45,190 nucleotides of DNA from a phage: sequence record PZ050807.1; one strand, given 5' to 3'. The position numbers and the translations under genes were made by a program. Shown here one piece after another: positions 1-45,190 of this stretch. How positions within the stretch are numbered: the first letter of the stretch is position 1; every line of letters begins with the position of its first letter. The notes below the pieces were generated by a model. The model saw only the letters and a list, made by a program, of their open reading frames with translations. It searched no databases and had not been told where the DNA came from.

Positions 1-91
1 TTAACGCTAAAAACCAGGCTGTAACGGCGAAGAACGACGCCGTGTCTGCTAAGAACGATGCGCAGACTGCGAAGACTGCCGCAGAAACAGC
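1..91. repeat. Terminal direct repeat; identical copy at 45100..45190, showing the window wraps a circular or circularly permuted genome unit of 45,099 bp
   Basis: Base-by-base comparison of window start and end: 91/91 identical. Confidence 0.9.
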
Positions 92-1589
92 GCGCACACA
101 GGCCCAGTCGGCTAAGACCGCCGCAGAGTCAGCACGTGACGACGCGCAGACGGCTAAGACTGCCGCAGAAACAGCACGCACCCAGGCACAGACCGCGAAG
201 ACCGCCGCAGAAACCGCCCAGGGTGCGGCGGAAGACGCCCGCGATGAGGCGAAGCAATATGCAGAGCAAGCCGGAGCACCATATAAGCAGGTATTACAAC
301 CGCTACCAGACGTGTGGGTTCCGTTTAACGATTCGCTGGATATGCTCGCAGGCTTCGCGCCAGGATACAAGACGGTTACGGTAGCCGACGACGAGGTTAC
401 TATGCCGAGCGACAAGGTGGTGTCGTTTAAGCGCGCATCAACGGCAACATATATTAACAAGTCCGGCGAGTTTAAAATCGCAGAGATTGACGAGCCGAGA
501 TTCGAAAAATACGGCCTGCTCATTGAAGGGCAACGCACTAACTATTTCTCCAACTCCAACACGCCGGAATCATGGAATACAAATCCGCGTCTGACGCGCA
601 GCGAAACTAAGACTGACAGTCGCGGTTTTACTTACGCAACATTTACGCCAGGAAGTTATGTAGGACAGGTCGGTACGTACACGATTATTGCGGGATCGTC
701 GGCAAGTCCCATTGACGCAGTGCAAGACGACCATGTAACCATTTCGTTTAGGGCTAAGGGTGCTAAGCTGCGAATTGGTGCGCGATTTGACAAGGGAAGC
801 CCACTAACCACGGTAGCGATCATGTACGTGGATATGGACGACCTTTCCGTATCCACATCGGGGGCTGACGCTGATAATCTGGTGGTGAAAAACGTATCCC
901 GCGATGGGGAATGGGTGCTGGTTGAAGCTATTTATAAGGTGACGGACGACTCCGCCCAGGTTCGCGGGGTGGTATCGATGGCTAACCAAATCGGCGGCGC
1001 TCTGTTTGACGCAACCAGCACCGTCGATGTCACTACACCGCAAGTGGAGTTAGGAATTAGTGCGTCGTCGTTTATCCCAACCGCCAGCACGCCAACGACG
1101 CGAGCAAGCGATATGGTTAATATCCCAGTAACCAACAATCTACCAAACATTCCGATTAGTGTGATGACCGAAGTGCGCCGCGGTTGGGATAAAGCGCCTA
1201 GTTCGGCACCGAGGATTGCGAACACCATCGGCGTTGCAAATAACAGCGAACAGATTATTCTGGCGTTCCGCAATCCGGCGGATCCATCGGTGCAGCCGCT
1301 ACCATATGCGCAGATGGGTGTGGCACAGGCCTACGTGCCTGCGGGGTTACAACCAGGCAGGCTTATGGTGGCGGGATTCGTCGGCGGGTCAAATGGGAAG
1401 TTCAAAGCGGTTGTAAACGGCACTATGTCGCCGGAGTCTACGTCTAACTGGGCCGGGCCAGGGGCCGCCACTCAAATCCGAATCGGCGGGTCTTCGGCAG
1501 GTGGCGAGCGCCACCTTTTTGGGCACGTCCGTAACTTCCGCATCTGGCATAAAGCACTGACCGACTTACAAATGGGAGAATTAGTATGA
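1..1589 (+). CDS. Side tail fibre protein, C-terminal part (continues in frame from 44652..45190 across the window join)
   Basis: Frame at position 3 is continuous with the ORF starting at ATG 44652 once the 91-bp overlap is superimposed; Ala/Lys/Thr/Gln-rich tandem peptide repeats (AKNDAQTAKTAAETARTQAQ...) typical of fibre shafts; the internal GTG at 42 is unlikely to be the true start. Confidence 0.6.
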   Translation, partial: NAKNQAVTAKNDAVSAKNDAQTAKTAAETARTQAQSAKTAAESARDDAQTAKTAAETARTQAQTAKTAAETAQGAAEDARDEAKQYAEQAGAPYKQVLQPLPDVWVPFNDSLDMLAGFAPGYKTVTVADDEVTMPSDKVVSFKRASTATYINKSGEFKIAEIDEPRFEKYGLLIEGQRTNYFSNSNTPESWNTNPRLTRSETKTDSRGFTYATFTPGSYVGQVGTYTIIAGSSASPIDAVQDDHVTISFRAKGAKLRIGARFDKGSPLTTVAIMYVDMDDLSVSTSGADADNLVVKNVSRDGEWVLVEAIYKVTDDSAQVRGVVSMANQIGGALFDATSTVDVTTPQVELGISASSFIPTASTPTTRASDMVNIPVTNNLPNIPISVMTEVRRGWDKAPSSAPRIANTIGVANNSEQIILAFRNPADPSVQPLPYAQMGVAQAYVPAGLQPGRLMVAGFVGGSNGKFKAVVNGTMSPESTSNWAGPGAATQIRIGGSSAGGERHLFGHVRNFRIWHKALTDLQMGELV

Positions 1590-1843
1590 AAGACTTAACG
1601 CTGAAGTTTGAAAGCAAGGCCGCTTTTGCGGCCTTCAAAGCGCAATTAAACGGGGATGAGAACGAGGCGTTGCAGGATGATATTCTGCTTGATGTCATCG
1701 GCAACGTGTATGAGGGTGATGAGGATAATCTCGTTGCCGTTGAGGGCTACTTCGTTAACGTGCGCATTCTTGACGACGACCACGGCATTAACTTTGAGCA
1801 GTATGCCGTTGTGTTAGACTCACCACTTCGTCAATGGGCTTAA
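1586..1843 (+). CDS. Hypothetical acidic protein, 85 aa (position suggests a fibre-associated or assembly factor)
   Basis: ATGA start/stop overlap with the fibre gene; no recognisable motif. Confidence 0.45.
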   Translation: MKDLTLKFESKAAFAAFKAQLNGDENEALQDDILLDVIGNVYEGDEDNLVAVEGYFVNVRILDDDHGINFEQYAVVLDSPLRQWA

Positions 1844-1854
1844 GAGGGTAAATC

Positions 1855-2736
1855 ATGGTTACTAAAACAAACATCCCAGCGGATATTACGGCGCTGAAAA
1901 ATTCTACTTCATCATTGTCGTCTGACAAGATGGATAAGTCAGCCAATTTGTCGGACCTTGCAGACAAAACTGTGGCGCGAAGTAATCTTGGTTTAGGGTC
2001 AGCAGCCACGTTGGACGTAGGGGATAGCGGCGGAAACGCGATGAAGGTTGGTGATTTTGGATTGGGGCGACCTAACGGCGCTAAGGTTTTCTATACTACC
2101 TCGCAAGACACGCTACTTGCTGGACTGGACCAATACGGTTTATGTGTGTTCAGGAACGACCTGCAGATCGCTGCGCCGTGGGATATTTGGAACTATTCAT
2201 CAAACCTGTTCTTCCGCGCCGGAGATACTTACAGTATGCTAAGCATACCGTTTGAGGCGGCTGGTAAGGTGAAGGTTTTCGGCGGTGCCGCGGGTTACGG
2301 GTGGAAGACAGGGCGAACACTGCTCGATAACACAACGACGACTATTGACACTAACGGATTTGTCAAGCAAGCATCGCCGATTGTTAAAGTATTTGGTGAT
2401 GGTAAATTTGAGGTTAATGAAGAGTCGAAAGGGGCTAGTGTAGATCGCATATCCGTCGGCGTTTATCGTATCTCTGGTGTTCTCGGTCTTAACTCAGATG
2501 CGGCCTGGGGTGGCGTAGGCGGTGGCTTCGAGATTCCGGTAGACATCAACAAGCAGCCGCGGGTGTGGGTTGACTTCGAGGTTGAGCCTGAAGGGTCTAT
2601 CATTCTTAAAACGTACCACCGGACACACGACACGGCTCCGTCTTTTGCAAAAAACATAATTGACGGCGTTAATGACGGCGATCCGGTAGATATTCCATCA
2701 GACGCTTTTATCTCAGTTCGCGTTAACATGCCGTAA
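1855..2736 (+). CDS. Tail fibre protein (second fibre / receptor-binding candidate)
   Basis: N-terminal motif ANLSDLADKTVARSNLGLGSAATLDVG, characteristic of phage tail-fibre N-termini; Gly-rich beta-type C-terminus; RBS-like GAGGG upstream. Confidence 0.55.
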   Translation: MVTKTNIPADITALKNSTSSLSSDKMDKSANLSDLADKTVARSNLGLGSAATLDVGDSGGNAMKVGDFGLGRPNGAKVFYTTSQDTLLAGLDQYGLCVFRNDLQIAAPWDIWNYSSNLFFRAGDTYSMLSIPFEAAGKVKVFGGAAGYGWKTGRTLLDNTTTTIDTNGFVKQASPIVKVFGDGKFEVNEESKGASVDRISVGVYRISGVLGLNSDAAWGGVGGGFEIPVDINKQPRVWVDFEVEPEGSIILKTYHRTHDTAPSFAKNIIDGVNDGDPVDIPSDAFISVRVNMP

Positions 2737-2740
2737 GTGG

Positions 2741-2766
2741 AAAGGGGCCAAACGGCCCCTTTTTCA
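2741..2766. terminator. Bidirectional intrinsic terminator between convergent genes
   Basis: Hairpin AGGGGCC-AAAC-GGCCCCT (2743..2760) followed by TTTTT; A/T-rich on the other side. Confidence 0.7.
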
Positions 2767-3339
2767 TTGTGCGGATTCCCAGTCTATCTTTCGGCGTATT
2801 GTAGGACTTTCGAAATACTCTTTGCCGTCTACTTCAACCAAAGGCCAGTCGTTCACAATGGCGTATGGATCTGCGACCTCTTCGATTATGCCGGTGGCTT
2901 TATGCTGACCAAACCCTACCAGCACCAGAATCACCCCGGCAACGCGACGCTCCATATACTCGTATGCGCAACGTGCTTCAACCAGACCGCGACGGATGCC
3001 GGTAGTGGCCTTCACTTCGTACGACCAGACGGCATCAATAACTTGGTCTTTGTAATCCGGCCCTACTTTCACTTTGCGCTTACCAAGCATTACCACATCG
3101 CCACGGTTCATGGTGTTGCCGCTAAATAATCCGGTGCGCTGGAGTAAGCCTTGCGGGATGCAACTGCGACCGCCGGTTTGCCCTTCCAGATACATCCCTG
3201 CGAACATCTCGCCAAGTACACCAACGAGACGGCTTTGCTTGCACGCGTCGGAACGGTTACGCCAGTAGTCAAACTCAATGCTTGCAATCAACGATGCCAG
3301 ATGAAATGCTTTGCCAGATAATTCATATTCACCGTACAT
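2764..3339 (-). CDS. Hypothetical protein, 191 aa (last gene of the leftward early operon)
   Basis: Long ORF with RBS AAGGAG 8 nt upstream of the ATG at 3339; no motif recognised. Confidence 0.55.
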   Translation of the reverse strand: MYGEYELSGKAFHLASLIASIEFDYWRNRSDACKQSRLVGVLGEMFAGMYLEGQTGGRSCIPQGLLQRTGLFSGNTMNRGDVVMLGKRKVKVGPDYKDQVIDAVWSYEVKATTGIRRGLVEARCAYEYMERRVAGVILVLVGFGQHKATGIIEEVADPYAIVNDWPLVEVDGKEYFESPTIRRKIDWESAQ

Positions 3340-3383
3340 GATTAAACTCCTTCAGGTTGCGGGCCGAAGCCCGCGATTAATGA

Positions 3384-3854
3384 TTATTTAAGTGCGCCAG
3401 TCACCAGTGTTTTTTCCATGTTGCGGAAATCTTCCGGCGTCATGAGGATTTTCGACCCGTCTTCACCGTACAGCGTCACCAGCGGTTGAGCTTTCGCTAA
3501 AACTCCCTTCGGCAGCGACCACGCATCAACCTGTTTCTTCAGGCTTTCCAACTGCGCTGCCGTTACGTCGATCTGGATCTCGTCATGCACAGTTGTGTAA
3601 GACTCACCCAGTAGCGCGGAATATGCCACTAAATCCACAATGTTATCTTCCTGGTGTTTACGGGTCTGGCGTACCAGCTTCAGGCAAATCATAAATACCC
3701 AGGCTTCTTGCTCGGTAAGGTCCCGACCGGTTAGTGCGTTGAATACGGCAGCAATCTGTTTAGCGCTGCGTTCTTCTTTGCTGTCATATCCATTTTCTTT
3801 CCCGCGCTGTTCCATAGTGGTGGCGGCGTTTTTGCAGTATTCGAATGCTTTCAT
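3384..3854 (-). CDS. Hypothetical protein, 156 aa (possibly an all-alpha NTP-pyrophosphohydrolase-like fold; weak)
   Basis: ORF directly downstream of the early promoter at 3900..3928; the segment EQEAWVFMICLKLVRQ...DNIVDLVAY is faintly MazG-like. Confidence 0.5.
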   Translation of the reverse strand: MKAFEYCKNAATTMEQRGKENGYDSKEERSAKQIAAVFNALTGRDLTEQEAWVFMICLKLVRQTRKHQEDNIVDLVAYSALLGESYTTVHDEIQIDVTAAQLESLKKQVDAWSLPKGVLAKAQPLVTLYGEDGSKILMTPEDFRNMEKTLVTGALK

Positions 3855-3894
3855 GGTTTATCTCCTTGATGGGCGGCGGTATTGCCTCCCGATG

Positions 3895-3932
3895 TGGTTA
3901 ATATAGTGCAACCAAATACGGATTGCAACCAA
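3895..3932 (-). promoter_or_regulatory. Sigma70-type early promoter (minus strand): -35 TTGCAA, 17-nt spacer ending in ATTGGTTGCAC, -10 TATATT
   Basis: Read on the minus strand: TTGCAA(3928..3923)-17 nt-TATATT(3905..3900); two copies of the TTGGTTGCA motif. Confidence 0.55.
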
Positions 3933-4154
3933 TTATTTTAATTCCTCAATCAAATTGGCACGGACAATACGGGCCGAGAAGGCATCGCACACAAGATGGC
4001 AACGCGCCGTCATGACAAGCCAGCCGGTTAGGTCACGGCCTAGCAATTGCTCCGGGCGGCTTACCCGCAATACTTTATTTCCAGGGAAAACCAGGTAACG
4101 TTTAATGATCTCATCCACGACGCGCGGACTGCGATCGACGACTAAGATATTCAT
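3933..4154 (-). CDS. Hypothetical protein, 73 aa
   Basis: Strong RBS AAGGAGA upstream of the ATG at 4154; overlaps the 3' end of the methyltransferase ORF by 44 nt. Confidence 0.45.
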   Translation of the reverse strand: MNILVVDRSPRVVDEIIKRYLVFPGNKVLRVSRPEQLLGRDLTGWLVMTARCHLVCDAFSARIVRANLIEELK

Positions 4155-4620
4155 GTAGTTCTCCTTCGCTCATTATCTTGATTTGTGCGCTGCCGTTTGG
4201 TGGCGCTTCTTCAAAGATTATCAATTGCTGACACTTGTTGTTGCTCGGTCCAACCTCGCCAGTGACGGCATGGATAAACCGGATCCGCCAGTCCAGCAAT
4301 ATAATCAGGTTGGCGGTTTTCCGCGCCAGTTTGGCCCACTTCGTGGTCGTGTCCTGGTTAAGCAGCATTACCGTTTTGCGACCCTGCGATGCGCAAGTCA
4401 CCCACGGCAGCGGGTCGGAATACGGCGGATTGCACCACTTCCACCCGTTTAACTCTGACCAGTCCGCATCAAGCGCGCTATGCTCTTTCGTGAAGTAGCG
4501 CGGTAGCAAATGGTTGTGGTCACTCGCCGCCATGTCGTAACGGAATTTAAACGCCTTGCGCAGTGGTTTGAATAAGGCTGGCGGAGTGCGCCAGCTATCC
4601 TTCTGCTCATTCTCCGTCAT
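4111..4620 (-). CDS. DNA N6-adenine methyltransferase, phage Dam-like
   Basis: NPPY catalytic motif (WCNPPYSD) and size typical of the phage N6A-MTase family; start set at MTENEQ (ATG 4620). Confidence 0.65.
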   Translation of the reverse strand: MTENEQKDSWRTPPALFKPLRKAFKFRYDMAASDHNHLLPRYFTKEHSALDADWSELNGWKWCNPPYSDPLPWVTCASQGRKTVMLLNQDTTTKWAKLARKTANLIILLDWRIRFIHAVTGEVGPSNNKCQQLIIFEEAPPNGSAQIKIMSEGELHEYLSRRSQSARRG

Positions 4621-5071
4621 GCTGCGGATCCAGTGCGTAAAGTGGGATCTGTTTGGCGCTTTCCCACAGGCGTTTAATCCTTTCCTGTTCGCCTTTACCC
4701 ATTGGGCGCATGTCCGTACTATAGTTGCCGTTGGTGGTGTCACGCCACGCGATCAGCACCAGGTCTTTACGGTCGATCTTCGTTGTTCGGCCTTTCGGAC
4801 GGACGTATTCTTCAGCACGTTTGCACTGCTCGCGTAGCCCTTCGGCGGTTATCCGGGTGAGCGATACGGATGTTGTGTACCCGGAGCGCTGCATAATGGT
4901 GATCAGTTCGCCCAGCAGTTCGAAGCGTTCCTCTAATTCCAGCAATTGCTTGTTGGTATCCTGGAATTTTTTATACATATCTTCGGCGTGGCTACGTGCT
5001 TCTTCCGCCTTCTCGCGGGCTTCCAGACACTGTGAAGCCCAGTACGCTTTTTCTTCTTGTAAAATTTTCAT
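4607..5071 (-). CDS. Hypothetical coiled-coil protein, 154 aa
   Basis: Charged helical sequence; start overlaps the upstream gene stop (ATGA). Confidence 0.5.
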   Translation of the reverse strand: MKILQEEKAYWASQCLEAREKAEEARSHAEDMYKKFQDTNKQLLELEERFELLGELITIMQRSGYTTSVSLTRITAEGLREQCKRAEEYVRPKGRTTKIDRKDLVLIAWRDTTNGNYSTDMRPMGKGEQERIKRLWESAKQIPLYALDPQHDGE

Positions 5072-5310
5072 TATTTAGTCTCCGTCATGCGAATCTCATT
5101 TTGTGGGATAAATTTGCCGTTCATCTCTACCCAGCAGGATCCGTACCGCCACTGGGTGTTACGACCGGTTTGCTCCGCATACACAGTCACGCATTCGTAC
5201 TTCTTGAAGTAATACGTGCAGGAGGAAGGCATAATGATGCAAAAAACAACTAATAGCATCCACACCCATAACCGCAAAGCACCGTCGTAATCTAAAAAGA
5301 ATCGTTTCAT
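5071..5310 (-). CDS. Small secreted or membrane protein, 79 aa, with its own early promoter
   Basis: Hydrophobic N-terminus (LRLWVWMLLVVFCIIMPSSC); RBS GAGGA; promoter directly upstream. Confidence 0.45.
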   Translation of the reverse strand: MKRFFLDYDGALRLWVWMLLVVFCIIMPSSCTYYFKKYECVTVYAEQTGRNTQWRYGSCWVEMNGKFIPQNEIRMTETK

Positions 5311-5352
5311 CGTCAAATCCTCATATTAAAAAAGGGCGTTCCCTTCAGAACA

Positions 5353-5390
5353 CCCCCAATATAATGCAACCAATCTCGCAATGCAACCAA
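5353..5390 (-). promoter_or_regulatory. Sigma70-type early promoter (minus strand) of the TTGGTTGCA family
   Basis: Minus strand: TTGCAT(5386..5381)-17 nt-TATATT(5363..5358); two TTGGTTGCA copies. Confidence 0.55.
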
Positions 5391-5394
5391 TTTA

Positions 5395-5715
5395 TTAGAA
5401 GAAATTTGGGTCGCTCATCACATCCACAAGATAAAGGTTGTTAAGGCGGTTGCCGTAATGGCCTGGCGTGCGCTGACGGCACACAACAGCGTAACCAGGG
5501 GGGATGGTATTTCCGGTCGCCAGAATCCACGCCACGCGCGCGCCGTTTAGTGATTTACCGTTGTATTCTATGCGGGTGCCGCCATCTGCAGTGTTAAGGC
5601 TGCCAATCTTCTGACCGGTAGAATTGAGACGGATAACACCAGTCTGGCTATCGTAATTAAACAGTTGTTTGGTCAGTGCTACCGAAAAATCAATTGGATC
5701 AAAGATAGTGTTCAT
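5395..5715 (-). CDS. HNH_3-like (homing-endonuclease-like) protein, possibly degenerate
   Basis: Resembles the HNH_3 pattern (GARVAWILATGNTIPPGYAVV...GNRLNNLYLV) but the expected His residues are replaced. Confidence 0.4.
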   Translation of the reverse strand: MNTIFDPIDFSVALTKQLFNYDSQTGVIRLNSTGQKIGSLNTADGGTRIEYNGKSLNGARVAWILATGNTIPPGYAVVCRQRTPGHYGNRLNNLYLVDVMSDPNFF

Positions 5716-6428
5716 TTTAAATTTTCCTCATTGACTGCAATTGCGAAGCCGCGCGGTGTGAGCGACCTGATTAATTTAGTGCGGGCGGACTTACCACCGA
5801 GCAGACTATACTGTTTGGAGTAACCTTTTTCAACAAATACCGGCTTCTTCTCCGGCATCCTGAAGCCGTTCCCCGTCCATAAGCAAGTCAGCTTCGGATA
5901 TGAATCACGCGCGTTGATATATTCCGGGAATAGCGGGTGCACATCATCTTCCGGCAGGTAGCCGCCATACTCCCACGGGTCGAACGAGTGGTCCGGCTTG
6001 CGCCACTGGGTGGATAGCACACTGCGCGGATTCTCTATCATGTATGGCACTTCGAAGAAGTCACCGAGAAAGGCCGCAATCTTCGCCGTGCGCACGGCCT
6101 TAAGCTGGAAAGCCGGGTCTTTAGCGCGTTTGCGCGGGAAAGCTGGCGCGCCGCTAACTGCCAGGTCGGTGCACGGCGGAAAGGCGTAAATAATATCAGG
6201 CGTGCCAAACTCGCCCGCCATAGCGCGGTCTACGAAGTCCAGATCGATAAACACGTTCTTATAGCGAATGCCGCGCCCATAAAGCCGGTAGTGGTTGTAG
6301 GAGCCGTGGTCGGCCCCGTCAAAGTTAAAGCAGGTGCACTTATGCCCCATCTCGGCAGCACGCTCGATCATAAGGCCGCTGCCGTCGAATAATGACCAGA
6401 TGTTTAGTATCCTAACTCGCTTATTCAC
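5712..6428 (-). CDS. Compact DNA cytosine-5 methyltransferase-like protein
   Basis: Motif I-like LFDGSG, motif IV-like PPC (AFPPCTDLAVSG) and ENV-like MIENP; GTG start overlapping the helicase stop (GTGA). Confidence 0.5.
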   Translation of the reverse strand: MNKRVRILNIWSLFDGSGLMIERAAEMGHKCTCFNFDGADHGSYNHYRLYGRGIRYKNVFIDLDFVDRAMAGEFGTPDIIYAFPPCTDLAVSGAPAFPRKRAKDPAFQLKAVRTAKIAAFLGDFFEVPYMIENPRSVLSTQWRKPDHSFDPWEYGGYLPEDDVHPLFPEYINARDSYPKLTCLWTGNGFRMPEKKPVFVEKGYSKQYSLLGGKSARTKLIRSLTPRGFAIAVNEENLK

Positions 6429-7885
6429 TTGCGGCCTCGCTTCTTCTCTTTCATATATTCCATCAGTTCATCCTGGATGTCGCGCTTACCATCACGGCGG
6501 CTTGCCACTAACTCGTCGAGCGTGCCGCGGGCCTGGATAATGTAGACGAATACCGGGCGCGGGTGTCCGGCCTGCATCTGGCGCACCGGTCCGATACGTT
6601 CGACGATCTGCGCGAAGTGCTCAAAGTTCCACGTATCCGAGAAGATAGCGAGGTGGTGTCCGCCGTCCTGTAAGTTAAGACCGTGGCCTGCCGATGCCGG
6701 GTGTGCAAACATGATCGGAATCTCGCCCCGGTTCCACGCTTCCATATCCTTAACGCCTTGCTTGCCCTTACCCATTGCGACACCCTGCGGGAATTTCTTC
6801 TTAAGGCGGGCTAGGTCGTGCTTGTACTGGTAGGCCACAAGCAGCGGTGCGCCGTTAAGTTCTTCTACGATACTTTCCAGGGCGTCAAGTTTGGCGTCGT
6901 GGATTTTCTCCCACTCGTCGGTCCGCTCGCCGTCGTCGTCAACCTTATACACAGCGCCAGATGCAAGCTGGAGGCATTTAATCGTCTTAGCGGCAGCGTT
7001 GGCGGCCTCCACTGTTCCGCTTTCCAGTTCGGCAAATAGCTCGCTCTCGAACTGGTCGTAAATCTTGCGGGCTTTCTTCGGCAGGTCAACCAGCACCGGC
7101 GTGTAAATCGGCTTGTCACACCCGAAGTATTCAGCCGCGTCAACCGTTAGCGAAATATCAGCCAGCTTTGCGTGAATCTCTTTTTCGGAGTTTTTCAGCG
7201 GGGAGTGCTGCATAGTGAAGCTGCCAGGCGCAACCGGCTTACTTATGAACCAGCGGTCGGTGAATGCTTTATAGCTACTGCCGAGGCGTTCGCCACCGTC
7301 AACAAACCAGTTCTGCCCCCACACATCCTTAAGCCCGTTGGGTGCTGGCGTACCGGTCAGGTTAATCCAGCGCTTGACGTGCTTATGTGCGATCGCCGCC
7401 AGTGCGCGAGCACGTTTACTGCCCTGCTTACTGCGGTAGCCTTTCAGCTTAGTGGACTCATCGGCAACAACGACCGTAAAAGGCCACTCCTCGCCGCAAT
7501 AGTTCACAAGCCACTCAACCACATCATAGTTGAGGCACACGACGTTCGCGCCGCTCTCAAGCGCTGTAATGCGGTCCTTCTCCGGTCCGGTGCCGTCTAC
7601 TACCTGAAGCGATGAGAATCCCCATTTATCTTGTTCCGGGGGCCACGTACCGGACGCAACGCGCAACGGGGCCAGCACCAGCACGCGGTCTTCTCCGTGG
7701 TTCAGTATGCCGGTCTGGAACATTTTGTTCAGCGCCCACATGGTAGCGCCAGTCTTTCCCGATCCCATCGTCGCCCAGATATTACAGCGGGCGTGTTTAA
7801 TGATGAAAGACGTGATTAACTTCTGGTACTCGCGCCTGCGAAAACGTGCCATCTTGTTACGCCTTTTTCCAGACTTCTGTTTCAT
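6425..7885 (-). CDS. Superfamily-2 (SNF2/DEAD-like) DNA helicase
   Basis: Walker A GSGKTGAT, DExx box VVADESTKLK, C-terminal helicase motif HPASAGHGLNLQ; start uncertain (ATG 7885 or 7852). Confidence 0.7.
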   Translation of the reverse strand: MKQKSGKRRNKMARFRRREYQKLITSFIIKHARCNIWATMGSGKTGATMWALNKMFQTGILNHGEDRVLVLAPLRVASGTWPPEQDKWGFSSLQVVDGTGPEKDRITALESGANVVCLNYDVVEWLVNYCGEEWPFTVVVADESTKLKGYRSKQGSKRARALAAIAHKHVKRWINLTGTPAPNGLKDVWGQNWFVDGGERLGSSYKAFTDRWFISKPVAPGSFTMQHSPLKNSEKEIHAKLADISLTVDAAEYFGCDKPIYTPVLVDLPKKARKIYDQFESELFAELESGTVEAANAAAKTIKCLQLASGAVYKVDDDGERTDEWEKIHDAKLDALESIVEELNGAPLLVAYQYKHDLARLKKKFPQGVAMGKGKQGVKDMEAWNRGEIPIMFAHPASAGHGLNLQDGGHHLAIFSDTWNFEHFAQIVERIGPVRQMQAGHPRPVFVYIIQARGTLDELVASRRDGKRDIQDELMEYMKEKKRGRK

Positions 7886-8078
7886 GGTGCCAATTCCTCG
7901 TCGTAGCGGTCCAGTTAAATTCGTGCCCCACATGCACGCCGGTCGCTCGGAAGCCTTTAAACTTCTTCCAGCACACAGTTAACGGCAGCGGCTCGCGCAT
8001 TGCGGCGATATACCATACGCGATCGCCGGGTTTGCAGTCGCCCAGTGTGGTAAGGCGGTAATGTTCTTTCATCGTCAT
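7857..8078 (-). CDS. Hypothetical protein, 73 aa
   Basis: ORF with RBS GGAGA upstream. Confidence 0.4.
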   Translation of the reverse strand: MTMKEHYRLTTLGDCKPGDRVWYIAAMREPLPLTVCWKKFKGFRATGVHVGHEFNWTATTRNWHHETEVWKKA

Positions 8079-8114
8079 GTCTCCAAAAAAGGCGGGACTA
8101 GCCCGCCATGTTGA

Positions 8115-8288
8115 TTATTCGCGTTCTTCACGATAGCGGCGCTGCCGTTCTCGTTCGGCCTTGTTACGGCACGATTTACACTGCGCACGATACCCGTCGG
8201 GGCTACGTGCTGTTTTGCCAGTGTACTTATGAAATTGCGATAGCGGTTTAACACAGCCGCATTGGCTGCAACGTTTTTCTTCAATCAT
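8115..8288 (-). CDS. Small zinc-ribbon protein
   Basis: CSQCGC ... CKSC cysteine pairs; RBS GAGG; start chosen at MIEEK. Confidence 0.4.
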   Translation of the reverse strand: MIEEKRCSQCGCVKPLSQFHKYTGKTARSPDGYRAQCKSCRNKAERERQRRYREERE

Positions 8289-8327
8289 CTTAAATGCCTC
8301 GTTAGTCCTAACCTGCACACTATATCT

Positions 8328-8606
8328 TTATGCGACCAATTCCGCAACCAATAAATCAGCGTCGTGAATGTTGTCGATTACGCGAACGTCGGCCCCGCGC
8401 TTCGCCATGCGCTCATGTTCACGTACCTGGTGCGGCTTCGGCTTACCACCGGGGCGCTTCACTTCAACGAATACGACTCTGCCGTTGATGATGATAATCA
8501 GGTCGGGGGCGCCGGTACGCCCTTCCCATGCCATTTTACGGCAGAATCCACCTGCCTCTTTTACCTCTTTCATCAGGTGACTTTGCACCTTGCCTTCAGG
8601 AGTCAT
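8328..8606 (-). CDS. VRR-NUC domain nuclease
   Basis: PDLIIIINGRVVFVEVKRPGGKPKPHQ matches the VRR-NUC (PD-(D/E)XK) signature; TAATG overlap with the polymerase stop. Confidence 0.6.
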   Translation of the reverse strand: MTPEGKVQSHLMKEVKEAGGFCRKMAWEGRTGAPDLIIIINGRVVFVEVKRPGGKPKPHQVREHERMAKRGADVRVIDNIHDADLLVAELVA

Positions 8607-10894
8607 TATTTTCTATACCTGTACATGATGTCGCCTTCAGCGGCGAGCGGGAAGCCCTTAGCCCACACCGGCAGATCGCACATTAACCGGCATAACTCTT
8701 CGGTCGTGTAATCGTCCGTGTCCGGCACTTCGGTGATTAATTCATCGTGCACCGACAGGACGATTTCGTATCCCGCCGCTTCGACACCAGGCATAGACCA
8801 TGCGAGAATATCGCGACACAGCGCCTGCACGATGTTCTCCGTCAGTTTGCCGCCGTAGGTGTACTGGAAGCCCCACTGGCGCGTCGTCTGATTCTCGCCC
8901 TGATATTTAATGCGGGTGCTGGTTTTCTTCTTGCCAGTATCCTCATCGATTTCAGTCGTGACAGACAGCGCAATCCCCGGATAGCTCATGATACGACCGG
9001 ACGGCAACTCCACTTTCAACCACCAGCCTGGCGCGTCCGGGTCGTCCCGCTCATCGTCAAACGTAGGGTCGTGCTTCGCCTTCGTGCGCATGATTTTAAG
9101 CGCCTGTTTGCCGTCTGGACGCACATTAGCACCGGCCCAGTATGATTTACCTGGATTGCGGATTGCGCACAGCACAGCATCTTCCAGTTCGGCCCAGAAT
9201 CTAACCGTTTCCGGGTGGGACTCACGCCACATACGCTTGATCGCATCGCAGGTAAGCCACACGTTCTTCGGCAGGATGTAAGTCGGTCGCTCGTCTTTCT
9301 TGCCGGGCTTCGGCGGACGCTTCGCTTCATTAATCCTCGCGTACTCGTACCCGCGTTTCGCTGCGGCCCATATGTGATCCGGGAACGTGCCTTTCATCAC
9401 GTCTGCCATCGCATACAGGTCAAGACCCAGGTTTTTGGCAAACTGCAAGAACGCCGCAACGCCGCCGCCGTAGCCGAGGCCCAATTCACACGCCTTACCG
9501 ATCTGGCGGAGGTCTTTGCGGTTGGCCTTGATATAATCCGGGTCGAGGCCGAACATCTTACCGGCAGTTTCGCAATAAATATCGCGTCCCGCCTTAAAGA
9601 CCATCAACGCAGTTTTCTCGCCCGCAATCCAGGCAAGGCCGCGTCCTTCCACGTTGGAGTAGTCCGCTACAACAAACTTCTTACCCTTAGCCGGGATAAT
9701 GCAGCCGCGTACGGTCGATGCTGTCAGCTTAGATATGTCGTACGCCCAGTGTGCGGTCCCGCGTAATAGGGAATTGATGCCGTTGGTTAGCATGTGCGAC
9801 CGGACCCAAAACGACACGTCGCTTTCACCATCACGGCGCTTGATCTTGCCTTCGTGGTCGTCGCTGTACTCGCCACGCGCCAGGTTTTGAGGCTGAAAAC
9901 CTTTACCGGCCCAGCGCAATGTTCGTTTAGCACCACCATACTGAAGACAACCACGGCGGCGACCGTCAGACGACAGACCGTTAACGAGCGGATTGTATTT
10001 GGTCGACGCCGTTGATGACGCACCGAGGCGCATTTCAATCAGAACTTTGCCCTCGTCCGGGAAGTCCGGGTCTTCCAGCAAATCATTCAGTGTGGATTTC
10101 TGCGCGTTATGGATAGTGAAAGCTGGCGCAATATCTCGTAACAACGGCAGGAAATCATTTCCGGTCAGCTTACCGCCAAACTTCTCCATCGCTTCTTCTT
10201 TCAGTTCTTCCTTGTGCGCTTCAACGGCCTTGATGGCGGCGTAGGCCAGTTCGGTGTCCACGTTGAAGCCGCGGTCATTGATCAACTGGTCAATTGCCAG
10301 TATCTGGTCTTCCTTCGGAGTATTACCCCAATCCGGGATACGCCAGTACACTTCACGCATCGCGATAATATCGAAGCGTGCATACTTGAGGAATTTGGCC
10401 CACTCTTCCGGGTGAGTCTCGCGAGTGTAGCGACGGACTTTGTAAGTCTTCGGCGTTGGCTTACAGAATCGCTTAATCAGCGCCTTGCCCGCTTTATCTT
10501 TCGCATGTTCAGCGTCAACGCCCAATACCTGGCATTGCATGTCAAGGCTGCCGGGGAGGGCGTGACGGAAGGCCATAATCATGGTGTCTTCGATCTGGCA
10601 AACCGGCAGGTCAATACCCCACTTCTCACGGATAACCAGGCGGTCAAACAGGAGGCCGTTAGCCATTACGATTTTTGCTTTCTTGCGGACTACCGCACGC
10701 AATGCCTTACGCAGTTCACTCGGCATCTTCGGCGATTCAGTAGCGTCCCACGTCTGAACACGGCCTTCATCAATGGCGTAGGTGCAGACCATGATTTCCG
10801 TGGTTGGGTGTTCTGCATACGCGTATGCGCCGACCTTCTTCAGATCAACGCCGCTAAACGTTTCGGTATCGAGGAATAGTCGTTCGAAGTTCAT
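8606..10894 (-). CDS. DNA polymerase, family A (T7/Pol I-like, with 3'-5' exonuclease)
   Basis: Exo I motif FLDTETFSG; motif B RQIGKACELGLGYGGG; motif C VLSVHDEL; start set at MNFERLF (ATG 10894). Confidence 0.9.
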   Translation of the reverse strand: MNFERLFLDTETFSGVDLKKVGAYAYAEHPTTEIMVCTYAIDEGRVQTWDATESPKMPSELRKALRAVVRKKAKIVMANGLLFDRLVIREKWGIDLPVCQIEDTMIMAFRHALPGSLDMQCQVLGVDAEHAKDKAGKALIKRFCKPTPKTYKVRRYTRETHPEEWAKFLKYARFDIIAMREVYWRIPDWGNTPKEDQILAIDQLINDRGFNVDTELAYAAIKAVEAHKEELKEEAMEKFGGKLTGNDFLPLLRDIAPAFTIHNAQKSTLNDLLEDPDFPDEGKVLIEMRLGASSTASTKYNPLVNGLSSDGRRRGCLQYGGAKRTLRWAGKGFQPQNLARGEYSDDHEGKIKRRDGESDVSFWVRSHMLTNGINSLLRGTAHWAYDISKLTASTVRGCIIPAKGKKFVVADYSNVEGRGLAWIAGEKTALMVFKAGRDIYCETAGKMFGLDPDYIKANRKDLRQIGKACELGLGYGGGVAAFLQFAKNLGLDLYAMADVMKGTFPDHIWAAAKRGYEYARINEAKRPPKPGKKDERPTYILPKNVWLTCDAIKRMWRESHPETVRFWAELEDAVLCAIRNPGKSYWAGANVRPDGKQALKIMRTKAKHDPTFDDERDDPDAPGWWLKVELPSGRIMSYPGIALSVTTEIDEDTGKKKTSTRIKYQGENQTTRQWGFQYTYGGKLTENIVQALCRDILAWSMPGVEAAGYEIVLSVHDELITEVPDTDDYTTEELCRLMCDLPVWAKGFPLAAEGDIMYRYRK

Positions 10895-11061
10895 TGTTTC
10901 ACCCTTACCACGGCCTCGGCGTCCCCTTTCAGAGAGTAGATGCCGTCGGTTATTGTGATTATGTCGTCGTTCTGTTTCACTTCGGCAACCGTGAAGTATT
11001 CGCCCAGGAATTTGGACCACACGCGCATTCCCGGTTTCACATCTTTAGCTTTAATTCTCAT
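10891..11061 (-). CDS. Small protein, 56 aa, translationally coupled to the DNA polymerase
   Basis: My own translation MRIKAKDVKPGMRVWSKFLGEYFTVAEVKQNDDIITITDGIYSLKGDAEAVVRVKQ; stop overlaps the polymerase ATG (ATGA); RBS AGGA; absent from the ORF track because it is under 60 aa. Confidence 0.35.
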   Translation of the reverse strand: MRIKAKDVKPGMRVWSKFLGEYFTVAEVKQNDDIITITDGIYSLKGDAEAVVRVKQ

Positions 11062-11075
11062 TACATTGTCCTATG

Positions 11076-11099
11076 AAAAAGCCCGCATAAAGCGGGCTT
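11076..11099 (-). terminator. Intrinsic terminator (minus strand)
   Basis: Hairpin AGCCCGC-TTTAT-GCGGGCT followed by TTTTT on the minus strand. Confidence 0.55.
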
Positions 11100-11117
11100 G
11101 AGTAGTGGGCTTTGCCC

Positions 11118-11891
11118 TTAGCGGCGTCGACGTTTACGTGGTGCTTCGTCTTCGTCATCGTCGTCATCTTCATCGCGTGACTTGCGACGTTTACGCGGCT
11201 TATCGTCTTCATCGTCGTCATCTTCATCACGGCGGCGCTTAGACTTGCGCGGTTTTTCATCTTCATCATCGTCGTCACGACGTTTTGACTTTTTGGATTT
11301 ACGCGGTGCTTCGTCTTCGTCATCATCCAGGTCGTCGTCAGAGCAATATGCACCGCCGCCGCCACCGAAGGAATCCCCATCATCACGGAAGCGCATACCC
11401 AGCAGACCACAGCCTAAGCCTTTGCCGTTGGTATTGTTCCAGGCCCAAATATCTAAGGAAACGTTGCAATAGCAACCGGAATAGATTTCCTTCCCTTCGA
11501 TTTCGTCGCCGTCGATGGTCAGACCCTGCTCCGTCTGCTTCTCGCCTTCGGAAGTCTGGATGATCGGCTGTTTGAATGATTTAGCGTTGATATACAGCTT
11601 ACCTTCAAACTCTTCCGTTACTTCTTCACGCTCATCTCCATCTCGAACGGCACATTCTTTCGAATCCTGCGCGTAGTGGCGGTCCATCCACTTATCGGCG
11701 TTCTTCTCAGACTTCAGTTTTTCGGTGAGCACTGCGCGTGCCGCCGCTTCCACTTTGTCCACCTGCGGATCTTCTTTATCAAGAATAATCACCGCACGAT
11801 ATGCCGGTTTTTGTCCATCCTGTTTAGGGGTATCACGCTCCCAAATTTTCAGGAAGCATACACGTACATTTTTCAGGTTGACTTTAGCCAT
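11118..11891 (-). CDS. Putative ssDNA-binding protein (gp2.5-like) with a long repetitive charged C-terminal tail
   Basis: N-terminus MAKVNLKNVRVCF resembles gp2.5-type SSBs; acidic C-terminus; start at ATG 11891 with RBS GAGGAA. Confidence 0.45.
   Translation of the reverse strand: MAKVNLKNVRVCFLKIWERDTPKQDGQKPAYRAVIILDKEDPQVDKVEAAARAVLTEKLKSEKNADKWMDRHYAQDSKECAVRDGDEREEVTEEFEGKLYINAKSFKQPIIQTSEGEKQTEQGLTIDGDEIEGKEIYSGCYCNVSLDIWAWNNTNGKGLGCGLLGMRFRDDGDSFGGGGGAYCSDDDLDDDEDEAPRKSKKSKRRDDDDEDEKPRKSKRRRDEDDDDEDDKPRKRRKSRDEDDDDDEDEAPRKRRRR
11121..11335. repeat. Imperfect tandem repeats of about 50 nt encoding (D/E)-rich/PRKSKRR peptide units
   Basis: Visible in both DNA and protein: DEAPRKSKKSKRRDDDDEDE / KPRKSKRRRDEDDDDED / DKPRKRRKSRDEDDDDDEDE / APRKRRRR. 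Confidence 0.5.
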
Positions 11892-11987
11892 TTTCCAATT
11901 CCTCATTTCACATGTATCGGGGTTATTAGAAGCCACCCCGTCCGGCTTGGTTGCTAATGTACTTGGTTGCGTTTCCGCGGTCAAGTG

Positions 11988-12222
11988 TTATTTATCAAAA
12001 AGTTTTAAAATCAGGTCGAGATATTTGTGCAGCCACACCAGTGGAGGGCGGTGCACGTTGTTTTCCATCCAGTTCAAACAGGCTTCGTTATAGCCGTCGT
12101 CCCATAAGCGGGATGGGTGGCGAATCATCCAGGCCAGCGCCAGCAGACCGCCGCAGGTATGTACTACGAATCCCAGCGCCGCAAGCGGCAGCACCATAAT
12201 CATTGCCAGAATCTTATTCATC
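11988..12222 (-). CDS. Small membrane protein, 78 aa
   Basis: Hydrophobic segment ILAMIMVLPLAALGFVV; start chosen at MNKIL. Confidence 0.4.
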
Positions 12223-13644
12223 GCCCAAATCCTCGTCGCTTGCTTCTTGCCATTCCGGGCGCGGGTCGTCAACTGGTGCCAGGACCGGTTTCGCCGGCGC
12301 ACGCGTGATTTTATCTTGCAGTTTCGCCCACACTTTCGGTTTCTCATCCTTCAGCACCTTCTCGGCATCAGTAGGGCTGATTAATGATTCCTTGTACATC
12401 AGGTCGCGCTTGATCCGGGCCGTTGTGAATACGGCGATAACTTCGCTTTCATCCTTCCACTTACGCGCACCTTCACGACCAGCTACCAGCTTCAGGCCCA
12501 GCGCTTCGCCGTCACCGGCTAACACTGCTTTGAATACGGCAGCCTCGATCGCTTTGATGTGCTGGCGCATGGTTTCCAGGCCGTCGTAAGCCTTCTTCAG
12601 TTCTTCCGTGGTCATAGCACCGGCTGGCGCTTCTTTCTTTCCACGCTTCGCACGTCGGGCAGCTTTCCGAGCTTCGAGGTCCATGTTCTGGTCGTGGTTT
12701 TTGCATTCTTCCTCGGCGGCAATGCTTACATCGTCACCCAGGTCTTCGTCGGTTGCCGTTGGTGGCGTTATTGTGTCGATGGCGGCTTTAGCGCGGGCAC
12801 TACATTGGTCCGCAAATCGACACCACTGACACGCATCGGCGCTCGGACGGAAGTCTGCACGGGTGAGATTCTTCTTACCCTTAGCGAGGGCATCCAGGGC
12901 GGCTACTGCGCGTTTTGCTGCGTACTTGGCGAAGATTTCCAGTGCTTCCACCGAAATATCCCACTCCGACGCCCCGCCGCAATACGGCTGGAATATGACC
13001 AGGCGCACGGTTGTTATGTCGTACATCTTTTGCAGCTTGCGCAGCAGTCCGAGCGCATACAGCATAAGCTGTTTGTTCTCTTTCGCCTCGACCTTATGGC
13101 GTCCGGTCTTCAGGTCGCCCACAATGAGCATGTACGTGCCGTCGGTCTTCTTCATCACCATAACCATATCGGCAGTACCGAAGGTCTTGATCGCTTCGCC
13201 GTCAATCTCGTAGCCTTTGTGCAGGACGCGAGTCAGATCCGCGCGCATCTCAAGCTGGACAAACTCGGCAACTTCAAGCAGCGGTCGCCAGTGGTCGATG
13301 TACGCGTCGCACTGTTTCACCATGTCGTCAGTTACCAGGATGGCGTCCTTAGGTGCTTTCGCTGCCGCTTTAACTGGTCCTTTACCCTGATTTTCGACGT
13401 AGCACCCTTTATATGTCTTCGCCGTGATGTGGTCTTCGCCTGCAATGATGCGGTTTAGTACCACTTCAGATACGGTGTGCATACTCGTACCGTTGATCGC
13501 GGCTTGCCCGGATTCGTTCGGAATACCTTTCTCCACCACCAGGGCGGCGGGACACCCCATCCATTTTTTAGCGCCGGATGGGCCAAGTAATGAGTGTTCT
13601 GTATTACTGCCGGATTGCGTCTTGCGCTTCGCTTTGATAGCCAT
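12214..13644 (-). CDS. PD-(D/E)XK exonuclease, Cas4/RecB-like with Cys cluster (recombination exonuclease)
   Basis: Nuclease core TADMVMV...LIVGDLKTG...QLMLYAL; cysteines in CQWCRFADQC; long charged C-terminal extension. Confidence 0.7.
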   Translation of the reverse strand: MAIKAKRKTQSGSNTEHSLLGPSGAKKWMGCPAALVVEKGIPNESGQAAINGTSMHTVSEVVLNRIIAGEDHITAKTYKGCYVENQGKGPVKAAAKAPKDAILVTDDMVKQCDAYIDHWRPLLEVAEFVQLEMRADLTRVLHKGYEIDGEAIKTFGTADMVMVMKKTDGTYMLIVGDLKTGRHKVEAKENKQLMLYALGLLRKLQKMYDITTVRLVIFQPYCGGASEWDISVEALEIFAKYAAKRAVAALDALAKGKKNLTRADFRPSADACQWCRFADQCSARAKAAIDTITPPTATDEDLGDDVSIAAEEECKNHDQNMDLEARKAARRAKRGKKEAPAGAMTTEELKKAYDGLETMRQHIKAIEAAVFKAVLAGDGEALGLKLVAGREGARKWKDESEVIAVFTTARIKRDLMYKESLISPTDAEKVLKDEKPKVWAKLQDKITRAPAKPVLAPVDDPRPEWQEASDEDLGDE

Positions 13645-13832
13645 TATTCGACCCTCGTAAATTGAGCAATATAATAATCATGCTTAATTCCTGCTTTCGC
13701 CGCGGCGTTATTCATTGTCGCGGCCAGTTCTTTCGCTTGCATCCAGCAACAATTCCAGTTCTGATTCATAATTATTTCCGGCTGTTCGTCGCCGGTGTTA
13801 CGGCAGCGAAATAAAACAAAGAAAATACTCAT
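13644..13832 (-). CDS. Hypothetical small protein, 62 aa
   Basis: TAATG overlaps at both ends imply translational coupling. Confidence 0.35.
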   Translation of the reverse strand: MSIFFVLFRCRNTGDEQPEIIMNQNWNCCWMQAKELAATMNNAAAKAGIKHDYYIAQFTRVE

Positions 13833-14083
13833 TATGGCGTCTCCCAACGGTCAATAGTTTTTGCTTCAGACCCAACTGCAAAGCGAACATATTCGTGATT
13901 CGAGTCCGCCCATAAATAAAAGTCTGGATTAGCGAAGGTCGTGCGTTTAATTTGTGCCGGTGTTTCCCGCTTCTTACTAATTACGGCAACGCGGGATTGA
14001 AAGGGGCCGGTGCGCTCGAATAGCCAGTAGTACGGGCGCTGGTCGCGCGAGTCCACCGCTTCAATTAATGTGAATCGTGCCAT
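13832..14083 (-). CDS. Hypothetical protein, 83 aa
   Basis: ORF in the early operon. Confidence 0.45.
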   Translation of the reverse strand: MARFTLIEAVDSRDQRPYYWLFERTGPFQSRVAVISKKRETPAQIKRTTFANPDFYLWADSNHEYVRFAVGSEAKTIDRWETP

Positions 14084-14096
14084 TGTCTCGTCTCTT

Positions 14097-14124
14097 TAAA
14101 AATAGGCCCGCAGAATAGCGGGCC
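14097..14124 (-). terminator. Intrinsic terminator or attenuator (minus strand) after the first early gene
   Basis: Hairpin GGCCCGC-TATTCT-GCGGGCC followed by TATTTTT on the minus strand. Confidence 0.5.
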
Positions 14125-14131
14125 TGGTATA

Positions 14132-14632
14132 TTAGTCTTCCAGTTCGAAATAGGTTTCGACAATTTCTTTCAGTTCGGTGTGGAAGTCTTCAACGTCGTC
14201 ATCTTCCAGCTTAGCCACAGTCTTGATTTCGAACGATTCCAGCAGGTCGTCAAATTCGTCGTTCGCGTCGTCATCGTCGCCGCCTGCAATGATTGCCGCG
14301 TATTGTGCAATTTCATCGCGCATTTCTTTCAGTGGATCGGCGTCTTTCTTAGCCTTGCCTTTGCCCTTGCCTTTGGCTGGCTTTTCTTCCGGTTCGTCTT
14401 CGTCGTCATCTTCTACGACTTCTTTTTTCGCCTTGCCCTTAGCCGTGGACTTCTTAGCAGGTTTCTTATCTTCCTGCTCGTCATCTTCGTCTTTGGCTTC
14501 TTCTTTCTTAGCCTTAGACGGTTTCTTATCTTCCTGCTTACCAACGGCAGCGCCATGGGTTTCGTAATGTTTAGCGATGGTTTCCAGTGCTACTACGCCG
14601 CGAGTAATCAGATTCAGGATTTGCTCAAACAT
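14132..14632 (-). CDS. Highly charged low-complexity protein (first gene of the leftward early operon)
   Basis: Start at MFEQIL (ATG 14632, RBS GGAGA); long K/E/D-rich region and acidic C-terminus (DDDDANDEFDDLLESF...EDDDVEDF). Confidence 0.5.
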   Translation of the reverse strand: MFEQILNLITRGVVALETIAKHYETHGAAVGKQEDKKPSKAKKEEAKDEDDEQEDKKPAKKSTAKGKAKKEVVEDDDEDEPEEKPAKGKGKGKAKKDADPLKEMRDEIAQYAAIIAGGDDDDANDEFDDLLESFEIKTVAKLEDDDVEDFHTELKEIVETYFELED

Positions 14633-14678
14633 GGTGTGTCTCCGTTTAGTTAAAAGTGAATGTCGTTTCGACGAGGTG

Positions 14679-14708
14679 AATAATAGATTGGTTGCAGGAT
14701 GGGTGTCA
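14679..14708 (-). promoter_or_regulatory. Leftward early promoter: -35 TTGACA, 18-nt spacer containing GCAACCAAT, -10 TATTAT
   Basis: Minus strand: TTGACA(14708..14703)-18 nt-TATTAT(14684..14679). Confidence 0.55.
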
Positions 14709-14715
14709 ACAACTA

Positions 14716-14753
14716 ATTTAAAAAAAAATCCCCGAAGCAAAACGCAACGGGGA
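14716..14753 (-). terminator. Terminator-like hairpin plus T-run (minus strand) upstream of the leftward promoter
   Basis: Minus strand: CCCCGTTGCGTTTTGCTTCGGGG followed by TTTTTTTTT. Confidence 0.4.
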
Positions 14754-14823
14754 TAACCATAAGAGACAATGAGACTGGTTTTATTATTACACGCGCGCGC
14801 ACCCGTTTCAATATACAAAACAG

Positions 14824-14852
14824 TTGACACCGGTTTAATTTGGGTGTAGTTT
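14824..14852 (+). promoter_or_regulatory. Candidate rightward promoter: TTGACA-17 nt-TAGTTT
   Basis: Consensus -35; weak -10. Confidence 0.35.
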
Positions 14853-14883
14853 CTTTGGTCATTAACCAACAGGAGACTGAATT

Positions 14884-15177
14884 ATGAATACGACTAAATT
14901 GAATGCTTTGTTAGATATGGTTGAGAATGGTGTTGATGTTGGTGCGGCCCGCGACGCTATTAACGTTGCGTTCAAAGACCTGGCCTACAAACTGGAATTA
15001 CTGAACGGTACGGCGGCGAGCAAGCTGCAAAAGCATAACGAAGAAATGGAAGAATACAAAAAGCAGGTTATCAGACTGCGCGAAGAGGGTAAGTCCTGGG
15101 CAATGATTGCCGAGCTAACAGGCATTAATCAAAGCACTGTACGCTCCTGGGTACGCAATGCTAAAACCGCTAAGTAA
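14884..15177 (+). CDS. Small HTH DNA-binding protein (putative transcriptional regulator)
   Basis: C-terminal helix-turn-helix SWAMIAELTGINQSTVRSWVRN; RBS AGGAGA. Confidence 0.55.
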   Translation: MNTTKLNALLDMVENGVDVGAARDAINVAFKDLAYKLELLNGTAASKLQKHNEEMEEYKKQVIRLREEGKSWAMIAELTGINQSTVRSWVRNAKTAK

Positions 15178-15189
15178 GGACTTGAGAAG

Positions 15190-17454
15190 ATGAGAAATAT
15201 AGAATTTGCGATCACACCCCCCGCTAAGAAAGGCGAATCTGCGGTAGCTCATAACCAGTCCATGACTACCGCCGAGTTTTTCGAATTTATCCAGGATGCA
15301 CCGGTAGTGTCGTCAGTTTGCATTAACGGTACTGAAGATAAAAAAGAATATGCGCGACGTAAGCGTAAAGGCGACGGCATTGTGGCTACAACCGCCGATG
15401 GCACGCGTAAAAAGACTGGCGTGGTTAGCCGCTCGATCCTGTTCTTCGACCTGGACCGTGCTGACAACCGCACACTTACCCGCTGCCGCAGGGCTTTCCG
15501 CAAGTCCGGCCTGGAATATGTCTACCACACCACCACCGGCGACCGCCACCCGTTGAAAGACGGCAAGCGCTGTGTGCGTTTCCTGGTGCTGACAAACAAG
15601 CCAGTTCCGGCGGAAGACTTGGGTCGCGCGCAGGCTGCACTGCTTGAGCAACTGGGTCTTACCGACGCGGGCTTTGATGACTGCTCGAAAGACACAAACC
15701 GCCTTATGTACCTGCCCCACCAGCAGGCTAAGGTCGAGTGTCATGAGGGTGAACGCGCTAACGTGCGTCGTCTGCTTCGCCTGGCTGACAAGATGGGTAT
15801 TGAGCAGGAAACGTTTCGCCGTGAACTGGTGCAGGGCGACGACGAGCAGATGAACGGCATCCTCGACTGGTGTTTCCAGGCTGGTTTTGAGCCGTTACCA
15901 TCCGGGCGCGGTTATGAAGTACCGTGCCCAAACGAACATCTGCACTCTGGTGAAGGGTCTACCGCTATCATGCTTAAGGATGGCGAGATTCGTTTCAAAT
16001 GTATGCACACCGGCAACGGATGCTGTTCTGAACTGAACAAACACCAACACCTGGCGCTGCGAATGATTGGTATCCCGGATATTTATAACGTGGAACCTCA
16101 CAACATGTCGCGCAAACAGATCTCGGCAATCCTGCCCGGACTGGACGATGAAGAAGTGGACGCGCAGTATGAGCACATGGTCGATCTGGTTGGCGAAGGT
16201 GAGGATTATGCGTCCTGTACTGACGCAGACCTGGAAGACGAACCAACGGCACTGTTCTCTAAACACGACCCGATCATCGAAGGTCTGATTAACTTCAAAT
16301 CGACCTGGTACGCAGCGGGTGAGTCGAACATTGGTAAATCCTTCTACATCCTGGGTCAGATGGCTGCCGTTGCCGCGGGCATCCCGTTCGGGGGCGCGAA
16401 GGTCGTCCAGTCGCATTGCTTCTACTTCGATGCGGAAGGTGGCGAGGCGTCCATCCAGCGTAAAGAAGCATTGCAGATTAAATATGAGCATGATCTTGAC
16501 AAGCTGCACATTGTTGACCTTCAGGCACGCGGCTGGGATATTACGAGCAAATCCGGCCTGCGTGAAGTAATCAGCTTTATCAACCGCACAGCGGATGGGG
16601 AACCGGTCGGCCTGGTGGCGTTCGACTCCCTTAACCAGACCGTGGCCCTGCGCTCGGCAGATGCCAAACCGTTCGACGAGAACAACGCAAGCGATATGGG
16701 TGAGATTGTCAAAGCGCTGAAGTCCATTGCGGAAAACACAGGAGGCAGTGCGGGCGTCATTCACCACCCGGCGAAGGGTGCAAACGGCAGCCGATCCCCG
16801 CGTGGGTCCGGTGCGCTACATGGCGCGGTGGATTCTGCATTCTTCCTGGAACAGCCAGACGAGAATCAGCCCGGACAGCTTAACCTGTATCATGAGAAAG
16901 CCCGTAACGGCGTAAAACAGGGTCCACGCGGCTTCGTACTACTTAAGTGCAAAGTGTCCATTAACGAGCGCAAGTCCGACACGTTCGAAGCGCACCAGTC
17001 CACTAACCCTGGTCCAGACTTCGGCGATGTGGTTGCCGGTTGGGACGTCAAGCCAATCCAGGCCACCCCGCGTGATGAGACTCTGTACCTTGTACCGGTA
17101 GCTCTGGCCCCGTTCGCTATCGAACAGGCGAAGGCCGCGGGCAAGCAGGCTGTTAAGGAAGAAAACCCCGCCGGTCCGCGCAATGAAAAAGAGAAAGTGC
17201 TTTACGCAGCGCTCGAAGCGTTGATGGAAGAGAATCCGGGACACCATGGCTTCAGCAAATCGGCAATCGTCCGCAAAGCCGGACTGGCGAAAGGTGGCAC
17301 ATCGACGAAGCCAATAGACGATATGCGTGAGCGCGGAATCATCGGCTTTTACAAAGACCCTGACACCGGGGCCATTTACGGGTCGTCGAATCTGGTTATC
17401 AATTCACAAATACCTATGCAATTGACGGCGACGGACGACGACCTTAAAGATTAA
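15190..17454 (+). CDS. DNA primase / replicative helicase fusion (primase-like N-terminal domain plus P-loop ATPase)
   Basis: Walker A GESNIGKSFYILG, Walker B LVAFDSLNQ; N-terminal primase-like region with Cys/His cluster (CPNEHLHSGEGS...CMHTGNGCC). Confidence 0.8.
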   Translation: MRNIEFAITPPAKKGESAVAHNQSMTTAEFFEFIQDAPVVSSVCINGTEDKKEYARRKRKGDGIVATTADGTRKKTGVVSRSILFFDLDRADNRTLTRCRRAFRKSGLEYVYHTTTGDRHPLKDGKRCVRFLVLTNKPVPAEDLGRAQAALLEQLGLTDAGFDDCSKDTNRLMYLPHQQAKVECHEGERANVRRLLRLADKMGIEQETFRRELVQGDDEQMNGILDWCFQAGFEPLPSGRGYEVPCPNEHLHSGEGSTAIMLKDGEIRFKCMHTGNGCCSELNKHQHLALRMIGIPDIYNVEPHNMSRKQISAILPGLDDEEVDAQYEHMVDLVGEGEDYASCTDADLEDEPTALFSKHDPIIEGLINFKSTWYAAGESNIGKSFYILGQMAAVAAGIPFGGAKVVQSHCFYFDAEGGEASIQRKEALQIKYEHDLDKLHIVDLQARGWDITSKSGLREVISFINRTADGEPVGLVAFDSLNQTVALRSADAKPFDENNASDMGEIVKALKSIAENTGGSAGVIHHPAKGANGSRSPRGSGALHGAVDSAFFLEQPDENQPGQLNLYHEKARNGVKQGPRGFVLLKCKVSINERKSDTFEAHQSTNPGPDFGDVVAGWDVKPIQATPRDETLYLVPVALAPFAIEQAKAAGKQAVKEENPAGPRNEKEKVLYAALEALMEENPGHHGFSKSAIVRKAGLAKGGTSTKPIDDMRERGIIGFYKDPDTGAIYGSSNLVINSQIPMQLTATDDDLKD

Positions 17455-17461
17455 AATTTGC

Positions 17462-17542
17462 GCGCATTGGTTGCCAATATGGTTAATTTGTGCGCGCATT
17501 GGTTGCCAGATTGGGCATTAAATCTATATCGCATTGGTTGCC
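17462..17542 (+). repeat. Three direct iterons GCGCATTGGTTGCC spaced about 35 bp apart (candidate origin or operator array)
   Basis: Repeat copies at 17462, 17494 and 17530, immediately after the primase-helicase stop. Confidence 0.6.
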
Positions 17543-17580
17543 GTGTAGTGCTAAATAAGTGAATAGTTATGCAAAATAAG

Positions 17581-17755
17581 TGCATAAAACAAACGGGACA
17601 AAAACGGGACAAACGACAAACGGGACAAAACGGGACGTCCCGCCGTCCCCCTCAGGAGTGGCGCGGGTTTGAGGCAAACGGGACAAGCGGGACAGACCAC
17701 AGTCTTTCAGACTAGACGGGGGGTATGGTCCCCCCTCCGTCTGAGACTGCATAAA
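17581..17755. repeat. Structured non-coding element A: ACGGGACA iterons, CGGGACGTCCCG palindrome and a long stem-loop; paralogue of 34104..34440
   Basis: Direct comparison with copy B: about 150 bp near-identical. Confidence 0.6.
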
Positions 17756-17907
17756 AGCTCTGGTTGCATAATCAACGGCAGCATAGTGAAAAATGCGGCG
17801 GGGGTAGATCTCGGCAACCAATGCGAGTTGAAGAGTGGAGAGTGAAAAATGCAGTTTGCAATTGCAACTCATAGCGATCAGCATTTTCATGCGCGTGATT
17901 AATATTG

Positions 17908-17936
17908 GTTGCACCCACCTTGGCACCTTGCTATAT
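17908..17936 (+). promoter_or_regulatory. Rightward promoter of the TTGGTTGCA family: -35 TTGCAC, 17 nt, -10 TATATT
   Basis: TTGCAC(17908..17913)-17 nt-TATATT(17931..17936). Confidence 0.5.
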
Positions 17937-17965
17937 TGGCTGCACACCATCATGAGGACTGAACA

Positions 17966-18292
17966 ATGAAAAAATTAATCTGGGTTTACGCGTTGGCGGT
18001 GGCTAAGGAGCAAGAAGCGGCAGCGTATATCACCCCGTGCAGTTATGCAGTCGAACGCTTGGAAGCGGCCCAGGCCGTTGTCCGGGTGATGAAGCGCGCA
18101 ATCATCGGTAGGCTGGAGGACCGATTCGACACGATGGCAGAGATCCAGCCACTGGCGAACGCAATCCAGGACTACGCGCTTGCATTTGCCCGTGAACGCC
18201 TGGCATACCGGTTTGGTATCGGGGAAACGGCAGTGGCTAACATCGCCCGCATTCAGGCCCAGCGTGAGCTGCACGCCATACTCGCGAAATAA
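17966..18292 (+). CDS. Hypothetical protein, 108 aa
   Basis: ORF downstream of the promoter. Confidence 0.5.
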   Translation: MKKLIWVYALAVAKEQEAAAYITPCSYAVERLEAAQAVVRVMKRAIIGRLEDRFDTMAEIQPLANAIQDYALAFARERLAYRFGIGETAVANIARIQAQRELHAILAK

Positions 18293-18571
18293 GTGGCCAA
18301 AATGACACGCAGACGCGCTCAATGGCTTTCATGGCACATTCCCCTACATAGCATCCGTTTATGGGCGCAGAACGCGATTGAGGGCGATTCTGTGTTCTGG
18401 AGCTATCTGGATGACGTCAAGCCGCTGACGCAGACCAGAAAGCTGCACCAGTTCATGAACGAACACGGACTGCCGGTGAAAACGTCATTGCAACCAATCG
18501 GCATCCGTATTACATTACGCCGTAAGCCAATCGTTGAGCAGGTTGGCAAACACAGGAGACTGACAAAATGA
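18293..18571 (+). CDS. Hypothetical protein, about 90 aa
   Basis: ORF; start is GTG 18293 or ATG 18302. Confidence 0.4.
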   Translation: MAKMTRRRAQWLSWHIPLHSIRLWAQNAIEGDSVFWSYLDDVKPLTQTRKLHQFMNEHGLPVKTSLQPIGIRITLRRKPIVEQVGKHRRLTK

Positions 18572-19164
18572 AATTGATCTTCCGCCATAAACATAATGGG
18601 CGATTCCTTACCCCAATCCAGGTGCTGCCGAACTATGTGCGCCTGCACCACGAAGCCAGCGACCGCGTATTCTGGTTTAAGAAAGCCACTCTGCCGAAAT
18701 ATTTGCAGGTTGTGCATCATGACGTCCGCGTCGGCGATGTGCTGCGGGATATTCGGGACGGTGCGCTGTTCGTAGTCCAGCGTGTGACTACCTTCGGCGT
18801 TGTACTGCAATGCGGAGCGATCCGACGCCGTCTATTTTCTGTCGGCCTGGTGAACTACACTCGCGTGGGCCGGAACTATGTGCCTAAGCAGTTCAAGCGC
18901 TACGACGCTAGCCAAGTCAACGCTCGCATGAATGCGACCCTTAATGACCTGATTGCGAAACAGGATGCCGTGACGAACGCACAGCGCCATGCGCAGGAAT
19001 ACGGTGTGGGATTCATCCGGGTAGAACGAGACGGCAGTATGACGTCCATCGACCCGCGCTCGACCCAACTGAAGATAGTCGAAGTGAGCAAATGTTGCCG
19101 GGCAGAAGTTGTGCGCGACCCCGGCGGGCAAGCCTTCTGTCGCGAGTGTGCGGGTGTGATATGA
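18568..19164 (+). CDS. Hypothetical protein, 198 aa, with C-terminal Cys cluster
   Basis: CCRAEV...CREC zinc-ribbon-like end. Confidence 0.5.
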   Translation: MKLIFRHKHNGRFLTPIQVLPNYVRLHHEASDRVFWFKKATLPKYLQVVHHDVRVGDVLRDIRDGALFVVQRVTTFGVVLQCGAIRRRLFSVGLVNYTRVGRNYVPKQFKRYDASQVNARMNATLNDLIAKQDAVTNAQRHAQEYGVGFIRVERDGSMTSIDPRSTQLKIVEVSKCCRAEVVRDPGGQAFCRECAGVI

Positions 19165-19301
19165 GCGCAACCATCCGTGATATGCTTATGCACAACCGTT
19201 TTGAGATAGGCGGTCGGGTGTTTCGCAATTACTTCGTGGCGCGTGCCTGGGCGCGCCATATTGGCAAACCGGAGAGTGAAATTAAATGCTACACGATGTG
19301 A
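19161..19301 (+). CDS. Hypothetical small protein, 46 aa
   Basis: ATGA overlap with the upstream gene; weak. Confidence 0.3.
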   Translation: MSATIRDMLMHNRFEIGGRVFRNYFVARAWARHIGKPESEIKCYTM

Positions 19302-19573
19302 TGTTTTGGTTTGGTATATTCTGCGCAATCTTGCTGGTTGGCGCTGTCACCCTGGTTATTGCAGTCTGGTTTATATGGCCTGCCGTTGAGGCCGTGAGCA
19401 TTACCCGCATGACCTTCGCCTACTACAAGAAACACGGCATCACGCAACATTCCAGCAGGCTTAGGGTGTGGTGGCTGTGGTATCGCGATATGCTCGGAGG
19501 CAGGCGGTTCGAGGCCATCAGGTCACACGGTTGGGAATGGCAAGGCGTAGGACGCTGGTCAATTTCAGAATAA
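19286..19573 (+). CDS. Small membrane protein, 95 aa
   Basis: N-terminal transmembrane helix FWFGIFCAILLVGAVTLVIAVWFIW. Confidence 0.45.
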   Translation: MLHDVMFWFGIFCAILLVGAVTLVIAVWFIWPAVEAVSITRMTFAYYKKHGITQHSSRLRVWWLWYRDMLGGRRFEAIRSHGWEWQGVGRWSISE

Positions 19574-19593
19574 TTATGCAGTCGTGATATAGT

Positions 19594-19627
19594 CCCCAGT
19601 GAGGTTTAATCTTACTGGGGCTTTTTT
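19594..19627 (+). terminator. Intrinsic terminator immediately upstream of the holin gene
   Basis: Hairpin CCCCAGTGAGG-TTTAAT-CTTACTGGGG followed by CTTTTTT. Confidence 0.6.
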
Positions 19628-19930
19628 ATGGAAGTTTTCCACAAATTAGATGAATGGGTAATTATCGCCGCTGCCGGGGTGGCGGGTGGCTTCGTAGGTG
19701 CGCGTATGCACCCGGAAGCTGCACAAGGACCGGTAAACTTTGTGCTGTTCGTCGTCGTTGGCTTCCTGTGTGCTGTATTTGGTGCACCAGCCATCGCCGA
19801 ACTGACCGGCTTGACCAGTCAGCGCATGATCGCAGGTCTTGGATTCGTAACGGCAATCTTCTGGATGCCGATTGCGGCACGGATCCGAGAGCTAATCGCT
19901 AATGCCCGCTTTCCGGGAGGTGCCAAATGA
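19628..19930 (+). CDS. Holin candidate
   Basis: 100 aa with two to three transmembrane segments, directly upstream of the endolysin. Confidence 0.55.
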   Translation: MEVFHKLDEWVIIAAAGVAGGFVGARMHPEAAQGPVNFVLFVVVGFLCAVFGAPAIAELTGLTSQRMIAGLGFVTAIFWMPIAARIRELIANARFPGGAK

Positions 19931-20193
19931 TTTTCGGCGTCGATGTTTGTGCGTGGTTTGGCGTTATGTTCTTCCTCATCGTCGGCGTGTCGTCGCTGTA
20001 CAACGTCTACGCCGCATCCGTGAATGACGGCCTTGTTGGTCGTGTGCTCTATCTCTTAACGGCAGTCTTCTGCGTGGTCGGCTTGATGCAAACCGGGCAT
20101 GTGGAGAACGCCACTATCAACGCCATTTGCTGGCTGTTTGCATTGCGCACCCTGCGCAATGCTGTTTTGAAAGGTGTAAAACATGCAATTTAG
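19927..20193 (+). CDS. Second small membrane protein (holin or antiholin-like)
   Basis: 88 aa, hydrophobic; ATGA overlap with the holin. Confidence 0.4.
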   Translation: MIFGVDVCAWFGVMFFLIVGVSSLYNVYAASVNDGLVGRVLYLLTAVFCVVGLMQTGHVENATINAICWLFALRTLRNAVLKGVKHAI

Positions 20194-20668
20194 TGAGAAT
20201 GGTTTGCGGTTTACTGCCGCATGGGAGACGTTTAGCCCGGTGCCCTACTTCGCCACGAAGAAAGAGCAGGAGCAAGGTCTTTATACCTGGGGCTTCGGTC
20301 ATACGGGCACTAACCCGCCGCGCAGCATTACCCGCACTGAGGCAATGGAACTACTGCGCAAGGATATTGCCATTGCTGAGAAGTTTGTTCAGCGCGCAAT
20401 GCCGATCGGGGCGTTCAACCAGGCCCAGTACGACGCGCTTGTGGATCTGGTCTTCAACGTAGGGCCGCGTGCCATCGGGGCTAATACCGGAACTGGTCGT
20501 GCAGTTCGTGCCGGTGATATTCAGACGATCCGTGCTAAACTGCCTCAATTCCGTATGCAAGCCGGGGTTGTTGTCAAGGGTCTGGTGCGTCGCGCTAACG
20601 GACGCCTGGCACTATTCGACGGTAAGCAGTGGGACGTTGCCGAGCGTATCGGTCGTAATTCAGTTTAA
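20183..20668 (+). CDS. Endolysin, GH24 (T4-type) lysozyme
   Basis: ENGLRF...GLYTWGFGHTG and FNQAQYDALVDLVFNVG match the T4-lysozyme family pattern. Confidence 0.8.
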   Translation: MQFSENGLRFTAAWETFSPVPYFATKKEQEQGLYTWGFGHTGTNPPRSITRTEAMELLRKDIAIAEKFVQRAMPIGAFNQAQYDALVDLVFNVGPRAIGANTGTGRAVRAGDIQTIRAKLPQFRMQAGVVVKGLVRRANGRLALFDGKQWDVAERIGRNSV

Positions 20669-20677
20669 GGGGGAGAT

Positions 20678-21085
20678 ATGTTAAAAAGTATTCTTGATCA
20701 TAATTCGGACGCGCTTGACGCGTTGGCTAAAACGGACGACGCTGGCGCGCGTCGCATCATTGCAGACACCATCAGCCATGCCGGGGTGTTTGGTGCAAGC
20801 CTTCCGGGACCGAAGCCTGATGTGAAGGTGACAAGCGCAACGGTATCGGTAGAGCCAGAGGCGGTTAAAATCGGCACCCAGTCTAAGGCTACGGTGGCGG
20901 TGCAACCGGCAGGGGCAACCGATAAATCCGGCGTGTGGATTAGTGGGTCGCCAACCATCGCCACCGTTGACGCTTCTGGTAATATCGACGGCAAAACTCC
21001 AGGTTCTGTCGATATTATTTGGGTGGCTAAGGATGGAAGCGGGGTGTCGGGCCGAAAAACGGTAACTGTGTCAAACTCCGAGTAA
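20678..21085 (+). CDS. Bacterial Ig-like (Big_2) domain protein
   Basis: Pattern ATVAVQPAGATDKSGVWISGSPTIATVDASGNIDGKTPGSVDIIWVAKDGSGVSGRKTVTV is typical of Big_2 domains. Confidence 0.5.
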   Translation: MLKSILDHNSDALDALAKTDDAGARRIIADTISHAGVFGASLPGPKPDVKVTSATVSVEPEAVKIGTQSKATVAVQPAGATDKSGVWISGSPTIATVDASGNIDGKTPGSVDIIWVAKDGSGVSGRKTVTVSNSE

Positions 21086-21091
21086 AGATCA

Positions 21092-21118
21092 AGCCCGCAA
21101 CTATGGCGGGCTTTTTAT
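21092..21118 (+). terminator. Intrinsic terminator
   Basis: AGCCCGC-AACTAT-GGCGGGCT followed by TTTTT. Confidence 0.65.
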
Positions 21119-21203
21119 TGCTTGACCTGCAACCAATTAATAGCTCATACTTCTGTCGCCGTGGTATATTGATCGCGGTCAAACTGAATCAGGAAAATAT
21201 ACG

Positions 21204-22346
21204 ATGCACCCTCAAACCAAAATTACAGACGAGCAGTTGATCGCCGAAATCCAGGCGGGAACGACCGCGAAAGATATTGCTAAGAAATACGGGATTGCAC
21301 TGCGCAATGTTTATATGCGCAAAGCACGCTTATCTAAAAAGGGGATTGGGCACGGTAACGATGCCGTAATTCGTAAGCGTGTTGCCGATGGCTTCGGCGT
21401 GAAACGTGTATCCGCCCTGGTACGAGGCAATGGCGAAGAGGTCATGTCGTGGGTTATCACCGAGCAGGACAAAGAGCGCCAGCTTGAGGCGATGCGTGCA
21501 GTGCTGGACGGCATGAACAGCGAAATCACACCGGCAGCACCCGTAAGCGCGCCACCAGTCCCGATCCAGGCGCTGGACCTGCTAAACCTGTACACCGTGT
21601 CCGACTTCCACCTGGGGATGCTGGCATGGGGAGAAGAGACTGGCGAGGATTGGGATATGGCTATTGCCGAAGACCTGTTCTACCGCTGGTTTGTCGAAGC
21701 CTTTGCCCGCGCCCCGGATGCCGGAACAGGCGTGATTAACATCCTCGGTGATATGGCCCACTTTGACAGCCTGGATGCCGTTACCCCCGCAAGTGGTCAC
21801 GTCCTGGATGCCGATACCCGCTATCAGAAGCTGGTGCGCTACATGATTCGCATGGTCCGCCACGTTGTCGAACTGGCATTGCAGAAACACCACAAGGTTA
21901 AACTGCTAATCGTGCAGGGCAACCATGACGAAAGCGGTATGATCTGGCTGGCTGAGATGTTCGCTACGCTGTACGAGAACGAGCCGCGCGTTGAGGTGGA
22001 TACGTCGCCGGATGTCTATAAGATGGTCCAGCACGGTAAGACTACGCTGTTCTTCCATCACGGGCACAAGGCTAAATTCGACGCTATCGAGCCGGTCATG
22101 ATTTCGAAATTTCGTGAGGCGTTCGGATCCAGCCAGTACAGCTATGCTCACGTAGGCCACCTGCACCACCAGAAGATTATCGAATCGCGAAACATGATTG
22201 TTGAACAGCACCGCACGCTTGCCGCGAAGGATGCCTACGCCAGCCGAGGCGGTTGGATGAGCGGACGCAGTGCAAACGTGATAACCTATAGCGCGAACTA
22301 CGGTGAAGTAGCACGCTTAACCATTAGCCCGGAGATGTTGAAATGA
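21204..22346 (+). CDS. HTH-fused calcineurin-like metallophosphoesterase (phosphatase or Mre11/SbcD-like nuclease)
   Basis: Motifs DFH, GDMAHFD, GNHDE, FFHHGH and GHLHH; N-terminal HTH TAKDIAKKYGIALRNVYMRK. Confidence 0.6.
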   Translation: MHPQTKITDEQLIAEIQAGTTAKDIAKKYGIALRNVYMRKARLSKKGIGHGNDAVIRKRVADGFGVKRVSALVRGNGEEVMSWVITEQDKERQLEAMRAVLDGMNSEITPAAPVSAPPVPIQALDLLNLYTVSDFHLGMLAWGEETGEDWDMAIAEDLFYRWFVEAFARAPDAGTGVINILGDMAHFDSLDAVTPASGHVLDADTRYQKLVRYMIRMVRHVVELALQKHHKVKLLIVQGNHDESGMIWLAEMFATLYENEPRVEVDTSPDVYKMVQHGKTTLFFHHGHKAKFDAIEPVMISKFREAFGSSQYSYAHVGHLHHQKIIESRNMIVEQHRTLAAKDAYASRGGWMSGRSANVITYSANYGEVARLTISPEMLK

Positions 22347-22555
22347 TCAGACAAGTCTTCATGAGCACGCAGGCCGCACGCCTGACTGAATTACGCAAAC
22401 AACTGGAAGGACTGCGCCGATTCGAGCGCACAGCGGCAGCGGTAGGCATGAGTATGTCGGAACGGATCGAGATACTCACTCAAATTCGCCACACAGAGGG
22501 CGCAATCGAGGCAGTTAAGGCTATGCTAACCCGATACTACGGTCGACCCGTTTAA
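22343..22555 (+). CDS. Hypothetical protein, 70 aa
   Basis: ATGA overlap with the upstream gene. Confidence 0.45.
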   Translation: MIRQVFMSTQAARLTELRKQLEGLRRFERTAAAVGMSMSERIEILTQIRHTEGAIEAVKAMLTRYYGRPV

Positions 22556-22566
22556 TCTCACCACAG

Positions 22567-22589
22567 GCCCGCTTACGCGGGCTTTTTTG
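22567..22589 (+). terminator. Intrinsic terminator
   Basis: GCCCGC-TTAC-GCGGGC followed by TTTTTT. Confidence 0.65.
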
Positions 22590-22614
22590 TGTCTGCAATT
22601 CTCCCTGATATAAT
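22587..22614 (+). promoter_or_regulatory. Candidate promoter for the packaging/morphogenesis operon: TTGTGT-16 nt-TATAAT
   Basis: Consensus -10 TATAAT at 22609..22614. Confidence 0.45.
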
Positions 22615-22683
22615 CGTGACAGGTGGTTGGGCCACCTCCTATGTTGCCGATGGTCGGCGCATATGCATAAAGGGGTTATTATC

Positions 22684-23235
22684 ATGGCAGAAATCAAGGT
22701 AAAAGGCCGTCGTGCGAAGTTAGACGGGCGAGTCGCAGTCACTCCACGCCGCAAACCGGGCGAGCAAACCGAACACACCAATCTCGGACCTGAAATCGAG
22801 TACGGCAAACGCCGGAAAGGGGGCAAGTGTGGCCGTCCTACTGATTATCGGTCTGTTTATTGTCGCCAGTTGCGAGATTATTTTGCTTCAGCCGACGCAT
22901 GGCAAGTCAACTACTCGGACAAGGGTGCGGCGCAAGTTATCCCACGTAACAAGATGCCAACACTTGGGCGCTTTGCGGCGGAAATCGGGGTAGGCGTAGC
23001 ATGTCTGTATCGCTGGGCGCGTAAGCACGAAGAATTTGCCGAGGCGATGGCGGACGCGATGGAACTGCAAAAGACCTTTCTCATGGAAGCGGGTGGCGTG
23101 ACTATTGCTGCGGGATTTGCTGCATTCCTGCTTAAAGCCAACCACGGCGTACGCGACGATGCACCGCTGGAAGATGACGACGATGATAACGGCGACGTCA
23201 CTGTGGAGCCAGCCGGTAAAGGGCAGGGCGAGTAA
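22684..23235 (+). CDS. Terminase small subunit
   Basis: Position upstream of TerL; HTH GRFAAEIGVGVACLYRWARKHEEF; acidic C-terminus; start at MAEIKVKG. Confidence 0.6.
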   Translation: MAEIKVKGRRAKLDGRVAVTPRRKPGEQTEHTNLGPEIEYGKRRKGGKCGRPTDYRSVYCRQLRDYFASADAWQVNYSDKGAAQVIPRNKMPTLGRFAAEIGVGVACLYRWARKHEEFAEAMADAMELQKTFLMEAGGVTIAAGFAAFLLKANHGVRDDAPLEDDDDDNGDVTVEPAGKGQGE

Positions 23236-24620
23236 TGCGTAACTACGCGGCAGAGCACCGCGCACTAGATCGCAAGCTGGCGAAACGCAACCGTCCGCCT
23301 AAACCTACCCGTGTAGCGCAAGCGGTCCGGCTATACCAGCCGGATTGCCTGCCGCACCAGGTAGAGCTACTCCGCGACACGAAGACCAAAATCCTCGGCC
23401 TGTGTTCCGGCTTCGGCGGTGGAAAGTCATGGTCGGCGGCCCGTAAAGTCGTCCAGCTTCTGTGCCTGAATCCTGGCTATGACGGCATTGTGACCGAGCC
23501 GACAATCCCGCTTCTGGTTAAAATCATGTACCCGGAGCTAGAGAAGTCTTTCGACGAGGCCGGTTTGCGCTGGAAGTTCAATAAACAGGATAAGATTTAT
23601 AACGTACTGGTGAAGGGTAAATGGACCCGCGTAATTTGCGAGTCAATGGAGAACTACACCCGCTTGATCGGTATTAACGCCGCGTGGATTGTTGCCGATG
23701 AGTTCGACACCACGAAGCAGGACGTCGCTATGGCGGCGTATCACAAGCTACTCGGTCGTTTGCGTGCCGGTAATGTGCGTCAGTTCGTCATCGTATCCAC
23801 GCCAGAAGGCTTCCGGGCGATGTATCAGATTTTCGAAGTGGAGAAGGATAGCCAGAAACGTCTGATCCGGGCGAAGACTACCGACAACTTCCACTTACCG
23901 CCAGACTTCATCGACACGCTGCGAAGCCAGTACCCGGCAAACCTGATTGACGCATACCTGGACGGTAAATTCGTCAACCTTACATCAGGTGCGGTGTACA
24001 AGATGTTCGACCGTGAGCAGAACGCCAGTACCGAGGAAGTGCAGCCAGAAGACACGCTAATCATTGGCATGGACTTTAACGTCACGAAGATGGCGGCTGT
24101 GGTGTACGTCAGACGGCAGCGAGTCACGGAGGCGAAGGAGTTCCGCGACGAAATCCACGCAGTCGATGAGTTTGTTGACTTGTTCGATACGCCTGCAATG
24201 ATTGACGAGATTGAGGCACGCTACCCCGATCATTGTGCTGCCGGTAAGGTGGTGATTTACCCGGATAGCAGTGGCAAGTCCCGTAAGACGGTCAACGCGT
24301 CCTCTTCGGATATTGCACAACTGGAAGACGCAGGCTTTGAGGTGGAATATGACAGCGTTAACCCGCCGGTAAAAGACCGCCTGATTGCCATGAATACGAT
24401 GATGTGTAACTCGAAGGGTGTGCGTCAGTATTTTGTGAATATGGCTAAATGCCCTACACTGGCAAAATGTTTAGAACAGCAGGTTTACGACCTGAAGAAA
24501 GGCGAGCCGGATAAAACGGCCGGTGTGGACCACATGAATGACGCCGCGGGCTATCCGATTGTGCACCTGTTCCCTGTGATTCGACCGATTGCCGTTGTTC
24601 CGACCGTCGATTTCTACTAA
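23235..24620 (+). CDS. Terminase large subunit
   Basis: ATPase Walker A LCSGFGGGKSW and Walker B WIVADEFD; 461 aa; followed by portal. Confidence 0.85.
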   Translation: MRNYAAEHRALDRKLAKRNRPPKPTRVAQAVRLYQPDCLPHQVELLRDTKTKILGLCSGFGGGKSWSAARKVVQLLCLNPGYDGIVTEPTIPLLVKIMYPELEKSFDEAGLRWKFNKQDKIYNVLVKGKWTRVICESMENYTRLIGINAAWIVADEFDTTKQDVAMAAYHKLLGRLRAGNVRQFVIVSTPEGFRAMYQIFEVEKDSQKRLIRAKTTDNFHLPPDFIDTLRSQYPANLIDAYLDGKFVNLTSGAVYKMFDREQNASTEEVQPEDTLIIGMDFNVTKMAAVVYVRRQRVTEAKEFRDEIHAVDEFVDLFDTPAMIDEIEARYPDHCAAGKVVIYPDSSGKSRKTVNASSSDIAQLEDAGFEVEYDSVNPPVKDRLIAMNTMMCNSKGVRQYFVNMAKCPTLAKCLEQQVYDLKKGEPDKTAGVDHMNDAAGYPIVHLFPVIRPIAVVPTVDFY

Positions 24621-24632
24621 GAGGATAATTTA

Positions 24633-26153
24633 ATGTCTGTAAACGTGGACAACCAACACCCACTCTACGCGCGCATTGCGCCTGAGTGGAAGATGATCCG
24701 TGACTGCGTTGCAGGTGAAAGGGCCGTTAAAGCGTGCGGCCCGCTTTACTTGCCGTTTCCGTCCAGTGGCGACAACACCGACCCAAAAGCGAAGGCCCGC
24801 TACAAGGCATACAAGCAACGTGCGGTCTTCCTGAACGCCACCGCTCGCACGCTTAACGCGTTGCTGGGTATCGCCTTTGCGAAGCCAGTCACCATGAAGC
24901 TGTCCGGTAAAATCGCCGAGCTTATCGACGACGTAGACGGCAGCGGAATGCCATTGCCGCAGTTACTGCGTGGAGCGATGTCGGAAGTGCTGCAATCCGG
25001 GCGAGCCGGTTTTATGGTGGACTATGACCGCCAGGCGCATTTTGACGAACTGGGTAACGTCGTGCCGCAAACCGCCGCAGAGATGGCGATGCACCGTCCG
25101 CTCATTAAGCTGTACACGGCAGAGCAGATCATCAACTGGCGACAGACCCACGGGCAGGACACCTTGATCGTGCTGAAAGAGTGCGACGAAATCAGCACCG
25201 AAGATACCGACGATTTCGCAAACCACGAAGTTACGATATGGACCGAGCTACGAATGGTCAACGGCAAAGCACACGCCCGCCGCTGGTTTTTCAACGCAGA
25301 CACGTCCGAAGTGCAGATGGATTTACCGCGTGGCTTTACCAAAACCGACCTGGTGCCGCTGGTAGATTCTGCCGGTCGCGCACTGGATAGCCTGCCGTTT
25401 TGCTGGTGTGGTGCAGTCGATAACAACGCCACCCCGGACGCCGCGCCGCTGGCTGATATTGCGTCCATCAACATTAAGCACTACAACGCCGAAGCGGACG
25501 TTGCTGAGATTGCGCACATCGTAGGCCAGCCGACGCTAATCACTACCGGTCTGACCCAATCATGGGCCGATAAAAACCTGAAGGGTGGTATCGCGCTCGG
25601 TGCGACGAAGGGTGTTATCTTGGGCCAGAACATGGACGCCAAACTGCTTCAGGCCGAAGAACGCAACCTGTCCGTGGCATTGTGTGAACGCCGTGAGAAA
25701 CAGATGGCTAAACTCGGTGCGGCGCTGGTGGAGAAGGGGAGCGCACCTAAAACGGCAACAGAAGCGGCCTACGACGCGCAGACTGATAACAGTATCTTGT
25801 CGCTGATTGCCGGTAACGTTGAGAAGGCATTCAACAAGGCGCTTCAGATCGTGCAGTTGTTCACTGGTGACACCGCCGAGCAGACTGTAACCCTGAACAA
25901 GTTCTACACCGAAATCACGGTGGATGCGCAGTTGATGACCGCAATGATGAGCGGTGTACAGACTGGGACGGTCCGTCTTTCTGATTTCATCAAATGGATG
26001 ATGGCACAGGGTGTAATCGACGATTCGCAGACTGTAGACCAGGTGGAAGACGACTTGCGGAATCAGAATCCGTTGCCGCAAATGTCACCGGATGCGGTAA
26101 ACTTGGACGATGACGAATCGGACAAGGTAGATGACGATGCCGAGGAAAATTAA
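24633..26153 (+). CDS. Portal protein
   Basis: 506 aa ORF directly after TerL with acidic C-terminus; synteny. Confidence 0.7.
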   Translation: MSVNVDNQHPLYARIAPEWKMIRDCVAGERAVKACGPLYLPFPSSGDNTDPKAKARYKAYKQRAVFLNATARTLNALLGIAFAKPVTMKLSGKIAELIDDVDGSGMPLPQLLRGAMSEVLQSGRAGFMVDYDRQAHFDELGNVVPQTAAEMAMHRPLIKLYTAEQIINWRQTHGQDTLIVLKECDEISTEDTDDFANHEVTIWTELRMVNGKAHARRWFFNADTSEVQMDLPRGFTKTDLVPLVDSAGRALDSLPFCWCGAVDNNATPDAAPLADIASINIKHYNAEADVAEIAHIVGQPTLITTGLTQSWADKNLKGGIALGATKGVILGQNMDAKLLQAEERNLSVALCERREKQMAKLGAALVEKGSAPKTATEAAYDAQTDNSILSLIAGNVEKAFNKALQIVQLFTGDTAEQTVTLNKFYTEITVDAQLMTAMMSGVQTGTVRLSDFIKWMMAQGVIDDSQTVDQVEDDLRNQNPLPQMSPDAVNLDDDESDKVDDDAEEN

Positions 26154-27240
26154 CCAACGACTGGCGGATCGCATGATTCGCCGTCACATCTTCACCCAGC
26201 GCCTGAGCAATGAGCAGGCGCGTAAAGTGCTGGCAATGTGGCAAAAATTCCGTCCTACGTTACTGGGTAAGCTGACCGAATTACTTGAGGGCAAGAAGTC
26301 AATGAGCAATAAGGCGCTTACCACTCTGCTAACCCAAATCGACAAAACGGTTAAGACCGAACTGCGCGACGAGTTTAAAGTGCTGGCTGAAGGTCTGGCG
26401 GAGTTTGCCGATACCGAGGCTGAATATCTGACCAACACATTAACGGCAGCACTGCAACCTGCGCTTTCAGTCCCTGCCGTTGAGGTGGTTGGTGTAGTGA
26501 CCGGTGCGCAGATTGCAGCGACGGCTATGAAAAATCCATTCCAGGGCAACACGCTTATGCAATGGCCTGATTCTCTGTCAGAATGGACCAGAACGCAGAT
26601 CAGCAATCAGGTGCGCGCCGGATTTATCCAGGGCAAACCTACTATGCAAATTATTGCGGACGTCAAGCGCGCGTTGGGCGGTCGTAGCGCGCAGGCCATT
26701 TCAAGCGTGGTCAAGTCCGCAGTCAACCACTATGCGGCGACCGCACGCGAATTAATGGTAAAAGCAAATGATGATATTCTCGACGGTCGCCAGTGGCTTT
26801 CTACACTGGATACTCACACCTCAACGCTCTGTCAGTTACGCGATCGCCTGTTTTATCCGGTTGATGTTACCCCCGAAACAAAAGGGAAACGGGACGGGAA
26901 AGTGGTGGCTGGATCACAGTATGGCGCTGGTCCGGGCAAGCTACATTATTGTTGCCGTTCTACCGAGACGTGGAAAGTCAAGGGTATGGAAGATTGGCCC
27001 AGTGGTAAGCGTCCGGCACTGAAGGCCGAAGCGGGTAAACTGCTAAGTGAGCAGGTCAGTGCTAAGACGGACTTCTTCTCCTGGGTACAGCGCCAGCCGC
27101 GGCATATCCTTGAGGAATTATACGGAGTGCAGCGCGCGGACCAGATCTTGCGGGGCGTGAAAGTTCCGACCATGTTTAACGACGCGGGCGAGCTTATGAC
27201 GATTCAACAACTGAAAAATAAGGGGTTATGGCGTGATTAA
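26131..27240 (+). CDS. Head morphogenesis (minor head) protein
   Basis: Synteny (portal-adjacent), 369 aa. Confidence 0.5.
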   Translation: MTMPRKINQRLADRMIRRHIFTQRLSNEQARKVLAMWQKFRPTLLGKLTELLEGKKSMSNKALTTLLTQIDKTVKTELRDEFKVLAEGLAEFADTEAEYLTNTLTAALQPALSVPAVEVVGVVTGAQIAATAMKNPFQGNTLMQWPDSLSEWTRTQISNQVRAGFIQGKPTMQIIADVKRALGGRSAQAISSVVKSAVNHYAATARELMVKANDDILDGRQWLSTLDTHTSTLCQLRDRLFYPVDVTPETKGKRDGKVVAGSQYGAGPGKLHYCCRSTETWKVKGMEDWPSGKRPALKAEAGKLLSEQVSAKTDFFSWVQRQPRHILEELYGVQRADQILRGVKVPTMFNDAGELMTIQQLKNKGLWRD

Positions 27241-27541
27241 ATACGCAGCAGTCGGATTGATTCTCGGCCTTGTAATTGGGTTCTGGCAAGGTGACAACTA
27301 TCGTGCTGGCGTGGTGGCGGAGGCGGCGCAGGAAGCGCAAGCCAAAGCCCAACGGCAGCAAACTAAGGTAATCCATGAGTCGGTACAGAAAGAGCAGGCC
27401 CGCGAAGTGGAGTTCCGCACAGTTGAGAAAGAGGTGATTAAATATGTCACGCGTCCTGATCGCGATAATTGTAAGTTTGATGCTGACCGCGTGCGGATCA
27501 AGCAACGTGCCGTTGATGCCGCTAACGGAATCAGCAATTAA
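27233..27541 (+). CDS. i-spanin (Rz-like)
   Basis: N-terminal transmembrane helix MIKYAAVGLILGLVIGFW followed by a charged coiled coil; contains the start of the overlapping o-spanin. Confidence 0.55.
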   Translation: MIKYAAVGLILGLVIGFWQGDNYRAGVVAEAAQEAQAKAQRQQTKVIHESVQKEQAREVEFRTVEKEVIKYVTRPDRDNCKFDADRVRIKQRAVDAANGISN

Positions 27542-27674
27542 GCCGCCGTGTAAGTTTGAGTCGCCATCGGAAGATCCGGACGAAGATTTAGCGATTGATG
27601 TGCGAAATATGAAATGCGGGGCGGAGTTAAGGGCACAAGTGCTGGATTTGCAGAAATTAATTAAGGGGCCGTAA
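27444..27674 (+). CDS. o-spanin (Rz1-like outer-membrane lipoprotein)
   Basis: Signal peptide with lipobox LTAC-G, Pro-rich; starts inside Rz in the +1 frame (overlapped architecture). Confidence 0.55.
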   Translation: MSRVLIAIIVSLMLTACGSSNVPLMPLTESAIKPPCKFESPSEDPDEDLAIDVRNMKCGAELRAQVLDLQKLIKGP

Positions 27675-27687
27675 TGGCCCCTTTCTA
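27664..27687. terminator. Bidirectional intrinsic terminator
   Basis: AGGGGCC-GTAAT-GGCCCCT followed by TTCTATT; same stem as the terminators at 2743 and 43357. Confidence 0.65.
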
Positions 27688-28449
27688 TTAGCGCGGAATA
27701 CCGCAGATTTCGTTTAGTGTCTTCACGTCAAGCGCTACTGCCGTTGACTTCTTCTCTTCCTGCGGGATGAACTGTTTCACTTCAGGCCATGCCTTAATAA
27801 GTTTGGTGTCTGTAGTGTACTTATTCAGAGTACCCATAACTGACAATTTAAACTCATCGTATTTAGCACGTAAATCGCGGCGCGCCTTGTCGTTCTTATC
27901 CAGACGTTTGCAAAATTCATGCTCTGCCGGGTAATCTGCACGACCGCGAGGCTTGTAGATCGGCACTTGCTCACCTTCCGCGTTAATTTCCACCAGCGCC
28001 GTAAGTAGCGCAGTTTCAAACCCAGGTACGATTTCGCCAATGTCCGGGGCCATCGAGTTATTGTAGCGGTCTTCCCAGTAGCCTCGGTGACAGCGGCTGC
28101 TGTAGTTATCACCGCTCAATGACAGTGTGCGGATGTTACCACCCATGTTGACTTCGAACGTTGCATCGTACACAGCACCAATGCCGTGGGGCATGTCCTT
28201 GTTATGGCTGAAGGTTGCACGGCTGGCGTACACGCTTATGCTAAACATGCCGTTATTTGTGTCTTGATAGCTGCGCATCATTTTCTGCAACCCAACGAAG
28301 CTGGTAACACCTTTCGGCATCTGATCCAGAGTGATAGCCAGCGCCAGGTCGCGCGATTCGGTCATTAACTTTTTGGCCTGCTTCGTGATTTCGTGGCCTG
28401 CCAGGATGTTAGCCAGGATTTGCTTTTTAATGTCTTTAGTCAGTCTCAT
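27688..28449 (-). CDS. Hypothetical protein, 253 aa; inverted single-gene cassette inside the head module
   Basis: Start at MRLTKDIK (ATG 28449, RBS AGGAAACAACA); own early-type promoter and terminator. Confidence 0.5.
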   Translation of the reverse strand: MRLTKDIKKQILANILAGHEITKQAKKLMTESRDLALAITLDQMPKGVTSFVGLQKMMRSYQDTNNGMFSISVYASRATFSHNKDMPHGIGAVYDATFEVNMGGNIRTLSLSGDNYSSRCHRGYWEDRYNNSMAPDIGEIVPGFETALLTALVEINAEGEQVPIYKPRGRADYPAEHEFCKRLDKNDKARRDLRAKYDEFKLSVMGTLNKYTTDTKLIKAWPEVKQFIPQEEKKSTAVALDVKTLNEICGIPR

Positions 28450-28479
28450 TGTTGTTTCCTCGTTTGTTGGTGTGCAACC

Positions 28480-28508
28480 AATATATTGCAACCAATTAGC
28501 CAATGCAA
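28480..28508 (-). promoter_or_regulatory. Early-type promoter (minus strand): -35 TTGCAT, 17 nt with ATTGGTTGCAA, -10 TATATT
   Basis: Minus strand: TTGCAT(28508..28503)-17 nt-TATATT(28485..28480). Confidence 0.5.
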
Positions 28509-28515
28509 GCAAATT

Positions 28516-28544
28516 TTGTGATTATTTTTATCACTGATAATATT
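28516..28544 (+). promoter_or_regulatory. Candidate promoter for the scaffold/capsid genes: TTGTGA-17 nt-TAATAT
   Basis: Hexamer match by eye. Confidence 0.4.
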
Positions 28545-28598
28545 AAGGGCGTGAAGTCGAGCGGGTGGCCCGCTCTGCCACAATCCCTGGGGGATGTT

Positions 28599-29303
28599 AT
28601 GAAACTGACTAAAGCAGAATATGACGCGTTGCCTGAAGGCATGAAAGCATTGTTTGTTGCCGATGGTGACGGGTACAAGGCGACGTTTATGACCGCCGAA
28701 GAAGTACAGGCCGAGATCAAAGGTCTGAAGGATAACAACGCGAAGCTGGTAGGCGAGAAAAAGGCAGAAGCCGAACGCCGTGCCGAAGCGGAGCGACTCG
28801 CTAAAGAGAAAGAGGAAGCCGCAGCGCGCAAGAACGGCGACCTTGAAGCGATCGATAAGTCCTGGCAGGACAAGTTTACTAAATACGATGCGGATACGAA
28901 GGGCAAAATCGAAGCCTACCGCAAACAGATTCACGATCTTACCATCGGCAGCACTGCCAAAGACCTGGCATCAAAGCTGTTCGGTAAGAACGCTGGCATT
29001 ATGCAACGCCACGTCATGGACCGCCTTGCGCTGGAAGAAGGCGAAGACGGCAGTCTGAAAGTGCGCGTATTGCAGGACGGCAAACCATCCGCACTGACTA
29101 TGGAAGAACTGGAGAAAGAGTTCCGTAGTAACGAAGATTTCGCGTCCGTCCTGGCGGGTACGCCTGCCGGTGGTGCGCCGAGCAAACCGACCCATGTAAT
29201 CGACGATCCGAAATCTAAGATTCAGATGGGTCATAGCTTCGGCATCACTGACTTGACCAAACAGGCCAGCGATATTATCGCCAAACTGGGCGACGACGAG
29301 TAA
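28599..29303 (+). CDS. Scaffolding protein candidate
   Basis: Charged coiled coil (AEAERRAEAERLAKEKEEAAARK), immediately upstream of the major capsid gene. Confidence 0.5.
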   Translation: MKLTKAEYDALPEGMKALFVADGDGYKATFMTAEEVQAEIKGLKDNNAKLVGEKKAEAERRAEAERLAKEKEEAAARKNGDLEAIDKSWQDKFTKYDADTKGKIEAYRKQIHDLTIGSTAKDLASKLFGKNAGIMQRHVMDRLALEEGEDGSLKVRVLQDGKPSALTMEELEKEFRSNEDFASVLAGTPAGGAPSKPTHVIDDPKSKIQMGHSFGITDLTKQASDIIAKLGDDE

Positions 29304-29308
29304 GCAGG

Positions 29309-29333
29309 TTGCCCGCGAAAGCGGGCAATTTTG
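29309..29333 (+). terminator. Intrinsic terminator/attenuator
   Basis: TTGCCCGC-GAAA-GCGGGCAA followed by TTTT. Confidence 0.6.
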
Positions 29334-29400
29334 CGAGCGTGAAAAATTAGGGTAACATTAAAAGCACTGGGCGATTGCTCTCTACTCAAAGGATAAACTT

Positions 29401-30522
29401 ATGTCTTTAACAGTGTTCCAGCGTAAACTCGTCACCGCGGTTACGCAAATGATCCCCGACAACTTGAACGTCTTCAACGCTGCCGCTAACGGCGCGGTCG
29501 TTCTCGGTACTGGCGAAGTGCTGAAAGATGTTGTCGAGAAGATGTCTGTAGGTCTGATCGCCAACCTGGTGTCTGACCGTAACGCATATGCCCCGGTTGG
29601 TACTCCTGCCGATGCGAAAGTGCTGGCGCGTATGCTGACCAACTCCGTTAACCTGTCCGCGAAAGTCGGTCCTGTTGCAATCACCAAAGCTATGATGGCT
29701 AAAATCGAAACCAACGTTAACAGCGTTGCGGCTGAGATTGCGGCACAGGCTACTCAAGCTATCTTGCTGCACTACCTGAAAGCGGGTATCGGCGCTGGTA
29801 AAGCTGCGATCGACACTAACGCTGCGGCGAAATATACCCAACCGGCGCGCGTTGACGGTGTAGGCGGTCGTACCTTCCCGACCCTGGCAGACTTCCCGCT
29901 GGCGGCGGCTAAGTTCGGCGATCAGGCATCTCTGATTAAGTCCTGGTTTATGGACGGTGTGACCTGGGCTAACTTCATTGCATATCAGGCGCTGCCTTCT
30001 GCTGAGCAGGTGTTCGCGATCGGCGACCTTCAGGTAATGGGTGATGGCTTAGGCCGCCGCTTTATTATCTCCGATGCCGCTGCCGATGCAATGGGCGCTG
30101 GCAAAATGCTGGGTCTTGTTCCGGGCGCGGTAGCAGTTACTACCAACGGTCTGGATATGCTGGCGCAGGAGCGTGGTGGTAACGAGAACATCGAGCGCTG
30201 GTGGCAGGGTGAGTTTGACTTTAACGTCGCTGTTAAAGGCTATCGCATGACCGCGGCAGCACGCGCAGGCGTTGAAGGCGTCCGTTCCTTCAAACTGGCT
30301 GATATTACCAATACCAGTAACTGGGAACTGGATCAGGGCCAGGTCGATAACGCGCCGTACACTACCTACGACGTTGGCGGCACGGATACTGAAGAGGGAT
30401 CTACCACTTCACTGAAAGAGAAAGGTCGTCGTCGTAAGCAGGACGCGCAGGCCGTACCGACCCGCCACATCAAGGAAACTGCCGGTGTGTTGGTAACTCT
30501 GACGGCAACCACCGCATCTTAA
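29401..30522 (+). CDS. Major capsid protein
   Basis: 373 aa ORF after the scaffold, strong RBS context, flanked by terminators; synteny. Confidence 0.65.
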   Translation: MSLTVFQRKLVTAVTQMIPDNLNVFNAAANGAVVLGTGEVLKDVVEKMSVGLIANLVSDRNAYAPVGTPADAKVLARMLTNSVNLSAKVGPVAITKAMMAKIETNVNSVAAEIAAQATQAILLHYLKAGIGAGKAAIDTNAAAKYTQPARVDGVGGRTFPTLADFPLAAAKFGDQASLIKSWFMDGVTWANFIAYQALPSAEQVFAIGDLQVMGDGLGRRFIISDAAADAMGAGKMLGLVPGAVAVTTNGLDMLAQERGGNENIERWWQGEFDFNVAVKGYRMTAAARAGVEGVRSFKLADITNTSNWELDQGQVDNAPYTTYDVGGTDTEEGSTTSLKEKGRRRKQDAQAVPTRHIKETAGVLVTLTATTAS

Positions 30523-30541
30523 TCGGTGCATACCCAAACGG

Positions 30542-30566
30542 GGCGGGCTTAAGCCCGCCTTTTTTA
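30542..30566 (+). terminator. Intrinsic terminator after the capsid gene
   Basis: GGCGGGCTT-AAGCCCGCC followed by TTTTTT. Confidence 0.7.
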
Positions 30567-30579
30567 TAGGAGCAATATC

Positions 30580-31080
30580 ATGTATGGCGACCCACAAACA
30601 TTTGTAGATTATGCCAACGCGCGAGGCGTAGAAGTCACATTGGGAGATGCAACGCAGCACTTGACCGTCGTTAACGACTTCCTGAACGGCCTCGACTGGA
30701 TCGGCGACCCTGCGGACCATCTCGGCGTCGATGCGTGGCCTCGTATGAATTTCACCTCCGACGGTAAGCCAATCCGCGAAACGGACACGCTTGACATCAC
30801 CACTATTCCGAAAGGCCAGCAAGTCGAGTTTTCTGCAATTCCCGTTGCCGTTGAGCAGGCGGTTTATCGACTTGCCTTGCTGGTGGCGGACGGCATTGAT
30901 ATTTCACCCATCGGCGGTGGTAAAGAAACAATCCGCGAAACGGTTGGCCCGATTACGATGGAATATGACCCGTCTACCTTTGGCGGTTATGTTTCGTTCC
31001 CGTGGTGGGACGGTATGCTGAGCTACTGGTTGAACACCGAAGGCAACGCAGCCGGTAACTTTGACGTATACAGAGGTTGA
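30580..31080 (+). CDS. Head-tail connector / head completion protein candidate
   Basis: Synteny. Confidence 0.45.
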   Translation: MYGDPQTFVDYANARGVEVTLGDATQHLTVVNDFLNGLDWIGDPADHLGVDAWPRMNFTSDGKPIRETDTLDITTIPKGQQVEFSAIPVAVEQAVYRLALLVADGIDISPIGGGKETIRETVGPITMEYDPSTFGGYVSFPWWDGMLSYWLNTEGNAAGNFDVYRG

Positions 31081-31188
31081 TTATGAATCCTGCAATCATC
31101 GTAGCGATGCTGGCGGCGTTGGCTACTAAAGAAGACGAGCCAGAAGTAGAACAACCGGAGCCGGAACAACCAGAAGGAGGCGAAGAGG

Positions 31189-31542
31189 ATGGCGGGCTTT
31201 GACTATCGGGCGTTGAAACGGAAAGTTAATCCGTTGATTAAGAAATTTGGCATGAAGGTGATGGCATCACGTCCAGGCGGCGTGGTGCGCGTGGGCGGCG
31301 AGGAAGTGGTGACGCCGCCGTTATCGTTTGAAATCGTCGGCCTGCGTGAAGAATACAAGCCGCATGAGATAGACGGAACGCGTGTCCTTTCCGGGGACGT
31401 TAAATTTTTATGCCAGGCTACCGAGCAGTTGCAGGTTGGTGACACGGTTAATCTGAATAACATCGACTACCGCGTGGTGAATCCTAACCCCCTGCAACCG
31501 GCAGCTACAACAATGCTGTTCCAGTTACAGCTAAGGGGCTAA
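31189..31542 (+). CDS. Head-tail joining protein candidate
   Basis: Synteny; strong RBS GAAGGAGG. Confidence 0.45.
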   Translation: MAGFDYRALKRKVNPLIKKFGMKVMASRPGGVVRVGGEEVVTPPLSFEIVGLREEYKPHEIDGTRVLSGDVKFLCQATEQLQVGDTVNLNNIDYRVVNPNPLQPAATTMLFQLQLRG

Positions 31543-31543
31543 C

Positions 31544-32134
31544 GTGGCAGAACAGTATTCTTTCGCGGCTACGATCGCAACGTGGGTAGAGAAGACGAAA
31601 GAGAACAACGATAAGGCGGTGCGGGCGGTGGGTATGCAAATCCTCGGTCGCCTTATCGAGATCTCGCCAGTTGGCGACCCGAAGCGCTGGAAGATTAACC
31701 GCGCTTTCGCCCTTGCGCGGGAACACGCTAACAGAGTTAACGCCGCACAGCGAAAGAAGAACGGCGGCAAACTGAAGCGAGGCCAGAAGAAGCACGCAAG
31801 CGTACTGGTTAGCTTCACGACGAAGAAAGGGCAGGTGACTTTCCGCCAGCGTGGCTGGGCCGCTAAGAATTACACCGGCGGGCGCTTCCGGGGAAACTGG
31901 CAGGTGTCATTTGATCGCCCGGCTACCGGTACAGTTGACCGCATCGACAAGGCGGGGGCCGCCACACTTGCCGCAGGGCGTGAGATTCTGGTGCAGTATG
32001 ATTCGGACACGTACGGGTCGATCTGGTTTACTAACAATGTGCCGTATGCGCAGCGACTGGAGTACGGCTGGAGTAAACAAGCGCCCGCGGGCATCGTCCG
32101 CGTAGTGGCGGCAGAAATTAATTCGAAGGTGTGA
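31544..32134 (+). CDS. Neck / tail-completion protein candidate (HK97 gp10-like position)
   Basis: Synteny; GTG start with RBS AAGGGG. Confidence 0.45.
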   Translation: MAEQYSFAATIATWVEKTKENNDKAVRAVGMQILGRLIEISPVGDPKRWKINRAFALAREHANRVNAAQRKKNGGKLKRGQKKHASVLVSFTTKKGQVTFRQRGWAAKNYTGGRFRGNWQVSFDRPATGTVDRIDKAGAATLAAGREILVQYDSDTYGSIWFTNNVPYAQRLEYGWSKQAPAGIVRVVAAEINSKV

Positions 32135-32135
32135 T

Positions 32136-32558
32136 ATGAGCAATACTAAAATCCGGAAGGCGCTGAATAGCGTAGTGGAAGAGTTAGCCGCGGAATTGCA
32201 GACGGGTACGCGCATTATCCGCATCAACTGGGAGAATATTGCGGGCGACCACGCAGACGGCAACGGCATCTACCTAGAGCCGTACCTGCTACCGGCCCCG
32301 ACCCAGTTTGTTGGCCTACAGCAGAAGGGACGGATCTACGCGGGCGTGTATCAGGTTGCCGTAGTGTTCCCCGCGGACACGGGCACGCAGTATGCCAGCG
32401 AACTGGCGGACACCATTGCCGAGTCGCCAAAGTGGCAGAACGTGAAAATTGACGGCATGACGTTCCAGTTACAAGATGCACCGTACACCAGTCCGGTGAC
32501 TGAAGATATTGACGCGGCGCGCATTGTAATCACGGTTATGTACCACGGTTGCGCCTGA
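32136..32558 (+). CDS. Tail terminator protein candidate
   Basis: Synteny directly upstream of the major tail gene. Confidence 0.45.
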   Translation: MSNTKIRKALNSVVEELAAELQTGTRIIRINWENIAGDHADGNGIYLEPYLLPAPTQFVGLQQKGRIYAGVYQVAVVFPADTGTQYASELADTIAESPKWQNVKIDGMTFQLQDAPYTSPVTEDIDAARIVITVMYHGCA

Positions 32559-32619
32559 TTTGGCGCAATTCAGCGTGTGCGGTATCATTAATCGGAATAA
32601 CTAAACAGGAGCATTCATT

Positions 32620-33345
32620 ATGGGTTATCAACTTCCTAACGGGTCCAGCGTCCAAATCGGGTCCGTACAGGGTGCAGGCATCGCAGTTACGGCAGCGTCG
32701 AACGCGGCGGCATCTATCAGCGACCTGACTCAAGGTTGCGTAATCACCTGCGCCGCTTCACATGGTCTGGCGGTTGGCGACGTGGTTATGTTCACGAAAT
32801 CCCCGTGGGTCCGTGCGCTTAACCAGGCTTTCATCGTGGGTAAAGTAGACACCAACGACGTGACGCTGGCGCGCTTCGACACGTCTGATACGACTAAGTA
32901 TCCGAACGGTGCGTTCCAGGCAGGCACACCGGGTGAGGTCGTGAAGATTTCGAGCTTTATCGACTTCCCGTTTATCACCAACGTTGCCGTGTCCGGTGGC
33001 GACCAGCAGACGACGACCTTCCAGCCGTTGCAGGTGAATACCGCGATCAGTCTGAACACCACGAAAAACCCGTTGGTACAGACCTATACCTTCACCCACG
33101 ACGAAGAAGACCCGATCCGTCCGATTCTGGAAGACCTGGACGACACGCAGAAGACAACGGTAATTAAGTTCACTAACCCGGCAGCGTCCAGCGGTAAAGG
33201 TGAAATCCGTATCTATGCGGCTAAGGTGTCCTTCCAGAAGATTCCGTCTGCGGAAGTAAACAACGTCGAAACGGTACAATCCACTCTGACCATGCAGTCG
33301 GAAATGATGATTTACCGCAAAGACCTTGTTGAAGCCTTATCCTGA
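32620..33345 (+). CDS. Major tail protein
   Basis: 241 aa ORF before the chaperone/tape-measure genes; terminator downstream. Confidence 0.6.
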   Translation: MGYQLPNGSSVQIGSVQGAGIAVTAASNAAASISDLTQGCVITCAASHGLAVGDVVMFTKSPWVRALNQAFIVGKVDTNDVTLARFDTSDTTKYPNGAFQAGTPGEVVKISSFIDFPFITNVAVSGGDQQTTTFQPLQVNTAISLNTTKNPLVQTYTFTHDEEDPIRPILEDLDDTQKTTVIKFTNPAASSGKGEIRIYAAKVSFQKIPSAEVNNVETVQSTLTMQSEMMIYRKDLVEALS

Positions 33346-33376
33346 TTTGGTCGGGTAAATGGCGAGTGTTAACATT

Positions 33377-33398
33377 GGGGGCGTAAGCCCCTTTTTTA
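33377..33398 (+). terminator. Intrinsic terminator/attenuator after the major tail gene
   Basis: GGGGGCG-TAA-GCCCC followed by TTTTTT. Confidence 0.6.
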
Positions 33399-33412
33399 AT
33401 GGAGAGAATATC

Positions 33413-33775
33413 ATGGCTAAACAATCCCTTTTCACCCTCGACCCAAAACCGACTTTCAAGCTGCCGATTGAAATCCCGCGTCCGGGCGAGAAAGAGCCGG
33501 GTAAGCTGACTTTCACCGTCCGCCACCGTCCGATCGACGAGTTCTCGCAGACCATGCAGGAGACTGAACGCAAGCTGTCAGAGTATGACCAGAATGACCC
33601 GGACGGCTTTAACGTTATGGTCGAGGCCATCATGCATGTGGCTGAAGGCTGGAATCTGCCGGATGAGTTCACTGAAGAGAACGTACGCCGCCTGGTGGTG
33701 AACTATCCGCGTGCGTTCGGCGTGTTCCATACGTCGTACTATCTCGAATTGATGGGCTTGCGTGAAAAAAACTAA
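33413..33775 (+). CDS. Tail assembly chaperone (lambda gpG-like)
   Basis: Position immediately upstream of the tape measure; slippery site at its 3' end. Confidence 0.6.
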   Translation: MAKQSLFTLDPKPTFKLPIEIPRPGEKEPGKLTFTVRHRPIDEFSQTMQETERKLSEYDQNDPDGFNVMVEAIMHVAEGWNLPDEFTEENVRRLVVNYPRAFGVFHTSYYLELMGLREKN

Positions 33776-34089
33776 TTGAGGCGGCGCGACGCTTCTATGG
33801 TCCGCCGCCACCGTCCGAAGACCTTGCCGCTAGTTTATGGGGTGCGGCCCCCGAAGATATTTGTCCGCCAGTTGCATTATGGCCTGATAACGTACAGGTC
33901 GTTGCCGTTTTCACTGACTGCTCAACGCAGTGGCGCACCGGTTTTAACGGAGCATACGGCATCGACTACGGCGTGCTGGAATGGCTATTTAAAATGCACG
34001 GCATCGAAAATGAGAAGCGAGCTTTTAAAGATATCAAGTTAATGGAGCGTATTGCACTCGACGAAATTGCAGCACAACAGGCCGGGTAA
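33766..34089 (+). CDS. Tail assembly chaperone extension (gpT-like), expressed as a G-T fusion by -1 programmed frameshift at A_AAA_AAC
   Basis: Heptamer A AAA AAC at 33766..33772; the -1 frame is open from 33766 to the TAA at 34087..34089. Confidence 0.5.
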   Translation, partial: KKLIEAARRFYGPPPPSEDLAASLWGAAPEDICPPVALWPDNVQVVAVFTDCSTQWRTGFNGAYGIDYGVLEWLFKMHGIENEKRAFKDIKLMERIALDEIAAQQAG

Positions 34090-34103
34090 TTCCGGCCTTT
34101 TTC
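34080..34103 (+). terminator. Intrinsic terminator after the GT chaperone ORF
   Basis: GGCCGG-GTAATT-CCGGCC followed by TTTTT. Confidence 0.6.
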
Positions 34104-34106
34104 ATA

Positions 34107-34430
34107 GCGGGACAGCGGGACGTCCCGTTTTTGTCCCGCTGTCCCGCCCCGCCAAAAACTGCATACCTATTCAGAAATACTGCATAAAACCAAAACGGGA
34201 CAAAAACGGGACAAGCAGGACGTCCCGCCTCAAAAGTGCATATCTATGCAGTTTTCATGCATAAAACGAACGGGACAAAAACGGGACAAACTGCAAGCGG
34301 GACAGAGCGGGACGTCCCGCCGTCCCTGCCAGAGCTGCCGCGGGTTTCAGCCGATCGGGACAGGCGGGACAAAGCCAAGTCTTTCAGACTAGACGGGGGT
34401 CAATGGCCCCCTCCGTCTGAGACTGAATAA
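34107..34430. repeat. Structured non-coding element B: GGGAC/GTCCC iterons, palindromes and a conserved stem-loop; paralogue of 17581..17755
   Basis: Several ACGGGACA iterons, three GGGACGTCCC palindromes, 13-bp inverted repeat GCGGGACAGCGGG/CCCGCTGTCCCGC, hairpin at 34378..34425. Confidence 0.6.
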
Positions 34431-34492
34431 GGTTGGTTGCAAAATGACTGATACAATACAAACGGCAACTTGCATAAAAAGGGGACTGCATA

Positions 34493-37135
34493 ATGGCAGA
34501 TCAAGCGGCAGGCATCACGCTAAAGGCGGATGTTGCACAAATCAGAACGGCGAATACTGTGCTTGATTCATTCGCACAGAAATCCGAGAACACAGAAAAC
34601 AAGGTTAAGAAGTTAAACAACACCCTCGGCAAATCTAAAAAGGTGACGAGTGATGCCGCTGGCGGAATGGAAAAGCTGGCGAACGAATCGCATCGAGCAG
34701 CCGATGGCATGACGAAACAGGAGCGACTCGCCAACCGGTTAGGCATGTCGACCAAAAACCTGGGCTTTGCCTCGCATAACGCCGCATTCCAGTTACAGGA
34801 TATAGCGGTTACGCTTGAGATGGGTATGCCGGTGCACCGCGTCATGCTTCAGCAGTTACCACAGCTTACTGGGGCGTTCGGTGGGTTTGGTAACACGCTG
34901 CGTTATGTTGCTGGCTTCCTCGGCCCAGTAGGGATCGGAATTGCAGCACTAACGGCAACGTTAGGCGTAGGGGTGGCAATTACGACACGTGCCGAAAACC
35001 AGGTAGCAGCGCTTAACAAGACGCTGGCGCTATCCGGTAACATTTCCGGCCTAACTGCAAACCAGATCCTGGTGCTATCCGAGAACGCCGAGCGCATGGG
35101 CGGGTCGTTCCGCAAGACGCGTGACACAATCCAGGCGCTGGCGGCGGCGGGTGTGAAAGCGGGTGCAGACTTCGGCACGCTGGCGAAAGTGGTGAATGAT
35201 TTTGCGAAGGTGTCCAGCCAGCCGATCGAGGATGTGGTCGCGGCGGTGGCGAAGCTGTCTACCGACCCGGTAGGTGGCTTGCGAGCATTGGCTGATAAGT
35301 ATCACGTCGTAAACGAAGCGCAGATCCAGCAGGTGCAGTCACTAGTGACGGCTGGTCGCGAAACCGAAGCGGTGGCGCTGGCTAACAAAACAGCCGCAGC
35401 GTCGTTTACCACTATGACCAATGAGATCAAGTCCAACATGGGTACGCTTGAGCGGTCGATGAACGTCGTTACATCGGCAGCTAAATCTATGTGGGATGCC
35501 ATCCTGGATGTTGGACGCGCGCAGTCCTCGAATGAGTCAGAGATGAAAGCGCGTGAATCATTGCAGCGACTGACCACGGCTTACTATGCCGAGATGAAAG
35601 CGGTAAACGCTGCCGGTGGGGTGATGACCGAAGCGCAGAAAGCGCGTATTAACATGCTTTACAGCGAACTGGTCGCCCAGGAGAAGGTGGTGGCGTCGCT
35701 CACCATGCGCAACCGTGCCGAGCGGGACAACGCCAGCGCCGCGGACGCAGCAGCAAAGGCGAACGAAGAGGCAAACCGCACCGCCCGCGACCGCGCTGCG
35801 TTTGAGAAGGAGTACGCAACCAACGCGAAGAGGCGCGCCGACGAGATCGCCCGCCTCAATTTGCTTAATAAGCGCGGCGTGATTGACGAGAAAGAGCTTG
35901 CCGAGGCGGTGAAGCAGGTAAACGAGCGTTACAAAGACCCCGCCCCGAAGAAGGCCGCCGCTGTTCGAGTCGATGCCGGGCTGAAAATGCTGGAAGTAGC
36001 ACGGAGCGAACTGGCACAGCTTCGTGAGTCTGGAAAGCAGATCGAAGCCAACTCCTCGACGCAGACCCGAACGCAACGCGCGCAAGCGGCCCTGAACAAG
36101 CTGATCGCGGATAATGAGCAGTTAATCGCCGCAAGCAAAGAAAGAGCACTAACGGCAGCCGAAAAGCAGCAGATGGTCGAATTCGGACGCGTGAAGGAAG
36201 TACGCGAGCAGATCGTCGAAGAAGCCAAATTGCTGGACGCGAAAGAGAAGCAGGTCAAGGCGCACGCGCAGATCGACGCCTTCGTTAAGAACCAGAACGC
36301 CGAGCTAAAAGCCACCGCGGCGGGCTATGCGCTTTCCACTCGCGAAGCGGCAAACCTGCGTGAAGAATTGCAGCTAATTGACCGCCTGAAGCGGGTGGGC
36401 GCTAGTGATGCCGATATTGATCTGGCGGTGTCTAAACTGCGCGAAGTGCAGGAAGCACAGACCGGTGCTAACGCCTCACTATGGGATGGATTCAGCCGTG
36501 GGCTTAAGGATAGCGTGGATGAAATGGGTAACGGCTATACGCAGATGGTATCGGCAACGAAATTTACATTCGGCGCTATGATGGACACGATGAATGAATT
36601 TTTCGAGACTGGTAAATTCAACGCGAAGGAAATGATTAAATCCATCCTGAGCGAATTTATCAAGCTGGCTACCTCGCAGGCGTTCAAGTCCGTAATCAAC
36701 GCATTCGGCGGTGACGGTGGGAAGAATGGTCTGTTCGGGGCAATCTTCTCCGGTCTGACGAAGAATGCCGACGGTGGAGCGTACGCTGGCGGCAACCTGT
36801 CCGCATATTCCGGTCAGATCGTAAGCCAGCCAACCTTTTTCAATTACGGCGTTAAGGCGTTCGCTAACGGCGCGGGATTGATGGGTGAGGCTGGGCCGGA
36901 GGCCATCATGCCGCTGAAGCGCGGGCCGGACGGTAAACTGGGCGTTGCCGCAAGTGGGGCTGGTGGTGGTATCGTCGTGACAACGAACGTGAACATGGGT
37001 ACAGGGCAGGCTGACACCAGCGTTAAAGGGACCGACCCGCGAATGGGGCAGGTATTCGGCAAGCAGATCACGGAAGCGGTTAAGGCCGAAATCGTGAAAG
37101 CGACTAAACCAGGTGGAGTACTTTACAAACGATGA
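34493..37135 (+). CDS. Tail tape measure protein
   Basis: 880 aa, coiled-coil rich, downstream of G/GT chaperones and upstream of tail-tip genes. Confidence 0.85.
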   Translation: MADQAAGITLKADVAQIRTANTVLDSFAQKSENTENKVKKLNNTLGKSKKVTSDAAGGMEKLANESHRAADGMTKQERLANRLGMSTKNLGFASHNAAFQLQDIAVTLEMGMPVHRVMLQQLPQLTGAFGGFGNTLRYVAGFLGPVGIGIAALTATLGVGVAITTRAENQVAALNKTLALSGNISGLTANQILVLSENAERMGGSFRKTRDTIQALAAAGVKAGADFGTLAKVVNDFAKVSSQPIEDVVAAVAKLSTDPVGGLRALADKYHVVNEAQIQQVQSLVTAGRETEAVALANKTAAASFTTMTNEIKSNMGTLERSMNVVTSAAKSMWDAILDVGRAQSSNESEMKARESLQRLTTAYYAEMKAVNAAGGVMTEAQKARINMLYSELVAQEKVVASLTMRNRAERDNASAADAAAKANEEANRTARDRAAFEKEYATNAKRRADEIARLNLLNKRGVIDEKELAEAVKQVNERYKDPAPKKAAAVRVDAGLKMLEVARSELAQLRESGKQIEANSSTQTRTQRAQAALNKLIADNEQLIAASKERALTAAEKQQMVEFGRVKEVREQIVEEAKLLDAKEKQVKAHAQIDAFVKNQNAELKATAAGYALSTREAANLREELQLIDRLKRVGASDADIDLAVSKLREVQEAQTGANASLWDGFSRGLKDSVDEMGNGYTQMVSATKFTFGAMMDTMNEFFETGKFNAKEMIKSILSEFIKLATSQAFKSVINAFGGDGGKNGLFGAIFSGLTKNADGGAYAGGNLSAYSGQIVSQPTFFNYGVKAFANGAGLMGEAGPEAIMPLKRGPDGKLGVAASGAGGGIVVTTNVNMGTGQADTSVKGTDPRMGQVFGKQITEAVKAEIVKATKPGGVLYKR

Positions 37136-37142
37136 TAAAATG

Positions 37143-37171
37143 GCCCTCACACACAACGTGAGGGCTTTTTT
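37143..37171 (+). terminator. Intrinsic terminator/attenuator after the tape-measure gene
   Basis: GCCCTCAC-ACACAAC-GTGAGGGC followed by TTTTTT. Confidence 0.65.
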
Positions 37172-37771
37172 ATGGCACAAGGTACAATCACAGTGACGAA
37201 TGGTAGTAAGACCGTCACAGGCGCGGGCACAGCGTTTTTAAGCGCATTGGGTAAGGTATTCGTGCTGGCCACCATCGACGGCAACGACTACATTGCTAAA
37301 ATCGCGTCATTCAACTCTAACACTTCAATCACACTGGTGGACAATTGGCCCGGACCGACTAAATCCGGCGCTGCATACGACTTGATTGAGGCGCACGACC
37401 AGCGGGCTAATGAGTGGCCCTACTATTGGCATATGCAATTGCAAGGCGGTGGCGACGTGCAGTTATCATTCCGCACCGAAGAATTGCAATTTGGCAACGG
37501 GTACGGGCAGAACATCGCAGATGGGCCGAACGCCGAGACGAAACAATTCCCGATCCAGTTTGTAGGCTTGACTAACGACAAGTGGAATAACCCTAAGCTG
37601 GTCTATAACTTCCTGCGCGCGCATTTTGTAAAGCCGTTTATTGTCACCGCGCCGGATGGGGAGAAGGGGCTCTACGTTGTAGAGCGGTCGAGCTTGTCGT
37701 ACACTGACAACGGACACTATACGGCAACCGTATCAGCGACACTTAAAACCGCAATTGGATTCGTGCAATGA
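37172..37771 (+). CDS. Minor tail / distal tail protein (gpM slot) with a fibre-like N-terminal domain
   Basis: Synteny; first ~70 aa paralogous to the N-terminus of the side tail fibre (44652..). Confidence 0.5.
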   Translation: MAQGTITVTNGSKTVTGAGTAFLSALGKVFVLATIDGNDYIAKIASFNSNTSITLVDNWPGPTKSGAAYDLIEAHDQRANEWPYYWHMQLQGGGDVQLSFRTEELQFGNGYGQNIADGPNAETKQFPIQFVGLTNDKWNNPKLVYNFLRAHFVKPFIVTAPDGEKGLYVVERSSLSYTDNGHYTATVSATLKTAIGFVQ

Positions 37772-38556
37772 ATAAACTTTACCGTGAGGCAACGCGCTTC
37801 GACCCGTCCGGGCGCGTTCGACTGATTCACATTGATGCGCAGGACGTCGATCCTGGCGACGGCGCTATCGGGGCAGGACACCACTATTTCCACTACTGCT
37901 TTATCCCGCACACAGCGGAAGATATTGCCGCTGCCGGTGGGGATGAGTCGAAGCTGAAGCCTAAATCTCTGTTCTTTGACGGACAGGAGTATGAATTTTG
38001 GCCCTTTGATTTAACCGGCCTTAATTTCTCCACCTCAACGGCGGCAGATCCGCAGCTAACTATCGTCGATATTGGCGGCGTTATCACTCGCCTGTCACTG
38101 AATCACGACCAGCTACTGGGCGCAAAGGTTGAGGTTATCGACACGTTTGCGAAGTTCCTGGACCACGGCGAAGATCCAGACCCAACGCAAAAACGCGTAC
38201 AGGAGTTTTACATTGATTCGCAGGTTGGTCGCAATCCGGGTCGACAAATTACGTTTGCGCTTTCCTCGCCTGCGGATATGGAAGGGCAGGTGGTCCCGCG
38301 CCGCCAGATCATGAATATGTGCGAGTGGGCGCTTAATGGCAAATACGCCAGCGGGGACGGGTGTACGTGGAATCTGGCGGCCCCCGGCATCAAGTATTAC
38401 GACGAGCGGGGCAACGAAGTCATAGCGATGAACATGGACCGCTGCGGTGGCTGTTTGTCAGACTGTTATCTTCGTTTTGGTCAGGGGCTGGCTGACCCTA
38501 AATCGGCAGTGCTGGACTTCGGCGGCTTCCCCGGATCTAAACTTATCAAGGGGTAA
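37768..38556 (+). CDS. Minor tail protein L-like
   Basis: Synteny plus C-terminal Cys cluster (CEW...C..., DRCGGCLSDC), as in lambda gpL. Confidence 0.6.
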   Translation: MNKLYREATRFDPSGRVRLIHIDAQDVDPGDGAIGAGHHYFHYCFIPHTAEDIAAAGGDESKLKPKSLFFDGQEYEFWPFDLTGLNFSTSTAADPQLTIVDIGGVITRLSLNHDQLLGAKVEVIDTFAKFLDHGEDPDPTQKRVQEFYIDSQVGRNPGRQITFALSSPADMEGQVVPRRQIMNMCEWALNGKYASGDGCTWNLAAPGIKYYDERGNEVIAMNMDRCGGCLSDCYLRFGQGLADPKSAVLDFGGFPGSKLIKG

Positions 38557-38558
38557 TC

Positions 38559-39299
38559 ATGTTAACTAAGAAAGTGAGAAGTGAGATTACCGCGCATGTC
38601 GCGTCTTGTCTGCCTGAAGAGGCCTGCGGGCTTGTCGTCATGGTCGGGCGCAAGCAGGTTTTCGTACCCTGCCTGAACGTGTTCGAAGACCCCACCGGCG
38701 AGCGCACCAGGAAAGACGCATTCACTATCAGTGATATGGCATGGATGGATGCCGAAGATATGGGCGAAGTCGTACGCGTGGTGCACTCGCACCCCGGACA
38801 GCGCGAACTAACCCCATCGTTAGGCGACGTCAACGGATGCAACGGCAGCGGCATTACCTGGACCATCGTTAACGAGTTTGGCGACCTTATCGAGATAGAC
38901 CCGGAAGACCCGCCGCTGGTAGGCCGCCGTTTTGTGCTGGGTATTACTGACTGCTACGGCCTCGTCATGGACTGGCACAAGAAGAATGGCGTAAACCTGC
39001 CGGACTTCCGCGTGCCGTATAACTGGTGGGAGAGCGGGGAGAATCTCTACATGGACAACTGGTATAGCGCCGGTTTCCGTGAATGCGCTGAGAACACCCC
39101 AGGCGCAATGGTCATCATGCAGATTAGCTCCGAGGTGCCAAACCACGCAGGGATCTACCTTCCGGGCGACCAACTGCTACACCACATCTACGGCAGCTTG
39201 TCCAGTGTTATCCCGTTCCGGGCAGGCTTTTTCCGTGAAAATGTGGTTAAATGGGTCAGACACAAAGACCTACCGGAGAAAATTGCGATATGGCAATGA
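38559..39299 (+). CDS. Tail assembly protein K-like (JAB/MPN + NlpC/P60)
   Basis: HSHPG...S..D metal-site motif and Cys/His pair (DCYGLV ... HAGIY). Confidence 0.6.
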   Translation: MLTKKVRSEITAHVASCLPEEACGLVVMVGRKQVFVPCLNVFEDPTGERTRKDAFTISDMAWMDAEDMGEVVRVVHSHPGQRELTPSLGDVNGCNGSGITWTIVNEFGDLIEIDPEDPPLVGRRFVLGITDCYGLVMDWHKKNGVNLPDFRVPYNWWESGENLYMDNWYSAGFRECAENTPGAMVIMQISSEVPNHAGIYLPGDQLLHHIYGSLSSVIPFRAGFFRENVVKWVRHKDLPEKIAIWQ

Positions 39300-39907
39300 C
39301 CACGTTTAAATTATACGGCGTCTTAGGACGCCGTTTTGGTAAAGAGCATAAGCTGGACTGTTTCACACCAGGCGAGGGAATTACCGGTCTGTGTGTGAAA
39401 TTACCCGGCTTACAGGAATATTTAATGTCTGCGCACCTGGACAATATGATGTTCAAAGTGCGTAAAGGCGACCACACAATGGGAAGCACCGATGAACTGG
39501 GCGAATCCCACGGCAACCGCGTCATTACCATCGCGCCAGTTATGACGGGTGCAAAAAGCGGCTTAGGCCAATTGCTGGCTGGCGTGGCTATCGTAGTAGC
39601 CTCGTTCTATACGGGTGGTCTTGCAACTGCCGCTTTCGGAGCTTCCGCCGCCACCGCTGCCGCGATCGGGACCGCCACATTCTCATTCGGTATGTCAATG
39701 GCGCTGGGTGGTGTTATGCAGCTACTATCACCGCAACCGAAAGGATTGCAGACACGCCAGGATGTTGATAACAAAGCATCGTACGCGTTCGGCGGGCCAG
39801 TAAACACGACTGCGCAAGGGACCGCACTTGGTGTATTATGGGGCGAGCGTGAGATCGGCGGCGCTATTATTTCAGCCGGTATCGTAACTGAGGATTTACA
39901 CGAATGA
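39290..39907 (+). CDS. Tail assembly protein I-like
   Basis: Synteny; Gly/Ala-rich hydrophobic C-terminal half; start at MAMTTFKLYGV. Confidence 0.55.
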   Translation: MAMTTFKLYGVLGRRFGKEHKLDCFTPGEGITGLCVKLPGLQEYLMSAHLDNMMFKVRKGDHTMGSTDELGESHGNRVITIAPVMTGAKSGLGQLLAGVAIVVASFYTGGLATAAFGASAATAAAIGTATFSFGMSMALGGVMQLLSPQPKGLQTRQDVDNKASYAFGGPVNTTAQGTALGVLWGEREIGGAIISAGIVTEDLHE

Positions 39908-42900
39908 CTATCGTCTATTCCGTAACGGGCCATAAGGGCGGTGGCGGGAAACAGCATACCCCGCAAGAAACACCCGACAGCCTGCACTCGCTGGCTAAAA
40001 TCCGCATTCTGCTCGCATTGGGTGAGGGGGAATTTGAAGGCATCCCGTCGGCAGCAGAGCTACGCAAGCGCGTCTATCTGGACGGCACGCCGATCATGAA
40101 CGAGGATAACTCGGAAAACTTCCCTGGCGCGCGCGTTGAGTTCCGCCCAGGCACACAGCACCAGGACGTGATTCACGGATTTTCAGCCGTGGAAAGCGAG
40201 TCGTCGGTAAACGTCAAGCTGGAGCAGGGCTCACCGTGGGTACGTCAAATCACCGACACCAGTCTGGACGCGGTGCGCATTCGTATTGGCATTCCTGCGT
40301 TGTACACCAACGAAGATAACGGCGACCTGGTTGGTGGGCGTATCGACTATAAGATCGTGGTGTACACCGACAACGCCGATCCGCGTGAGTTTGCATTCGC
40401 TGCCGTTGGTAAAACAATGTCGCTGTATGAGCGCGACCACCGCATCGAATTACCGTCGAACGTTAACACCGGCTGGCGCGTCGAAGTGCACCGCATCACC
40501 GCAGACTCCACCTCGGCGAAAGTGGTAAACGATATTCGCGTACAATCTATCACCGAGATAATCGACGCCCGTTTGCGCTACCCGCTAACCGCGTTGCTGT
40601 TCGTTGAGTTTGATGCGAAGGCTTTCCAGGATATCCCGCGCGTGTCTATCAAGTGCAAAGGCCGCAAAGTGCTGATCCCGACCAACTACGACCCGATCGC
40701 ACATACCTATAGCGGCGACTGGGACGGCACTTTCAAGCGTGCATGGACGGATAACCCTGCGTGGCACTGGTACGATATTTGTATTACGGAACGCTTCGGC
40801 CTCGGTCGTCGCATCAAGCCGCAGATGCTAAACCGCTATGCGCTTTACCAGATTGCACAACGCTGCGATCAGATGGTTAGTGACGGCAACGGCGGACAAG
40901 AAATACGGTTTAAGAATGATATGTACATACAGTCGCAGACCGACGCATGGACCGTTCTGAAGGACTTAGCCGCCATCTTCGCCGGAATGACCTGGTGGGG
41001 CAATCAGATGCTGAATATTGTCAGTGACCAACCAGTCGCTGCGGTTTCGCACACCATTACGAATGCCTCCGTTATTGATGGGCGATTCGATTATGCGTCT
41101 GGCAGCCAGAAGACTCGCTATTCAACATTCGCGGTGGCATACGGCAATCCGGCTAACCACTACGATGACGCAATCGCAACGGGCCAGCGCGTGGAACTGG
41201 TGCGCCGCCACAAGATTAACCGCCTTGATATTACGGCGATCGGCTGTACGCGTGAATCTGAAGCGCAACGCCGCGGTCACTGGGCGCTTATTTCAAACCA
41301 GCTTGACCAGCAGGTGAGCTTTAAAGTAGGTATGGAAGGTCTGTTCTTCATTCCGGGGAGCGTGGTCGCTATCGCCGACACCAACATTTCCGGCGGTTTC
41401 GAGATTCGCGGCGGTCGCTTACTGGAAGACCCAGGCACGCGCACGGTGCTTAACACAGACGAAGAAATCACATTCCGCCCAGGTGATAAATTCCTGGTGC
41501 GCACTGCGAACGGTAGTGTCGAGACTCGCGCAATATCAAGCGTCAACGGCAACAAGGTTACGTTATCCAGTGCCCTGGATGCCGACCCGATCCCGTTCCA
41601 GCCGTTTTGCGTCGACGGTGATGATATTCAGGTGCAGAAGTTCCGCATCACCGATCTGGAGTATGACGACGCAACCAGCACTTTCTCGGTGCGCGGGATT
41701 GAGTACAACGACAGCAAATATGATGCCGTTGATAATGGCGCTCGTCTTGATCCTGGCATCTTTACGCAAATGCCGGACGGTGTGCTGAAGGGGCCGGAAT
41801 CCGTAACCATTACCCCGTCGCAGATTTCAAGCCAGGGTCAGTTAATCACCAACGTGGATATTGTCTTTCCACCGGTGAAAAATGCCGTTGTATATGAAAT
41901 CCAGTGGCGAAGGACCAGCCTTCAGAATATGGCGTTGCAGTGGGGTAACGACTGGGTAAACTTGCCTCGTACGCCGTCGAACGGTGCACACATCCCCAAC
42001 GTGTTCTCCGGTAACTACCAGGCGCGCGTCCGCGCAATCGGTATGGGTGAAATCTCATCCCCGTGGGTAGAGTCTGCCATCACGCCGATCGAGGGTCGTT
42101 TAGGTGGGCTGAATGCGCCAATCATTACGGCGGCAGTTTCCGGTTTGCATCAGATCTTGTGGAAGTGGAATCACAACAACGCTGCGACCGATATTTCATA
42201 CACAGAGCTTGAAGTGCGCAAGCCAGGGACTGAAGAGTGGCACTTCCTCACTAACGTGCCGTACCCAGGCGCGGAGTACGCGCAGACTTCGCTTGAGTTC
42301 GGGATTTACCAGCAGTTGCGAGCACGCGTAGCAGATAAAATCGGCAACCTGTCCGATTGGTCCGCACCGTTTGAAGGCCAGGTGAGCGATAAAGTTGACG
42401 ACTACATGAAGGGACTCGACGATGAGTTTCTTACTTCTGAAGACGGCAAGCACTTCCAGGAACAGATCGACACGTTCCCGCAAGGCATTTACGAGTCAAT
42501 GCTTACGGACGCGCAGCAGTTGCTTAACGCACGTGCCGAGTATCAAGGTATTTACGCCGAGATCAAAGTGGCCTATACCGTTGCTGCCGATGCGCACCAG
42601 GCGGTCGCTGAACTGGAAACGCTGATCGGCACGCGCCTTGATGATGCGGAAGCCGCAATCCATACGCTACAGACTGCGCAGAGCACACACGAACAGGCGT
42701 TCGCTCAGTACCAGCAAACGGTGTCAGCTAAGTTTGGCGATCAGGAAGCCGCAATCCAGTCAGTGCAAACGGCAACGAGTGATGTAGCCAGCGCTCTGGC
42801 GACCTACAAAACACAGGTAGCCGCGCAGTTCGGGCAACAGTCCGCCGCGATCGAGCAGAAAATGACGTCTACGTTTAACCACTCTGGTGGTAACGCAACC

Positions 42901-43350
42901 TACAGCCTGAAAGCTGGAGTGACGTACAACGGGACGTATTATGATGCCGGTATGCAGCTTTCGGTAGTTGCCGAAGGGAACTCGGTTAAATCGTGCATCG
43001 CGTTCAAGGCGGACCAGTTCTACATCATGCACCCGTCGAACGGTACGCTATCCTCCGCGTTCATCGTTGACGGCGGGCAGGTGTACATCGACACGGCCCG
43101 AATCAAGAACGCGTCCATTAACTTTGCGCAGATCACGGACACGCTGCAATCCAACAACTGGCAGCCTGGCAGCCAGGGGTGGCGAATCGCGAAGGATGGC
43201 GGCGCGGAGTTTAACAACGTGACAATCCGCGGCAACGTGTATGCGCAGACTGGTAACTTCGGTTTTTCAAGTGGGTCGGTACAAATCGACTGGTCGGGGG
43301 TAAACGTGCCGTTGCCTGGCGGAGGGCGGGTTAAAGTGGGGGTGTGGTAA
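39904..43350 (+). CDS. Central tail fibre / host-specificity protein J-like
   Basis: 1148 aa; N-terminus GHKGGGGKQHTPQETPDSLHSLAKIRIL is J-like; synteny. Confidence 0.8.
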   Translation: MTIVYSVTGHKGGGGKQHTPQETPDSLHSLAKIRILLALGEGEFEGIPSAAELRKRVYLDGTPIMNEDNSENFPGARVEFRPGTQHQDVIHGFSAVESESSVNVKLEQGSPWVRQITDTSLDAVRIRIGIPALYTNEDNGDLVGGRIDYKIVVYTDNADPREFAFAAVGKTMSLYERDHRIELPSNVNTGWRVEVHRITADSTSAKVVNDIRVQSITEIIDARLRYPLTALLFVEFDAKAFQDIPRVSIKCKGRKVLIPTNYDPIAHTYSGDWDGTFKRAWTDNPAWHWYDICITERFGLGRRIKPQMLNRYALYQIAQRCDQMVSDGNGGQEIRFKNDMYIQSQTDAWTVLKDLAAIFAGMTWWGNQMLNIVSDQPVAAVSHTITNASVIDGRFDYASGSQKTRYSTFAVAYGNPANHYDDAIATGQRVELVRRHKINRLDITAIGCTRESEAQRRGHWALISNQLDQQVSFKVGMEGLFFIPGSVVAIADTNISGGFEIRGGRLLEDPGTRTVLNTDEEITFRPGDKFLVRTANGSVETRAISSVNGNKVTLSSALDADPIPFQPFCVDGDDIQVQKFRITDLEYDDATSTFSVRGIEYNDSKYDAVDNGARLDPGIFTQMPDGVLKGPESVTITPSQISSQGQLITNVDIVFPPVKNAVVYEIQWRRTSLQNMALQWGNDWVNLPRTPSNGAHIPNVFSGNYQARVRAIGMGEISSPWVESAITPIEGRLGGLNAPIITAAVSGLHQILWKWNHNNAATDISYTELEVRKPGTEEWHFLTNVPYPGAEYAQTSLEFGIYQQLRARVADKIGNLSDWSAPFEGQVSDKVDDYMKGLDDEFLTSEDGKHFQEQIDTFPQGIYESMLTDAQQLLNARAEYQGIYAEIKVAYTVAADAHQAVAELETLIGTRLDDAEAAIHTLQTAQSTHEQAFAQYQQTVSAKFGDQEAAIQSVQTATSDVASALATYKTQVAAQFGQQSAAIEQKMTSTFNHSGGNATYSLKAGVTYNGTYYDAGMQLSVVAEGNSVKSCIAFKADQFYIMHPSNGTLSSAFIVDGGQVYIDTARIKNASINFAQITDTLQSNNWQPGSQGWRIAKDGGAEFNNVTIRGNVYAQTGNFGFSSGSVQIDWSGVNVPLPGGGRVKVGVW

Positions 43351-43356
43351 AACGCA

Positions 43357-43380
43357 AGGGGCCGTTTGGCCCCTTTCTTA
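43357..43380. terminator. Bidirectional intrinsic terminator
   Basis: AGGGGCC-GTTT-GGCCCCT followed by TTCTT; same stem as the terminators at 2743 and 27664. Confidence 0.65.
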
Positions 43381-44343
43381 ATACATATTAGGAAGGACAA
43401 TCAGCGGTGTTGGTACGACAACATTGCGGTTAGGCATCTGGAATTGCTGCCGTGAATAGTTGCCAATGACGCGGTTTTTCGCTGCACCAACGACGCTACC
43501 CGCCATGCGTATCCCGTTCATGCGTACGTGGTTATAACCGCTATTGTTTTCAATAAGCGCGCCCGTGTATGAAAGCTGAATAAGGCTGTTACCGATATTC
43601 TGCCACCCTGCGCTAAGGTCAACCGTCCCGTTAAACACAAACGGCTTATTGACGGTGGAGAATGTAACCTGGCCTGCGTTGTTGGTCATCGTGATACCGG
43701 TTCCGGGGCTTGGCGGTGTGTTATTGAATATAACCAATTCCATGTCAACGGCAGCACCCACATCATCAATCCCGCCGTAAGCCGCATTGCGGACGATAAT
43801 ACTGCCTCCATCGAAGCCAACCGACACGTTAGGGTCATCCCAACGGGCGAACGGAACACCTCCGACCGGCAGCGGCATACTTCCGTTCACATGGACGCGC
43901 TGCGCGTAGCGACAGGTCATCAGCCGAGCGACGTTTGATATGGCGGTGAAGTCCGTCGAGTTAGCCACCAGAAGCCCAGCATTACGCGACCCCACCGGCA
44001 GCACTTCCATAATCGTTCCCGCCCAGGTTGGAAGCCCGCTATAAGCGCCCAGCGCGTCAGCACCGTGCAGCGTAATTCCGCCATCACCATTTCGAGATAT
44101 TGACGTTACAAACATCGGATCGGGTATTACCAGTGTTTGGTCGAACACTTCCACCACTTCAACGGGATTAGTTAGCACGACTATAAGCTGCGATCCAGGC
44201 GTTAGCGGAGTATTGACTGTTAGCGTCTTGTCAGATTGGCAGCGCTGATTAAAATTGGTACAAAAAGACGGAGCACGAAGCCCCGCCGTAATTTCCATTC
44301 TTGGACGCCCATCGTTGTATTCGATAAGGATACCTGCACCCAT
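43378..44343 (-). CDS. Beta-rich hypothetical protein, 321 aa; inverted cassette between J and the tail-fibre genes
   Basis: G/N/T/V-rich with no catalytic motif; RBS GGGAG; co-transcribed with the upstream lipoprotein gene. Confidence 0.5.
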   Translation of the reverse strand: MGAGILIEYNDGRPRMEITAGLRAPSFCTNFNQRCQSDKTLTVNTPLTPGSQLIVVLTNPVEVVEVFDQTLVIPDPMFVTSISRNGDGGITLHGADALGAYSGLPTWAGTIMEVLPVGSRNAGLLVANSTDFTAISNVARLMTCRYAQRVHVNGSMPLPVGGVPFARWDDPNVSVGFDGGSIIVRNAAYGGIDDVGAAVDMELVIFNNTPPSPGTGITMTNNAGQVTFSTVNKPFVFNGTVDLSAGWQNIGNSLIQLSYTGALIENNSGYNHVRMNGIRMAGSVVGAAKNRVIGNYSRQQFQMPNRNVVVPTPLIVLPNMY

Positions 44344-44345
44344 AA

Positions 44346-44570
44346 TTACCACTCCCGTGATTTAACTGATACCGTACCAGAGAAGTTACCGTCTGAATCT
44401 GCCGCCAAACCGGTGAATCGCATGTCAATGTCTCCGGCAGCGACCTTTTGCCCGTCAACATAACGCAACATGCAGCTTCCCGCAACGTAGGTAACGCAAT
44501 CGCCATTATGACGCTCAACAGCACAACCAGACAGCATAGCAACGACTAAAATACTTAATAAAGTTTTCAT
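44346..44570 (-). CDS. Small lipoprotein, 74 aa (candidate superinfection-exclusion factor, Llp/Cor-like by context)
   Basis: Signal peptide MKTLLSILVVAMLSGC with canonical lipobox LSG-C; strong RBS AAAGGAGA; early-type promoter upstream. Confidence 0.55.
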   Translation of the reverse strand: MKTLLSILVVAMLSGCAVERHNGDCVTYVAGSCMLRYVDGQKVAAGDIDMRFTGLAADSDGNFSGTVSVKSREW

Positions 44571-44599
44571 GGTATCATCTCCTTTGTTTTGACAACTTA

Positions 44600-44628
44600 A
44601 ATATAGTGCAACCAATACGTGATTGCAA
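44600..44628 (-). promoter_or_regulatory. Early-type promoter (minus strand): -35 TTGCAA, 17 nt with ATTGGTTGCAC, -10 TATATT
   Basis: Minus strand: TTGCAA(44628..44623)-17 nt-TATATT(44605..44600). Confidence 0.55.
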
Positions 44629-44651
44629 CCAATTTATGAGGAGTTTTCGCT

Positions 44652-45190
44652 ATGGCAGCGGGTACACTTAACGTAACAAACAACAGCAAGGCCGTAACGG
44701 GGTCGGGCACGACGTTTACGTCATTGAAAGCGGGCGACTTTTTATCGCTGGTGGTGGGGCAAGTCCCGTACACCGTCGCTATTGAGTCAATCCAGAGCAA
44801 CACGGCGCTTACGCTGGCGCTGCCGTTTGACGGCCCAACGTCTACCGGTCTGGCGTGGGACTCCGTATCCCGCGATACGATGTCGCTGGCGACTATGGGT
44901 GTGACCGTACAGGCGCAGAAAGCGCTACGCATGTTGATTGCTGATGAAAACAACTGGCGAGCAATCTTCGGCGACGCAGAGCAAATCAGCGTGACACTGC
45001 CAAACGGCACGGTTATGCAGGGTATGTCGTGGGGATATTTGTCCAGCCTTCTAAAAGACGTCGATCCGGTTGAGCTTCAGAATATTGCCAACCAGGCGGT
45101 TAACGCTAAAAACCAGGCTGTAACGGCGAAGAACGACGCCGTGTCTGCTAAGAACGATGCGCAGACTGCGAAGACTGCCGCAGAAACAGC
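44652..45190 (+). CDS. Side tail fibre protein, N-terminal part (runs off the window end; continues at 1..1589)
   Basis: ATG 44652 with RBS GAGGAG; open to the window end; in frame with the ORF at the window start. Confidence 0.6.
   Translation, partial: MAAGTLNVTNNSKAVTGSGTTFTSLKAGDFLSLVVGQVPYTVAIESIQSNTALTLALPFDGPTSTGLAWDSVSRDTMSLATMGVTVQAQKALRMLIADENNWRAIFGDAEQISVTLPNGTVMQGMSWGYLSSLLKDVDPVELQNIANQAVNAKNQAVTAKNDAVSAKNDAQTAKTAAET
45100..45190. repeat. Terminal direct repeat (second copy of 1..91)
   Basis: 91/91 identity with the window start. Confidence 0.9.

What the first reader, a model, noticed from the sequence alone, without database searches (positions are those of the whole stretch)
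10891..11061. Unannotated 56-aa ORF translationally coupled to the DNA polymerase
The ORF is below the 60-aa cutoff of the six-frame track. It has a plausible RBS (AGGA) and its stop overlaps the polymerase start (ATGA), which suggests stoichiometric co-expression; it could be a small accessory or processivity subunit.
Basis: seen in the sequence. Interest (0 to 1): 0.35.

Follow-up and report, generated by a model that had tools for sequence, protein, structure and literature searches.

The report
Small conserved gene before phage polymerase
The 56-codon reading frame is a real, conserved phage gene for a tiny beta-barrel protein made together with the DNA polymerase; close relatives that lose it escape a bacterial defence (Borvo) that senses that polymerase, but what the protein does biochemically is still unknown.

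Summary
On the minus strand the ORF runs 11061 to 10891. AGGA lies 7 nt before its ATG, and its TGA overlaps the polymerase ATG (ATGA). The window is a Dhillonvirus.

- **Real and already catalogued.** It matches PHROG 10102 and sits before the polymerase in 155 GenBank Dhillonvirus genomes, mostly annotated as "hypothetical protein". dN/dS is about 0.06 to 0.2.
- **Conserved position.** Uncultured relatives at 33-50% identity keep the order SSB, terminator, small ORF, PolA. The next gene's ribosome-binding site lies inside the small ORF's last codons.
- **Not an obligate subunit.** Jersey and K1H (polymerase 64% identical) lack it. Natural deletion and frameshift variants exist.
- **Published genetics.** Supplementary tables of Stokar-Avihail et al. 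show that SECphi4/6/18 escape Borvo, whose trigger is this polymerase. They do so by a frameshift in this "56aa protein", by strengthening the hairpin before it, or by polymerase exonuclease-site mutations.

So a functional link to the polymerase is supported. Whether it acts in cis (coupled translation) or in trans (protein partner) is unresolved. A processivity role has no support.

The parts
10891..11061 (-). 56-aa ORF (MRIKAKDVKPGMRVWSKFLGEYFTVAEVKQNDDIITITDGIYSLKGDAEAVVRVKQ). It belongs to PHROG 10102 and is the orthologue of SO-1 gp40 and of the SECphi4/6/18 'protein of unknown function (56aa)'.
   Evidence: conservation, dN/dS; AlphaFold pLDDT 92.9 and 94.9; literature orthologue.
11069..11072 (-). 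Shine-Dalgarno-like AGGA, 7 nt upstream of the ORF's ATG.
   Evidence: The same UAGGA is conserved in relatives with a 9-nt spacer.
11076..11099 (-). Intrinsic-terminator-like hairpin between the SSB gene and the small ORF: AAGCCCGC, loop TTTAT, GCGGGCTT, then a T-run.
   Evidence: It is conserved with loop variation in all relatives, including distant ones and phages that lack the ORF. The simple scan did not list it. SECphi4 Borvo-escape mutations map to the equivalent hairpin.
10900..10907 (-). Shine-Dalgarno of the polymerase gene (UAAGGGUG), embedded in codons V52-R53-V54 of the small ORF.
   Evidence: The R53 codon is AGG in the window and in all 17 distinct relatives, while other Arg codons vary. 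Distant relatives carry GAGGT, GGAGGT or AAGGTG at the same place.
10891..10894 (-). ATGA junction: polymerase start ATG (10894-10892) overlapping the small-ORF stop TGA (10893-10891).
   Evidence: The same 4-nt overlap is found in every intact relative examined, and 8-14-nt overlaps in distant relatives.
8606..10894 (-). Family A DNA polymerase with an N-terminal 3'-5' exonuclease domain (762 aa). It is the downstream cistron.
   Evidence: It is 95% identical to the main-clade Dhillonvirus polymerase. The orthologue is the reported Borvo trigger.
11118..11984 (-). Gp2.5-like / Enc34-type (DUF2815) ssDNA-binding protein gene. It is the upstream neighbour, and its transcript must read through the hairpin to reach the small ORF. 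The start codon is not fixed: 11984 is the ORF-list TTG.
   Evidence: A promoter-like site lies at 11984-11956. The orthologue EE09 CDS61 was detected by proteomics.
10923..10970 (-). Segment (codons 32-47) removed in-frame in the 99.5%-identical phage Ioannina. The ATGA junction is kept.
   Evidence: A second in-frame variant (49 aa, lacking IITITDG) comes from another sample and also keeps the 4-nt overlap.

Best explanation
The ORF is a genuine early gene of the Dhillonvirus replication operon.

Expression (anatomy shown, function inferred): transcripts from the highly expressed SSB gene read through a terminator-like hairpin. Ribosomes then load at AGGA-N7-ATG and translate 56 codons. The last of these codons contain the polymerase's Shine-Dalgarno. 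Translation stops on the polymerase's start codon, so the two proteins are made as one coupled unit.

Product (predicted): a stable seven-stranded beta-barrel whose closest structural match is domain I of EF-P/eIF5A.

Function (my committed reading, inferred): the protein is a non-essential accessory factor that acts in trans on the polymerase or replisome, probably around the proofreading (exonuclease) function. It would raise the amount or change the state of active polymerase. This would explain why losing it gives the same phenotype as polymerase exonuclease-cleft mutations, namely escape from the polymerase-sensing Borvo defence.

It is not a clamp-type or thioredoxin-type processivity factor and not an obligate subunit.

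My probabilities:
- Gene is real: about 0.98.
- Functionally tied to the polymerase, in cis or in trans: about 0.8.
- Trans-acting polymerase/replisome accessory: about 0.45.
For: Real gene:
- PHROG 10102, E 3.5e-27.
- 155 Dhillonvirus records.
- dS equals that of the polymerase (about 1.2), with omega 0.2 against 0.03 for the polymerase and 0.1 for the SSB. Within the main clade the median omega is 0.06.
- Two AlphaFold runs agree, pLDDT 92.9 and 94.9, and all five models of the second run are at least 91.8.

Replication context is kept at 33-50% identity:
- SSB, hairpin, small ORF, PolA in L036, L037, L039, L041 and L045.

Coupling anatomy:
- ATGA overlap, or 8-14-nt overlaps in distant relatives.
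- The next gene's SD lies inside the last codons. AGG at R53 is invariant.

Genetic link to the polymerase (Stokar-Avihail et al., bioRxiv 10.1101/2022.08.27.505566, Tables S2 and S3):
- Borvo escapers of SECphi18 (3 of 4) and SECphi6 (4 of 5) list only a +1G frameshift, E21fs, in this 56-aa gene.
- SECphi4 escapers 2 and 3 carry mutations in the hairpin upstream of it.
- The other polymerase-linked escapers carry exonuclease-cleft missense changes.
- The authors list the 56aa gene as sensitising to Borvo, and show that the polymerase alone triggers Borvo toxicity.

Why a purely cis effect looks small:
- The frameshifted frame stops only 21 nt before the polymerase ATG.
- The polymerase has its own strong SD.
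- No conserved occluding RNA structure is detectable: z = 0.44, covariation term +0.59.
Against: - Polymerase expressed alone is enough to trigger Borvo, and only that pair is reported as toxic for Borvo. The 56-aa protein is therefore not required when the polymerase is over-produced.
- Jersey and K1H (polymerase 64% identical) have SSB, hairpin, RBS and polymerase with no such ORF. No phage record outside Dhillonvirus matches the protein, although 495 records hold a polymerase 60-80% identical.
- The protein evolves about seven times faster than the polymerase.
- In L038 and L043 one or two other small ORFs separate it from the polymerase. In L042 it sits before a helicase.
- No physical interaction could be tested.
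- The SECphi4 hairpin mutations, and the fact that both natural deletions are in-frame, fit a dosage (cis) model at least as well.
- Limited proteomics of phage EE09 saw the SSB but neither this protein nor the polymerase.
Confidence: 0.45

Rival explanations
1. Cis-only link. What matters for the polymerase is that the ORF is translated. It is the upstream cistron that delivers ribosomes to the polymerase start on an attenuated read-through transcript, and so sets polymerase dosage. Borvo escapers (frameshift, stronger upstream hairpin) simply lower polymerase below the sensing threshold. The folded protein has some other, unrelated role.
For: - Stop/start overlap and embedded SD are conserved even in distant lineages.
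- The SECphi4 escape mutations turn the upstream hairpin into a perfect 16-bp stem. Predicted dG goes from -25.7 to -33.4 kcal/mol. The new stem pairs the U-tract and 3 of the 5 SD bases of the small ORF, which should reduce everything downstream.
- Both natural deletions are in-frame and keep the ATGA junction.
- Polymerase alone triggers Borvo.
Against: - The frameshifted frame terminates only 21 nt upstream of the polymerase ATG, within re-initiation range. The polymerase has a strong SD of its own and no detectable occluding structure, so the expected polar effect is modest.
- The amino-acid sequence and fold are under clear purifying selection, so the protein must do something.
Confidence: 0.33
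2. A host-directed or counter-defence small protein. It resides in the early replication operon only for timing and has no direct relation to the polymerase. Its loss alters infection physiology so that Borvo is not triggered.
For: - It is non-essential yet conserved, fast-evolving and patchily distributed. That profile is typical of accessory host-interaction genes.
- Dozens of uncharacterised 54-90-aa phage proteins from unrelated phages share the fold, TM 0.8-0.9.
- In L042 it is not next to a polymerase.
Against: - The position between SSB and PolA is tightly conserved in most lineages.
- It shares the Borvo-escape phenotype specifically with polymerase exonuclease-cleft mutations.
- It has no match to known defence or anti-defence families in the libraries searched. 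PADLOC was not searched.
Confidence: 0.15
3. A stand-alone mimic of EF-P domain I that acts on host translation, for example by occupying the EF-P site on the ribosome or by titrating the EF-P-modifying enzyme EpmA.
Against: - No sequence or profile similarity to EF-P: hhalign probability below 1%, and no Pfam EFP_N hit.
- The beta3/beta4 connection is a two-residue turn with no conserved Lys or Arg. EF-P function needs a seven-residue loop modified at its tip (PMC6544042 abstract).
- Domains II and III are absent.
- This reading does not explain the Borvo link.
Confidence: 0.03
4. A chance ORF or a non-coding spacer that happens to be open.
For: Short ORFs are abundant in this GC-rich genome. 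No peptide was detected in the one shallow proteomic study.
Against: - dN/dS is 0.06-0.2 with dS equal to that of the flanking genes.
- Homologues exist at 30-50% identity with the same length and position.
- The predicted fold is confident.
- A frameshift has a phenotype.
Confidence: 0.01

Closest known systems
SECphi4 / SECphi6 / SECphi18 'protein of unknown function (56aa)' (Stokar-Avihail et al., bioRxiv 10.1101/2022.08.27.505566, Tables S2 and S3); SECphi4 QJI52527.1 'gp40'
   Same: Orthologue. It has the same length, the same locus (SSB, hairpin, ORF, ATGA, polymerase) and 64-66% identity. Frameshift E21fs in it, or hairpin mutations upstream of it, let these Dhillonviruses escape Borvo. 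Those mutants form plaques, so the gene is dispensable.
   Different: The window's copy is a divergent allele from the LM40P1/Ioannina sub-lineage. It lacks the G5 run (CTG GGC GAA instead of CTG GGG GAA) where the recurrent +1G frameshift arises. No phenotype has been measured for this phage. The paper's main text does not discuss the 56-aa gene.
PHROG 10102 (unknown function); Sodalis phage SO-1 gp40; HK578_039; pVOG VOG7811
   Same: Full-length profile match, 1-56 of 56, E 3.5e-27. Same annotation slot in GenBank relatives.
   Different: None in kind. The family has no assigned function and is absent from Pfam and NCBIfam.
Domain I (KOW-like / translation-protein SH3-like barrel) of EF-P, eIF5A and EfpL
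   Different: No detectable sequence homology. No seven-residue beta3/beta4 loop with a modifiable Lys or Arg. No OB domains II and III. It is a stand-alone 56-aa protein in a replication operon.
Polymerase processivity/accessory factors of phages, e.g. host thioredoxin bound to T7 gp5 (from established knowledge, not tested here)
   Different: Unrelated fold. It is not required, since mutants are viable and related polymerases lack it. No insertion in the polymerase tracks the ORF's presence. No binding data exist.
Classical translationally coupled cistron pairs with overlapping stop/start (e.g. trpE-trpD, trpB-trpA; from established knowledge)
   Same: ATGA overlap, with the downstream SD inside the upstream coding sequence.
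   Different: Dependence of polymerase translation on upstream translation has not been measured. No occluding RNA structure was found. Such overlaps make up about a fifth of same-strand junctions in these genomes.

Membership tests
PHROG 10102 / Dhillonvirus gp40-like 56-aa protein | Full-length sequence match to the family profile | tested here: met
   hmmscan E 3.5e-27, residues 1-56 on profile 1-56 of 56. 62-68% identity to main-clade members.
PHROG 10102 / Dhillonvirus gp40-like 56-aa protein | Position between the Gp2.5-like SSB (plus hairpin) and the family A polymerase, overlapping the polymerase start | tested here: met
   The position also holds in remote homologues.
EF-P / eIF5A domain I | KOW-like beta-barrel fold of domain I | tested here: met
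EF-P / eIF5A domain I | Sequence or profile homology to EF-P N-terminal domains | tested here: not met
   hhalign of the family alignment against E. coli EF-P and against four PDB EF-P domain I sequences gives probabilities of 0.2% and 0.6%. No Pfam hit for any of the 26 members.
EF-P / eIF5A domain I | Seven-residue beta3/beta4 loop carrying the modified Lys or Arg at its tip (PMC6544042 abstract) | tested here: not met
   The model has strands 27-31 and 34-38 joined by a two-residue turn. The turn residues (DD, GE, GN and others) are not conserved, and there is no invariant basic residue.
EF-P / eIF5A domain I | Additional OB-fold domain(s) that anchor the factor on the ribosome | tested here: not met
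   The protein is 56 aa, a single domain. All homologues are 40-69 aa.
Polymerase processivity subunit | Clamp, thioredoxin or other known processivity-factor fold | tested here: not met
   Neither PDB search listed a clamp-like or thioredoxin-like structure among the matches shown.
Polymerase processivity subunit | Obligate co-occurrence with, and requirement by, the polymerase | tested here: not met
   Absent from Jersey and K1H, whose polymerase is 64% identical. No match outside Dhillonvirus among 50,697 phage records. Frameshift and deletion variants are viable.
Polymerase processivity subunit | Physical binding to the polymerase and increased processivity | not testable with these tools
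   No complex prediction or biochemistry was available. Indels in the polymerase do not track ORF presence.
Translationally coupled cistron pair | Stop codon of the upstream ORF at or overlapping the downstream start, with the downstream SD inside the upstream ORF | tested here: met
   ATGA at 10894-10891 and UAAGGGUG at 10907-10900. AGG at R53 is invariant. The logic is the same in distant relatives.
Translationally coupled cistron pair | Downstream translation depends on upstream translation | not testable with these tools
   No conserved occluding structure was found. The Borvo-escape frameshift and hairpin mutations are consistent with dependence but do not prove it.
Borvo-sensitivity determinant (Stokar-Avihail et al.) | Orthology to the SECphi4/6/18 56-aa gene | tested here: met
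   Same locus and length, 64-66% identity.
Borvo-sensitivity determinant (Stokar-Avihail et al.) | Loss of the gene lets this phage escape Borvo | not tested
   Experimental. It is known only for SECphi4/6/18.

The most novel reading that the evidence does not exclude
The 56-aa protein defines a new class of polymerase accessory factor. It would be a stand-alone EF-P-domain-I-like barrel that binds the proofreading domain of a phage family A polymerase and modulates it. The polymerase together with this protein, rather than the polymerase alone at physiological levels, would then be what the Borvo defence system senses.
Probability: 0.3. Interest if true: 0.65.

Novelty: already known. Interest (0 to 1): 0.4.

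Why it matters
The ORF itself is ordinary and already catalogued. It is nevertheless one of the few small phage 'dark matter' genes with a published loss-of-function phenotype that nobody has explained. Losing it, or damping its expression, lets Dhillonviruses escape Borvo, a defence triggered by the phage DNA polymerase.

This analysis adds three things. First, a confident fold assignment (EF-P domain I-like, but without EF-P's functional loop). Second, the operon logic: SSB, attenuator hairpin, small ORF carrying the polymerase's ribosome-binding site, polymerase. Third, a map of the escape mutations onto that logic.

Together these turn the question 'how does Borvo see the polymerase?' into a simple cis-versus-trans experiment. 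If the protein acts in trans, it would be a new kind of small polymerase partner. The same fold is shared by dozens of uncharacterised phage proteins.

Tried and rejected
1. Sequence-level function assignment. Pfam, NCBIfam and PDB sequence searches gave nothing for the protein or its 26-member alignment. The second PHROG hit (8121, E 0.003) is also of unknown function.
2. Large-protein hits. The hits of 548-2622 aa in the exhaustive HMM search are repeat-protein artefacts such as PPR, ankyrin and Fn3, and were rejected.
4. EF-P homology by profile-profile comparison was negative.
5. A conserved RNA structure occluding the polymerase start was not found.
6. A polymerase insertion that co-occurs with the ORF, comparable to T7's thioredoxin-binding loop, was sought. 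The indels do not track presence or absence. The only difference that follows absence is a 7-aa gap in the single Jersey/K1H clade, which has no statistical power.
7. Searching IMG/VR with the family alignment found only Dhillonvirus contigs, plus one doubtful 293-aa protein (L023) sharing 'PGMRVWSK'.
8. tblastn with three remote homologues found no isolated phages other than Dhillonvirus.
9. Peptide evidence. The one Dhillonvirus proteome paper (PMC10673088) detected only four phage proteins in infected cells, among them the SSB but not this ORF or the polymerase. It is uninformative.
10. The published Cell version of the escaper paper is not in the library. The preprint's main text does not mention the 56-aa result.
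11. A complex prediction of the small protein with the polymerase was not possible with the tools and caps.
Full report
**1. Observation**

On the minus strand the ORF starts at ATG 11061-11059 and ends at TGA 10893-10891. AGGA lies at 11072-11069, followed by a 7-nt spacer. The polymerase ATG is 10894-10892, so the junction reads ATGA. The downstream gene (8606-10894, 762 aa) is a family A DNA polymerase. The upstream genes are a Gp2.5-like/Enc34-type SSB (11118-11984) and a DUF2800 PD-(D/E)XK nuclease. Between the SSB stop (TAA 11120-11118) and the ORF lies a GC-rich hairpin with a U-run at 11099-11076. A 56-codon ORF is not remarkable in itself, since 58 ORFs of 30 aa or more overlap 9000-14500. 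Reality therefore has to be judged by comparison with relatives.

**2. Identity of the window and of the ORF**

The region is 99.5% identical to Dhillonvirus LM40P1 and phage Ioannina, and 80-87% identical to more than 120 other Dhillonvirus genomes.
- The protein matches PHROG 10102 (unknown function) end to end, E 3.5e-27.
- It matches nothing in Pfam, NCBIfam or PDB sequences.
- tblastn finds it in 155 of 50,697 phage records, all in the Dhillonvirus set. In nearly all annotated rows shown, the polymerase is the feature under or beside the match.
- It is annotated as a hypothetical protein in most of them, for example SO-1 gp40, HK578_039, Oekolampad gp42 and rolling gp15 (pVOG VOG7811).

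So it is unannotated only in the first-stage track.

**3. Coding test**

Seventeen distinct orthologue sequences were compared.
- The median dN/dS is 0.06 at dS about 0.39 within the main clade.
- Between the window and the main clade, dS (1.1-1.9, partly saturated) equals that of the polymerase (1.1-1.3).
- On that branch omega is about 0.2, against 0.03 for the polymerase and 0.1 for the SSB.

The frame is therefore under purifying selection as a protein, but it evolves roughly seven times faster than the polymerase. Identities to the window are 95% for the polymerase against 66% for the small protein. In more distant lineages they are 81-83% against 49-50%, and 62-66% against 33-46%.

**4. 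Wider family and synteny**

An exhaustive profile search found further 45-69-aa homologues at 36-48% identity. The large hits were repeat artefacts. A word-indexed search gave 29 members. The contigs that carry them have these layouts:
- Nuclease, SSB, a GC-rich hairpin, the small ORF, then PolA, with 8-14-nt overlaps (L036, L037, L039, L041, L045).
- One or two extra small ORFs inserted before the polymerase (L038, L043).
- In the most distant case, a position before a 65-aa ORF and a DEAD-box helicase (L042).

Where the small ORF abuts the polymerase, the polymerase SD (GAGGT, GGAGGT or AAGGTG) lies in its last five or six codons. These encode the conserved C-terminal V-x-V strand. In the window and all 17 distinct relatives, R53 uses AGG, the core of that SD, while the other Arg codons vary.

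Conversely, Jersey and K1H (Guernseyvirinae) have a polymerase 64% identical and the same SSB-hairpin arrangement, but no such ORF. In K1H the polymerase RBS follows the hairpin directly. The remote homologues have no close counterparts among isolated phages.

**5. Structure**

AlphaFold2 gives an all-beta protein with strands at 2-4, 13-16, 21-24, 27-31, 34-38, 43-47 and 51-55. The pLDDT is 92.9 from a 5-sequence alignment and 94.9 from 26 sequences.
- Foldseek against the PDB gives only weak SH3, Tudor and eIF5A hits.
- There is no sequence or profile similarity to EF-P.
- The beta3/beta4 connection is a two-residue, non-conserved turn. EF-P function needs a seven-residue loop with a modified Lys or Arg (PMC6544042 abstract).
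- EF-P's other domains are absent.

It has the fold of EF-P domain I but is not a member of that family. In BFVD, dozens of uncharacterised 54-90-aa proteins from unrelated phages share the fold at TM 0.8-0.9.

**6. Expression logic**

A promoter-like site sits just upstream of the SSB gene at 11984-11956. The escaper paper also refers to an SSB promoter. The SSB orthologue was one of only four phage proteins seen in infected-cell proteomics of Dhillonvirus EE09 (CDS61). The small ORF (CDS62) and the polymerase (CDS63) were not seen (PMC10673088). This fits a hairpin that attenuates transcription between an abundant SSB and a low-abundance pair made of the small protein and the polymerase; that is an inference. 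No conserved RNA structure around the polymerase start was detected: z = 0.44, covariation term +0.59. ATGA overlaps make up 11 of about 58 same-strand junctions in a curated relative, so the overlap alone is ordinary gene packing.

**7. Published genetics**

The supplementary tables of Stokar-Avihail et al. (bioRxiv 10.1101/2022.08.27.505566) list escapers from the Borvo defence system.
- SECphi18: 3 of 4 escapers, and SECphi6: 4 of 5, list only a '+C' (that is, +1G on the coding strand), E21fs, in a 'protein of unknown function (56aa)'. Its printed sequence, MRIKASEVKVGMQVWSKLLGEYF..., is the orthologue of this ORF.
- SECphi4 escaper 4 carries 8322 C>T together with polymerase T13A.
- The other polymerase-linked escapers have missense changes in the polymerase exonuclease cleft: T13A, E91K, D176E and R171L.
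- One SECphi6 escaper lists only a synonymous change in an 80-aa gene.

Table S3 lists the 56aa gene as sensitising SECphi4 to Borvo and records that it was cloned. The main text reports only the polymerase as toxic with Borvo and never discusses the 56-aa gene.

I mapped the SECphi4 changes onto MT331608.1. They convert the hairpin with internal loops into a perfect 16-bp stem. Predicted dG goes from -25.7 to -33.4 kcal/mol. The new stem pairs the U-tract and three of the five SD bases of the small ORF.

**8. Natural variants**

- Phage Zumzum carries exactly the +1G E21fs allele. Its frame ends 21 nt before the polymerase ATG.
- Ioannina has an in-frame 48-nt deletion (window 10923-10970, codons 32-47).
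- A contig from another sample has an in-frame 21-nt deletion (49 aa) that keeps the 4-nt overlap.

The gene is therefore dispensable for plaque formation, yet it is intact in 21 of the 23 relative loci examined directly. About half of the main-clade phages have the slippery G5 run. The window has CTG GGC GAA instead.

**9. Interpretation**

Shown:
- A real, conserved gene for a small protein.
- A fixed position at the head of the polymerase cistron, with the anatomy of a coupled pair.
- Dispensability.
- A genetic link between its expression and the polymerase-triggered Borvo response.

Inferred:
- How that link works.

A trans model (the protein acts on the polymerase or replisome) is favoured by four points. 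The protein is under selection. Its loss gives the same phenotype as exonuclease-cleft mutations. The premature stop lies only 21 nt from the polymerase start. The polymerase has its own SD and no detectable occluding structure.

A cis model (translation of the ORF and read-through set polymerase dosage) is favoured by three points. The SECphi4 escapers strengthen the upstream hairpin. Both natural deletions are in-frame. The polymerase alone suffices as trigger when over-expressed.

I put the trans model at about 0.45, cis-only at about 0.33, an unrelated host-directed role at about 0.15, an EF-P mimic at about 0.03 and a chance ORF at about 0.01. A processivity-factor role is not supported: the fold is wrong, the protein is not obligate, and no polymerase insertion tracks its presence.

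**10. Novelty and score**

The feature is already known, both as an annotated hypothetical gene and as a Borvo-sensitivity determinant. I found no description, in the papers searched, of the fold assignment, of the operon and SD anatomy across lineages, or of the reading of the escape mutations as hairpin strengthening. Interest is moderate (0.4). It is ordinary as a gene call, but it offers a clean and cheap experiment on an unexplained published phenotype.

**Caveats**

- The structures are predictions.
- dS between clades is near saturation.
- The escaper data come from my reading of a preprint's supplementary tables. The lack of toxicity of the 56-aa protein with Borvo is inferred from its absence among the toxic cases named in the text.
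- The Ioannina assembly also has a 1-nt deletion in the SSB tail, so its quality is uncertain.

Noticed in passing
window 11118-11984 (-), especially 11160-11213: The SSB has a long C-terminal tail of alternating acidic and basic blocks (…DDDDEDEKPRKSKRRRDEDDDDEDD…). Near-identical LM40P1 genomes differ from the window by in-frame 42-nt and 54-nt deletions in this repeat. Ioannina has a 1-nt deletion at 11357.
   Followed up: partly
window 11076-11099 (-): The terminator-like hairpin after the SSB gene is conserved, with free loop variation, across Dhillonvirus, distant metagenomic relatives and even Jersey and K1H. The simple terminator scan did not list it. In SECphi4 it is the target of Borvo-escape mutations that make it a perfect 16-bp stem.
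   Followed up: yes
L047 (Salmonella phage Jersey) 2281-2491: Jersey has an unannotated 211-nt insert between the SSB hairpin and the polymerase. It contains a 17-codon ORF (MKIRLSKMKALDLRKKK) whose stop overlaps the polymerase ATG. K1H has no insert. The junction between SSB and polymerase seems to be a variable slot for small ORFs; see also the extra ORFs in L038 and L043.
   Followed up: partly
L023 2422-3303 (IMG/VR contig of 116 kb): A 293-aa protein carries a segment 'VPGMRVWSKSTGKGPYIV…TITDG' that resembles the family's N-terminal half. It is flanked by CxxC motifs and a C-terminal hydrophobic stretch. It could be a fused homologous domain or a chance match.
   Followed up: no
main-clade orthologues, codons 19-21 (e.g. 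L006 1473-1619; SECphi18/SECphi6): About half of the main-clade phages have a G5 run (CTG GGG GAA). This is where the recurrent +1G frameshift arises in laboratory Borvo escapers, and GenBank phage Zumzum carries it too. The window has CTG GGC GAA, so it lacks this mutational hot spot.
   Followed up: partly
literature: T5 Borvo escapers: Two T5 Borvo escapers carry disruptions of an unrelated 60-aa hypothetical protein (gene 86) in addition to polymerase missense mutations. A second small protein may therefore be implicated in Borvo sensing.
   Followed up: no
L007 (Sodalis phage SO-1) polymerase gene: The SO-1 orthologous polymerase is annotated as interrupted by a group I intron carrying an HNH endonuclease. 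Several metagenomic relatives have HNH genes flanking the SSB and polymerase.
   Followed up: no
window 14680-14811 (-) and 14104-14125, 8091-8107 (-): Strong sigma-70-like promoter matches (11 of 12 and 10 of 12) lie at the head of the leftward early operon. Further terminator-like hairpins lie within it. This suggests several attenuation points along the replication operon.
   Followed up: no

What the first reader, a model, noticed from the sequence alone, without database searches (positions are those of the whole stretch)
11118..11335. Tandem DNA repeats encode a four-unit acidic/basic repeat tail on the SSB-like protein
The 3' 210 nt of the gene consist of imperfect tandem repeats of about 50 nt encoding alternating blocks (DDDDEDE / PRKSKRR). 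gp2.5-type SSBs use an acidic C-terminal tail to recruit polymerase and helicase; here the tail is repeated and interleaved with basic blocks, and is a likely hotspot for repeat expansion or contraction.
Basis: seen in the sequence. Interest (0 to 1): 0.45.

Follow-up and report, generated by a model that had tools for sequence, protein, structure and literature searches.

The report
Variable acid/basic repeat tail on phage SSB
[quoted passage not shown] This is a real and so far undescribed variant of the purely acidic tail these proteins normally use to organise DNA replication.

Summary
The gene lies on the minus strand (11118..11891) of a Dhillonvirus genome (99.7% identical to LM40P1). 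Residues 1-170 are a T7 gp2.5 / Enc34 ORF6-type OB-fold SSB, supported by Pfam PF10991, the AF2 model and Foldseek. Residues 185-257 are four [acidic run - x-Pro-Arg - basic run] units, predicted to be disordered.

- **Charge pattern:** the blockiness exceeds all 2000 shuffles.
- **DNA repeat:** it is weak and mostly follows from the protein repeat. Two exact 20-nt direct repeats do exist, and one pair flanks a clean 54-nt unit deletion in a near-identical isolate.
- **Variation:** 47 distinct tails from relatives carry 1-4 units.
- **Conserved features:** acidic and basic residue counts co-vary (r=0.95). Net charge stays near -7. 135 of 140 basic blocks start x-P-(R/S/A). The terminal DEDEAPRKRRRR is under purifying selection.
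- **Contrast with the family:** most other family members have a short acidic tail with a hydrophobic end.
- **Shared motif:** (S/T)(D/E)(D/E)DL occurs in the SSB tail and at the C-termini of the helicase-primase and the exonuclease. It is probably the true docking motif.

Best reading: a canonical acidic docking segment followed by a charge-neutral block-polyampholyte extension that tunes self-association and autoinhibition. That mechanism is inferred, not shown. I rate it a new variant of a known kind, of moderate interest.

The parts
11118..11891 (-). SSB gene (257 aa plus stop), T7 gp2.5 / Enc34 ORF6 type
   Evidence: ORF and translation. PF10991 E=3e-31. PHROG 112. It is the ortholog of the SECphi4/SECphi18 SSB.
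11382..11891 (-). OB-fold ssDNA-binding domain, aa 1-170
   Evidence: AF2 pLDDT is above 90. Foldseek hits: 4klk E=3.5e-12, 5odl E=2e-11, 1je5 E=2.7e-6. W149, N153, K104 and F13 align with Enc34 Trp150, Asn154, Arg112 and Tyr30.
11340..11381 (-). Gly-rich hinge, aa 171-184 (DGDSFGGGGGAYCS)
   Evidence: pLDDT drops to about 65. F168 and G172 are nearly invariant in the family. This is the site of the 1-nt deletion in phage Ioannina.
11310..11342 (-). Proximal acidic segment S-DDDL-DDDEDE (aa 184-194), containing the shared (S/T)(D/E)(D/E)DL motif; net charge -9
   Evidence: Conserved as CSDEDL / ATDDDL / ANDDDL in 44 of 47 distinct tails. The same motif sits at the C-termini of the helicase-primase and the exonuclease.
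11277..11309 (-). Basic block 1, APRKSKKSKRR (end of unit 1)
   Evidence: the x-P-R start is conserved.
11229..11276 (-). Unit 2, DDDDEDE-KPRKSKRRR
11175..11228 (-). Unit 3, DEDDDDEDD-KPRKRRKSR; absent from OZ035811
11121..11174 (-). Unit 4, DEDDDDDEDE-APRKRRRR. The terminal block is conserved as protein.
   Evidence: The last 12 codons show 35 synonymous and 1 nonsynonymous codon differences across 16 comparisons with other distinct genes. 28 of 47 distinct tails end RRRR.
11209..11228 (-). Exact 20-nt direct repeat, copy A (GATGAAGATGACGACGATGA)
   Evidence: Together with copy B it flanks the 54-nt deletion seen in OZ035811.
11155..11174 (-). Exact 20-nt direct repeat, copy B
11075..11099 (-). 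Terminator-like hairpin plus U-run just after the stop codon (AAGCCCGC-UUUAU-GCGGGCUU-UUU)
   Evidence: RNA fold shows an 8-bp stem in the centroid structure. The consensus terminator scan did not call it.
11956..11984 (-). Sigma-70-like promoter match upstream of the SSB gene (TTGACC-17-TACATT)
   Evidence: consensus match only. One SECphi4 Retron-Eco8 escape mutation lies in the intergenic region upstream of its SSB gene.
17431..17445 (+). TDDDL motif, 2 residues from the C-terminus of the replicative helicase-primase (gene 15190..17454)
   Evidence: Conserved in all Dhillonvirus loci examined and in Tsm2 (ATYDDLE*); the SETP7 and NTEC3 ends are weaker variants (TTEGDLE*, VTEEDLE*).
12226..12240 (-). 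SDEDL motif, 3 residues from the C-terminus of the DUF2800 PD-(D/E)XK exonuclease (gene 12214..13644)
12739..12753 (-). Internal TDEDL motif in the same exonuclease

Best explanation
**What it is (shown).** This is the intrinsically disordered C-terminal tail of the phage's replication and recombination SSB, a T7 gp2.5 / Enc34 ORF6-type OB-fold protein of a Dhillonvirus. The tail has two parts.
- A proximal acidic segment, S-DDDL-DDDEDE, with net charge about -9. It corresponds to the whole short tail of ordinary family members. It carries a motif, (S/T)(D/E)(D/E)DL, that is also found at the C-termini of the helicase-primase and the exonuclease.
- A distal, almost charge-neutral block-polyampholyte extension. 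It is built from modules of [acidic run - x-Pro-Arg - basic run] and ends in oligo-Arg.

The modules are gained and lost in frame by slippage or unequal recombination between short exact direct repeats. This gives 1-4 modules among relatives.

**How it most likely works (inferred).**
- The proximal segment does the classical gp2.5 jobs. It occupies the OB groove in cis, which enforces ssDNA selectivity, and it docks on a site shared with the helicase-primase and exonuclease tails.
- The alternating blocks act as an electrostatic zipper. Basic blocks pair with acidic blocks of the same chain in free protein, partly neutralising the autoinhibitory tail. On ssDNA they pair with acidic blocks of neighbouring SSB molecules. 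The result would be salt-sensitive, multivalent SSB-SSB association (cooperative coating, possibly condensate-like). Its strength would scale with module number.

My confidence that the description is right is about 0.95. My confidence in the zipper and cooperativity mechanism is about 0.4.
For: **Domain identity:**

**Disorder:** pLDDT is about 50 with no secondary structure for aa 181-257.

**Blocky charge pattern:** 0 of 2000 shuffles reach it and kappa is about 0.6. Across 47 distinct tails the blockiness z-score has a median of 7.7 and a minimum of 4.4.

**Charge balance:** acidic and basic counts correlate at r=0.95. Net charge is about -7 whether there are 2, 3 or 4 blocks. The proximal block is about -8 to -9 and the distal part about +1.5.

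**A directional motif, not mere composition:** 135 of 140 basic blocks start x-P-(R/S/A). No basic-to-acid boundary linker contains Pro.

**Purifying selection on the terminal block:** 35 synonymous against 1 nonsynonymous codon differences.

**In-frame unit changes in near-identical isolates:** one deletion is flanked by an exact 20-nt direct repeat.

**Shared docking-like motif:** 4 hits in all six-frame ORFs against 0.16 expected (0 of 300 shuffles). It is conserved at or near the C-termini of the exonuclease and helicase-primase in Dhillonvirus and Tsm2, with weaker variants at the SETP7 and NTEC3 helicase-primase ends.

**Family background:** of 148 representative homologs, 130 have non-mixed tails, and 120 of those have a hydrophobic last or penultimate residue.

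**Precedents from papers:**
- The Enc34 acidic tail confers ssDNA-over-dsDNA selectivity and lies in the groove of a neighbouring molecule in the crystal (PMC5686142).
- The T7 acidic tail binds the polymerase and the helicase-primase.
- E. coli SSB disordered linkers are reported to mediate cooperativity and phase separation (titles and abstracts of PMC7584906 and 10.1101/2022.01.17.476650).
Against: - There is no biochemical or genetic test of this tail in any paper I could find.
- Module number differs between near-identical isolates without obvious cost, so valency is only loosely constrained.
- Three independent database records carry a 1-nt frameshift that replaces the whole tail with an M/T/K-rich out-of-frame peptide: Ioannina, vB_EcoS-22664B1 and one metagenomic contig. 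If these are real and not sequencing errors, the tail is dispensable for plaque formation.
- Charge neutrality of the extension follows automatically if whole acid-plus-base units are duplicated. It is therefore not strong evidence of selection.
- Laboratory escape mutations of Dhillonvirus SSBs from Retron-Eco8 and from a second defence system all map to the OB core (T56P, N152H, F106V), not to the tail.
Confidence: 0.5

Rival explanations
1. The basic blocks are accessory nucleic-acid-binding arms of the histone-H1 / SPKK type (x-P-R-K-...). They would give the SSB extra affinity for DNA, for example ss/ds junctions or duplex. Alternatively they would promote strand annealing alongside the neighbouring exonuclease. 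The interleaved acidic blocks would then be cis-inhibitors released on DNA binding.
For: - Nearly every basic block begins x-P-R/K followed by K/R/S. Some relatives have literal SPRK or TPRR.
- PHROG 112 is annotated as an SSB and annealing protein. The gene sits next to a PD-(D/E)XK exonuclease.
- A second protein of the module (phrog_3127, 14132..14632) carries KKPAKK / KPAKGKGK H1-like blocks with the same grammar.
- The Enc34 core binds dsDNA once its acidic tail is removed, so tail charge controls DNA specificity in this family.
Against: - In the window no block has the S/T of SPKK, and no AT-hook RGRP core is present (sequence).
- Each basic block is flanked by equally long acidic runs. 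The extension is net neutral, which should strongly damp DNA binding.
- There is no direct test.
Confidence: 0.25
2. The distal repeats are a tolerated, slippage-driven low-complexity expansion with no specific function beyond that of a flexible spacer. Only the OB domain and the proximal acidic segment matter.
For: - Copy number varies even among isolates that are about 99.5-99.7% identical over the 1.5-kb query (two of them) and 97.7% (the third), and the third assembly differs further.
- Short exact direct repeats provide the mechanism.
- Three records carry frameshifted tails.
- Other lineages of the family carry quite different mixed-charge repeats, such as DDDDDRGSRSRSR and RD/RG.
- Lab escape mutations never hit the tail.
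Against: - The terminal block is conserved as protein despite synonymous change (35 synonymous to 1 nonsynonymous).
- The x-P-R junction is present in 135 of 140 blocks.
- All tails keep strict block alternation (minimum z-score 4.4).
- Every complete tail I translated has at least one acid-plus-base module: 47 distinct tails, including Dhillonvirus, Jerseyvirus SETP7, Kagunavirus NTEC3 and Serratia phage Tsm2.
- Nearly all length changes are in frame.
Confidence: 0.12
3. Tail variation is driven by the host-defence arms race. The tail would be a decoy or DNA mimic, or would modulate how defence systems that sense phage SSB (Retron-Eco8 and others) see the protein.
For: - The orthologous SECphi4 SSB is a demonstrated trigger of Retron-Eco8, and SSB mutations let Dhillonviruses escape at least one further defence system.
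- Long acidic runs resemble DNA mimics (own knowledge).
- Length polymorphism at strain level.
Against: - All reported escape mutations are in the OB core or the promoter.
- Deleting the T7 C-tail does not affect Retron-Eco8 activation (PMC13402713).
- Nothing links tail length to host range.
Confidence: 0.05
4. The repeats are a DNA-level element, such as iterons or an origin inside a replication gene as in lambda O, and not primarily a protein feature.
For: Four roughly evenly spaced repeats lie inside a replication gene.
Against: - The periodic DNA identity is no higher than the synonymous-codon null.
- Units differ at synonymous sites, and so do orthologs.
- Copy number ranges from 1 to 4.
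- Much better iteron-like clusters, A(A/G)CGGGACA, lie in non-coding DNA at 17592-17694 and 34106-34362.
Confidence: 0.02

Closest known systems
SSB of Dhillonvirus SECphi4 / SECphi18 (predicted Gp2.5-family SSB; trigger of Retron-Eco8; Stokar-Avihail et al., bioRxiv 10.1101/2022.08.27.505566)
   Same: It is the ortholog. It shares the OB domain, the hinge, the SDEDL motif and the same [acid - xPRK - base] modules ending PRKRRRR. SECphi4 has 3 modules and SECphi18 has 4.
   Different: Module number and details differ. [quoted passage not shown] The tail itself has not been analysed.
Enterobacter/Hafnia phage Enc34 ORF6 (PF10991, PDB 5odj/5odl)
   Same: Same fold and family. The ssDNA-stacking Trp150, Asn154 and Arg112 are conserved or conservatively replaced (W149, N153, K104). 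The C-terminal segment is unstructured and begins with an acidic stretch.
   Different: The Enc34 tail is short and purely acidic: 16 of its last 29 residues are D/E. According to the cloning primer it ends WDEDEV. It has no basic blocks and no repeats.
T7 gp2.5 acidic C-terminal tail
   Same: - OB fold followed by an FGGG hinge, then an acidic disordered tail.
- The tail competes with ssDNA for the groove and docks the polymerase and helicase-primase (Marintcheva 2008 as cited).
- The helicase-primase carries a similar acidic C-terminal tail, and here the shared motif is TDDDL.
- T7 even has one small basic patch, SAKASKPR, between two acidic stretches (sequence).
   Different: T7 has a net strongly acidic, non-repetitive tail whose C-terminal Phe232 is needed for interaction with the T7 DNA polymerase. 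This tail is four modules, near-neutral distally, and ends in RRRR.
E. coli SSB intrinsically disordered linker plus acidic tip (DDDIPF)
   Same: A disordered, length-variable region between or after the OB domain and a docking motif. The titles and abstracts listed (PMC7584906, 10.1101/2022.01.17.476650) report that it mediates non-nearest-neighbour cooperativity and phase separation.
   Different: From my own knowledge, the E. coli linker is Gly/Gln/Pro-rich and uncharged, with the docking tip at the very end. Here the linker-like part is highly charged (fraction of charged residues 0.84) and lies after the docking-like motif.
T4 gp32 (basic N-terminal cooperativity domain with the LAST motif, plus an acidic C-terminal domain)
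   Same: It combines a K/R/S-rich basic element for SSB-SSB cooperativity with an acidic autoinhibitory and partner-binding element (and my own knowledge).
   Different: The fold is unrelated in detail. The two elements sit at opposite ends of gp32 and are not repeated. The strict (K/R)3(S/T)2 pattern is absent here.
Alternating charge patches of the alpha-proteobacterial RNase E C-terminal IDR (BR-bodies)
   Same: A disordered region of alternating positive and negative blocks. In that case it is necessary and sufficient for electrostatic phase separation (PMC12691583). A weak compositional PDB hit of the tail to a Ribonuclease E entry (4oxp, E=0.002) was also seen.
   Different: It is a different protein in a different context (RNA decay). 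Condensation by this SSB is untested.

Membership tests
T7 gp2.5 / Enc34 ORF6-type SSB (Pfam PF10991, PHROG 112) | Sequence match to the family profile above the curated threshold | tested here: met
   PF10991 scores 108.7 bits against a cut-off of 26, E=3.4e-31. PHROG 112 scores E=3.5e-56.
T7 gp2.5 / Enc34 ORF6-type SSB (Pfam PF10991, PHROG 112) | T7-type variation of the OB fold | tested here: met
   The AF2 model has pLDDT above 90 for aa 1-170. Foldseek hits: 4klk, 5odl (target TM 0.76) and 1je5 with E=2.7e-6.
T7 gp2.5 / Enc34 ORF6-type SSB (Pfam PF10991, PHROG 112) | Conserved ssDNA-contact residues (Enc34 Trp150 stack, Asn154, Arg112, Tyr156, Tyr37, Tyr30) | tested here: inconclusive
   W149=Trp150, N153=Asn154, K104=Arg112 and F13=Tyr30 are kept. 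Tyr156 aligns with N155 and Tyr37 with T21. The paper itself says the binding surface is only partly conserved in the family.
T7 gp2.5 / Enc34 ORF6-type SSB (Pfam PF10991, PHROG 112) | Preferential ssDNA-binding activity | not testable with these tools
   This needs EMSA or anisotropy. The ortholog from SECphi4 behaves as an SSB-type trigger of Retron-Eco8 in vivo.
T7 gp2.5 / Enc34 ORF6-type SSB (Pfam PF10991, PHROG 112) | Located in the phage replication module | tested here: met
   The gene is flanked by the DUF2800 PD-(D/E)XK exonuclease, the family A DNA polymerase and the helicase-primase.
Canonical gp2.5-type acidic C-terminal tail | Unstructured, net-negative C-terminal segment after the OB fold | tested here: met
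   pLDDT is about 50 with no secondary structure. The tail has 35 acidic and 27 basic residues, net -8.
Canonical gp2.5-type acidic C-terminal tail | Essentially no basic residues; short (about 25 aa) | tested here: not met
   There are 27 K/R in 74 residues. The family median tail is 25 aa. 130 of 148 representatives have non-mixed tails.
Canonical gp2.5-type acidic C-terminal tail | Aromatic or hydrophobic last residue (T7 Phe232, E. coli ...IPF) | tested here: not met
   The tail ends ...APRKRRRR. 120 of 130 ordinary homologs have a hydrophobic last or penultimate residue. A hydrophobic residue within an acidic context does exist proximally, at DDDL.
Tandem DNA repeat (micro/minisatellite in a coding region) | Head-to-tail DNA copies detectable at the DNA level, beyond what the encoded peptide implies | tested here: inconclusive
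   Tandem Repeats Finder finds no roughly 54-nt period. The repeat finder finds 4 copies at 63-76% identity. Periodic identity is not above the synonymous-codon null, but exact 20-mers are in excess.
Tandem DNA repeat (micro/minisatellite in a coding region) | Copy-number polymorphism among close relatives | tested here: met
   Three LM40P1 assemblies carry 4, 3 and 3 units. The wider clade carries 1-4.
Charge-patterned (block polyampholyte) phase-separating IDR, RNase E-like | Alternating patches of opposite charge in a disordered region | tested here: met
   Kappa is about 0.6 and 0 of 2000 shuffles reach the observed blockiness. The region is predicted disordered by AF2.
Charge-patterned (block polyampholyte) phase-separating IDR, RNase E-like | Salt-sensitive condensation in vitro or foci in vivo that depend on the patches | not testable with these tools
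   This needs purified protein or imaging.
T4 gp32 LAST motif | [quoted passage not shown] | tested here: not met
   The basic blocks RKSKKSKRR, RKSKRRR, RKRRKSR and RKRRRR contain no [KR]3[ST]2 (sequence). The resemblance is in composition only.
AT-hook / SPKK minor-groove motifs | R-G-R-P core (AT-hook) or S/T-P-K/R-K/R (SPKK) | tested here: not met
   The window has APRK and KPRK, with no RGRP and no S/T before the Pro. Some relatives have SPRK or TPRR.

The most novel reading that the evidence does not exclude
The block-polyampholyte tail is a valency-tunable 'sticker' array that drives electrostatic co-condensation of SSB-coated ssDNA into a phage replication or recombination compartment. 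The phrog_3127 protein of the same module uses the same acid - x-P-x-K - base grammar and is also length-polymorphic, so it would take part too. Helicase-primase, exonuclease and polymerase would be recruited through the shared TDDDL motif. Natural 1-4-module alleles would set the material properties of the condensate. This would be a T7-type SSB whose tail logic is inverted: a basic end, with the docking motif internal.
Probability: 0.15. Interest if true: 0.7.

Novelty: new variant of a known kind. Interest (0 to 1): 0.45.

Why it matters
SSB tails are the hubs through which replisome, recombination and repair proteins are organised. The textbook rule for bacterial and phage SSBs is an acidic tail with a hydrophobic tip.

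This case shows a large, well-sampled clade of enterobacterial siphophages whose T7-type SSB instead ends in oligo-arginine and carries a near-neutral, strongly charge-segregated repeat array. The clade includes Dhillonvirus, Jerseyvirus, Kagunavirus and relatives, with about 940 matching phage records in all for the family.

- Natural alleles with 1-4 modules form a ready-made allelic series for testing how charge patterning and valency of a disordered tail affect SSB cooperativity, autoinhibition and possible condensation.
- The shared TDDDL motif gives a concrete, testable map of replisome contacts in a phage group that is widely used in defence-system screens.
- The ortholog in SECphi4 is the known trigger of Retron-Eco8.

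It is not a new kind of system, and no function is demonstrated.

Tried and rejected
- **Tandem Repeats Finder** on the whole window at minimum score 30 does not report the roughly 54-nt period. I used the repeat finder and my own scripts instead.
- **Covariation of module number** between the SSB tail and the mixed-charge region of the phrog_3127 protein. Four genomes suggested a trend. Fourteen Dhillonvirus loci showed none, for example 2 against 4 and 3 against 2. Rejected.
- **Immune-escape link.** The Dhillonvirus SSB escape mutations in the Stokar-Avihail supplement are T56P, N152H, F106V or upstream of the gene. None is in the tail. The T7 tail is dispensable for Retron-Eco8 activation.
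- **Iteron or origin idea.** Rejected on the synonymous-codon null and on copy-number variation.
- **Programmed frameshift into the open alternative frame.** I considered this because three records read that frame. I found no slippery site. I attribute the openness of that frame to GAY/AAR/CGN composition; that and the claim that the third frame has TAA stops come from reading the codons, not from a computed test. The three shifts occur at three different positions. I treat them as independent 1-nt indels or sequencing errors. This is unresolved.
- **LAST, AT-hook and SPKK membership.** Strict patterns are absent.
- **Literature.** The Mol Cell paper on Retron-Eco8 and SSB (PMC13210406) is not held. 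The DARNA and Hna preprints concern T7, T4, T5 and 5A SSBs and say nothing on this tail.
- **Comparison of the first 22 tail codons** across genes was invalidated by a 1-residue indel, which shifted the register. I ignored it.
- **Consensus terminator scan** did not call the hairpin after the stop codon. RNA folding shows it.
Full report
**1. What is at the coordinates**

The finding lies in the 3' end of a minus-strand gene, 11118..11891. The ATG is at 11891 with a GAGGA 8 nt upstream, and the stop is at 11118-11120. The mechanical ORF list extends it to a TTG at 11984. However, SECphi4 and SECphi18 annotations and all relatives begin at MAKVNLK.

The last 73 codons are four units:

| Unit | Window coordinates | Peptide |
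|---|---|---|
| U1 | 11277-11339 | DDDLDDDEDE-APRKSKKSKRR |
| U2 | 11229-11276 | DDDDEDE-KPRKSKRRR |
| U3 | 11175-11228 | DEDDDDEDD-KPRKRRKSR |
| U4 | 11121-11174 | DEDDDDDEDE-APRKRRRR |

The 74-residue tail, counted from S184, has 35 acidic and 27 basic residues. Its fraction of charged residues is 0.84 and its net charge is -8.

**2. Is it more than chance?**

At the protein level, clearly yes.
- The local charge-asymmetry variance is 0.474 against 0.094 +/- 0.039 for composition-preserving shuffles (0 of 2000 reach it).
- That is about 0.6 of the value for full charge segregation.
- Charge autocorrelation peaks at a lag of 18 residues.

At the DNA level the picture is more modest.
- The repeat finder reports four 46-nt copies spaced 57/54/54 nt at 63-76% identity.
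- Tandem Repeats Finder does not call that period.
- The 55% identity at offset 54 is no better than for the same peptide re-encoded with synonymous codons drawn from neighbouring genes (1309 of 2000 reach it).
- What does exceed that null is the number of exact repeated k-mers (11-mers 35 of 2000; 14-mers 26 of 2000).
- This is due to two exact 20-nt repeats: GATGAAGATGACGACGATGA at the starts of U3 and U4, and GATGACGAAGACGAAGCACC in U1 and U4.

So the 'tandem DNA repeat' is mainly the shadow of a protein repeat, with some recent DNA-level duplication or conversion.

**3. What the protein is**

The window is essentially a whole Dhillonvirus genome. The query region is 99.7% identical to LM40P1 OZ035746 and about as close to phage Ioannina; 155 phage records match, nearly all coliphages.

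Evidence for the N-terminal domain:
- The protein hits Pfam PF10991 (Enc34_ssDNA-bd, formerly DUF2815) at E=3e-31.
- It hits PHROG 112, 'Gp2.5-like ssDNA binding and annealing protein'.
- PDB sequence hits are 4klk, 4jg2 and Enc34 ORF6 5odj/5odk.
- An AF2 model built on a 68-sequence alignment has pLDDT above 90 for residues 1-170. pLDDT is about 65 for the Gly hinge and proximal tail, and about 50 with no secondary structure for the remainder.
- Foldseek against the PDB returns 4klk, Enc34 ORF6 with ssDNA (5odl, target TM 0.76) and T7 gp2.5 (1je5, E=2.7e-6).
- Enc34 Trp150, Asn154, Arg112 and Tyr30 align with W149, N153, K104 and F13. Tyr156 and Tyr37 are not kept.

The neighbours are a DUF2800 PD-(D/E)XK exonuclease (12214..13644), a family A DNA polymerase (8606..10894) and a helicase-primase (15190..17454). 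A hairpin plus U-run follows the stop codon.

SECphi4 and SECphi18 are Dhillonviruses. Their orthologous SSB is the published trigger of Retron-Eco8. That paper modelled residues 1-186 only and did not display the flexible C-terminus.

**4. Relatives: copy number really varies**

| Source | Tail state |
|---|---|
| OZ035746 (LM40P1) | 4 units, identical to the window |
| OZ035811 (LM40P1) | 3 units; lacks exactly 54 nt (one unit), with breakpoints inside the 20-nt direct repeat |
| OZ035780 (LM40P1) | 3 units, with a different junction and a longer acidic run |
| Ioannina | 4 units at DNA level, but a 1-nt deletion in GGCGGCGGCGG shifts the frame |
| IMG/VR Dhillonvirus contigs, database proteins | 2, 3 or 4 units on OB domains at least 88% identical |
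| SECphi4 / SECphi18 | 3 / 4 units |
| Serratia phage Tsm2 | 3 units |
| Jerseyvirus SETP7, Kagunavirus NTEC3 | a single unit (...VDDLEDDEDETPRRERRRNR) |

In 47 distinct mixed-charge tails the automated count of basic blocks was 0 (1 tail), 1 (1), 2 (9), 3 (23) and 4 (13). The '0' is the single-unit NTEC3 tail, which fell below the counting threshold.

**5. What is conserved in the tail**

- Every tail is strongly blocky, with z-scores against shuffles of 7.7 (median) and 4.4 (minimum).
- 135 of 140 basic blocks begin x-P-(R/S/A): APR 42, KPR 39, RPR 18. No basic-to-acid boundary linker contains Pro. The unit is therefore directional: [acidic run]-x-Pro-Arg-[basic run].
- Acidic and basic residue counts correlate at r=0.95. 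Net charge is about -7 for 2, 3 or 4 blocks. The proximal acidic segment carries -8 to -9 and everything distal sums to about +1.5.
- 28 of 47 tails end RRRR. The last 12 codons (DEDEAPRKRRRR) show 35 synonymous against 1 nonsynonymous codon differences across 16 comparisons with other distinct genes. The OB domain shows 646 against 117. The comparisons are not phylogenetically independent, but they show that protein-level conservation tolerates synonymous change.
- 44 of 47 tails start with (C/A)(S/T/N)-D-(D/E/N)-D-L right after the hinge.

**6. How unusual within the family**

An exhaustive HMMER search found 2041 homologs at E<=1e-3 among 1.84 billion cluster representatives. Of the best 150, 148 have a scorable tail.
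- 130 are ordinary. The median tail length from the larger set is 25 aa, they are acidic, and 120 of 130 have a hydrophobic last or penultimate residue.
- 18 (12%) are mixed-charge.

Some mixed-charge lineages use quite different units: DDDDDRGSRSRSR x6, DDDDDDRRSSRRR x4, and a 170-aa RD/RG tail. These keep an acidic-hydrophobic tip (...SDLVD...DDDI...DDLV). Charge-balanced repeat expansions have therefore arisen more than once in this family. In the Dhillonvirus/Guernseyvirinae clade the expansion is distal to the docking-like motif and the protein ends basic.

**7. A shared motif in the replisome proteins**

Searching all six-frame ORFs of at least 50 aa for [ST][DE][DE]DL gives exactly four hits:
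- the SSB proximal tail (CSDDDLDD);
- the C-terminus of the helicase-primase (TATDDDLKD*);
- the C-terminus of the exonuclease (EASDEDLGDE*);
- an internal site in the exonuclease (TATDEDLGDD).

Shuffles give 0.16 on average and 0 of 300 reach four.

The helicase-primase C-terminal motif is kept in all the Dhillonvirus loci examined; the exonuclease C-terminus was recovered in only a few of them. Acidic D-L endings of the same type occur in three other genera:

| Phage | Helicase-primase C-terminus | Exonuclease C-terminus |
|---|---|---|
| SETP7 | TTEGDLE* | VTEDDLEA* |
| NTEC3 | VTEEDLE* | VTEEDLE* |
| Tsm2 | ATYDDLE* | ASDVDLA* |

This mirrors T7, where gp2.5 and the gp4 helicase-primase have similar acidic tails that dock on the polymerase (own knowledge; tail-polymerase/helicase contacts). 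I infer that this motif, and not the repeated blocks, is the partner-docking element. The target (polymerase, or the SSB groove) is unknown.

**8. Mechanism**

Shown:
- the tail is disordered and charge-segregated;
- its distal part is near-neutral;
- it has a directional module;
- its length is polymorphic through in-frame unit changes at short direct repeats;
- its terminal block is under protein-level constraint.

Inferred:
- The proximal acidic segment performs the gp2.5/Enc34 functions. In Enc34, deleting the acidic tail lets the core bind dsDNA, and in the crystal the tail lies in the groove of a neighbouring molecule (PMC5686142).
- The alternating blocks pair electrostatically in cis and in trans between neighbouring SSBs on ssDNA. 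This would give tunable, salt-sensitive cooperativity or condensation.

Precedents:
- E. coli SSB linkers are reported to mediate non-nearest-neighbour cooperativity and phase separation (titles and abstracts of PMC7584906 and 10.1101/2022.01.17.476650).
- T4 gp32 combines a basic cooperativity element with an acidic tail.

Rivals are H1/SPKK-like DNA-binding arms that aid annealing, a neutral slippage-driven spacer, an arms-race decoy, and a DNA-level element. They are weighed in the rival section.

The strongest caveats are the complete lack of experiments and three database records with frameshifted tails. If those are real, the tail is dispensable in the laboratory.

**9. Novelty and verdict**

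The protein family, its fold and even this ortholog are known. I found no paper that describes or analyses the mixed-charge repeat tail. It fails two defining features of the canonical gp2.5-type tail: it has basic residues, and it lacks a hydrophobic C-terminal residue. It keeps the others.

I file it as a new variant of a known kind and rate its interest as moderate. It offers a natural allelic series for the biophysics of disordered SSB tails and a testable docking motif. It is not a new system.

Noticed in passing
window 17431-17445 (+), 12226-12240 (-), 12739-12753 (-), 11325-11342 (-): A short acidic motif (S/T)(D/E)(D/E)DL occurs only in replication proteins: near the helicase-primase C-terminus, near the exonuclease C-terminus and once internally in the exonuclease, and in the SSB proximal tail. 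There are 4 hits against 0.16 expected. It is conserved in Dhillonvirus and Tsm2, with weaker variants at the Jerseyvirus and Kagunavirus helicase-primase ends. It is a likely shared docking motif, analogous to the T7 gp2.5 and gp4 tails.
   Followed up: partly
window 14132-14632 (-): A 166-aa protein of unknown function (phrog_3127) in the same module has a central mixed-charge repeat region with the same grammar: acidic run - (K/A)P(A/S)K - Lys-rich run, for example EDKKPSKAKK and EEKPAKGKGKGKAKK. It has an acidic C-terminal half. Its block number varies from 2 to 4 among Dhillonvirus loci and does not co-vary with the SSB block number.
   Followed up: partly
window 10891-11061 (-): A 56-aa ORF (phrog_10102) lies between the SSB and polymerase genes. 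It is the ortholog of the SECphi6/SECphi18 '56aa protein of unknown function'. An E21 frameshift in that protein appears among defence-escape mutants in Table S2 of Stokar-Avihail et al. I did not determine which defence system.
   Followed up: partly
L001 (phage Ioannina OQ589852), P0002 (vB_EcoS-22664B1), P0008: Three independent records have 1-nt frameshifts at different positions in or before the tail. All read the same open alternative frame, giving an M/T/K-rich tail (...MTKTKHHVNVAAVKGKAHYSSPL...) that runs through the terminator hairpin. These may be sequencing errors or viable tail-less variants. This is unresolved.
   Followed up: partly
window 17592-17694 and 34106-34362: Two clusters of the 9-mer A(A/G)CGGGACA (6 and about 10 copies, mostly direct), the first of which begins about 140 nt after the helicase-primase stop. 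There are 27 matches with up to 1 mismatch against 10.7 expected. They look like iterons or operators.
   Followed up: partly
window 53-217 and 45158-45178: A 42/84-nt tandem repeat (GC-rich, about 3.9 copies) lies at the start of the window. The 9-mer TGCGAAGAC array recurs at both ends of the window. The window is therefore probably a whole, circularly permuted genome with a short terminal overlap (45190 nt against 45119 nt for LM40P1).
   Followed up: no
P0196, P0217, P0177, P0077, P0065, P0151 (homologs from metagenomes): Other DUF2815 SSB lineages carry unrelated charge-balanced tail repeats: DDDDDRGSRSRSR x6, DDDDDDRRSSRRR x4, a 170-aa RD/RG tail, and EAPKKKSKS...KKKR. Several retain an acidic-hydrophobic tip. 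This suggests recurrent evolution of polyampholyte SSB tails.
   Followed up: partly
T7 gp2.5 sequence quoted: The T7 gp2.5 tail region reads FGGG-EDDWADEVEE-NGYVASGSAKASKPR-DEESWDEDDEESEEADEDGDF. That is an acidic/aromatic segment, then a small basic patch ending KPR, then the acidic tail. It may be a one-module precursor of the architecture seen here.
   Followed up: no

What the first reader, a model, noticed from the sequence alone, without database searches (positions are those of the whole stretch)
14633..14883. Divergent early control region with a terminator placed upstream of the leftward promoter
A 250-bp intergenic region holds a leftward near-consensus promoter (14679..14708), a candidate rightward promoter (14824..14852) and, between them, a minus-strand hairpin plus nine-T run (14716..14753) that would stop antisense read-through from the rightward operon before it reaches the leftward promoter. 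The first rightward gene is a small HTH protein. The arrangement resembles a genetic switch, although no integrase or repressor is present.
Basis: partly seen in the sequence, partly recalled or inferred. Interest (0 to 1): 0.45.

Follow-up and report, generated by a model that had tools for sequence, protein, structure and literature searches.

The report
Early control region hiding small RNA gene
The gap between the two gene arms of this virulent E. coli phage (a Dhillonvirus) holds not two but three host-type promoters, and the odd terminator most likely ends a conserved, roughly 56-base non-coding RNA, comparable to the OOP RNA of phage lambda, that nobody has annotated.

Summary
The window is a complete Dhillonvirus genome, and 14633-14883 is its only point of gene divergence. 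The leftward promoter (TTGACA-18-TATTAT, 14709..14680) is the best sigma-70 match in the genome. The rightward one (TTGACA-17-TAGTTT, 14824..14852) has conserved hexamers and a variable spacer. The minus-strand hairpin plus U-run (14754..14720) keeps its pairing through two compensatory changes.

Promoter and terminator together define a ~56-nt leftward transcript (14776..~14721). Its 23-nt 5' tail is invariant in 22 distinct relatives, and that conservation starts at the predicted start site.

Guernseyvirinae-like phages carry an analogous cassette of leftward promoter, short RNA and terminator just upstream of the primase-helicase gene. There it lies inside the rightward operon, like lambda pO/oop.

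So the terminator ends a small RNA. It is probably not merely an insulator.

The RNA's target is inferred only. In most relatives the tail pairs with the ribosome-binding regions of both first genes, but pairing is weak in this window and shows no covariation. No expression data exist.

A genome-wide promoter-linked motif, TTGGTTGC, has one copy inside the leftward promoter.

The parts
14132..14632 (-). First gene of the leftward arm (166 aa, acidic and Lys-rich, function unknown). SD GGAGAC at 14643..14638, ATG at 14632.
   Evidence: phrog_3127, E = 7.7e-51. The ATG and SD are conserved in all relatives.
14680..14709 (-). P_L, the leftward early promoter: TTGACA (14709..14704), 18 nt, TATTAT (14685..14680). 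Predicted start near 14673.
   Evidence: 11/12. Only such match in the window. The -10 variants in relatives (TATTAT, TATCAT, TAATAT) all keep TA...T.
14687..14695 (+). One copy of the genome-wide motif ATTGGTTGC, lying inside the P_L spacer next to the -10. Candidate operator.
   Evidence: TTGGTTGC occurs 21 times in the window against 1.4 expected. The other copies sit in TTGCA(A/T)-17-TATATT promoters or in promoter spacers. This copy is invariant in 22 relatives.
14710..14727 (-). T-run followed by AAATTAG on the minus strand. It is the U-tract of the terminator and, at about -37 to -55 of P_L, an UP-element-like A/T tract.
   Evidence: Sequence. 17 of 22 alignment columns are invariant and the run is 8-12 nt long. 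The UP-element role is inference.
14728..14754 (-). Terminator hairpin: AUCCCCG / CGGGGAU, with an inner GC/GC pair around a 5-nt loop.
   Evidence: Two pairs are kept through changes on both sides (U-A to G-C, C-G to G-C) and none is broken.
14720..14776 (-). Predicted ~56-nt non-coding RNA: a 5' single-stranded tail AGUCUCAUUGUCUCUUAUGGUUA, the hairpin and a U8 tail.
   Evidence: The start is inferred as 7 nt after the -10 hexamer. 21 of 23 tail columns are invariant, against 0 of 8 in the segment between the -10 and the start. No reading frame is conserved on either strand. No Rfam match.
14783..14811 (-). P_M, a third promoter: TTGAAA (14811..14806), 17 nt, AATAAT (14788..14783), preceded by TGn.
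   Evidence: 10/12 with TG. -10 invariant at 6/6 and -35 at 5/6. Indels fall just outside the spacer, except in one relative (L026) with a 2-nt spacer deletion.
14824..14852 (+). P_R, the rightward promoter: TTGACA, 17 nt, TAGTTT. Predicted start near 14859.
   Evidence: hexamers conserved, spacer variable. Its -35 and that of P_L lie within a perfect 9-bp inverted repeat, GGTGTCAAC / GTTGACACC.
14862..14883 (+). Ribosome-binding region of the HTH gene, TTAACCAACAGGAGAC. It resembles the leftward gene's region (14653..14638) and the + strand of the RNA tail (14754-14767).
   Evidence: Inverted repeat I2. Duplex energies.
14884..15177 (+). Small HTH protein (97 aa), first gene of the rightward arm, followed by the primase-helicase gene (15190-17454).

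Best explanation
The 250-bp gap is the main early control region of a virulent Dhillonvirus, and it contains three host sigma-70-type promoters.

P_L (strong, with an UP-like tract) drives the 11-kb leftward DNA-metabolism arm. P_R drives the rightward arm, beginning with the HTH protein and the primase-helicase. Back-to-back with P_R, a third promoter, P_M, fires leftward. Its polymerase is stopped about 56 nt later by the hairpin and U-run.

The 'terminator upstream of the leftward promoter' is therefore the 3' end of a small non-coding RNA gene. This cassette of leftward promoter, short RNA and intrinsic terminator sits next to the replication genes and is positionally analogous to pO/oop of phage lambda. 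As a side effect the terminator keeps P_M polymerases, and any other leftward polymerases, from running over P_L.

Shown in silico: the elements exist, their conservation footprint fits this reading, the hairpin covaries, and the cassette recurs in distant relatives.

Inferred: that the RNA is made, and what it does. My preferred mechanism is antisense pairing of its invariant C/U-rich 5' tail with the ribosome-binding region of the first rightward gene, and more weakly with that of the first leftward gene. This would lower translation of the early operons.
For: P_M and the terminator.
- P_M scores 10/12 with TGn. The window holds only 11 matches of at least 10/12 across 90 kb of strand, so finding one within the 60 nt upstream of a terminator on the same strand has a chance of about 0.007.
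- The conservation footprint in 22 distinct sequences fits promoter plus RNA. P_M -10 is invariant at 6/6, its -35 at 5/6 and the RNA tail at 21/23. The start-to--10 gap is invariant at 0/8 and the segment between the two -35s at 5/13. Indels fall outside the P_M spacer.
- The hairpin has z = -3.6 and two compensatory pairs.
- The + strand mini-ORF (ATG 14769) changes frame or truncates among relatives. A minus-strand ATG exists only in the window clade. The region is therefore non-coding.

Recurrence in distant relatives.
- All 10 loci with 37-45% primase-helicase identity, and Salmonella phage Shemara, have an A-run plus GC hairpin that acts as a minus-strand terminator. The stems differ in sequence.
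- Each also has a minus-strand promoter of 8-10/12 at or just upstream of the primase start.
- Per-locus chance is 0.01-0.2, across at least 5 lineages.
- The predicted RNAs are 71-87 nt and have a C/U-rich single-stranded segment.

Pairing with the first genes.
- In phage 'rolling' the HTH gene's ribosome-binding region is the best non-self site genome-wide (-23.4 kcal/mol) and ranks first of 60 gene starts.
- The 8-mer TAACCAAT occurs only 4 times in that genome, all within 280 bp of this region.
- Most relatives give -16 to -23 kcal/mol for the rightward target and -17.7 for the leftward one.

Lambda pO/oop is described as a short leftward antisense transcript next to the origin, directed opposite to pR, in PMC3985674.
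Against: - There are no expression data of any kind, and no paper on Dhillonvirus promoters or small RNAs was found.
- One close relative (L026) has a 2-nt deletion that shortens the P_M spacer to 15 nt, so the RNA may be dispensable there.
- The hairpin covariation amounts to one evolutionary split (the window clade against the rest).
- On the target: in this window the pairing is unremarkable. The rightward site scores -14.8 to -17.6 kcal/mol (the -14.8 value lies at about the 1.5th percentile of 30-nt windows) and the leftward site -11.9 to -13.2 (-11.9 at about the 7th percentile).
- The RNA tail is invariant while the rightward ribosome-binding region varies, so nothing covaries.
- Two phages have a different rightward leader yet an unchanged RNA.
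- No trans pairing stands out in the distant relatives.
- Unlike oop, the window's RNA overlaps no known sense transcript, because P_R lies downstream of it.
Confidence: 0.6

Rival explanations
1. Insulator only. The terminator exists to stop leftward (antisense or pervasive) transcription arriving from the rightward arm before it occludes P_L. The short P_M transcript has no function of its own.
For: The T-run ends 10 nt from the -35 of P_L. The phage uses terminator-then-promoter junctions elsewhere, for example terminator 5357..5332 directly abutting a TTGCAT-17-TATATT promoter. A 10/12 minus-strand promoter at 17477 points into the primase gene and could feed antisense RNA polymerase.
Against: This view does not explain why a promoter sits about 22 nt upstream of the hairpin with hexamers and spacing conserved. 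It also does not explain why the 23 nt between the start site and the hairpin are the most conserved stretch of the region. Untranslated antisense transcripts crossing 2.6 kb would normally be ended by Rho before arriving (established knowledge).
Confidence: 0.17
2. DNA-level operators. The conserved block and the similar sequences at both gene starts (TAACCAA(T/C); reverse complement ATTGGTTA) are binding sites of a phage DNA-binding protein, plausibly the HTH protein. They would be related to the genome-wide ATTGGTTGC promoter motif. The resemblance between the RNA and the ribosome-binding regions would then be a by-product.
For: TTGGTTGC is about 15-fold over-represented and sits at fixed positions in promoters, including the P_L spacer. 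The four TAACCAAT copies in 'rolling' cluster in the control region. In most relatives the rightward copy is part of a palindrome, GTTGGT-CATTA-ACCAAC, over the P_R start. That palindrome is absent from the two phages with a different rightward leader, which carry a 149-aa variant of the HTH gene.
Against: The leftward copy keeps its distance to the SD and ATG, not to P_L. In many relatives a 135-nt insertion moves it about 155 nt from the promoter, yet it stays conserved, which points to an RNA-level role. The similarity extends beyond the motif into the SD-like GAGAC. This rival is compatible with the small RNA existing.
Confidence: 0.13
3. Tandem promoter with an attenuator. P_M is an upstream promoter of the leftward operon, and the hairpin is a regulated terminator that is read through when an antiterminator or another signal is present.
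For: P_M, the terminator, P_L and the leftward genes are collinear on one strand.
Against: No antiterminator gene, nut-like site or alternative anti-terminator fold was seen. The MFE structure shows only a weak extra 4-bp helix. The terminator is strong (a GC-rich 7-bp stem and 8-12 U). In the distant relatives the same cassette points into the 3' end of a convergent gene, not towards any leftward gene.
Confidence: 0.07

Closest known systems
Phage lambda pO / oop RNA (short leftward antisense transcript between cII and O; PMC3985674)
   Same: A short leftward transcript with its own sigma-70 promoter and an intrinsic terminator. It is directed opposite to the rightward early operon and lies next to the replication genes. 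In the Guernseyvirinae-like relatives the cassette lies inside the rightward operon, between an XRE-type HTH gene and the replication gene, in the position oop occupies between cII and O.
   Different: There is no sequence or Rfam similarity. In this window the cassette lies upstream of P_R and abuts P_L, so it is not antisense to any identified transcript or gene. The phage is virulent and has no cII or lysogeny decision to tune. At about 56 nt the RNA is shorter than oop, which I recall as 77 nt (own knowledge).
Anti-ribosome-binding-site antisense RNAs of phage immunity systems (P1/P7 c4 RNA, P22 sar; own knowledge, not tested here)
   Same: A small phage RNA whose single-stranded segment is complementary to the ribosome-binding region of a regulatory or early gene encoded nearby.
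   Different: Those RNAs belong to temperate-phage immunity circuits. c4 is processed from the same transcript as its target, and sar is fully antisense to its target. Here pairing would be in trans, imperfect (14-15 of 15-16 nt in most relatives and less in this window), and possibly with both divergent operons.
Lambdoid PL/PR immunity region (genetic switch)
   Same: Divergent early promoters a short distance apart, an HTH gene as the first rightward gene, and repeated candidate operator sequences.
   Different: There is no divergently transcribed CI-type repressor, no integrase and no tripartite operator. The HTH is of the sigma-region-4 / HTH_23 type rather than Cro- or CI-like.

Membership tests
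Sigma-70 promoter (P_L, P_M, P_R) | -35 and -10 hexamers close to TTGACA and TATAAT, 16-18 bp apart | tested here: met
   P_L 11/12 and P_M 10/12 with TGn. P_R has 6/6 in the -35 but only 3/6 in the -10, keeping T1, A2 and T6.
Sigma-70 promoter (P_L, P_M, P_R) | Hexamers and spacing conserved while flanks and spacers drift | tested here: met
   Exception: a 2-nt deletion in the P_M spacer of L026.
Sigma-70 promoter (P_L, P_M, P_R) | Transcription initiates there | not testable with these tools
   Needs dRNA-seq, 5' RACE or reporter fusions.
Intrinsic (Rho-independent) terminator | GC-rich stem-loop immediately followed by a U-tract on the transcribed strand | tested here: met
   A 7-bp stem with 5 G-C pairs, then U8 in the window and 8-12 U in relatives, on the minus strand only.
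Intrinsic (Rho-independent) terminator | Structure maintained in evolution | tested here: met
   2 compensatory pairs and 0 broken among 10 pairs. Distant relatives have different GC stems in the same place.
Lambda oop-type antisense RNA | Short transcript with its own promoter and terminator, directed against the rightward early operon, beside the replication genes | tested here: met
   Met in silico only.
Lambda oop-type antisense RNA | Overlaps (is antisense to) a rightward transcript or the 3' end of a gene | tested here: not met
   In the window the RNA lies upstream of P_R and no conserved + strand ORF overlaps it. In the distant relatives it does lie inside the rightward operon.
Lambda oop-type antisense RNA | Sequence or structure homology to oop | tested here: inconclusive
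   No Rfam family reached its threshold. I did not verify that Rfam holds an oop model.
Trans-acting small RNA with an anti-Shine-Dalgarno seed | Accessible seed complementary to target ribosome-binding regions beyond chance | tested here: inconclusive
   Strong in 'rolling' (first of 60 gene starts) and moderate in most relatives. In this window the best rightward value, -14.8 kcal/mol, lies at about the 1.5th percentile and the leftward value, -11.9, at about the 7th.
Trans-acting small RNA with an anti-Shine-Dalgarno seed | Seed and target covary | tested here: not met
   The seed is invariant while the rightward target varies.
Lambdoid immunity switch | Repressor gene, integrase and operators overlapping both promoters | tested here: not met
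   No repressor or integrase is annotated in Ioannina or 'rolling'. Only candidate operator-like repeats are present.

The most novel reading that the evidence does not exclude
A small RNA gene conserved across Dhillonvirus, and positionally across Guernseyvirinae, sits between the divergent early promoters of a strictly virulent phage. Through one anti-ribosome-binding-site seed it represses translation of the first cistron of both early arms at once (the HTH/primase-helicase arm and the DNA-metabolism arm). It would be a descendant of an oop-like cis-antisense RNA that has become trans-acting, working together with a phage factor that binds the genome-wide TTGGTTGC motif, to time early gene shut-off.
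Probability: 0.15. Interest if true: 0.65.

Novelty: new member of a known kind. Interest (0 to 1): 0.45.

Why it matters
Dhillonviruses and Jersey-like phages are among the most commonly isolated E. coli and Salmonella siphophages. They are used in defence-system research and in phage therapy, yet their transcription programme is uncharted. I found no paper on their promoters or small RNAs.

If the RNA is real, genome annotations that currently place spurious protein-coding genes over this region should be corrected. Examples are Ioannina, GeorgBuechner, Bas85, SECphi18 and Shemara.

A conserved regulatory RNA beside the replication genes of virulent phages would extend the lambda oop theme beyond temperate phages. 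It would also give a concrete handle for engineering early gene expression: three promoters, one RNA and a recurrent operator-like motif.

Tried and rejected
- A + strand mini-ORF (ATG 14769, 26 aa) with a ribosome-binding-like sequence. Rejected: relatives show three different frames or truncations.
- The 245-aa ORF 14132..14869 spanning the region, annotated as a CDS in Ioannina. Rejected: indels break the frame.
- A minus-strand peptide inside the RNA. Its ATG exists only in the window clade.
- Known RNA families. Rfam at gathering thresholds on the whole window and on 8 related loci, and with permissive E-values on 14600-14900, gave nothing meaningful.
- Trans targets of the analogous RNAs in distant relatives. 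No gene-start site stood out.
- Prophage or bacterial relatives of the primase-helicase in genome contigs. None found.
- Whether two GenBank records that open near 14668-14675 mark a physical genome end. The SECphi18 record is circular, so its start is arbitrary.
- A weak + strand promoter overlapping P_L (TTGCAG-16-TAATTT, about 6/12), which would make the RNA a true cis-antisense. Too weak to claim.
- Literature searches for Dhillonvirus or Guernseyvirinae promoters, transcription or small RNAs. Only in-silico genome reports turned up.
- Host (E. coli) targets could not be searched with the available tools.

Full report
IDENTITY AND CONTEXT.
The window is an essentially complete genome of a Dhillonvirus. 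The closest record is Escherichia phage Ioannina (98% identity over 13600-15800), and 155 phage records match this stretch. In the fully annotated relative 'rolling', all genes left of the homologous gap are leftward (DNA polymerase, SSB, nuclease, helicase, methylases). Nearly all genes to the right are rightward (HTH protein, primase-helicase, lysis, terminase, structural genes). The ORF map of the window has the same layout. The finding therefore lies at the single divergence point of the genome. The leftward gene starts at ATG 14632 with SD GGAGAC, and the rightward gene at ATG 14884.

CHECKING THE OBSERVATION.
- The leftward promoter is TTGACA-18-TATTAT at 14709..14680, scoring 11/12. It is the only match of at least 11/12 on either strand of the window, where 0.34 is expected.
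- The rightward candidate is TTGACA-17-TAGTTT at 14824-14852. Its -10 is poor, so the scan did not call it. Across 22 distinct relatives the -35 is invariant, the -10 is TAGTTT or TAGTAT, and the spacer drifts (4 of 17 positions invariant). That is the pattern expected of a promoter.
- The minus-strand hairpin (14754-14728) with its U8 tail folds at -16 kcal/mol (z = -3.6). RNAalifold finds 10 pairs, 2 kept through changes on both sides and none broken. The A/T run is 8-12 nt long in relatives. On the + strand no U-tract follows the hairpin, so it can terminate leftward transcription only.
- The first rightward protein has a C-terminal HTH (Sigma70_r4_2 and HTH_23, both above Pfam thresholds; phrog_9366).

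The scan also reports a minus-strand promoter, TTGAAA-17-AATAAT preceded by TGn, at 14811..14783 (10/12). Only 11 matches of at least 10/12 exist in 90 kb of strand. One falling in the 60 nt upstream of a same-strand terminator therefore has a chance of roughly 0.007.

In relatives its -10 is invariant (6/6) and its -35 nearly so (5/6). Indels occur immediately outside the spacer on both sides but not inside it. The one exception is L026, which has a 2-nt deletion in the (CG)n spacer.

With a start 7 nt after the -10 (14776), the transcript runs to the U-run, about 56 nt in all. It consists of a 23-nt single-stranded tail (AGUCUCAUUGUCUCUUAUGGUUA), the hairpin and the U8 tail. The tail is the most conserved block of the whole gap (21 of 23 columns invariant). 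The 6-8 nt between the -10 and the start are the least conserved (0 of 8), so conservation begins at the predicted 5' end.

Coding explanations fail.
- The + strand mini-ORF from ATG 14769 appears in three frames or truncated among relatives.
- The minus-strand ATG in the tail exists only in the window clade.
- The long ORF across the gap is broken by indels.
- No Rfam family matches.

RECURRENCE IN DISTANT PHAGES.
A search with the primase-helicase found ten viral contigs at 37-45% identity. They resemble Guernseyvirinae and related phages (Cornellvirus Shemara, FSL SP-031, VSiP, Kagunavirus, Pantoea AH01).

All ten, and Shemara itself, carry an A-run plus GC-rich hairpin just upstream of the primase-helicase gene. 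This is a minus-strand terminator. The stems differ in sequence, and in a few loci it is bidirectional. All also carry a minus-strand sigma-70-like promoter (8-10/12) at or just upstream of the primase start codon. Per-locus chance of such a promoter in the right place is 0.01-0.2, in at least five separate lineages. The predicted RNAs are 71-87 nt, typically a 5' stem-loop, a C/U-rich single-stranded linker and the terminator.

In these phages the cassette lies inside the rightward operon, after an XRE-type HTH gene, so the RNA would be perfectly antisense to the leader of the replication gene. This is the arrangement of lambda pO/oop: a short leftward transcript next to the replication genes, directed against pR transcription and antisense to cII (PMC3985674). 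In Shemara the cassette is annotated as a 46-aa CDS, which I regard as an annotation artefact.

In Dhillonviruses the same kind of cassette instead abuts P_L, with P_R and a different HTH gene lying between it and the primase-helicase gene.

WHAT THE RNA MIGHT DO (INFERENCE).
The + strand of the tail (TAACCAATAAGAGAC in most relatives) resembles the ribosome-binding regions of both first genes: leftward TTAACCAATCGGAGAT and rightward TTAACCAA(C/T)AGGAGAC. The RNA could therefore pair with 14-15 of 15-16 nt covering the SD.

Evidence for this pairing:
- In 'rolling' the rightward site is the best non-self site in the genome (-23.4 kcal/mol) and ranks first of 60 gene starts. The leftward site ranks seventh.
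- TAACCAAT occurs only four times in that genome, all within 280 bp here.
- Across relatives the energies are -14 to -23 kcal/mol (rightward) and -13 to -18 (leftward).

Evidence against it:
- In this window the tail has lost one base and the leftward site has two substitutions. The scores are -14.8 to -17.6 and -11.9 to -13.2 kcal/mol, which is unremarkable.
- The tail is invariant while the rightward site varies, so nothing covaries.
- Two phages with a different rightward leader keep the RNA unchanged.

A DNA-level reading is also possible. The reverse complement, ATTGGTTA, resembles the genome-wide motif ATTGGTTGC. In most relatives the rightward copy is also half of a palindrome, GTTGGT-CATTA-ACCAAC, over the P_R start. 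Against a purely DNA-level role, the leftward copy keeps its distance to the start codon rather than to the promoter when a 135-nt insertion intervenes.

THE SWITCH QUESTION.
TTGGTTGC occurs 21 times in the window (1.4 expected) and 22 times in 'rolling', at syntenic places. Tandem copies 14-17 bp apart form the -35 (TTGCAA or TTGCAT) and the region just upstream of the -10 (TATATT) of at least four promoters: 3928..3900, about 5390..5358, about 28510..28470 and 44628..44600. Inverted copies lie in the spacers of promoters with strong -35 hexamers, including P_L (14687-14695), 11984..11956 and 21122..21151.

This looks like the site of a phage-encoded regulator, and the HTH protein next door is the obvious but untested candidate. 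The region is regulatory and may be switch-like in timing. It is not a lysis-lysogeny switch: no repressor or integrase is annotated in relatives.

VERDICT.
The best explanation is a three-promoter early control region containing an unannotated small RNA gene, for which the hairpin is the terminator (confidence about 0.6). Its regulatory mechanism is inferred only.

Rivals: insulator only (0.17), DNA operators (0.13) and attenuator (0.07).

It is a new member of a known kind (phage small RNA cassettes of the oop type) and of moderate interest. All claims about activity await transcript mapping.

Noticed in passing
window 3908-3933, 5366-5391, 8332-8352, 11947-11970, 14687-14695, 17466-17541, 17814-17912, 18490-18498, 21129-21137, 28474-28507, 34433-34440, 44608-44633: The 8-mer TTGGTTGC (fuller form ATTGGTTGCA) occurs 21 times against 1.4 expected, and 22 times in phage 'rolling' at syntenic sites. 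Tandem copies form the -35 and the pre--10 region of TTGCA(A/T)-17-TATATT promoters. Inverted copies sit in the spacers of promoters with TTGAC(A/C) -35 hexamers. This is probably the binding site of a phage regulator or a promoter-specificity element.
   Followed up: partly
window 17454-17966: A large gap after the primase-helicase gene holds three direct repeats, GCGCGCATTGGTTGCC, spaced 32-35 bp apart (17467, 17499, 17534), plus two further motif copies. It also holds a 10/12 minus-strand promoter at 17477 pointing antisense into the primase gene. The repeats are candidate origin iterons or a middle promoter cluster.
   Followed up: no
window 34090-34370 and 17619-17649: Clusters of CGGGAC(A/G) repeats on both strands lie in the 33775-34493 gap upstream of the tape-measure gene and near 17630. 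They surfaced as spurious duplex hits.
   Followed up: no
L002 674-810, L004, L006, L010, L011 (homologous to an insertion between window 14653 and 14654): Most Dhillonviruses carry a conserved ~135-nt insertion in the 5' leader of the leftward operon. This window and about a third of relatives lack it. It shows one compensatory change, CCAGG/CCUGG to CCCGG/CCGGG, which RNAalifold's consensus did not pair. No Rfam match.
   Followed up: partly
window 14884-14965: The first ~27 codons of the HTH gene differ completely from those of Ioannina and other relatives (97 aa against 109 aa; the PHROG match covers residues 28-97 only). This indicates a recombination breakpoint at the start codon. Two relatives (L009, L018) carry a 149-aa variant with the same C-terminal HTH type.
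   Followed up: partly
window 14132-14869 (-); L001 3533-4267; L004 155-853 and 945-1055; L005 730-924; L052 14-177; L053 1624-1764: Public annotations place protein-coding genes over the non-coding control region: a 245-aa extension of the leftward gene in Ioannina and GeorgBuechner, small ORFs in Bas85 and SECphi18, and a 46-aa CDS over the RNA cassette in Shemara. Indels and frame changes argue that they are artefacts.
   Followed up: yes
window 5332-5400 (-): There is a second terminator-then-promoter junction. The intrinsic terminator 5357..5332 is directly abutted by a TTGCAT-17-TATATT motif promoter whose predicted start falls inside the 5' arm of the stem. Transcripts from that promoter would therefore escape the terminator.
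   Followed up: partly
window 14702-14710 and 14823-14831; 14827-14847: The -35 hexamers of P_L and P_R lie in a perfect 9-bp inverted repeat, GGTGTCAAC / GTTGACACC, 112 bp apart. Inside P_R, ACACC...GGTGT flanks the spacer and is kept in relatives with the standard rightward leader, but not in L009 and L018.
   Followed up: partly
window 14789-14805: The spacer of the third promoter is an unusually conserved alternating CG tract, CACGCG(C/T)GCGCGCCCG (13 of 17 positions invariant). One close relative (L026) has lost one CG unit. The reason for the conservation is unknown.
   Followed up: no

What the first reader, a model, noticed from the sequence alone, without database searches (positions are those of the whole stretch)
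17462..17542. Tri-iteron array GCGCATTGGTTGCC immediately after the primase-helicase gene
Three direct copies of a 14-mer are spaced about 35 bp apart (17462, 17494, 17530), starting 8 bp after the primase-helicase stop. Their core TTGGTTGCC is a one-base variant of the TTGGTTGCA motif found in the early promoters. This suggests one DNA-binding factor recognises both promoters and this array (origin iterons or an operator bank).
Basis: seen in the sequence. Interest (0 to 1): 0.65.

Follow-up and report, generated by a model that had tools for sequence, protein, structure and literature searches.

The report
Conserved binding-site array after primase-helicase
Just after the primase-helicase gene of this E. 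coli phage (genus Dhillonvirus) lies a real, strongly conserved cluster of short protein-binding boxes that share their core with boxes inside nearly every promoter of the phage, so it is a genuine control element, but whether it starts DNA replication or controls transcription cannot be settled from sequence alone.

Summary
GCGCATTGGTTGCC is exact at 17462 and 17494. The third copy starts at 17529 and matches 13/14. Spacing is 32 and 35 bp.

The window is a Dhillonvirus. In 24 distinct relatives the 13-mer CGYATTGGTTGCC is almost invariant in 84 copies. Copy number varies from 1 to 4. The last spacing is always 35 bp, and the inverted copy lies 279-281 bp downstream.

The core TTGGTTGC occurs 21 times in the window against 2.45 expected. 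Eighteen of these fall in the 7.5% of the window that is non-coding, mostly inside sigma-70 promoter cores. A distant genus (Edwardsiella phage eiAU) has the same box at promoters and 7-8 copies after its helicase-primase gene.

The array opens a 511-bp non-coding region that GenBank already annotates as "region B" in Sodalis phage SO-1. This region also holds an AT-rich tract, CGGGACA iterons and a conserved hairpin, and part of it is duplicated upstream of the tape-measure gene.

Best reading (0.4): a bank of sites for the lineage's unidentified promoter-box protein, acting as insulator or auxiliary operator at the early/late boundary. Main rival (0.3): true origin iterons. The suggested HTH binder is disfavoured. 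It is a new member of a known kind, of moderate interest.

The parts
17462..17475 (+). Array copy 1, GCGCATTGGTTGCC (exact)
   Evidence: It is part of a 26-nt unit at 17451-17476 that includes the gene's stop codon.
17494..17507 (+). Array copy 2, GCGCATTGGTTGCC (exact), 32 bp after copy 1
   Evidence: In most relatives this spacing is 54 bp.
17529..17542 (+). Array copy 3, TCGCATTGGTTGCC (13/14), 35 bp after copy 2. This is the most conserved copy.
   Evidence: The 35-bp spacing to the preceding copy holds in all 23 relatives that have at least 2 copies.
17813..17826 (-). Fourth, inverted copy (TCGCATTGGTTGCC on the minus strand). It forms a perfect 15-bp inverted repeat with copy 3 and brackets the 268-bp module between them.
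   Evidence: I3. It lies 279-281 bp after the last direct copy in 22 of 23 relatives.
17540..17600 (.). AT-rich tract (GC 0.325) containing the palindrome TTATGCA (17567-17573) - N7 - TGCATAA (17581-17587)
   Evidence: The sequence GAATAGTTATGCA is conserved in all relatives, including L032.
17590..17700 (.). CGGGACA iterons: CGGGAC at 17594, 17605, 17621, 17631, 17679 and 17688, an inverted GTCCCG at 17637, and the GGGACGTCCC palindrome. Spacing is 10-11 bp.
   Evidence: (D2). Of the 40 CGGGAC/GTCCCG hexamers in the window, 22 lie in regions A and B.
17700..17749 (.). Conserved hairpin/cruciform element CAGTCTTTCAGACTAGACGGGGGG-loop-CCCCCCTCCGTCTGAGACTG
   Evidence: The stems are invariant and the loop is variable in 24 distinct sequences, including the region A copy at 34378.
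17905..17944 (+). Promoter of the downstream operon (gp50 through the lysis genes). Box TTGGTTGCA lies at 17905-17913, the -35 TTGCAC at 17909-17914, a 17-bp spacer follows, the -10 TATATT is at 17932-17937, and a second box TTGGCTGCA is at 17936-17944.
   Evidence: It is conserved in all relatives. It falls below the threshold of the generic scan.
15190..17454 (+). Primase-helicase gene: RepA-like AAA_25 helicase core, a diverged C-terminal domain and an acidic tail ATDDDLKD
14688..14696 (+). Single TTGGTTGCA box in the divergent promoter region of the HTH/primase-helicase operon. It also lies in the spacer of the minus-strand promoter at 14709-14680.
34257..34445 (+). Region A paralogue of the module at 17580-17772 (84% identity over 195 bp). 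It is preceded by an intrinsic terminator (34079-34098) rather than by an array.
   Evidence: It corresponds to the SO-1 annotation 'region A'.

Best explanation
The array is a bank of three direct sites plus one inverted site for a sequence-specific DNA-binding protein. The same, still unidentified, protein of this phage lineage reads the TTGGTTGC box inside almost all of the phage's sigma-70 promoters.

Shown: the sites are real and under strong purifying selection. They share their core with the promoter boxes. They are non-coding and promoter-less. They bracket a 268-bp origin-like module at the border between the early replication operon and the next operon.

Inferred: occupancy of the bank acts on transcription rather than as the initiator-binding core of the origin. 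It would work as a protein roadblock or insulator that keeps RNA polymerase leaving the primase-helicase gene (which has no intrinsic terminator) out of the module. It could also serve as auxiliary operators that cooperate by looping with the boxes in the promoter at 17905-17944. On this reading the clade-specific CGGGACA repeats next door are the better candidates for initiator iterons.
For: 1. Constraint. CGYATTGGTTGCC is near-invariant in 84 copies from 24 distinct phages while the spacers diverge. The 35-bp spacing of the last pair and the 279-281-bp distance to the inverted copy are fixed.

2. Same box as the promoters. There are 21 TTGGTTGC against 2.45 expected, and 18 of 21 are non-coding. 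In six promoters the -35 hexamer lies at offset +4 of a box, and all have a second box between -35 and the transcription start region: just upstream of the -10 in four, overlapping it at 17909, just downstream at 28508. Three promoters of the TTGAC type carry an inverted box in the spacer: 14709-14680, 11984-11956 and 21122-21151. Boxes in either orientation inside promoter cores fit a DNA-binding regulator, not an RNA-polymerase recognition element.

3. The box set is conserved at homologous places in SO-1 and in the distant genus Eiauvirus, which has 23 against 1.3 expected. The tandem promoter form occurs almost only in Dhillonvirus-like contigs among 2.9 million viral contigs. A 34%-identity relative, CP088689, lacks it.

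4. The array copies have no credible -10 element and there is no plus-strand terminator after the gene. The paralogous module in region A is preceded by a strong intrinsic terminator at the equivalent place (34079-34098).

5. A second iteron family (CGGGACA) with 10-11-bp phasing is shared by regions A and B. It co-occurs with the gp47-type HTH.

6. The 49% clade keeps TTGGTTGC at promoters but has a different array, TTGCGAGT x8, after the helicase gene.
Against: No binding protein is identified and no experiment exists.

The array hugs, or starts inside, the 3' end of the helicase-primase gene in three clades. In eiAU it is the only iteron-like array in that region. Both facts fit origin iterons at least as well.

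The orientation of the sites flips in L032 and eiAU, which argues against an orientation-dependent roadblock of the mycobacteriophage L5 stoperator type.

The array copies carry systematic flanks that promoter boxes in this genus lack (CGYA on the 5' side and C at position 9). An additional or different reader is therefore possible.

Natural variation of 1-4 copies shows that the upstream copies are dispensable.

The parallel with the terminator before region A is only an analogy.
Confidence: 0.4

Rival explanations
1. The boxes are true replication-origin iterons. The replication initiator, most plausibly the primase-helicase itself through a DNA-binding domain, binds the 3+1 boxes, melts the adjacent AT-rich tract and loads itself. 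The same protein bound at promoter boxes then feeds back on transcription, a dual role like that of DnaA or SV40 T-antigen.
For: The array lies immediately 3' of, or inside the end of, the helicase-primase gene in Dhillonvirus, L032 and eiAU. An AT-rich minimum of GC 0.325 follows directly. Copy number and orientation vary as iterons do. No separate initiator gene is recognisable, and the helicase-primase is the only initiation-type protein shared by all four clades. In eiAU, TTGGTTGC is the only multi-copy repeat in the region. A box sits in the promoter of the helicase-primase operon, the pattern expected for autoregulation. The SO-1 GenBank record flags the region as a special repeat region. 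From general knowledge, an origin next to the primase/helicase gene is established for SaPI pri-rep-ori and for Streptococcus thermophilus phages.
Against: Classical iterons are confined to the origin and the rep promoter. Here the box sits in about a dozen promoter cores. A second, better-phased iteron family (CGGGACA) lies next door and is duplicated in region A. The 49% clade has TTGCGAGT repeats at this position instead. The C-terminal domain of the helicase-primase is strongly diverged between clades that share the box. No DNA-binding domain could be demonstrated, because the AF2 model had pLDDT 49. There are no DnaA boxes in the region.
Confidence: 0.3
2. The copies are weak sigma-70 promoters, with -35 = TTGCCx at offset +4 of each box. 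Their transcripts would prime or activate the neighbouring origin, as at the T7 or T4 origins, or would yield a small RNA covering the module.
For: The register of TTGCCA/TTGCCG within the box is the same as in bona fide promoters. Copy 2 has TTGCCA-16-TATATC and copy 3 has TTGCCG-18-AATAGT, and the AATAGT is conserved. The replisome is T7-like in composition, with a gp2.5-like SSB and a family A polymerase.
Against: The generic scan finds no promoter in 17300-18100. The -10-like sequences of copies 1 and 2 are not conserved in relatives. In L032 the boxes are inverted yet GAATAGTTATGCA is still conserved, so that conservation belongs to the TTATGCA-N7-TGCATAA palindrome. No Rfam family matches. 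The hairpin stems show no covariation.
Confidence: 0.08
3. The array is a packaging (pac/cos) recognition site, a set of repeats bound by the small terminase subunit.
For: Three GenBank records (PTXU06, WFI, 22664B1) have their linear ends inside region B, near window position 17861. Terminase small subunits typically bind arrays of direct repeats (general knowledge).
Against: Those ends lie about 320 bp downstream of the array. PhageTerm placed a 5' cos site (ATCTTAAGGG) elsewhere in EE09 (PMC10673088), and that decamer is absent from region B. Headful packaging was predicted for Opt-212 (PMC9022532). The terminase genes lie about 5 kb away. The same box occurs at a dozen promoters.
Confidence: 0.04
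4. The repeats are functionless products of tandem duplication of the gene's 3' end, or they are part of a coding or read-through extension.
For: The unit includes the last 9 nt of the gene (AAAGATTAA) and is 54 bp long in most relatives. The frame after the stop codon is open for 85 codons in most relatives.
Against: The 13-mer is invariant while the rest of the unit diverges, and an inverted copy is kept at a fixed distance. The open frame is broken in the window (35 codons), in Ioannina (19) and in L019 (23). The minus-strand ORF has no Pfam or PHROG match. The same box cluster exists in a different genus with a different arrangement.
Confidence: 0.03

Closest known systems
'Region B' repeat_region annotated in the Sodalis phage SO-1 genome (NC_013600, 40178-40657), with paralogous 'region A' (11214-11597)
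   Same: It is the orthologous locus. It occupies the same position after the helicase-primase gene, is 80% identical over 488 bp, has the same boxes, CGGGAC repeats and hairpin, and shows the same A/B paralogy.
   Different: The record gives only a descriptive note ('direct, inverted and palindromic repeat sequences ... possible ...', truncated in the tool output). I found no paper describing it, its boxes or the link to the promoters. SO-1 has 2 direct copies and the window has 3.
Origin iterons placed beside the initiator/helicase gene: lambda ori, P4 ori/crr, SaPI pri-rep-ori, IncQ RSF1010 oriV with its RepA helicase (general knowledge)
   Same: Short direct repeats of variable number lie next to an AT-rich tract and a GC-rich/hairpin segment, adjacent to the replicative helicase-primase gene. 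The helicase core is RepA/AAA_25-like (a weak hit to RSF1010 RepA structure 1g8y). A second, distant copy of part of the region recalls P4 ori/crr.
   Different: The box is not confined to the origin; it lies in most promoters of the genome. No initiator or binding has been shown. Another iteron family is present in the same region.
Global regulators with dispersed operators plus a special cluster: DnaA boxes (oriC plus many promoters), RK2 KorB OB sites, SV40 T-antigen sites (general knowledge)
   Same: One short recognition sequence is used both inside promoter cores across the genome and as a cluster at a replication-associated locus.
   Different: This is purely an analogy. The phage is virulent, with no match among plasmids or E. 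coli genomes, so a partition role is unlikely. The reader protein is unknown.
Mycobacteriophage L5 'stoperators' (asymmetric gp71 sites at the early promoter and in intergenic regions; general knowledge)
   Same: An asymmetric box of 9-13 bp overlaps the -35 of promoters and also occurs as promoter-less intergenic copies that could block elongating polymerase.
   Different: Stoperators act in one orientation relative to transcription and belong to a lysogenic repressor. Here the orientation flips between clades, and the phage has no lysogeny module.
Tripartite operators with distal auxiliary sites: lambda OL/OR, coliphage 186 FL/FR (general knowledge)
   Same: Three adjacent sites plus further sites lie 85-440 bp from a regulated promoter that itself carries two boxes.
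   Different: The boxes are asymmetric direct repeats rather than dyad-symmetric operators. The three array sites do not themselves overlap a promoter.

Membership tests
Replication-origin iterons | Several copies of one short sequence clustered in a non-coding stretch | tested here: met
   3 direct copies plus 1 inverted copy within 365 bp. Relatives have 1-4 direct copies.
Replication-origin iterons | Adjacent AT-rich DNA-unwinding region | tested here: met
   GC is 0.325 at 17540-17600, directly after copy 3.
Replication-origin iterons | Specific binding by the cognate initiator protein | not testable with these tools
   No initiator is identified. The AF2 model of the helicase-primase C-terminal domain was unusable (pLDDT 49).
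Replication-origin iterons | The fragment supports or initiates replication | not testable with these tools
   This needs an ori-cloning assay or marker-frequency analysis. GC skew only mirrors gene orientation.
Replication-origin iterons | The sequence is essentially confined to the origin, apart from the rep promoter | tested here: not met
   The same core lies in about a dozen promoter cores across the genome.
Operator sites of a phage transcription regulator | The recognition sequence overlaps promoter core elements | tested here: inconclusive
   Met for the box family in general. The three array copies themselves overlap no credible promoter.
Operator sites of a phage transcription regulator | An identified cognate DNA-binding regulator | tested here: not met
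   The only HTH nearby (14884-15177) is replaced by an unrelated XRE-type HTH in clades that keep the box. No other DNA-binding domain was found in conserved small proteins.
L5-type stoperators | Sites oriented consistently with the direction of transcription | tested here: not met
   The sites are co-oriented in Dhillonvirus but inverted in L032 and mostly inverted in eiAU.
Sigma-70 promoters | -35 and -10 hexamers at 16-18 bp spacing, conserved in relatives | tested here: not met
   The scan gives no hit in 17300-18100. The -10-like sequences are weak and not conserved.
pac/cos packaging site | Virion DNA termini at or near the site; proximity to the terminase genes | tested here: inconclusive
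   Three records end about 320 bp downstream of the array, but published PhageTerm results place cos elsewhere or predict headful packaging. The terminase genes are about 5 kb away.
SO-1 'region B' repeat region (orthology) | Homologous sequence in the same genomic position | tested here: met
   80% identity over 488 bp, between the helicase-primase gene and the gp50 homologue.
Known structured RNA families | Match to an Rfam covariance model | tested here: not met
   No match at E <= 1 in 17000-18400.

The most novel reading that the evidence does not exclude
One conserved phage protein, most economically the primase-helicase itself, reads the TTGGTTGC box both as origin iterons and as an operator inside nearly every promoter. 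A virulent siphovirus would then couple replication initiation to a genome-wide transcription switch, in the manner of SV40 T-antigen or DnaA. The 3+1 array would be the origin-proximal, high-affinity nucleation site.
Probability: 0.15. Interest if true: 0.75.

Novelty: new member of a known kind. Interest (0 to 1): 0.4.

Why it matters
Dhillonviruses (HK578-like phages, several of them in the BASEL collection) are common E. coli phages. As far as I could find, their origin of replication, promoters and temporal regulation have never been described.

This work defines three things. The first is a genus-wide 9-bp promoter box with a fixed promoter architecture. The second is a conserved 13-bp variant of that box clustered at the helicase-primase gene. 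The third is an origin-like module that is duplicated elsewhere in the genome.

Together these give precise, testable handles for finding the regulator or initiator, for mapping the origin, and for engineering these phages. A cloned array might, for example, act as a decoy that titrates an essential factor. The element itself belongs to a familiar class, the iteron or operator array.

Tried and rejected
- **Rfam scan of 17000-18400:** nothing found.
- **DnaA boxes:** none in region B.
- **GC skew:** the minimum near 14.5 kb only mirrors the switch in gene orientation.
- **Structure of the helicase-primase C-terminal domain:** A homologue search with the 150-aa domain returned one fragment. The single-sequence AF2 model had pLDDT 49, so no fold search was run.
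- **PDB sequence search:** only a weak match to RSF1010 RepA.
- **Literature:** no paper on the box, on region A/B or on a Dhillonvirus origin. The HK578 OLD-escaper preprint only confirms that the HTH and helicase-primase genes form a replication-initiation operon.
- **Scan of bacterial genomes with a loose two-box pattern:** only scattered, apparently chance matches.
- **Plasmid and E. coli genome searches with the region:** no match.
- **RNA pairing between copy 3 and the inverted copy:** the flanks vary independently, with no compensatory changes (by inspection).
- **Coding potential of the region:** rejected.
- **cos decamer of EE09:** not present in the region.
- **Phylogenetic profiling for the reader protein:** using the box-less relative CP088689 left only gp27, gp31, gp35, gp46, Dam and the diverged helicase-primase as candidates. 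This is not decisive.

Full report
**What the window is.** The region 17000-18400 matches 163 phage records, almost all Dhillonvirus (HK578/SO-1-like E. coli siphoviruses). The closest are LM40P1 and Ioannina at about 91%. I transferred a gene map from SO-1 proteins. Genes between about 2.8 and 14.7 kb are on the minus strand: polymerase, gp2.5-like SSB, exonuclease and a second helicase. At 14884 a plus-strand operon begins with a 97-aa HTH protein followed by the 754-aa primase-helicase (15190-17454; AAA_25/RepA-like core). A 511-bp non-coding gap follows (17455-17965). After it come small genes, the lysis genes, the terminase genes and the structural genes.

**Checking the observation.** GCGCATTGGTTGCC is exact at 17462 and 17494. 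A 13/14 copy lies at 17529-17542, and a fourth 13/14 copy lies on the minus strand at 17813-17826 (4 matches against 0.76 expected). Spacings are 32 and 35 bp. The unit is about 26 nt and includes the stop codon context. Copy 3 and the inverted copy form a perfect 15-bp inverted repeat 268 bp apart. The core TTGGTTGC occurs 21 times against 2.45 expected, and no shuffle out of 100 reached that. Eighteen of the 21 lie in the 7.5% of the window that is non-coding (P about 6e-18).

**Conservation in relatives.** I read the orthologous region from GenBank and IMG/VR relatives. In 24 distinct phages, CGYATTGGTTGCC is nearly invariant in 84 copies (C 79/84, G 84/84, Y 84/84, A 81/84, TTGGTTGCC 84/84 among those counted). 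The flanking and spacer sequence diverges. The number of direct copies is 2 in 10 phages, 3 in 12 and 4 in one. In Sloth-like L028, two copies carry TTGGTCGCC. A relative with 98% primase-helicase identity has only 2 copies (L019). The spacing of the last pair is always 35 bp. The upstream unit is 54 bp in most phages: the gene's last 9 nt, the box and a 20-bp palindrome GATATGGGAATTCCCATATC. In the window's subclade the corresponding spacing is 32 bp. The inverted copy lies 279-281 bp downstream in 22 of 23 phages. The region is not coding. The frame after the stop codon is open for 85 codons in most relatives but is broken in the window, Ioannina and L019. The annotated ORFs are inconsistent between records and match no family.

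**The box elsewhere in the genome.** The other TTGGTTGC copies mostly sit in promoter cores.

- One promoter class reads ATTGGTTGCA-N8-ATTGGTTGCAyTATATT. The -35 hexamer (TTGCAA/T) starts at offset +4 of the first box, the spacer is 17 bp, and the second box abuts the -10. These promoters lie at 3928-3900, about 5386, about 8347, 17909-17937, about 28508 and 44628-44600.
- A second class has a TTGAC-type -35 and an inverted box in the spacer. These are 14709-14680 (gp46; 11/12 match), 11984-11956 (SSB) and 21122-21151 (gp58).
- A single box overlaps the predicted promoter of the HTH/primase-helicase operon (14688).

SO-1 has 21 boxes at homologous positions, including C-type boxes at promoters. 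Boxes in both orientations inside promoter cores point to a DNA-binding regulator, probably repressive, rather than a polymerase recognition element. That last step is inference. The tandem form occurs in only 15 stretches of 2.9 million viral contigs, almost all Dhillonvirus-sized contigs. The phage DNA has no match among plasmids or E. coli genomes.

**More distant relatives.**

- L032 (69% primase-helicase identity) has one C-type box inside the gene's 3' end and two inverted boxes 16 bp apart. The same TTATGCA / CGGGACA / hairpin module follows.
- Edwardsiella phage eiAU (genus Eiauvirus, 42% identity) has 23 boxes against 1.3 expected. Seven or eight cluster within 290 bp at or after its helicase-primase stop codon, mostly in the opposite orientation. 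Its promoters also carry tandem boxes.
- A 49%-identity clade (L035 and others) has a different repeat, TTGCGAGT x8, after the gene but keeps TTGGTTGC at promoter-like places.
- A 34%-identity relative recorded as the E. coli 'plasmid' CP088689 has neither the gap nor the box.

The box and its clustering beside the helicase-primase gene are therefore older than the genus. Orientation, number and spacing are free to vary.

In eiAU and in the L035 clade it is replaced by an unrelated XRE-type HTH, yet both keep the box. It is therefore an unlikely reader. The gp47-type HTH co-occurs with the CGGGACA module, which makes that module its more plausible target; this rests on only two clades per state and is inference. 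The primase-helicase is the only initiation-type protein shared by all box-bearing clades. Its C-terminal roughly 110 residues have a helix/strand pattern and align across clades, but they are strongly diverged. I could not obtain a usable model. Other conserved small proteins show no DNA-binding domain.

**The surroundings.** The gap 17455-17965 is orthologous to the 'region B' repeat_region in the SO-1 GenBank record, which is noted there as similar to a 'region A' upstream of the tape-measure gene. In the window, 17580-17772 is 84% identical to 34257-34445. Within-genome A/B identity (84%) slightly exceeds cross-genome identity (79-81%). Region B, read from left to right, contains:

1. the three boxes;
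2. an AT-rich tract (GC 0.325) with the palindrome TTATGCA-N7-TGCATAA;
3. CGGGACA repeats at 10-11-bp spacing and a GGGACGTCCC palindrome, with 22 of the window's 40 CGGGAC/GTCCCG hexamers lying in regions A and B;
4. a GC-rich hairpin/cruciform element with invariant stems and a variable loop;
5. the inverted box;
6. the promoter at 17905-17944.

No plus-strand intrinsic terminator follows the primase-helicase gene. Region A is preceded by a strong terminator at 34079-34098. There is no DnaA box and no Rfam match.

**Interpretation.** The sequence of iterons, then an AT-rich tract, then a GC-rich hairpin segment, next to the helicase-primase gene, makes region B the best candidate for the origin. 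That is inference; I put it at roughly 55-60%.

For the box array itself, two readings remain. I slightly prefer the first: a bank of sites for the promoter-box protein that acts on transcription, either as an insulator or roadblock at the unterminated end of the early operon, or as auxiliary operators for the 17905 promoter (0.4). My reasons are that the box is overwhelmingly a promoter-core element, that a second clade-specific and well-phased iteron family sits next door, and that the array occupies the place a terminator holds in region A.

The main rival is true origin iterons read by the initiator, which would then also act at promoters (0.3). It is favoured by the constant association with the helicase-primase gene and by eiAU, where the box is the only repeat in the region.

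Weak promoters or primer transcripts (0.08), a packaging site (0.04) and neutral duplication or coding (0.03) are poorly supported. On packaging, three records end about 320 bp downstream of the array, but PhageTerm results place cos elsewhere or predict headful packaging.

**Comparison with known systems and novelty.** The region as a repeat cluster is already flagged in a GenBank annotation. I found no publication on it, on the box or on a Dhillonvirus origin. In kind it is an iteron or operator array. The closest functional analogies are origin iterons beside rep/helicase genes, and global regulators whose box is used at both promoters and a replication locus (DnaA, KorB, T-antigen). It fails one defining feature of classical iterons, confinement to the origin. 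It also fails one defining feature of L5 stoperators, fixed orientation. I rate it a new member of a known kind with moderate interest (0.4): real, conserved and a good experimental handle, but not surprising in principle.

Noticed in passing
17580-17772 and 34257-34445: A roughly 190-bp non-coding module is present twice in the genome at 84% identity: after the primase-helicase gene and upstream of the tape-measure gene. It holds CGGGACA repeats, a GGGACGTCCC palindrome, a conserved hairpin and TGCATAAAA. These are SO-1 'region B' and 'region A'. Within-genome identity slightly exceeds cross-genome identity, which hints at concerted evolution. It could represent two origins, or an origin plus enhancer as in P4 ori/crr.
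   Followed up: partly
17700-17749 and 34377-34424: The hairpin/cruciform element CAGTCTTTCAGACTAGACGGGGG-loop-CCCCCTC(C)GTCTGAGACTG has invariant stems and a variable loop in 24 distinct sequences. No U-tract follows on either strand, so it is not an intrinsic terminator. It is a candidate single-strand initiation or primase-loading signal.
   Followed up: partly
3900-3932, 5366-5390, 8338-8351, 28474-28508, 44600-44632 (minus strand); 17905-17944 (plus strand): A genus-wide promoter architecture: ATTGGTTGCA-N8-ATTGGTTGCAyTATATT. The -35 hexamer lies at offset +4 of the first box and the second box abuts the -10. Box spacing varies from 13 to 17 bp (31 bp at 17905), which suggests independent monomer sites.
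   Followed up: yes
14680-14709 (-), 11956-11984 (-), 21122-21151 (+): Three TTGAC-type promoters (gp46, SSB, gp58) carry the box in inverted orientation inside the spacer. This is the arrangement expected for repression.
   Followed up: partly
18490-18497 (minus strand, inside the gp51 homologue): A TTGGTTGCA box lies antisense within a coding region and is conserved at the homologous place in SO-1 (41332, minus strand). It may mark an internal or antisense regulatory site.
   Followed up: no
about 17861 (inside region B): GenBank records of phages PTXU06, WFI and 22664B1 have their linear ends at this point of the region. Whether it is an assembly breakpoint or a physical terminus is unknown. 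Published PhageTerm results for other dhillonviruses disagree (cos elsewhere versus headful).
   Followed up: partly
17567-17587; also 34170-34260 and 34470-34490: The palindrome TTATGCA-N7-TGCATAA and repeated TGCATAA(AA) words form a third motif family in regions A and B. It looks like a classical dimeric operator.
   Followed up: no
14884-15177 versus relatives L032, L035 and eiAU: The small HTH gene upstream of the primase-helicase is of two unrelated types. The sigma-r4/HTH_23-like type occurs in Dhillonvirus and L032, which have CGGGACA repeats. The XRE-like type occurs in eiAU and the L035 clade, which do not. This suggests the HTH protein reads the clade-specific repeats.
   Followed up: partly
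17431-17451 (C-terminus of the primase-helicase): The acidic tail ATDDDLKD is conserved across four clades. It resembles the acidic C-terminal tails of T7 gp4 and gp2.5 that contact the polymerase. In L032 and L035 the codons just before it (ELVA) spell a TTGGTTGC box.
   Followed up: no
relatives L003, L005, L006, L008 and others (no equivalent in the window): The 54-bp repeat unit of most relatives contains a perfect 20-bp palindrome, GATATGGGAATTCCCATATC, between boxes. The window's 32-bp spacing looks like a 22-bp deletion of it.
   Followed up: no
17774-17785 and orthologous places in L032, L035 and eiAU: The short element ACGGCAGCA is conserved downstream of the repeat module in all four clades, even where everything around it differs.
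   Followed up: no
locus L179 (CP088689.1): A 44-kb circular 'plasmid' of an E. coli blood isolate is a siphovirus-like genome. It shares the replication module (helicase-primase 34%, polymerase 61%, gp58 73%) but has only one TTGGTTGC and no gap after the helicase gene. It is recorded as a plasmid, possibly a phage-plasmid or a carrier-state phage.
   Followed up: partly
L035 5532-5711: In the 49% clade a small ribbon-helix-helix-like ORF (judged by eye from the sequence) is inserted in the corresponding non-coding region. Its 3' end overlaps a palindromic pair of TTGGTTGC boxes.
   Followed up: no

What the first reader, a model, noticed from the sequence alone, without database searches (positions are those of the whole stretch)
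17581..17755. Second copy of the GGGAC element carries a compensatory stem change
Copy A is CAGTCTTTCAGACTAGACGGGGGG-TATGGT-CCCCCCTCCGTCTGAGACTG; copy B is CAGTCTTTCAGACTAGACGGGGG-TCAATGG-CCCCCTCCGTCTGAGACTG. The G-run and its pairing C-run grow together (6/6 versus 5/5) while the loop differs. That is the signature of selection on structure rather than on primary sequence. Copy A lies in the roughly 510-bp non-coding region downstream of the primase-helicase gene, a classic position for a replication origin.
Basis: partly seen in the sequence, partly recalled or inferred. Interest (0 to 1): 0.75.

Follow-up and report, generated by a model that had tools for sequence, protein, structure and literature searches.

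The report
Probable phage replication origin with hairpin

Summary
The window is a whole Dhillonvirus-type coliphage genome. Both hairpin copies exist: A at 17700-17749 and B at 34377-34425. Each closes a ~170-nt module made of an AT-rich box, CGGGAC(A) repeats 9-11 bp apart with one inverted copy, a spacer, two more repeats, then the hairpin.

The 6/6 versus 5/5 difference is real. Across 33 related hairpins, though, the run lengths are 5/6 (21), 6/6 (6), 5/5 (3) and 6/5 (3), with no association, so it is not evidence of compensation. Within the genus the arms never vary, so they carry no covariation signal either.

Real compensation appears only in distant relatives (Guernseyvirinae), which keep the same architecture at the same place with different repeats and different, still complementary, arms.

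The upstream gene encodes an AEP-fold primase, a RepA-type helicase and a C-terminal winged helix. That C-terminal domain swaps between two phages together with the repeats and hairpin.

The best reading is an iteron-plus-hairpin replication origin, resembling SaPI ori, P4 ori/crr, RSF1010 oriV/ssi and the pRN1 stem-loop. Confidence is about 0.55 and function is untested. The rivals are an operator array and an RNA element. No description of it turned up in the four full-text searches run.

The parts
14884..15177 (+). 97-aa helix-turn-helix protein (sigma-70 region 4-like), first gene of the operon that also encodes the primase-helicase
   Evidence: Pfam Sigma70_r4_2 at 1.5e-7 and HTH_23. Its HTH end is conserved in Dhillon-like relatives whatever their iteron type, so it is probably not the iteron binder.
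15190..17454 (+). Primase-helicase gene (754 aa): N-terminal AEP-fold primase, zinc-binding motif, RepA/DnaB-like AAA_25 helicase, C-terminal winged helix
17191..17451 (+). [quoted passage not shown]
   Evidence: AF2 model gives H-b-H-H-b-b with a core pLDDT of 80-90. Foldseek hits are MarR, histone H1, ORC2 winged helix and DnaD, with probability 0.9-0.99 but weak E-values. The domain is much more divergent than the protein core.
17464..17542 (+). Three direct GCATTGGTTGCC boxes, the same TTGGTTGC motif that is doubled over the early promoters
   Evidence: Box number varies among relatives.
17548..17593 (+). AT-rich stretch (74% AT) holding the 13-mer GAATAGTTATGCA (17561-17573) and TGCATAA (17581-17587); a possible unwinding element
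   Evidence: The 13-mer is conserved even in Guernseyvirinae whose iterons differ.
17594..17649 (+). Iteron block 1: CGGGAC at 17594, 17605, 17621 and 17631, an inverted copy at 17637-17642, and a further GTCCC at 17645
   Evidence: Start-to-start spacing is 11, 16 and 10 bp. 17 of 18 columns of iterons 1-2 are invariant.
17650..17678 (+). G+C-rich spacer between the two iteron blocks; the least conserved part of the module
   Evidence: 9 of 27 columns invariant. It is AT-rich instead in relatives with GTGGCA or GTGCCA iterons.
17679..17693 (+). Iteron block 2: two CGGGACA repeats 9 bp apart
17700..17749 (.). Hairpin/palindrome copy A, with a G6 / TATGGT / C6 apex
   Evidence: Both strands fold about equally well. 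Arms are invariant in 15 genomes.
17775..17782 (+). ACGGCAGC motif 25-35 nt after the hairpin
   Evidence: Present after the hairpin in Dhillonvirus and in four of the six Guernseyvirinae-type module loci checked; phiEap-2 has only CGGCAAC. Role unknown.
17813..17824 (-). Inverted GCATTGGTTGCC box, so module A is bracketed by these boxes
17909..17937 (+). Sigma-70-type promoter TTGCAC-N17-TATATT for the downstream genes
   Evidence: Read from the sequence. The simple scanner missed it. Conserved in relatives.
34079..34103 (+). Canonical intrinsic terminator after the tail-chaperone genes; an insertion specific to this lineage
   Evidence: Present only in the window and L034 among 15 genomes.
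34108..34146 (.). Iteron palindrome B0: two direct and three inverted CGGGAC copies
34181..34227 (+). Partial module B1: TGCATAAAAC, two CGGGACA, CAGGAC, and an inverted GTCCCG
34258..34370 (+). Full module B2: TGCATAAAAC, iterons at 34271, 34282, 34298 and 34308, an inverted copy at 34314, a spacer, then iterons at 34356 and 34365
   Evidence: The spacing is identical to copy A.
34377..34425 (.). Hairpin/palindrome copy B, with a G5 / TCAATGG / C5 apex
34449..34457 (+). Extended -10 promoter element TGATACAAT ahead of the tape-measure gene (which starts at 34493)
   Evidence: Read from the sequence. 9 of 9 columns invariant in 15 genomes.

Best explanation
The hairpin is the distal element of an iteron-type replication origin that lies directly downstream of the phage's initiator gene. 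A second copy of the origin module sits between the tail-chaperone and tape-measure genes.

**Proposed mechanism (inferred).**
1. The C-terminal winged helix of the 754-aa AEP-primase/RepA-type-helicase protein binds the phased CGGGAC(A) repeats.
2. The helicase assembles on the DNA and opens the duplex.
3. The 50-bp imperfect palindrome next to the last two repeats folds into a hairpin on the exposed strand or strands.
4. The hairpin then serves as the loading or priming signal for the protein's own primase domain, as ssiA/ssiB do for RepB' in RSF1010 and as proposed for the pRN1 stem-loop.
5. Copy B is a second origin or an auxiliary initiator-binding site, like SPP1 oriR or P4 crr.

**Shown:** the anatomy, its conservation, the domain folds and the cassette-like inheritance.

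**Inferred:** who binds the repeats, that the DNA folds in vivo, and that replication starts here.
For: 1. **Position and architecture.** The module begins about 100 nt after the primase-helicase stop codon. It comprises a 74% AT box, six direct and one inverted CGGGAC, and then the hairpin. Iterons cluster only at A and B in the whole genome.
2. **Deep conservation with changed sequence.** The same order of parts follows the orthologous gene (40-48% aa identity) in L022, L023, L025, Pantoea AH01, Hafnia TS33, phiEap-2 and FSL SP-031. The iterons are lineage-specific: CGGACAA, CCGACAG, GGGATAA, GGGGATR and GGGGAGA. The hairpin arms differ but stay complementary.
3. **Iteron link to the hairpin.** In seven of those lineages the apical loop or 3' strand carries an inverted copy of that lineage's own iteron, matching 6-7 of 7 bases. 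Shuffle p is 0.004-0.02 in five lineages and about 0.07 in two.
4. **The protein.**
   - The helicase belongs to Pfam AAA_25, which from memory includes RSF1010 RepA; the AH01 orthologue carries a 'DNA Helicase RepA' note.
   - The C-terminal domain is a predicted winged helix.
5. **Cassette inheritance.** AH01 and L022 are about 90% identical over helicase nt 1-1980. Identity drops to about 50% from residue ~660 through the C-terminal domain, iterons and hairpin, then returns to 98%. The C-terminal domain is 41-67% identical among Guernseyvirinae-type relatives (SP-031/Shemara, a near-identical pair, excepted), against 61-95% for the protein core.
6. **Strand symmetry.** Both strands fold equally well. 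This fits a DNA palindrome better than a strand-specific RNA.
7. **Published analogues.**
   - SaPI Rep/PriRep: a C-terminal winged helix binds 5-6-nt iterons located immediately downstream of the rep ORF, in both orientations (PMC9371898).
   - pRN1: a stem-loop downstream of the AEP-primase/helicase/winged-helix gene is required for replication. P4 alpha and RSF1010 are summarised in the same paper (PMC4234260).
   - HK578, a Dhillonvirus: mutants that escape the OLD defence map to the helicase-primase and to its promoter, and OLD senses ssDNA hairpins at the lambda origin (bioRxiv 10.64898/2026.07.10.737580).
Against: - No experiment and no replication data bear on this element.
- GC skew turns at about 14-15 kb, where gene orientation flips. 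It is uninformative here.
- In this phage the spacer between the iteron blocks is G+C-rich, not the AT-rich centre of SaPI-type origins.
- The match between C-terminal-domain sequence and iteron type is only partial:
  - P0012 keeps CGGGACA iterons with a different recognition helix.
  - P0014 has a similar helix but GTGGCA iterons.
  - A prediction made from helix 2 failed for P0010.
- The inverted iteron in the loop is not significant in the window's own lineage (5 of 7 matches, p about 0.4).
- One lineage, Cornellvirus SP-031, lacks the outer stem.
- A second copy in the middle of the tail genes is not required by an origin model.
- Arms that never vary point to sequence-specific duplex recognition, which needs no folding.
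Confidence: 0.55

Rival explanations
1. A transcriptional control region in duplex DNA. The CGGGAC repeats and the palindrome would be operator sites for a phage regulator that switches the adjacent promoters. The 'hairpin' would simply be a symmetric binding site that never folds.
For: - The arms are invariant in sequence, not merely in pairing.
- X-loop-X' units such as AGTCT-TTC-AGACT look like sites for a dimeric protein.
- Copy B ends about 25 nt before an invariant extended -10 element, TGATACAAT.
- A sigma-70 promoter follows the module in every lineage.
- Covariation of inverted repeats is equally expected for dimer half-sites.
Against: - The distance from hairpin to the next promoter is not conserved: about 160 nt in copy A, about 50 nt in Guernseyvirinae and 25 nt in copy B.
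- Iterons occur at only two loci. They are absent from the other promoters, which carry a different motif, the doubled ATTGGTTGCA.
- The small HTH genes next to the module do not change when the iterons change.
- A self-complementary G/C-rich centre with a free loop has no obvious role in a flat operator.
Confidence: 0.2
2. An RNA element in the readthrough transcript. It could be a processing site (for example RNase III), a 3'-end stabiliser or non-canonical terminator, or an anti-termination or regulatory hairpin with two copies, like nutL/nutR or putL/putR.
For: - Both copies lie in the sense orientation between + strand genes, with no terminator ahead of copy A.
- The stem has about 19-20 pairs with bulges and -25 to -29 kcal/mol, a size typical of RNase III substrates (general knowledge).
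- A few G-U pairs are used on the + strand in relatives.
Against: - No U-tract follows either copy, and the scanner calls no terminator there.
- There is no Rfam match, even at E up to 1; only chance microRNA hits appeared.
- The minus strand folds as well as or better than the plus strand in most lineages.
- The loop varies freely, so it is not a boxB-like recognition loop.
- The flanking repeats occur in both orientations with 9-11 bp phasing, which points to duplex DNA recognition.
Confidence: 0.15
3. A packaging, genome-end or recombination site (cos/pac, a nick site or a resolution site).
For: Several assemblies end inside the module:
- GenBank MZ234029 starts at the equivalent of window position ~34399.
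- IMG/VR contig L033 starts 96 nt before the tape-measure gene.
- Contigs L160, L163 and L165 end in the iterons.
Against: - Breaks at a sequence repeated within the genome are what short-read assemblers produce.
- PhageTerm on Dhillonvirus EE09 gave a 10-nt 5' cos, ATCTTAAGGG, unrelated to the hairpin (PMC10673088). The nearest match in the window is at 28540.
- Most GenBank records start at the terminase gene instead.
Confidence: 0.04

Closest known systems
SaPI (staphylococcal pathogenicity island) ori with Rep / PriRep self-loading helicase
   Same: - The initiator is a helicase, fused to a primase in SaPI5.
- Its C-terminal winged helix reads penta- or hexanucleotide iterons.
- There are 6-12 iterons immediately downstream of the rep ORF, in two groups with opposite orientations (PMC9371898).
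- Here there are 6-9 hexanucleotide iterons in two groups, with inverted copies, downstream of a primase-helicase that carries a predicted C-terminal winged helix.
   Different: - The SaPI helicase is SF3/AAA+; this one is a RecA-type AAA_25 helicase.
- The SaPI centre is AT-rich and has no hairpin. Here the centre is G+C-rich and a 50-bp palindrome follows the second iteron group.
- The whole module is duplicated here.
- There is no sequence homology.
RSF1010 / IncQ oriV (iterons plus ssiA/ssiB hairpins) with RepC, RepA and RepB'
   Same: - The cis site also combines iterons with a stem-loop (summary in PMC4234260).
   Different: - Here all three activities appear to sit in one polypeptide.
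- The iterons are 6-7 nt rather than 20 bp.
- There is one near-palindrome rather than two ssi sites on opposite strands.
- Sequence similarity to ssiA/ssiB was not tested.
pRN1 plasmid origin and Bordetella phage BIP-1 (stem-loop 3' of the replication protein gene)
   Same: - A stem-loop downstream of a gene encoding an AEP primase, a helicase and a winged helix.
[quoted passage not shown]
   Different: - pRN1 has an SF3 helicase, a stem-loop of about 100 nt and no iterons.
- Here the helicase is RecA-type, the hairpin is 50 nt and there are clear iterons.
Two-site phage origins: P4 ori/crr (alpha protein) and SPP1 oriL/oriR (G38P)
   Same: - In both, the initiator binds repeated sites at two distant places in the genome.
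- P4 alpha is a primase-helicase with a winged-helix origin-binding domain (PMC4234260).
- The SPP1 comparison is from memory.
   Different: - P4 alpha has a Toprim primase and an SF3 helicase.
- Neither system has a conserved long hairpin next to the repeats.
- No homology was detected.

Membership tests
Iteron-type origin next to a self-loading initiator helicase (SaPI-like) | Initiator helicase carries a C-terminal winged-helix DNA-binding domain | tested here: met
   The AF2 model of the last 115 aa gives a winged-helix topology with core pLDDT 80-90. Foldseek hits are winged-helix proteins with probability 0.9-0.99, though E-values are only 0.02-0.2.
Iteron-type origin next to a self-loading initiator helicase (SaPI-like) | Six to twelve 5-6-nt iterons immediately downstream of the initiator ORF | tested here: met
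   Copy A has seven CGGGAC copies (six direct, one inverted) plus one GTCCC core within 140-240 nt of the stop codon, and clusters occur only at loci A and B. The same holds in eight other lineages, each with its own iteron.
Iteron-type origin next to a self-loading initiator helicase (SaPI-like) | Iterons flank an AT-rich centre and point in opposite directions | tested here: inconclusive
   Opposite orientations are present (17637-17642, and the palindrome at 34108-34146). The central spacer is G+C-rich in this phage, and the 74% AT stretch lies upstream instead. The spacer is AT-rich in the GTGGCA- and GTGCCA-type relatives.
Iteron-type origin next to a self-loading initiator helicase (SaPI-like) | Initiator binds its own iterons specifically, and the site supports replication | not testable with these tools
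   Only indirect evidence exists. The C-terminal domain, iterons and hairpin are exchanged as one block between AH01 and L022. The residue-to-iteron correlation is partial.
IncQ (RSF1010) oriV with ssi hairpins | RepA-family hexameric helicase and a RepB'-like AEP primase | tested here: met
   [not shown]
IncQ (RSF1010) oriV with ssi hairpins | Two ssi hairpins on opposite strands next to 20-bp iterons | tested here: not met
   Each module has one near-palindromic hairpin, and the iterons are 6-7 nt. Both strands can fold. It may work like IncQ, but it is not a member.
pRN1-type stem-loop origin | Large stem-loop 3' of a gene for an AEP primase, SF3 helicase and winged helix | tested here: inconclusive
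   The stem-loop, the AEP fold and the winged helix are all present. The helicase is not SF3, and iterons are present here, unlike in pRN1 (PMC4234260).
Intrinsic (Rho-independent) terminator | G+C-rich hairpin followed at once by a U-tract | tested here: not met
   The sequence after the hairpin is GCATAAAAGC in copy A and AATAAGGTTG in copy B. The scanner calls no terminator there on either strand, while it does find the true one at 34079.
Any described RNA family (Rfam 15) | Covariance-model match | tested here: not met
   No hit at gathering score in the whole window. Only chance microRNA-type hits appear at E up to 1 in either region.
Lambdoid nut/put-type anti-termination hairpins | Conserved recognition loop (boxB) or put two-stem fold downstream of early promoters | tested here: not met
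   The loop is the most variable part, with more than 10 loop sequences in 33 copies. No promoter lies immediately upstream.
cos/pac packaging site | Genome termini map to the site | tested here: inconclusive
   A published Dhillonvirus cos sequence (ATCTTAAGGG) is unrelated to the hairpin. The only near match in the window is at 28540, at chance level. No read data were available for this phage.

The most novel reading that the evidence does not exclude
Dhillonviruses and Guernseyvirinae would use a one-protein version of the IncQ initiation system, with the AEP primase, RepA-type helicase and iteron-reading winged helix fused in a single polypeptide. This protein would fire from two origin modules.

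In each module the conserved 50-nt palindrome would fold into single-stranded hairpins. Those hairpins would be both the priming signal and the molecular pattern that host defences such as OLD or Lamassu sense during infection.
Probability: 0.2. Interest if true: 0.65.

Novelty: new variant of a known kind. Interest (0 to 1): 0.45.

Why it matters
**A testable origin for a common phage group.** I found no mapped replication origin for Dhillonvirus or Guernseyvirinae phages in the four literature searches I ran. These are common E. coli and Salmonella phages, and isolates of both groups are characterised as candidate biocontrol agents in the papers retrieved. This work gives a precise, testable candidate and a candidate initiator domain.

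**Natural material for specificity experiments.** The lineage-specific iterons and the block exchange of C-terminal domain, iterons and hairpin offer a natural specificity-swap series.

**A link to host defence.** A defined hairpin at the origin would make a current question directly testable: what DNA structure do OLD- or Lamassu-type defences recognise in a lytic phage? HK578 mutants that escape OLD already map to this primase-helicase.

**A methodological caution.** Matching length changes in G and C homopolymer runs between two paralogues are not evidence of compensatory evolution.

Tried and rejected
- **Covariation within the genus.** This was impossible. The arms are invariant in 30 sequences, and the only variable stem feature, run length, shows no association.
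- **Strand asymmetry from G-U pairs and folding energy.** No consistent bias was found.
- **Rfam searches.** Nothing at gathering score or at E up to 1.
- **Terminator and promoter scans.** There is no terminator at the hairpin, and the scanner also misses the real TTGCA-type promoters.
- **GC skew as an origin marker.** It follows gene orientation only.
- **Two exact-pattern scans of viral contigs for a second copy in distant relatives.** They returned mostly chance hits and only the known site in the target contigs. This was poor use of two scans.
- **Plasmid search with the module.** No match.
- **Searches with the primase-helicase.** A PDB sequence search found nothing. A homologue search with the C-terminal domain alone found only two hits.
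- **DnaA-box reading of TTATGCA.** Rejected, because the CACA half of the box is not conserved.
- **The small HTH genes upstream as iteron binders.** Rejected, because they are unchanged between phages with different iterons.
- **Predicting iteron type from helix 2 of the C-terminal domain.** The prediction failed on P0010.
- **Genome end at the hairpin.** Judged an assembly artefact, because contigs break at an intragenomic repeat. No record starts at the putative cos match either.
- **Concordance of A and B iterons in a phage of another iteron type.** This could not be tested, because no complete genome of such a phage was available.

Full report
**1. What the window is**

The 45,190-bp window is a complete siphovirus genome of the genus Dhillonvirus. 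The region around the finding is 94.7% identical to Dhillonvirus LM40P1 and 93.5% identical to phage Ioannina. 159 GenBank phage records carry a homologous region, almost all with two or more matching places per genome.

The 754-aa ORF at 15190-17454 is the replicative helicase-primase (PF13481 AAA_25, PHROG 3228). The ORF at 34493 is the tape-measure gene.

**2. Checking the observation**

- Copy A is at 17700-17749, exactly as quoted. Copy B is at 34377-34425 and starts AAGTCT rather than CAGTCT. No other copy exists within 3 mismatches, and none is expected by chance.
- Both copies fold into a bulged stem of about 19 pairs. As RNA the energies are -28.9 and -25.4 kcal/mol (z = -4.1 and -3.4). 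As DNA z is -4.2 and -3.3.
- The 6/6 versus 5/5 difference is real but is not evidence of compensation. In 33 hairpins of this type from related phages the G/C run lengths are 5/6 (21), 6/6 (6), 5/5 (3) and 6/5 (3). Fisher p is 0.31 over all copies and 1.0 over distinct sequences. The commonest state is unequal.
- Inside the genus the 17-nt 5' arm and the 10-nt 3' arm are invariant in all 15 copy-A and all 15 copy-B sequences. The loop and the neighbouring spacer drift. The genus therefore holds no covariation information, and what is frozen is the primary sequence.

**3. The hairpin is the last part of a larger module**

Both copies end a ~170-nt unit that is about 85% identical between A and B. 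The order of parts is:

1. TGCATAAAAC.
2. CGGGACA twice, 11 bp apart.
3. CGGGACA twice, 10 bp apart, abutting an inverted GTCCCG.
4. A spacer of about 28 nt.
5. CGGGACA twice, 9 bp apart.
6. Six nucleotides, then the hairpin.

Additional features:
- Region B carries two further repeat clusters, at 34108-34146 and 34181-34227.
- CGGGAC clusters occur nowhere else in the genome.
- Upstream of copy A lies a 74% AT stretch with the 13-mer GAATAGTTATGCA, preceded by three GCATTGGTTGCC boxes. A fourth, inverted box lies downstream.
- The same TTGGTTGC motif, doubled, overlies TTGCAA-N17-TATATT promoters elsewhere in the genome.
- Region B occupies an unusual 450-bp non-coding gap between the tail-chaperone genes and the tape-measure gene. 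An invariant extended -10 element, TGATACAAT, lies 25 nt after hairpin B.

**4. Distant relatives keep the architecture but change the sequence**

The orthologous helicase-primase is only 40-48% identical in the relatives listed below, most of them Guernseyvirinae. In each of them the same order of parts follows the gene: two GAATAGTTATGCA boxes, direct iterons plus an inverted one, a spacer, two iterons, a long hairpin, TTATGCA-like boxes, ACGGCAGC or ACGGCAAC in most of them, and then a sigma-70 promoter.

| Lineage | Iteron | Hairpin arms |
|---|---|---|
| Window and most Dhillonviruses | CGGGACA | AGTCT/AGACT |
| Pantoea AH01, phiEap-2 | CGGACAA | AGTCT/AGACT |
| L022 | CCGACAG | CATC/GATG |
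| L023 | GGGATAA | CCTC/GAGG |
| Hafnia TS33 | GGGAGA / GGGATA | CCTC/GAGG |
| L025 | GGGGATR | TCTCC/GGAGA |
| FSL SP-031, Shemara | GGGGAGA | CTCC/GGAG on the 5' side only (outer stem lost) |

Dhillon-like metagenomic relatives, with 66-71% helicase identity, add the iterons GTGGCAA, GTGTGCCAA and GGTGCCA.

- Each lineage's outer arms are fully complementary apart from SP-031, and the middle stems pair in all but AH01, where RNAfold shifts the register.
- L022 and L023 differ by one coordinated change in every arm copy, A:T to C:G in the outer stem and T:A to G:C in the middle stem. This is true compensation.
- SP-031 has lost the outer stem.
- A more distant clade (L016-L021) has only terminators at this position.
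- In seven lineages the apical loop or 3' strand carries an inverted copy of that lineage's own iteron, matching 6-7 of 7 bases and usually the best match among all iteron types. Shuffle p is 0.004-0.02 in five lineages and about 0.07 in two. This does not hold in the window's own lineage (5 of 7 matches, p about 0.4).

**5. The protein encoded upstream**

- The middle of the protein is the AAA_25 helicase.
- The last ~90 residues fold as a winged helix, with core pLDDT 80-90. Foldseek hits are MarR, histone H1, ORC2 winged helix and DnaD, with high probability but weak E-values.
- This C-terminal domain is the fast-evolving part. It is 41-67% identical among Guernseyvirinae-type relatives (the near-identical SP-031/Shemara pair aside), against 61-95% for the protein core.
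- AH01 and L022 are about 90% identical over nucleotides 1-1980 of the gene. Identity falls to about 50% from residue ~660 through the C-terminal domain, iterons and hairpin, then returns to 98% in the 60-nt window that contains the promoter. The C-terminal domain and the cis module are therefore exchanged as one cassette.
- The small HTH genes upstream are unchanged between phages with different iterons.
- The residue-level correlation between the C-terminal domain and iteron type is only partial, and one prediction failed. Identifying the C-terminal domain as the iteron reader is an inference.

**6. Mechanism**

The best reading is an iteron-type origin whose distal element is a foldable palindrome.
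- The winged helix binds the phased repeats.
- The helicase assembles and opens the DNA.
- The palindrome folds on the exposed strands. Both strands fold equally well.
- The folded hairpin serves as the loading or priming signal for the AEP primase domain.
- Copy B is a second origin or an auxiliary binding site.

None of these steps has been observed; all are inferred. What has been shown is the anatomy, its conservation, the domain folds and the cassette-like exchange.

**7. Comparison with known systems**

- **SaPI origins** match best for the protein-and-iteron logic. A C-terminal winged helix of Rep/PriRep reads 5-6-nt iterons placed immediately downstream of the rep ORF, in two groups with opposite orientations (PMC9371898). 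They differ in having an SF3 helicase, an AT-rich centre and no hairpin.
- **RSF1010** supplies the hairpin logic. RepC binds iterons, RepA unwinds, and RepB' primes at the ssiA/ssiB stem-loops (summary in PMC4234260). Here the three activities appear fused in one protein, but iteron size and hairpin arrangement differ.
- **pRN1** shows experimentally that a stem-loop downstream of an AEP-primase/helicase/winged-helix gene can be the element required for replication. The authors noted a similar layout in Bordetella phages.
- **P4 ori/crr** and, from memory, **SPP1 oriL/oriR** are precedents for two initiator-binding loci in one genome.

The module works like these systems but is not a sequence member of any of them.

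**8. Rival explanations**

- **Duplex operator array (0.2).** Frozen arm sequence and the proximity of promoters favour it. Against it are the variable distance to promoters, the restriction to two loci, and the G/C-rich self-complementary centre.
- **RNA element (0.15).** Sense orientation and an RNase III-like stem length favour it. Against it are the absence of a U-tract, the absence of any Rfam match, the lack of strand bias, the free loop, and the flanking repeats in both orientations.
- **Packaging or genome-end site (0.04).** Several contigs end inside the module, but that is expected at an intragenomic repeat. The published Dhillonvirus cos sequence is unrelated (PMC10673088).

**9. 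Novelty and interest**

Four full-text searches found no description of this module or of an origin in these phages. One 2026 preprint reports that HK578 mutants escaping the OLD defence map to this helicase-primase and to its promoter. The same preprint shows that OLD senses ssDNA hairpins at the lambda origin. This makes the hairpin a concrete candidate trigger.

I rate the element a new variant of a known kind. It has moderate interest (0.45) because function is untested and the general logic is familiar. The specific claim the finding was built on, compensatory growth of the G and C runs, is not supported.

Noticed in passing
window 3915-3932, 5373-5390, 28481-28495 and 44615-44632 (all - strand); 17905-17937 (+): Early-type promoters share a doubled ATTGGTTGCA box. 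The first box supplies the -35 element (TTGCAA), and the second sits in the 17-nt spacer before TATATT. This looks like an operator built into each promoter. The simple promoter scanner misses all of them.
   Followed up: partly
window 17464-17542 (+) and 17813-17824 (-): Three direct copies and one inverted copy of GCATTGGTTGCC bracket module A. The number of upstream copies varies from one to three among relatives. Guernseyvirinae have an analogous ATGTTGGCTG box in the same place.
   Followed up: partly
window 17561-17573; also L022, L023, L025, L153 (AH01 45186, 45207), L155, L156: The 13-mer GAATAGTTATGCA, often present twice about 21 bp apart, is conserved ahead of the iterons. It persists even between phages whose helicase is only ~45% identical and whose iterons differ. 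It is not a DnaA box, because the CACA half is not conserved. What binds it is unknown.
   Followed up: partly
window 34043-34492: A 450-bp non-coding region separates the tail-assembly-chaperone genes from the tape-measure gene. In Pantoea phage AH01 these genes overlap (L153 22697-22704). GenBank records of some relatives annotate 'hypothetical proteins' in the gap, but one-base indels among relatives argue against coding.
   Followed up: partly
window 34079-34103: A textbook intrinsic terminator (AGGCCGGGTAATTCCGGCCT followed by TTTTT) is present here and in the closest relative (L034). It is absent, as a clean 13-nt gap, from 13 other Dhillonviruses.
   Followed up: partly
GenBank MZ234029 position 1; L033 start; ends of L160, L163 and L165: Five independent assemblies break inside the iteron/hairpin module, two of them within hairpin B itself. 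The most likely cause is assembly-graph breaks at the A/B repeat. This is a caution for anyone inferring genome ends from these records.
   Followed up: partly
L153 (Pantoea phage AH01) 12349-12376: A second, minimal iteron cluster (CGGACAG, CGGACAA, then inverted TGTCC) with no hairpin sits in a head-gene intergenic region. Second initiator-site loci may therefore not be confined to Dhillonvirus.
   Followed up: no
window 17775-17782; 34464-34471 (ACGGCAAC): An ACGGCAGC or ACGGCAAC motif recurs 25-40 nt after the hairpin in nearly every lineage with the module. It lies in the block where AH01 and L022 return to near-identity (a 98% 60-nt window). It could be a priming or start site, but it also occurs inside genes.
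   Followed up: no
window 28540-28549: ATATTAAGGG differs by one base from the 10-nt 5' cos overhang reported for Dhillonvirus EE09 (ATCTTAAGGG). It lies in a divergent intergenic region. One such match is expected by chance, and no GenBank record starts there.
   Followed up: partly
L161 3880-3900, L162 2880-2905, L163 and L165: In relatives with GTGGCA- or GTGCCA-type iterons the spacer between the iteron blocks is AT-rich and carries a conserved GATTTATAAGGAG motif. In the window's lineage the spacer is G+C-rich. The reason for this difference is unknown.
   Followed up: no
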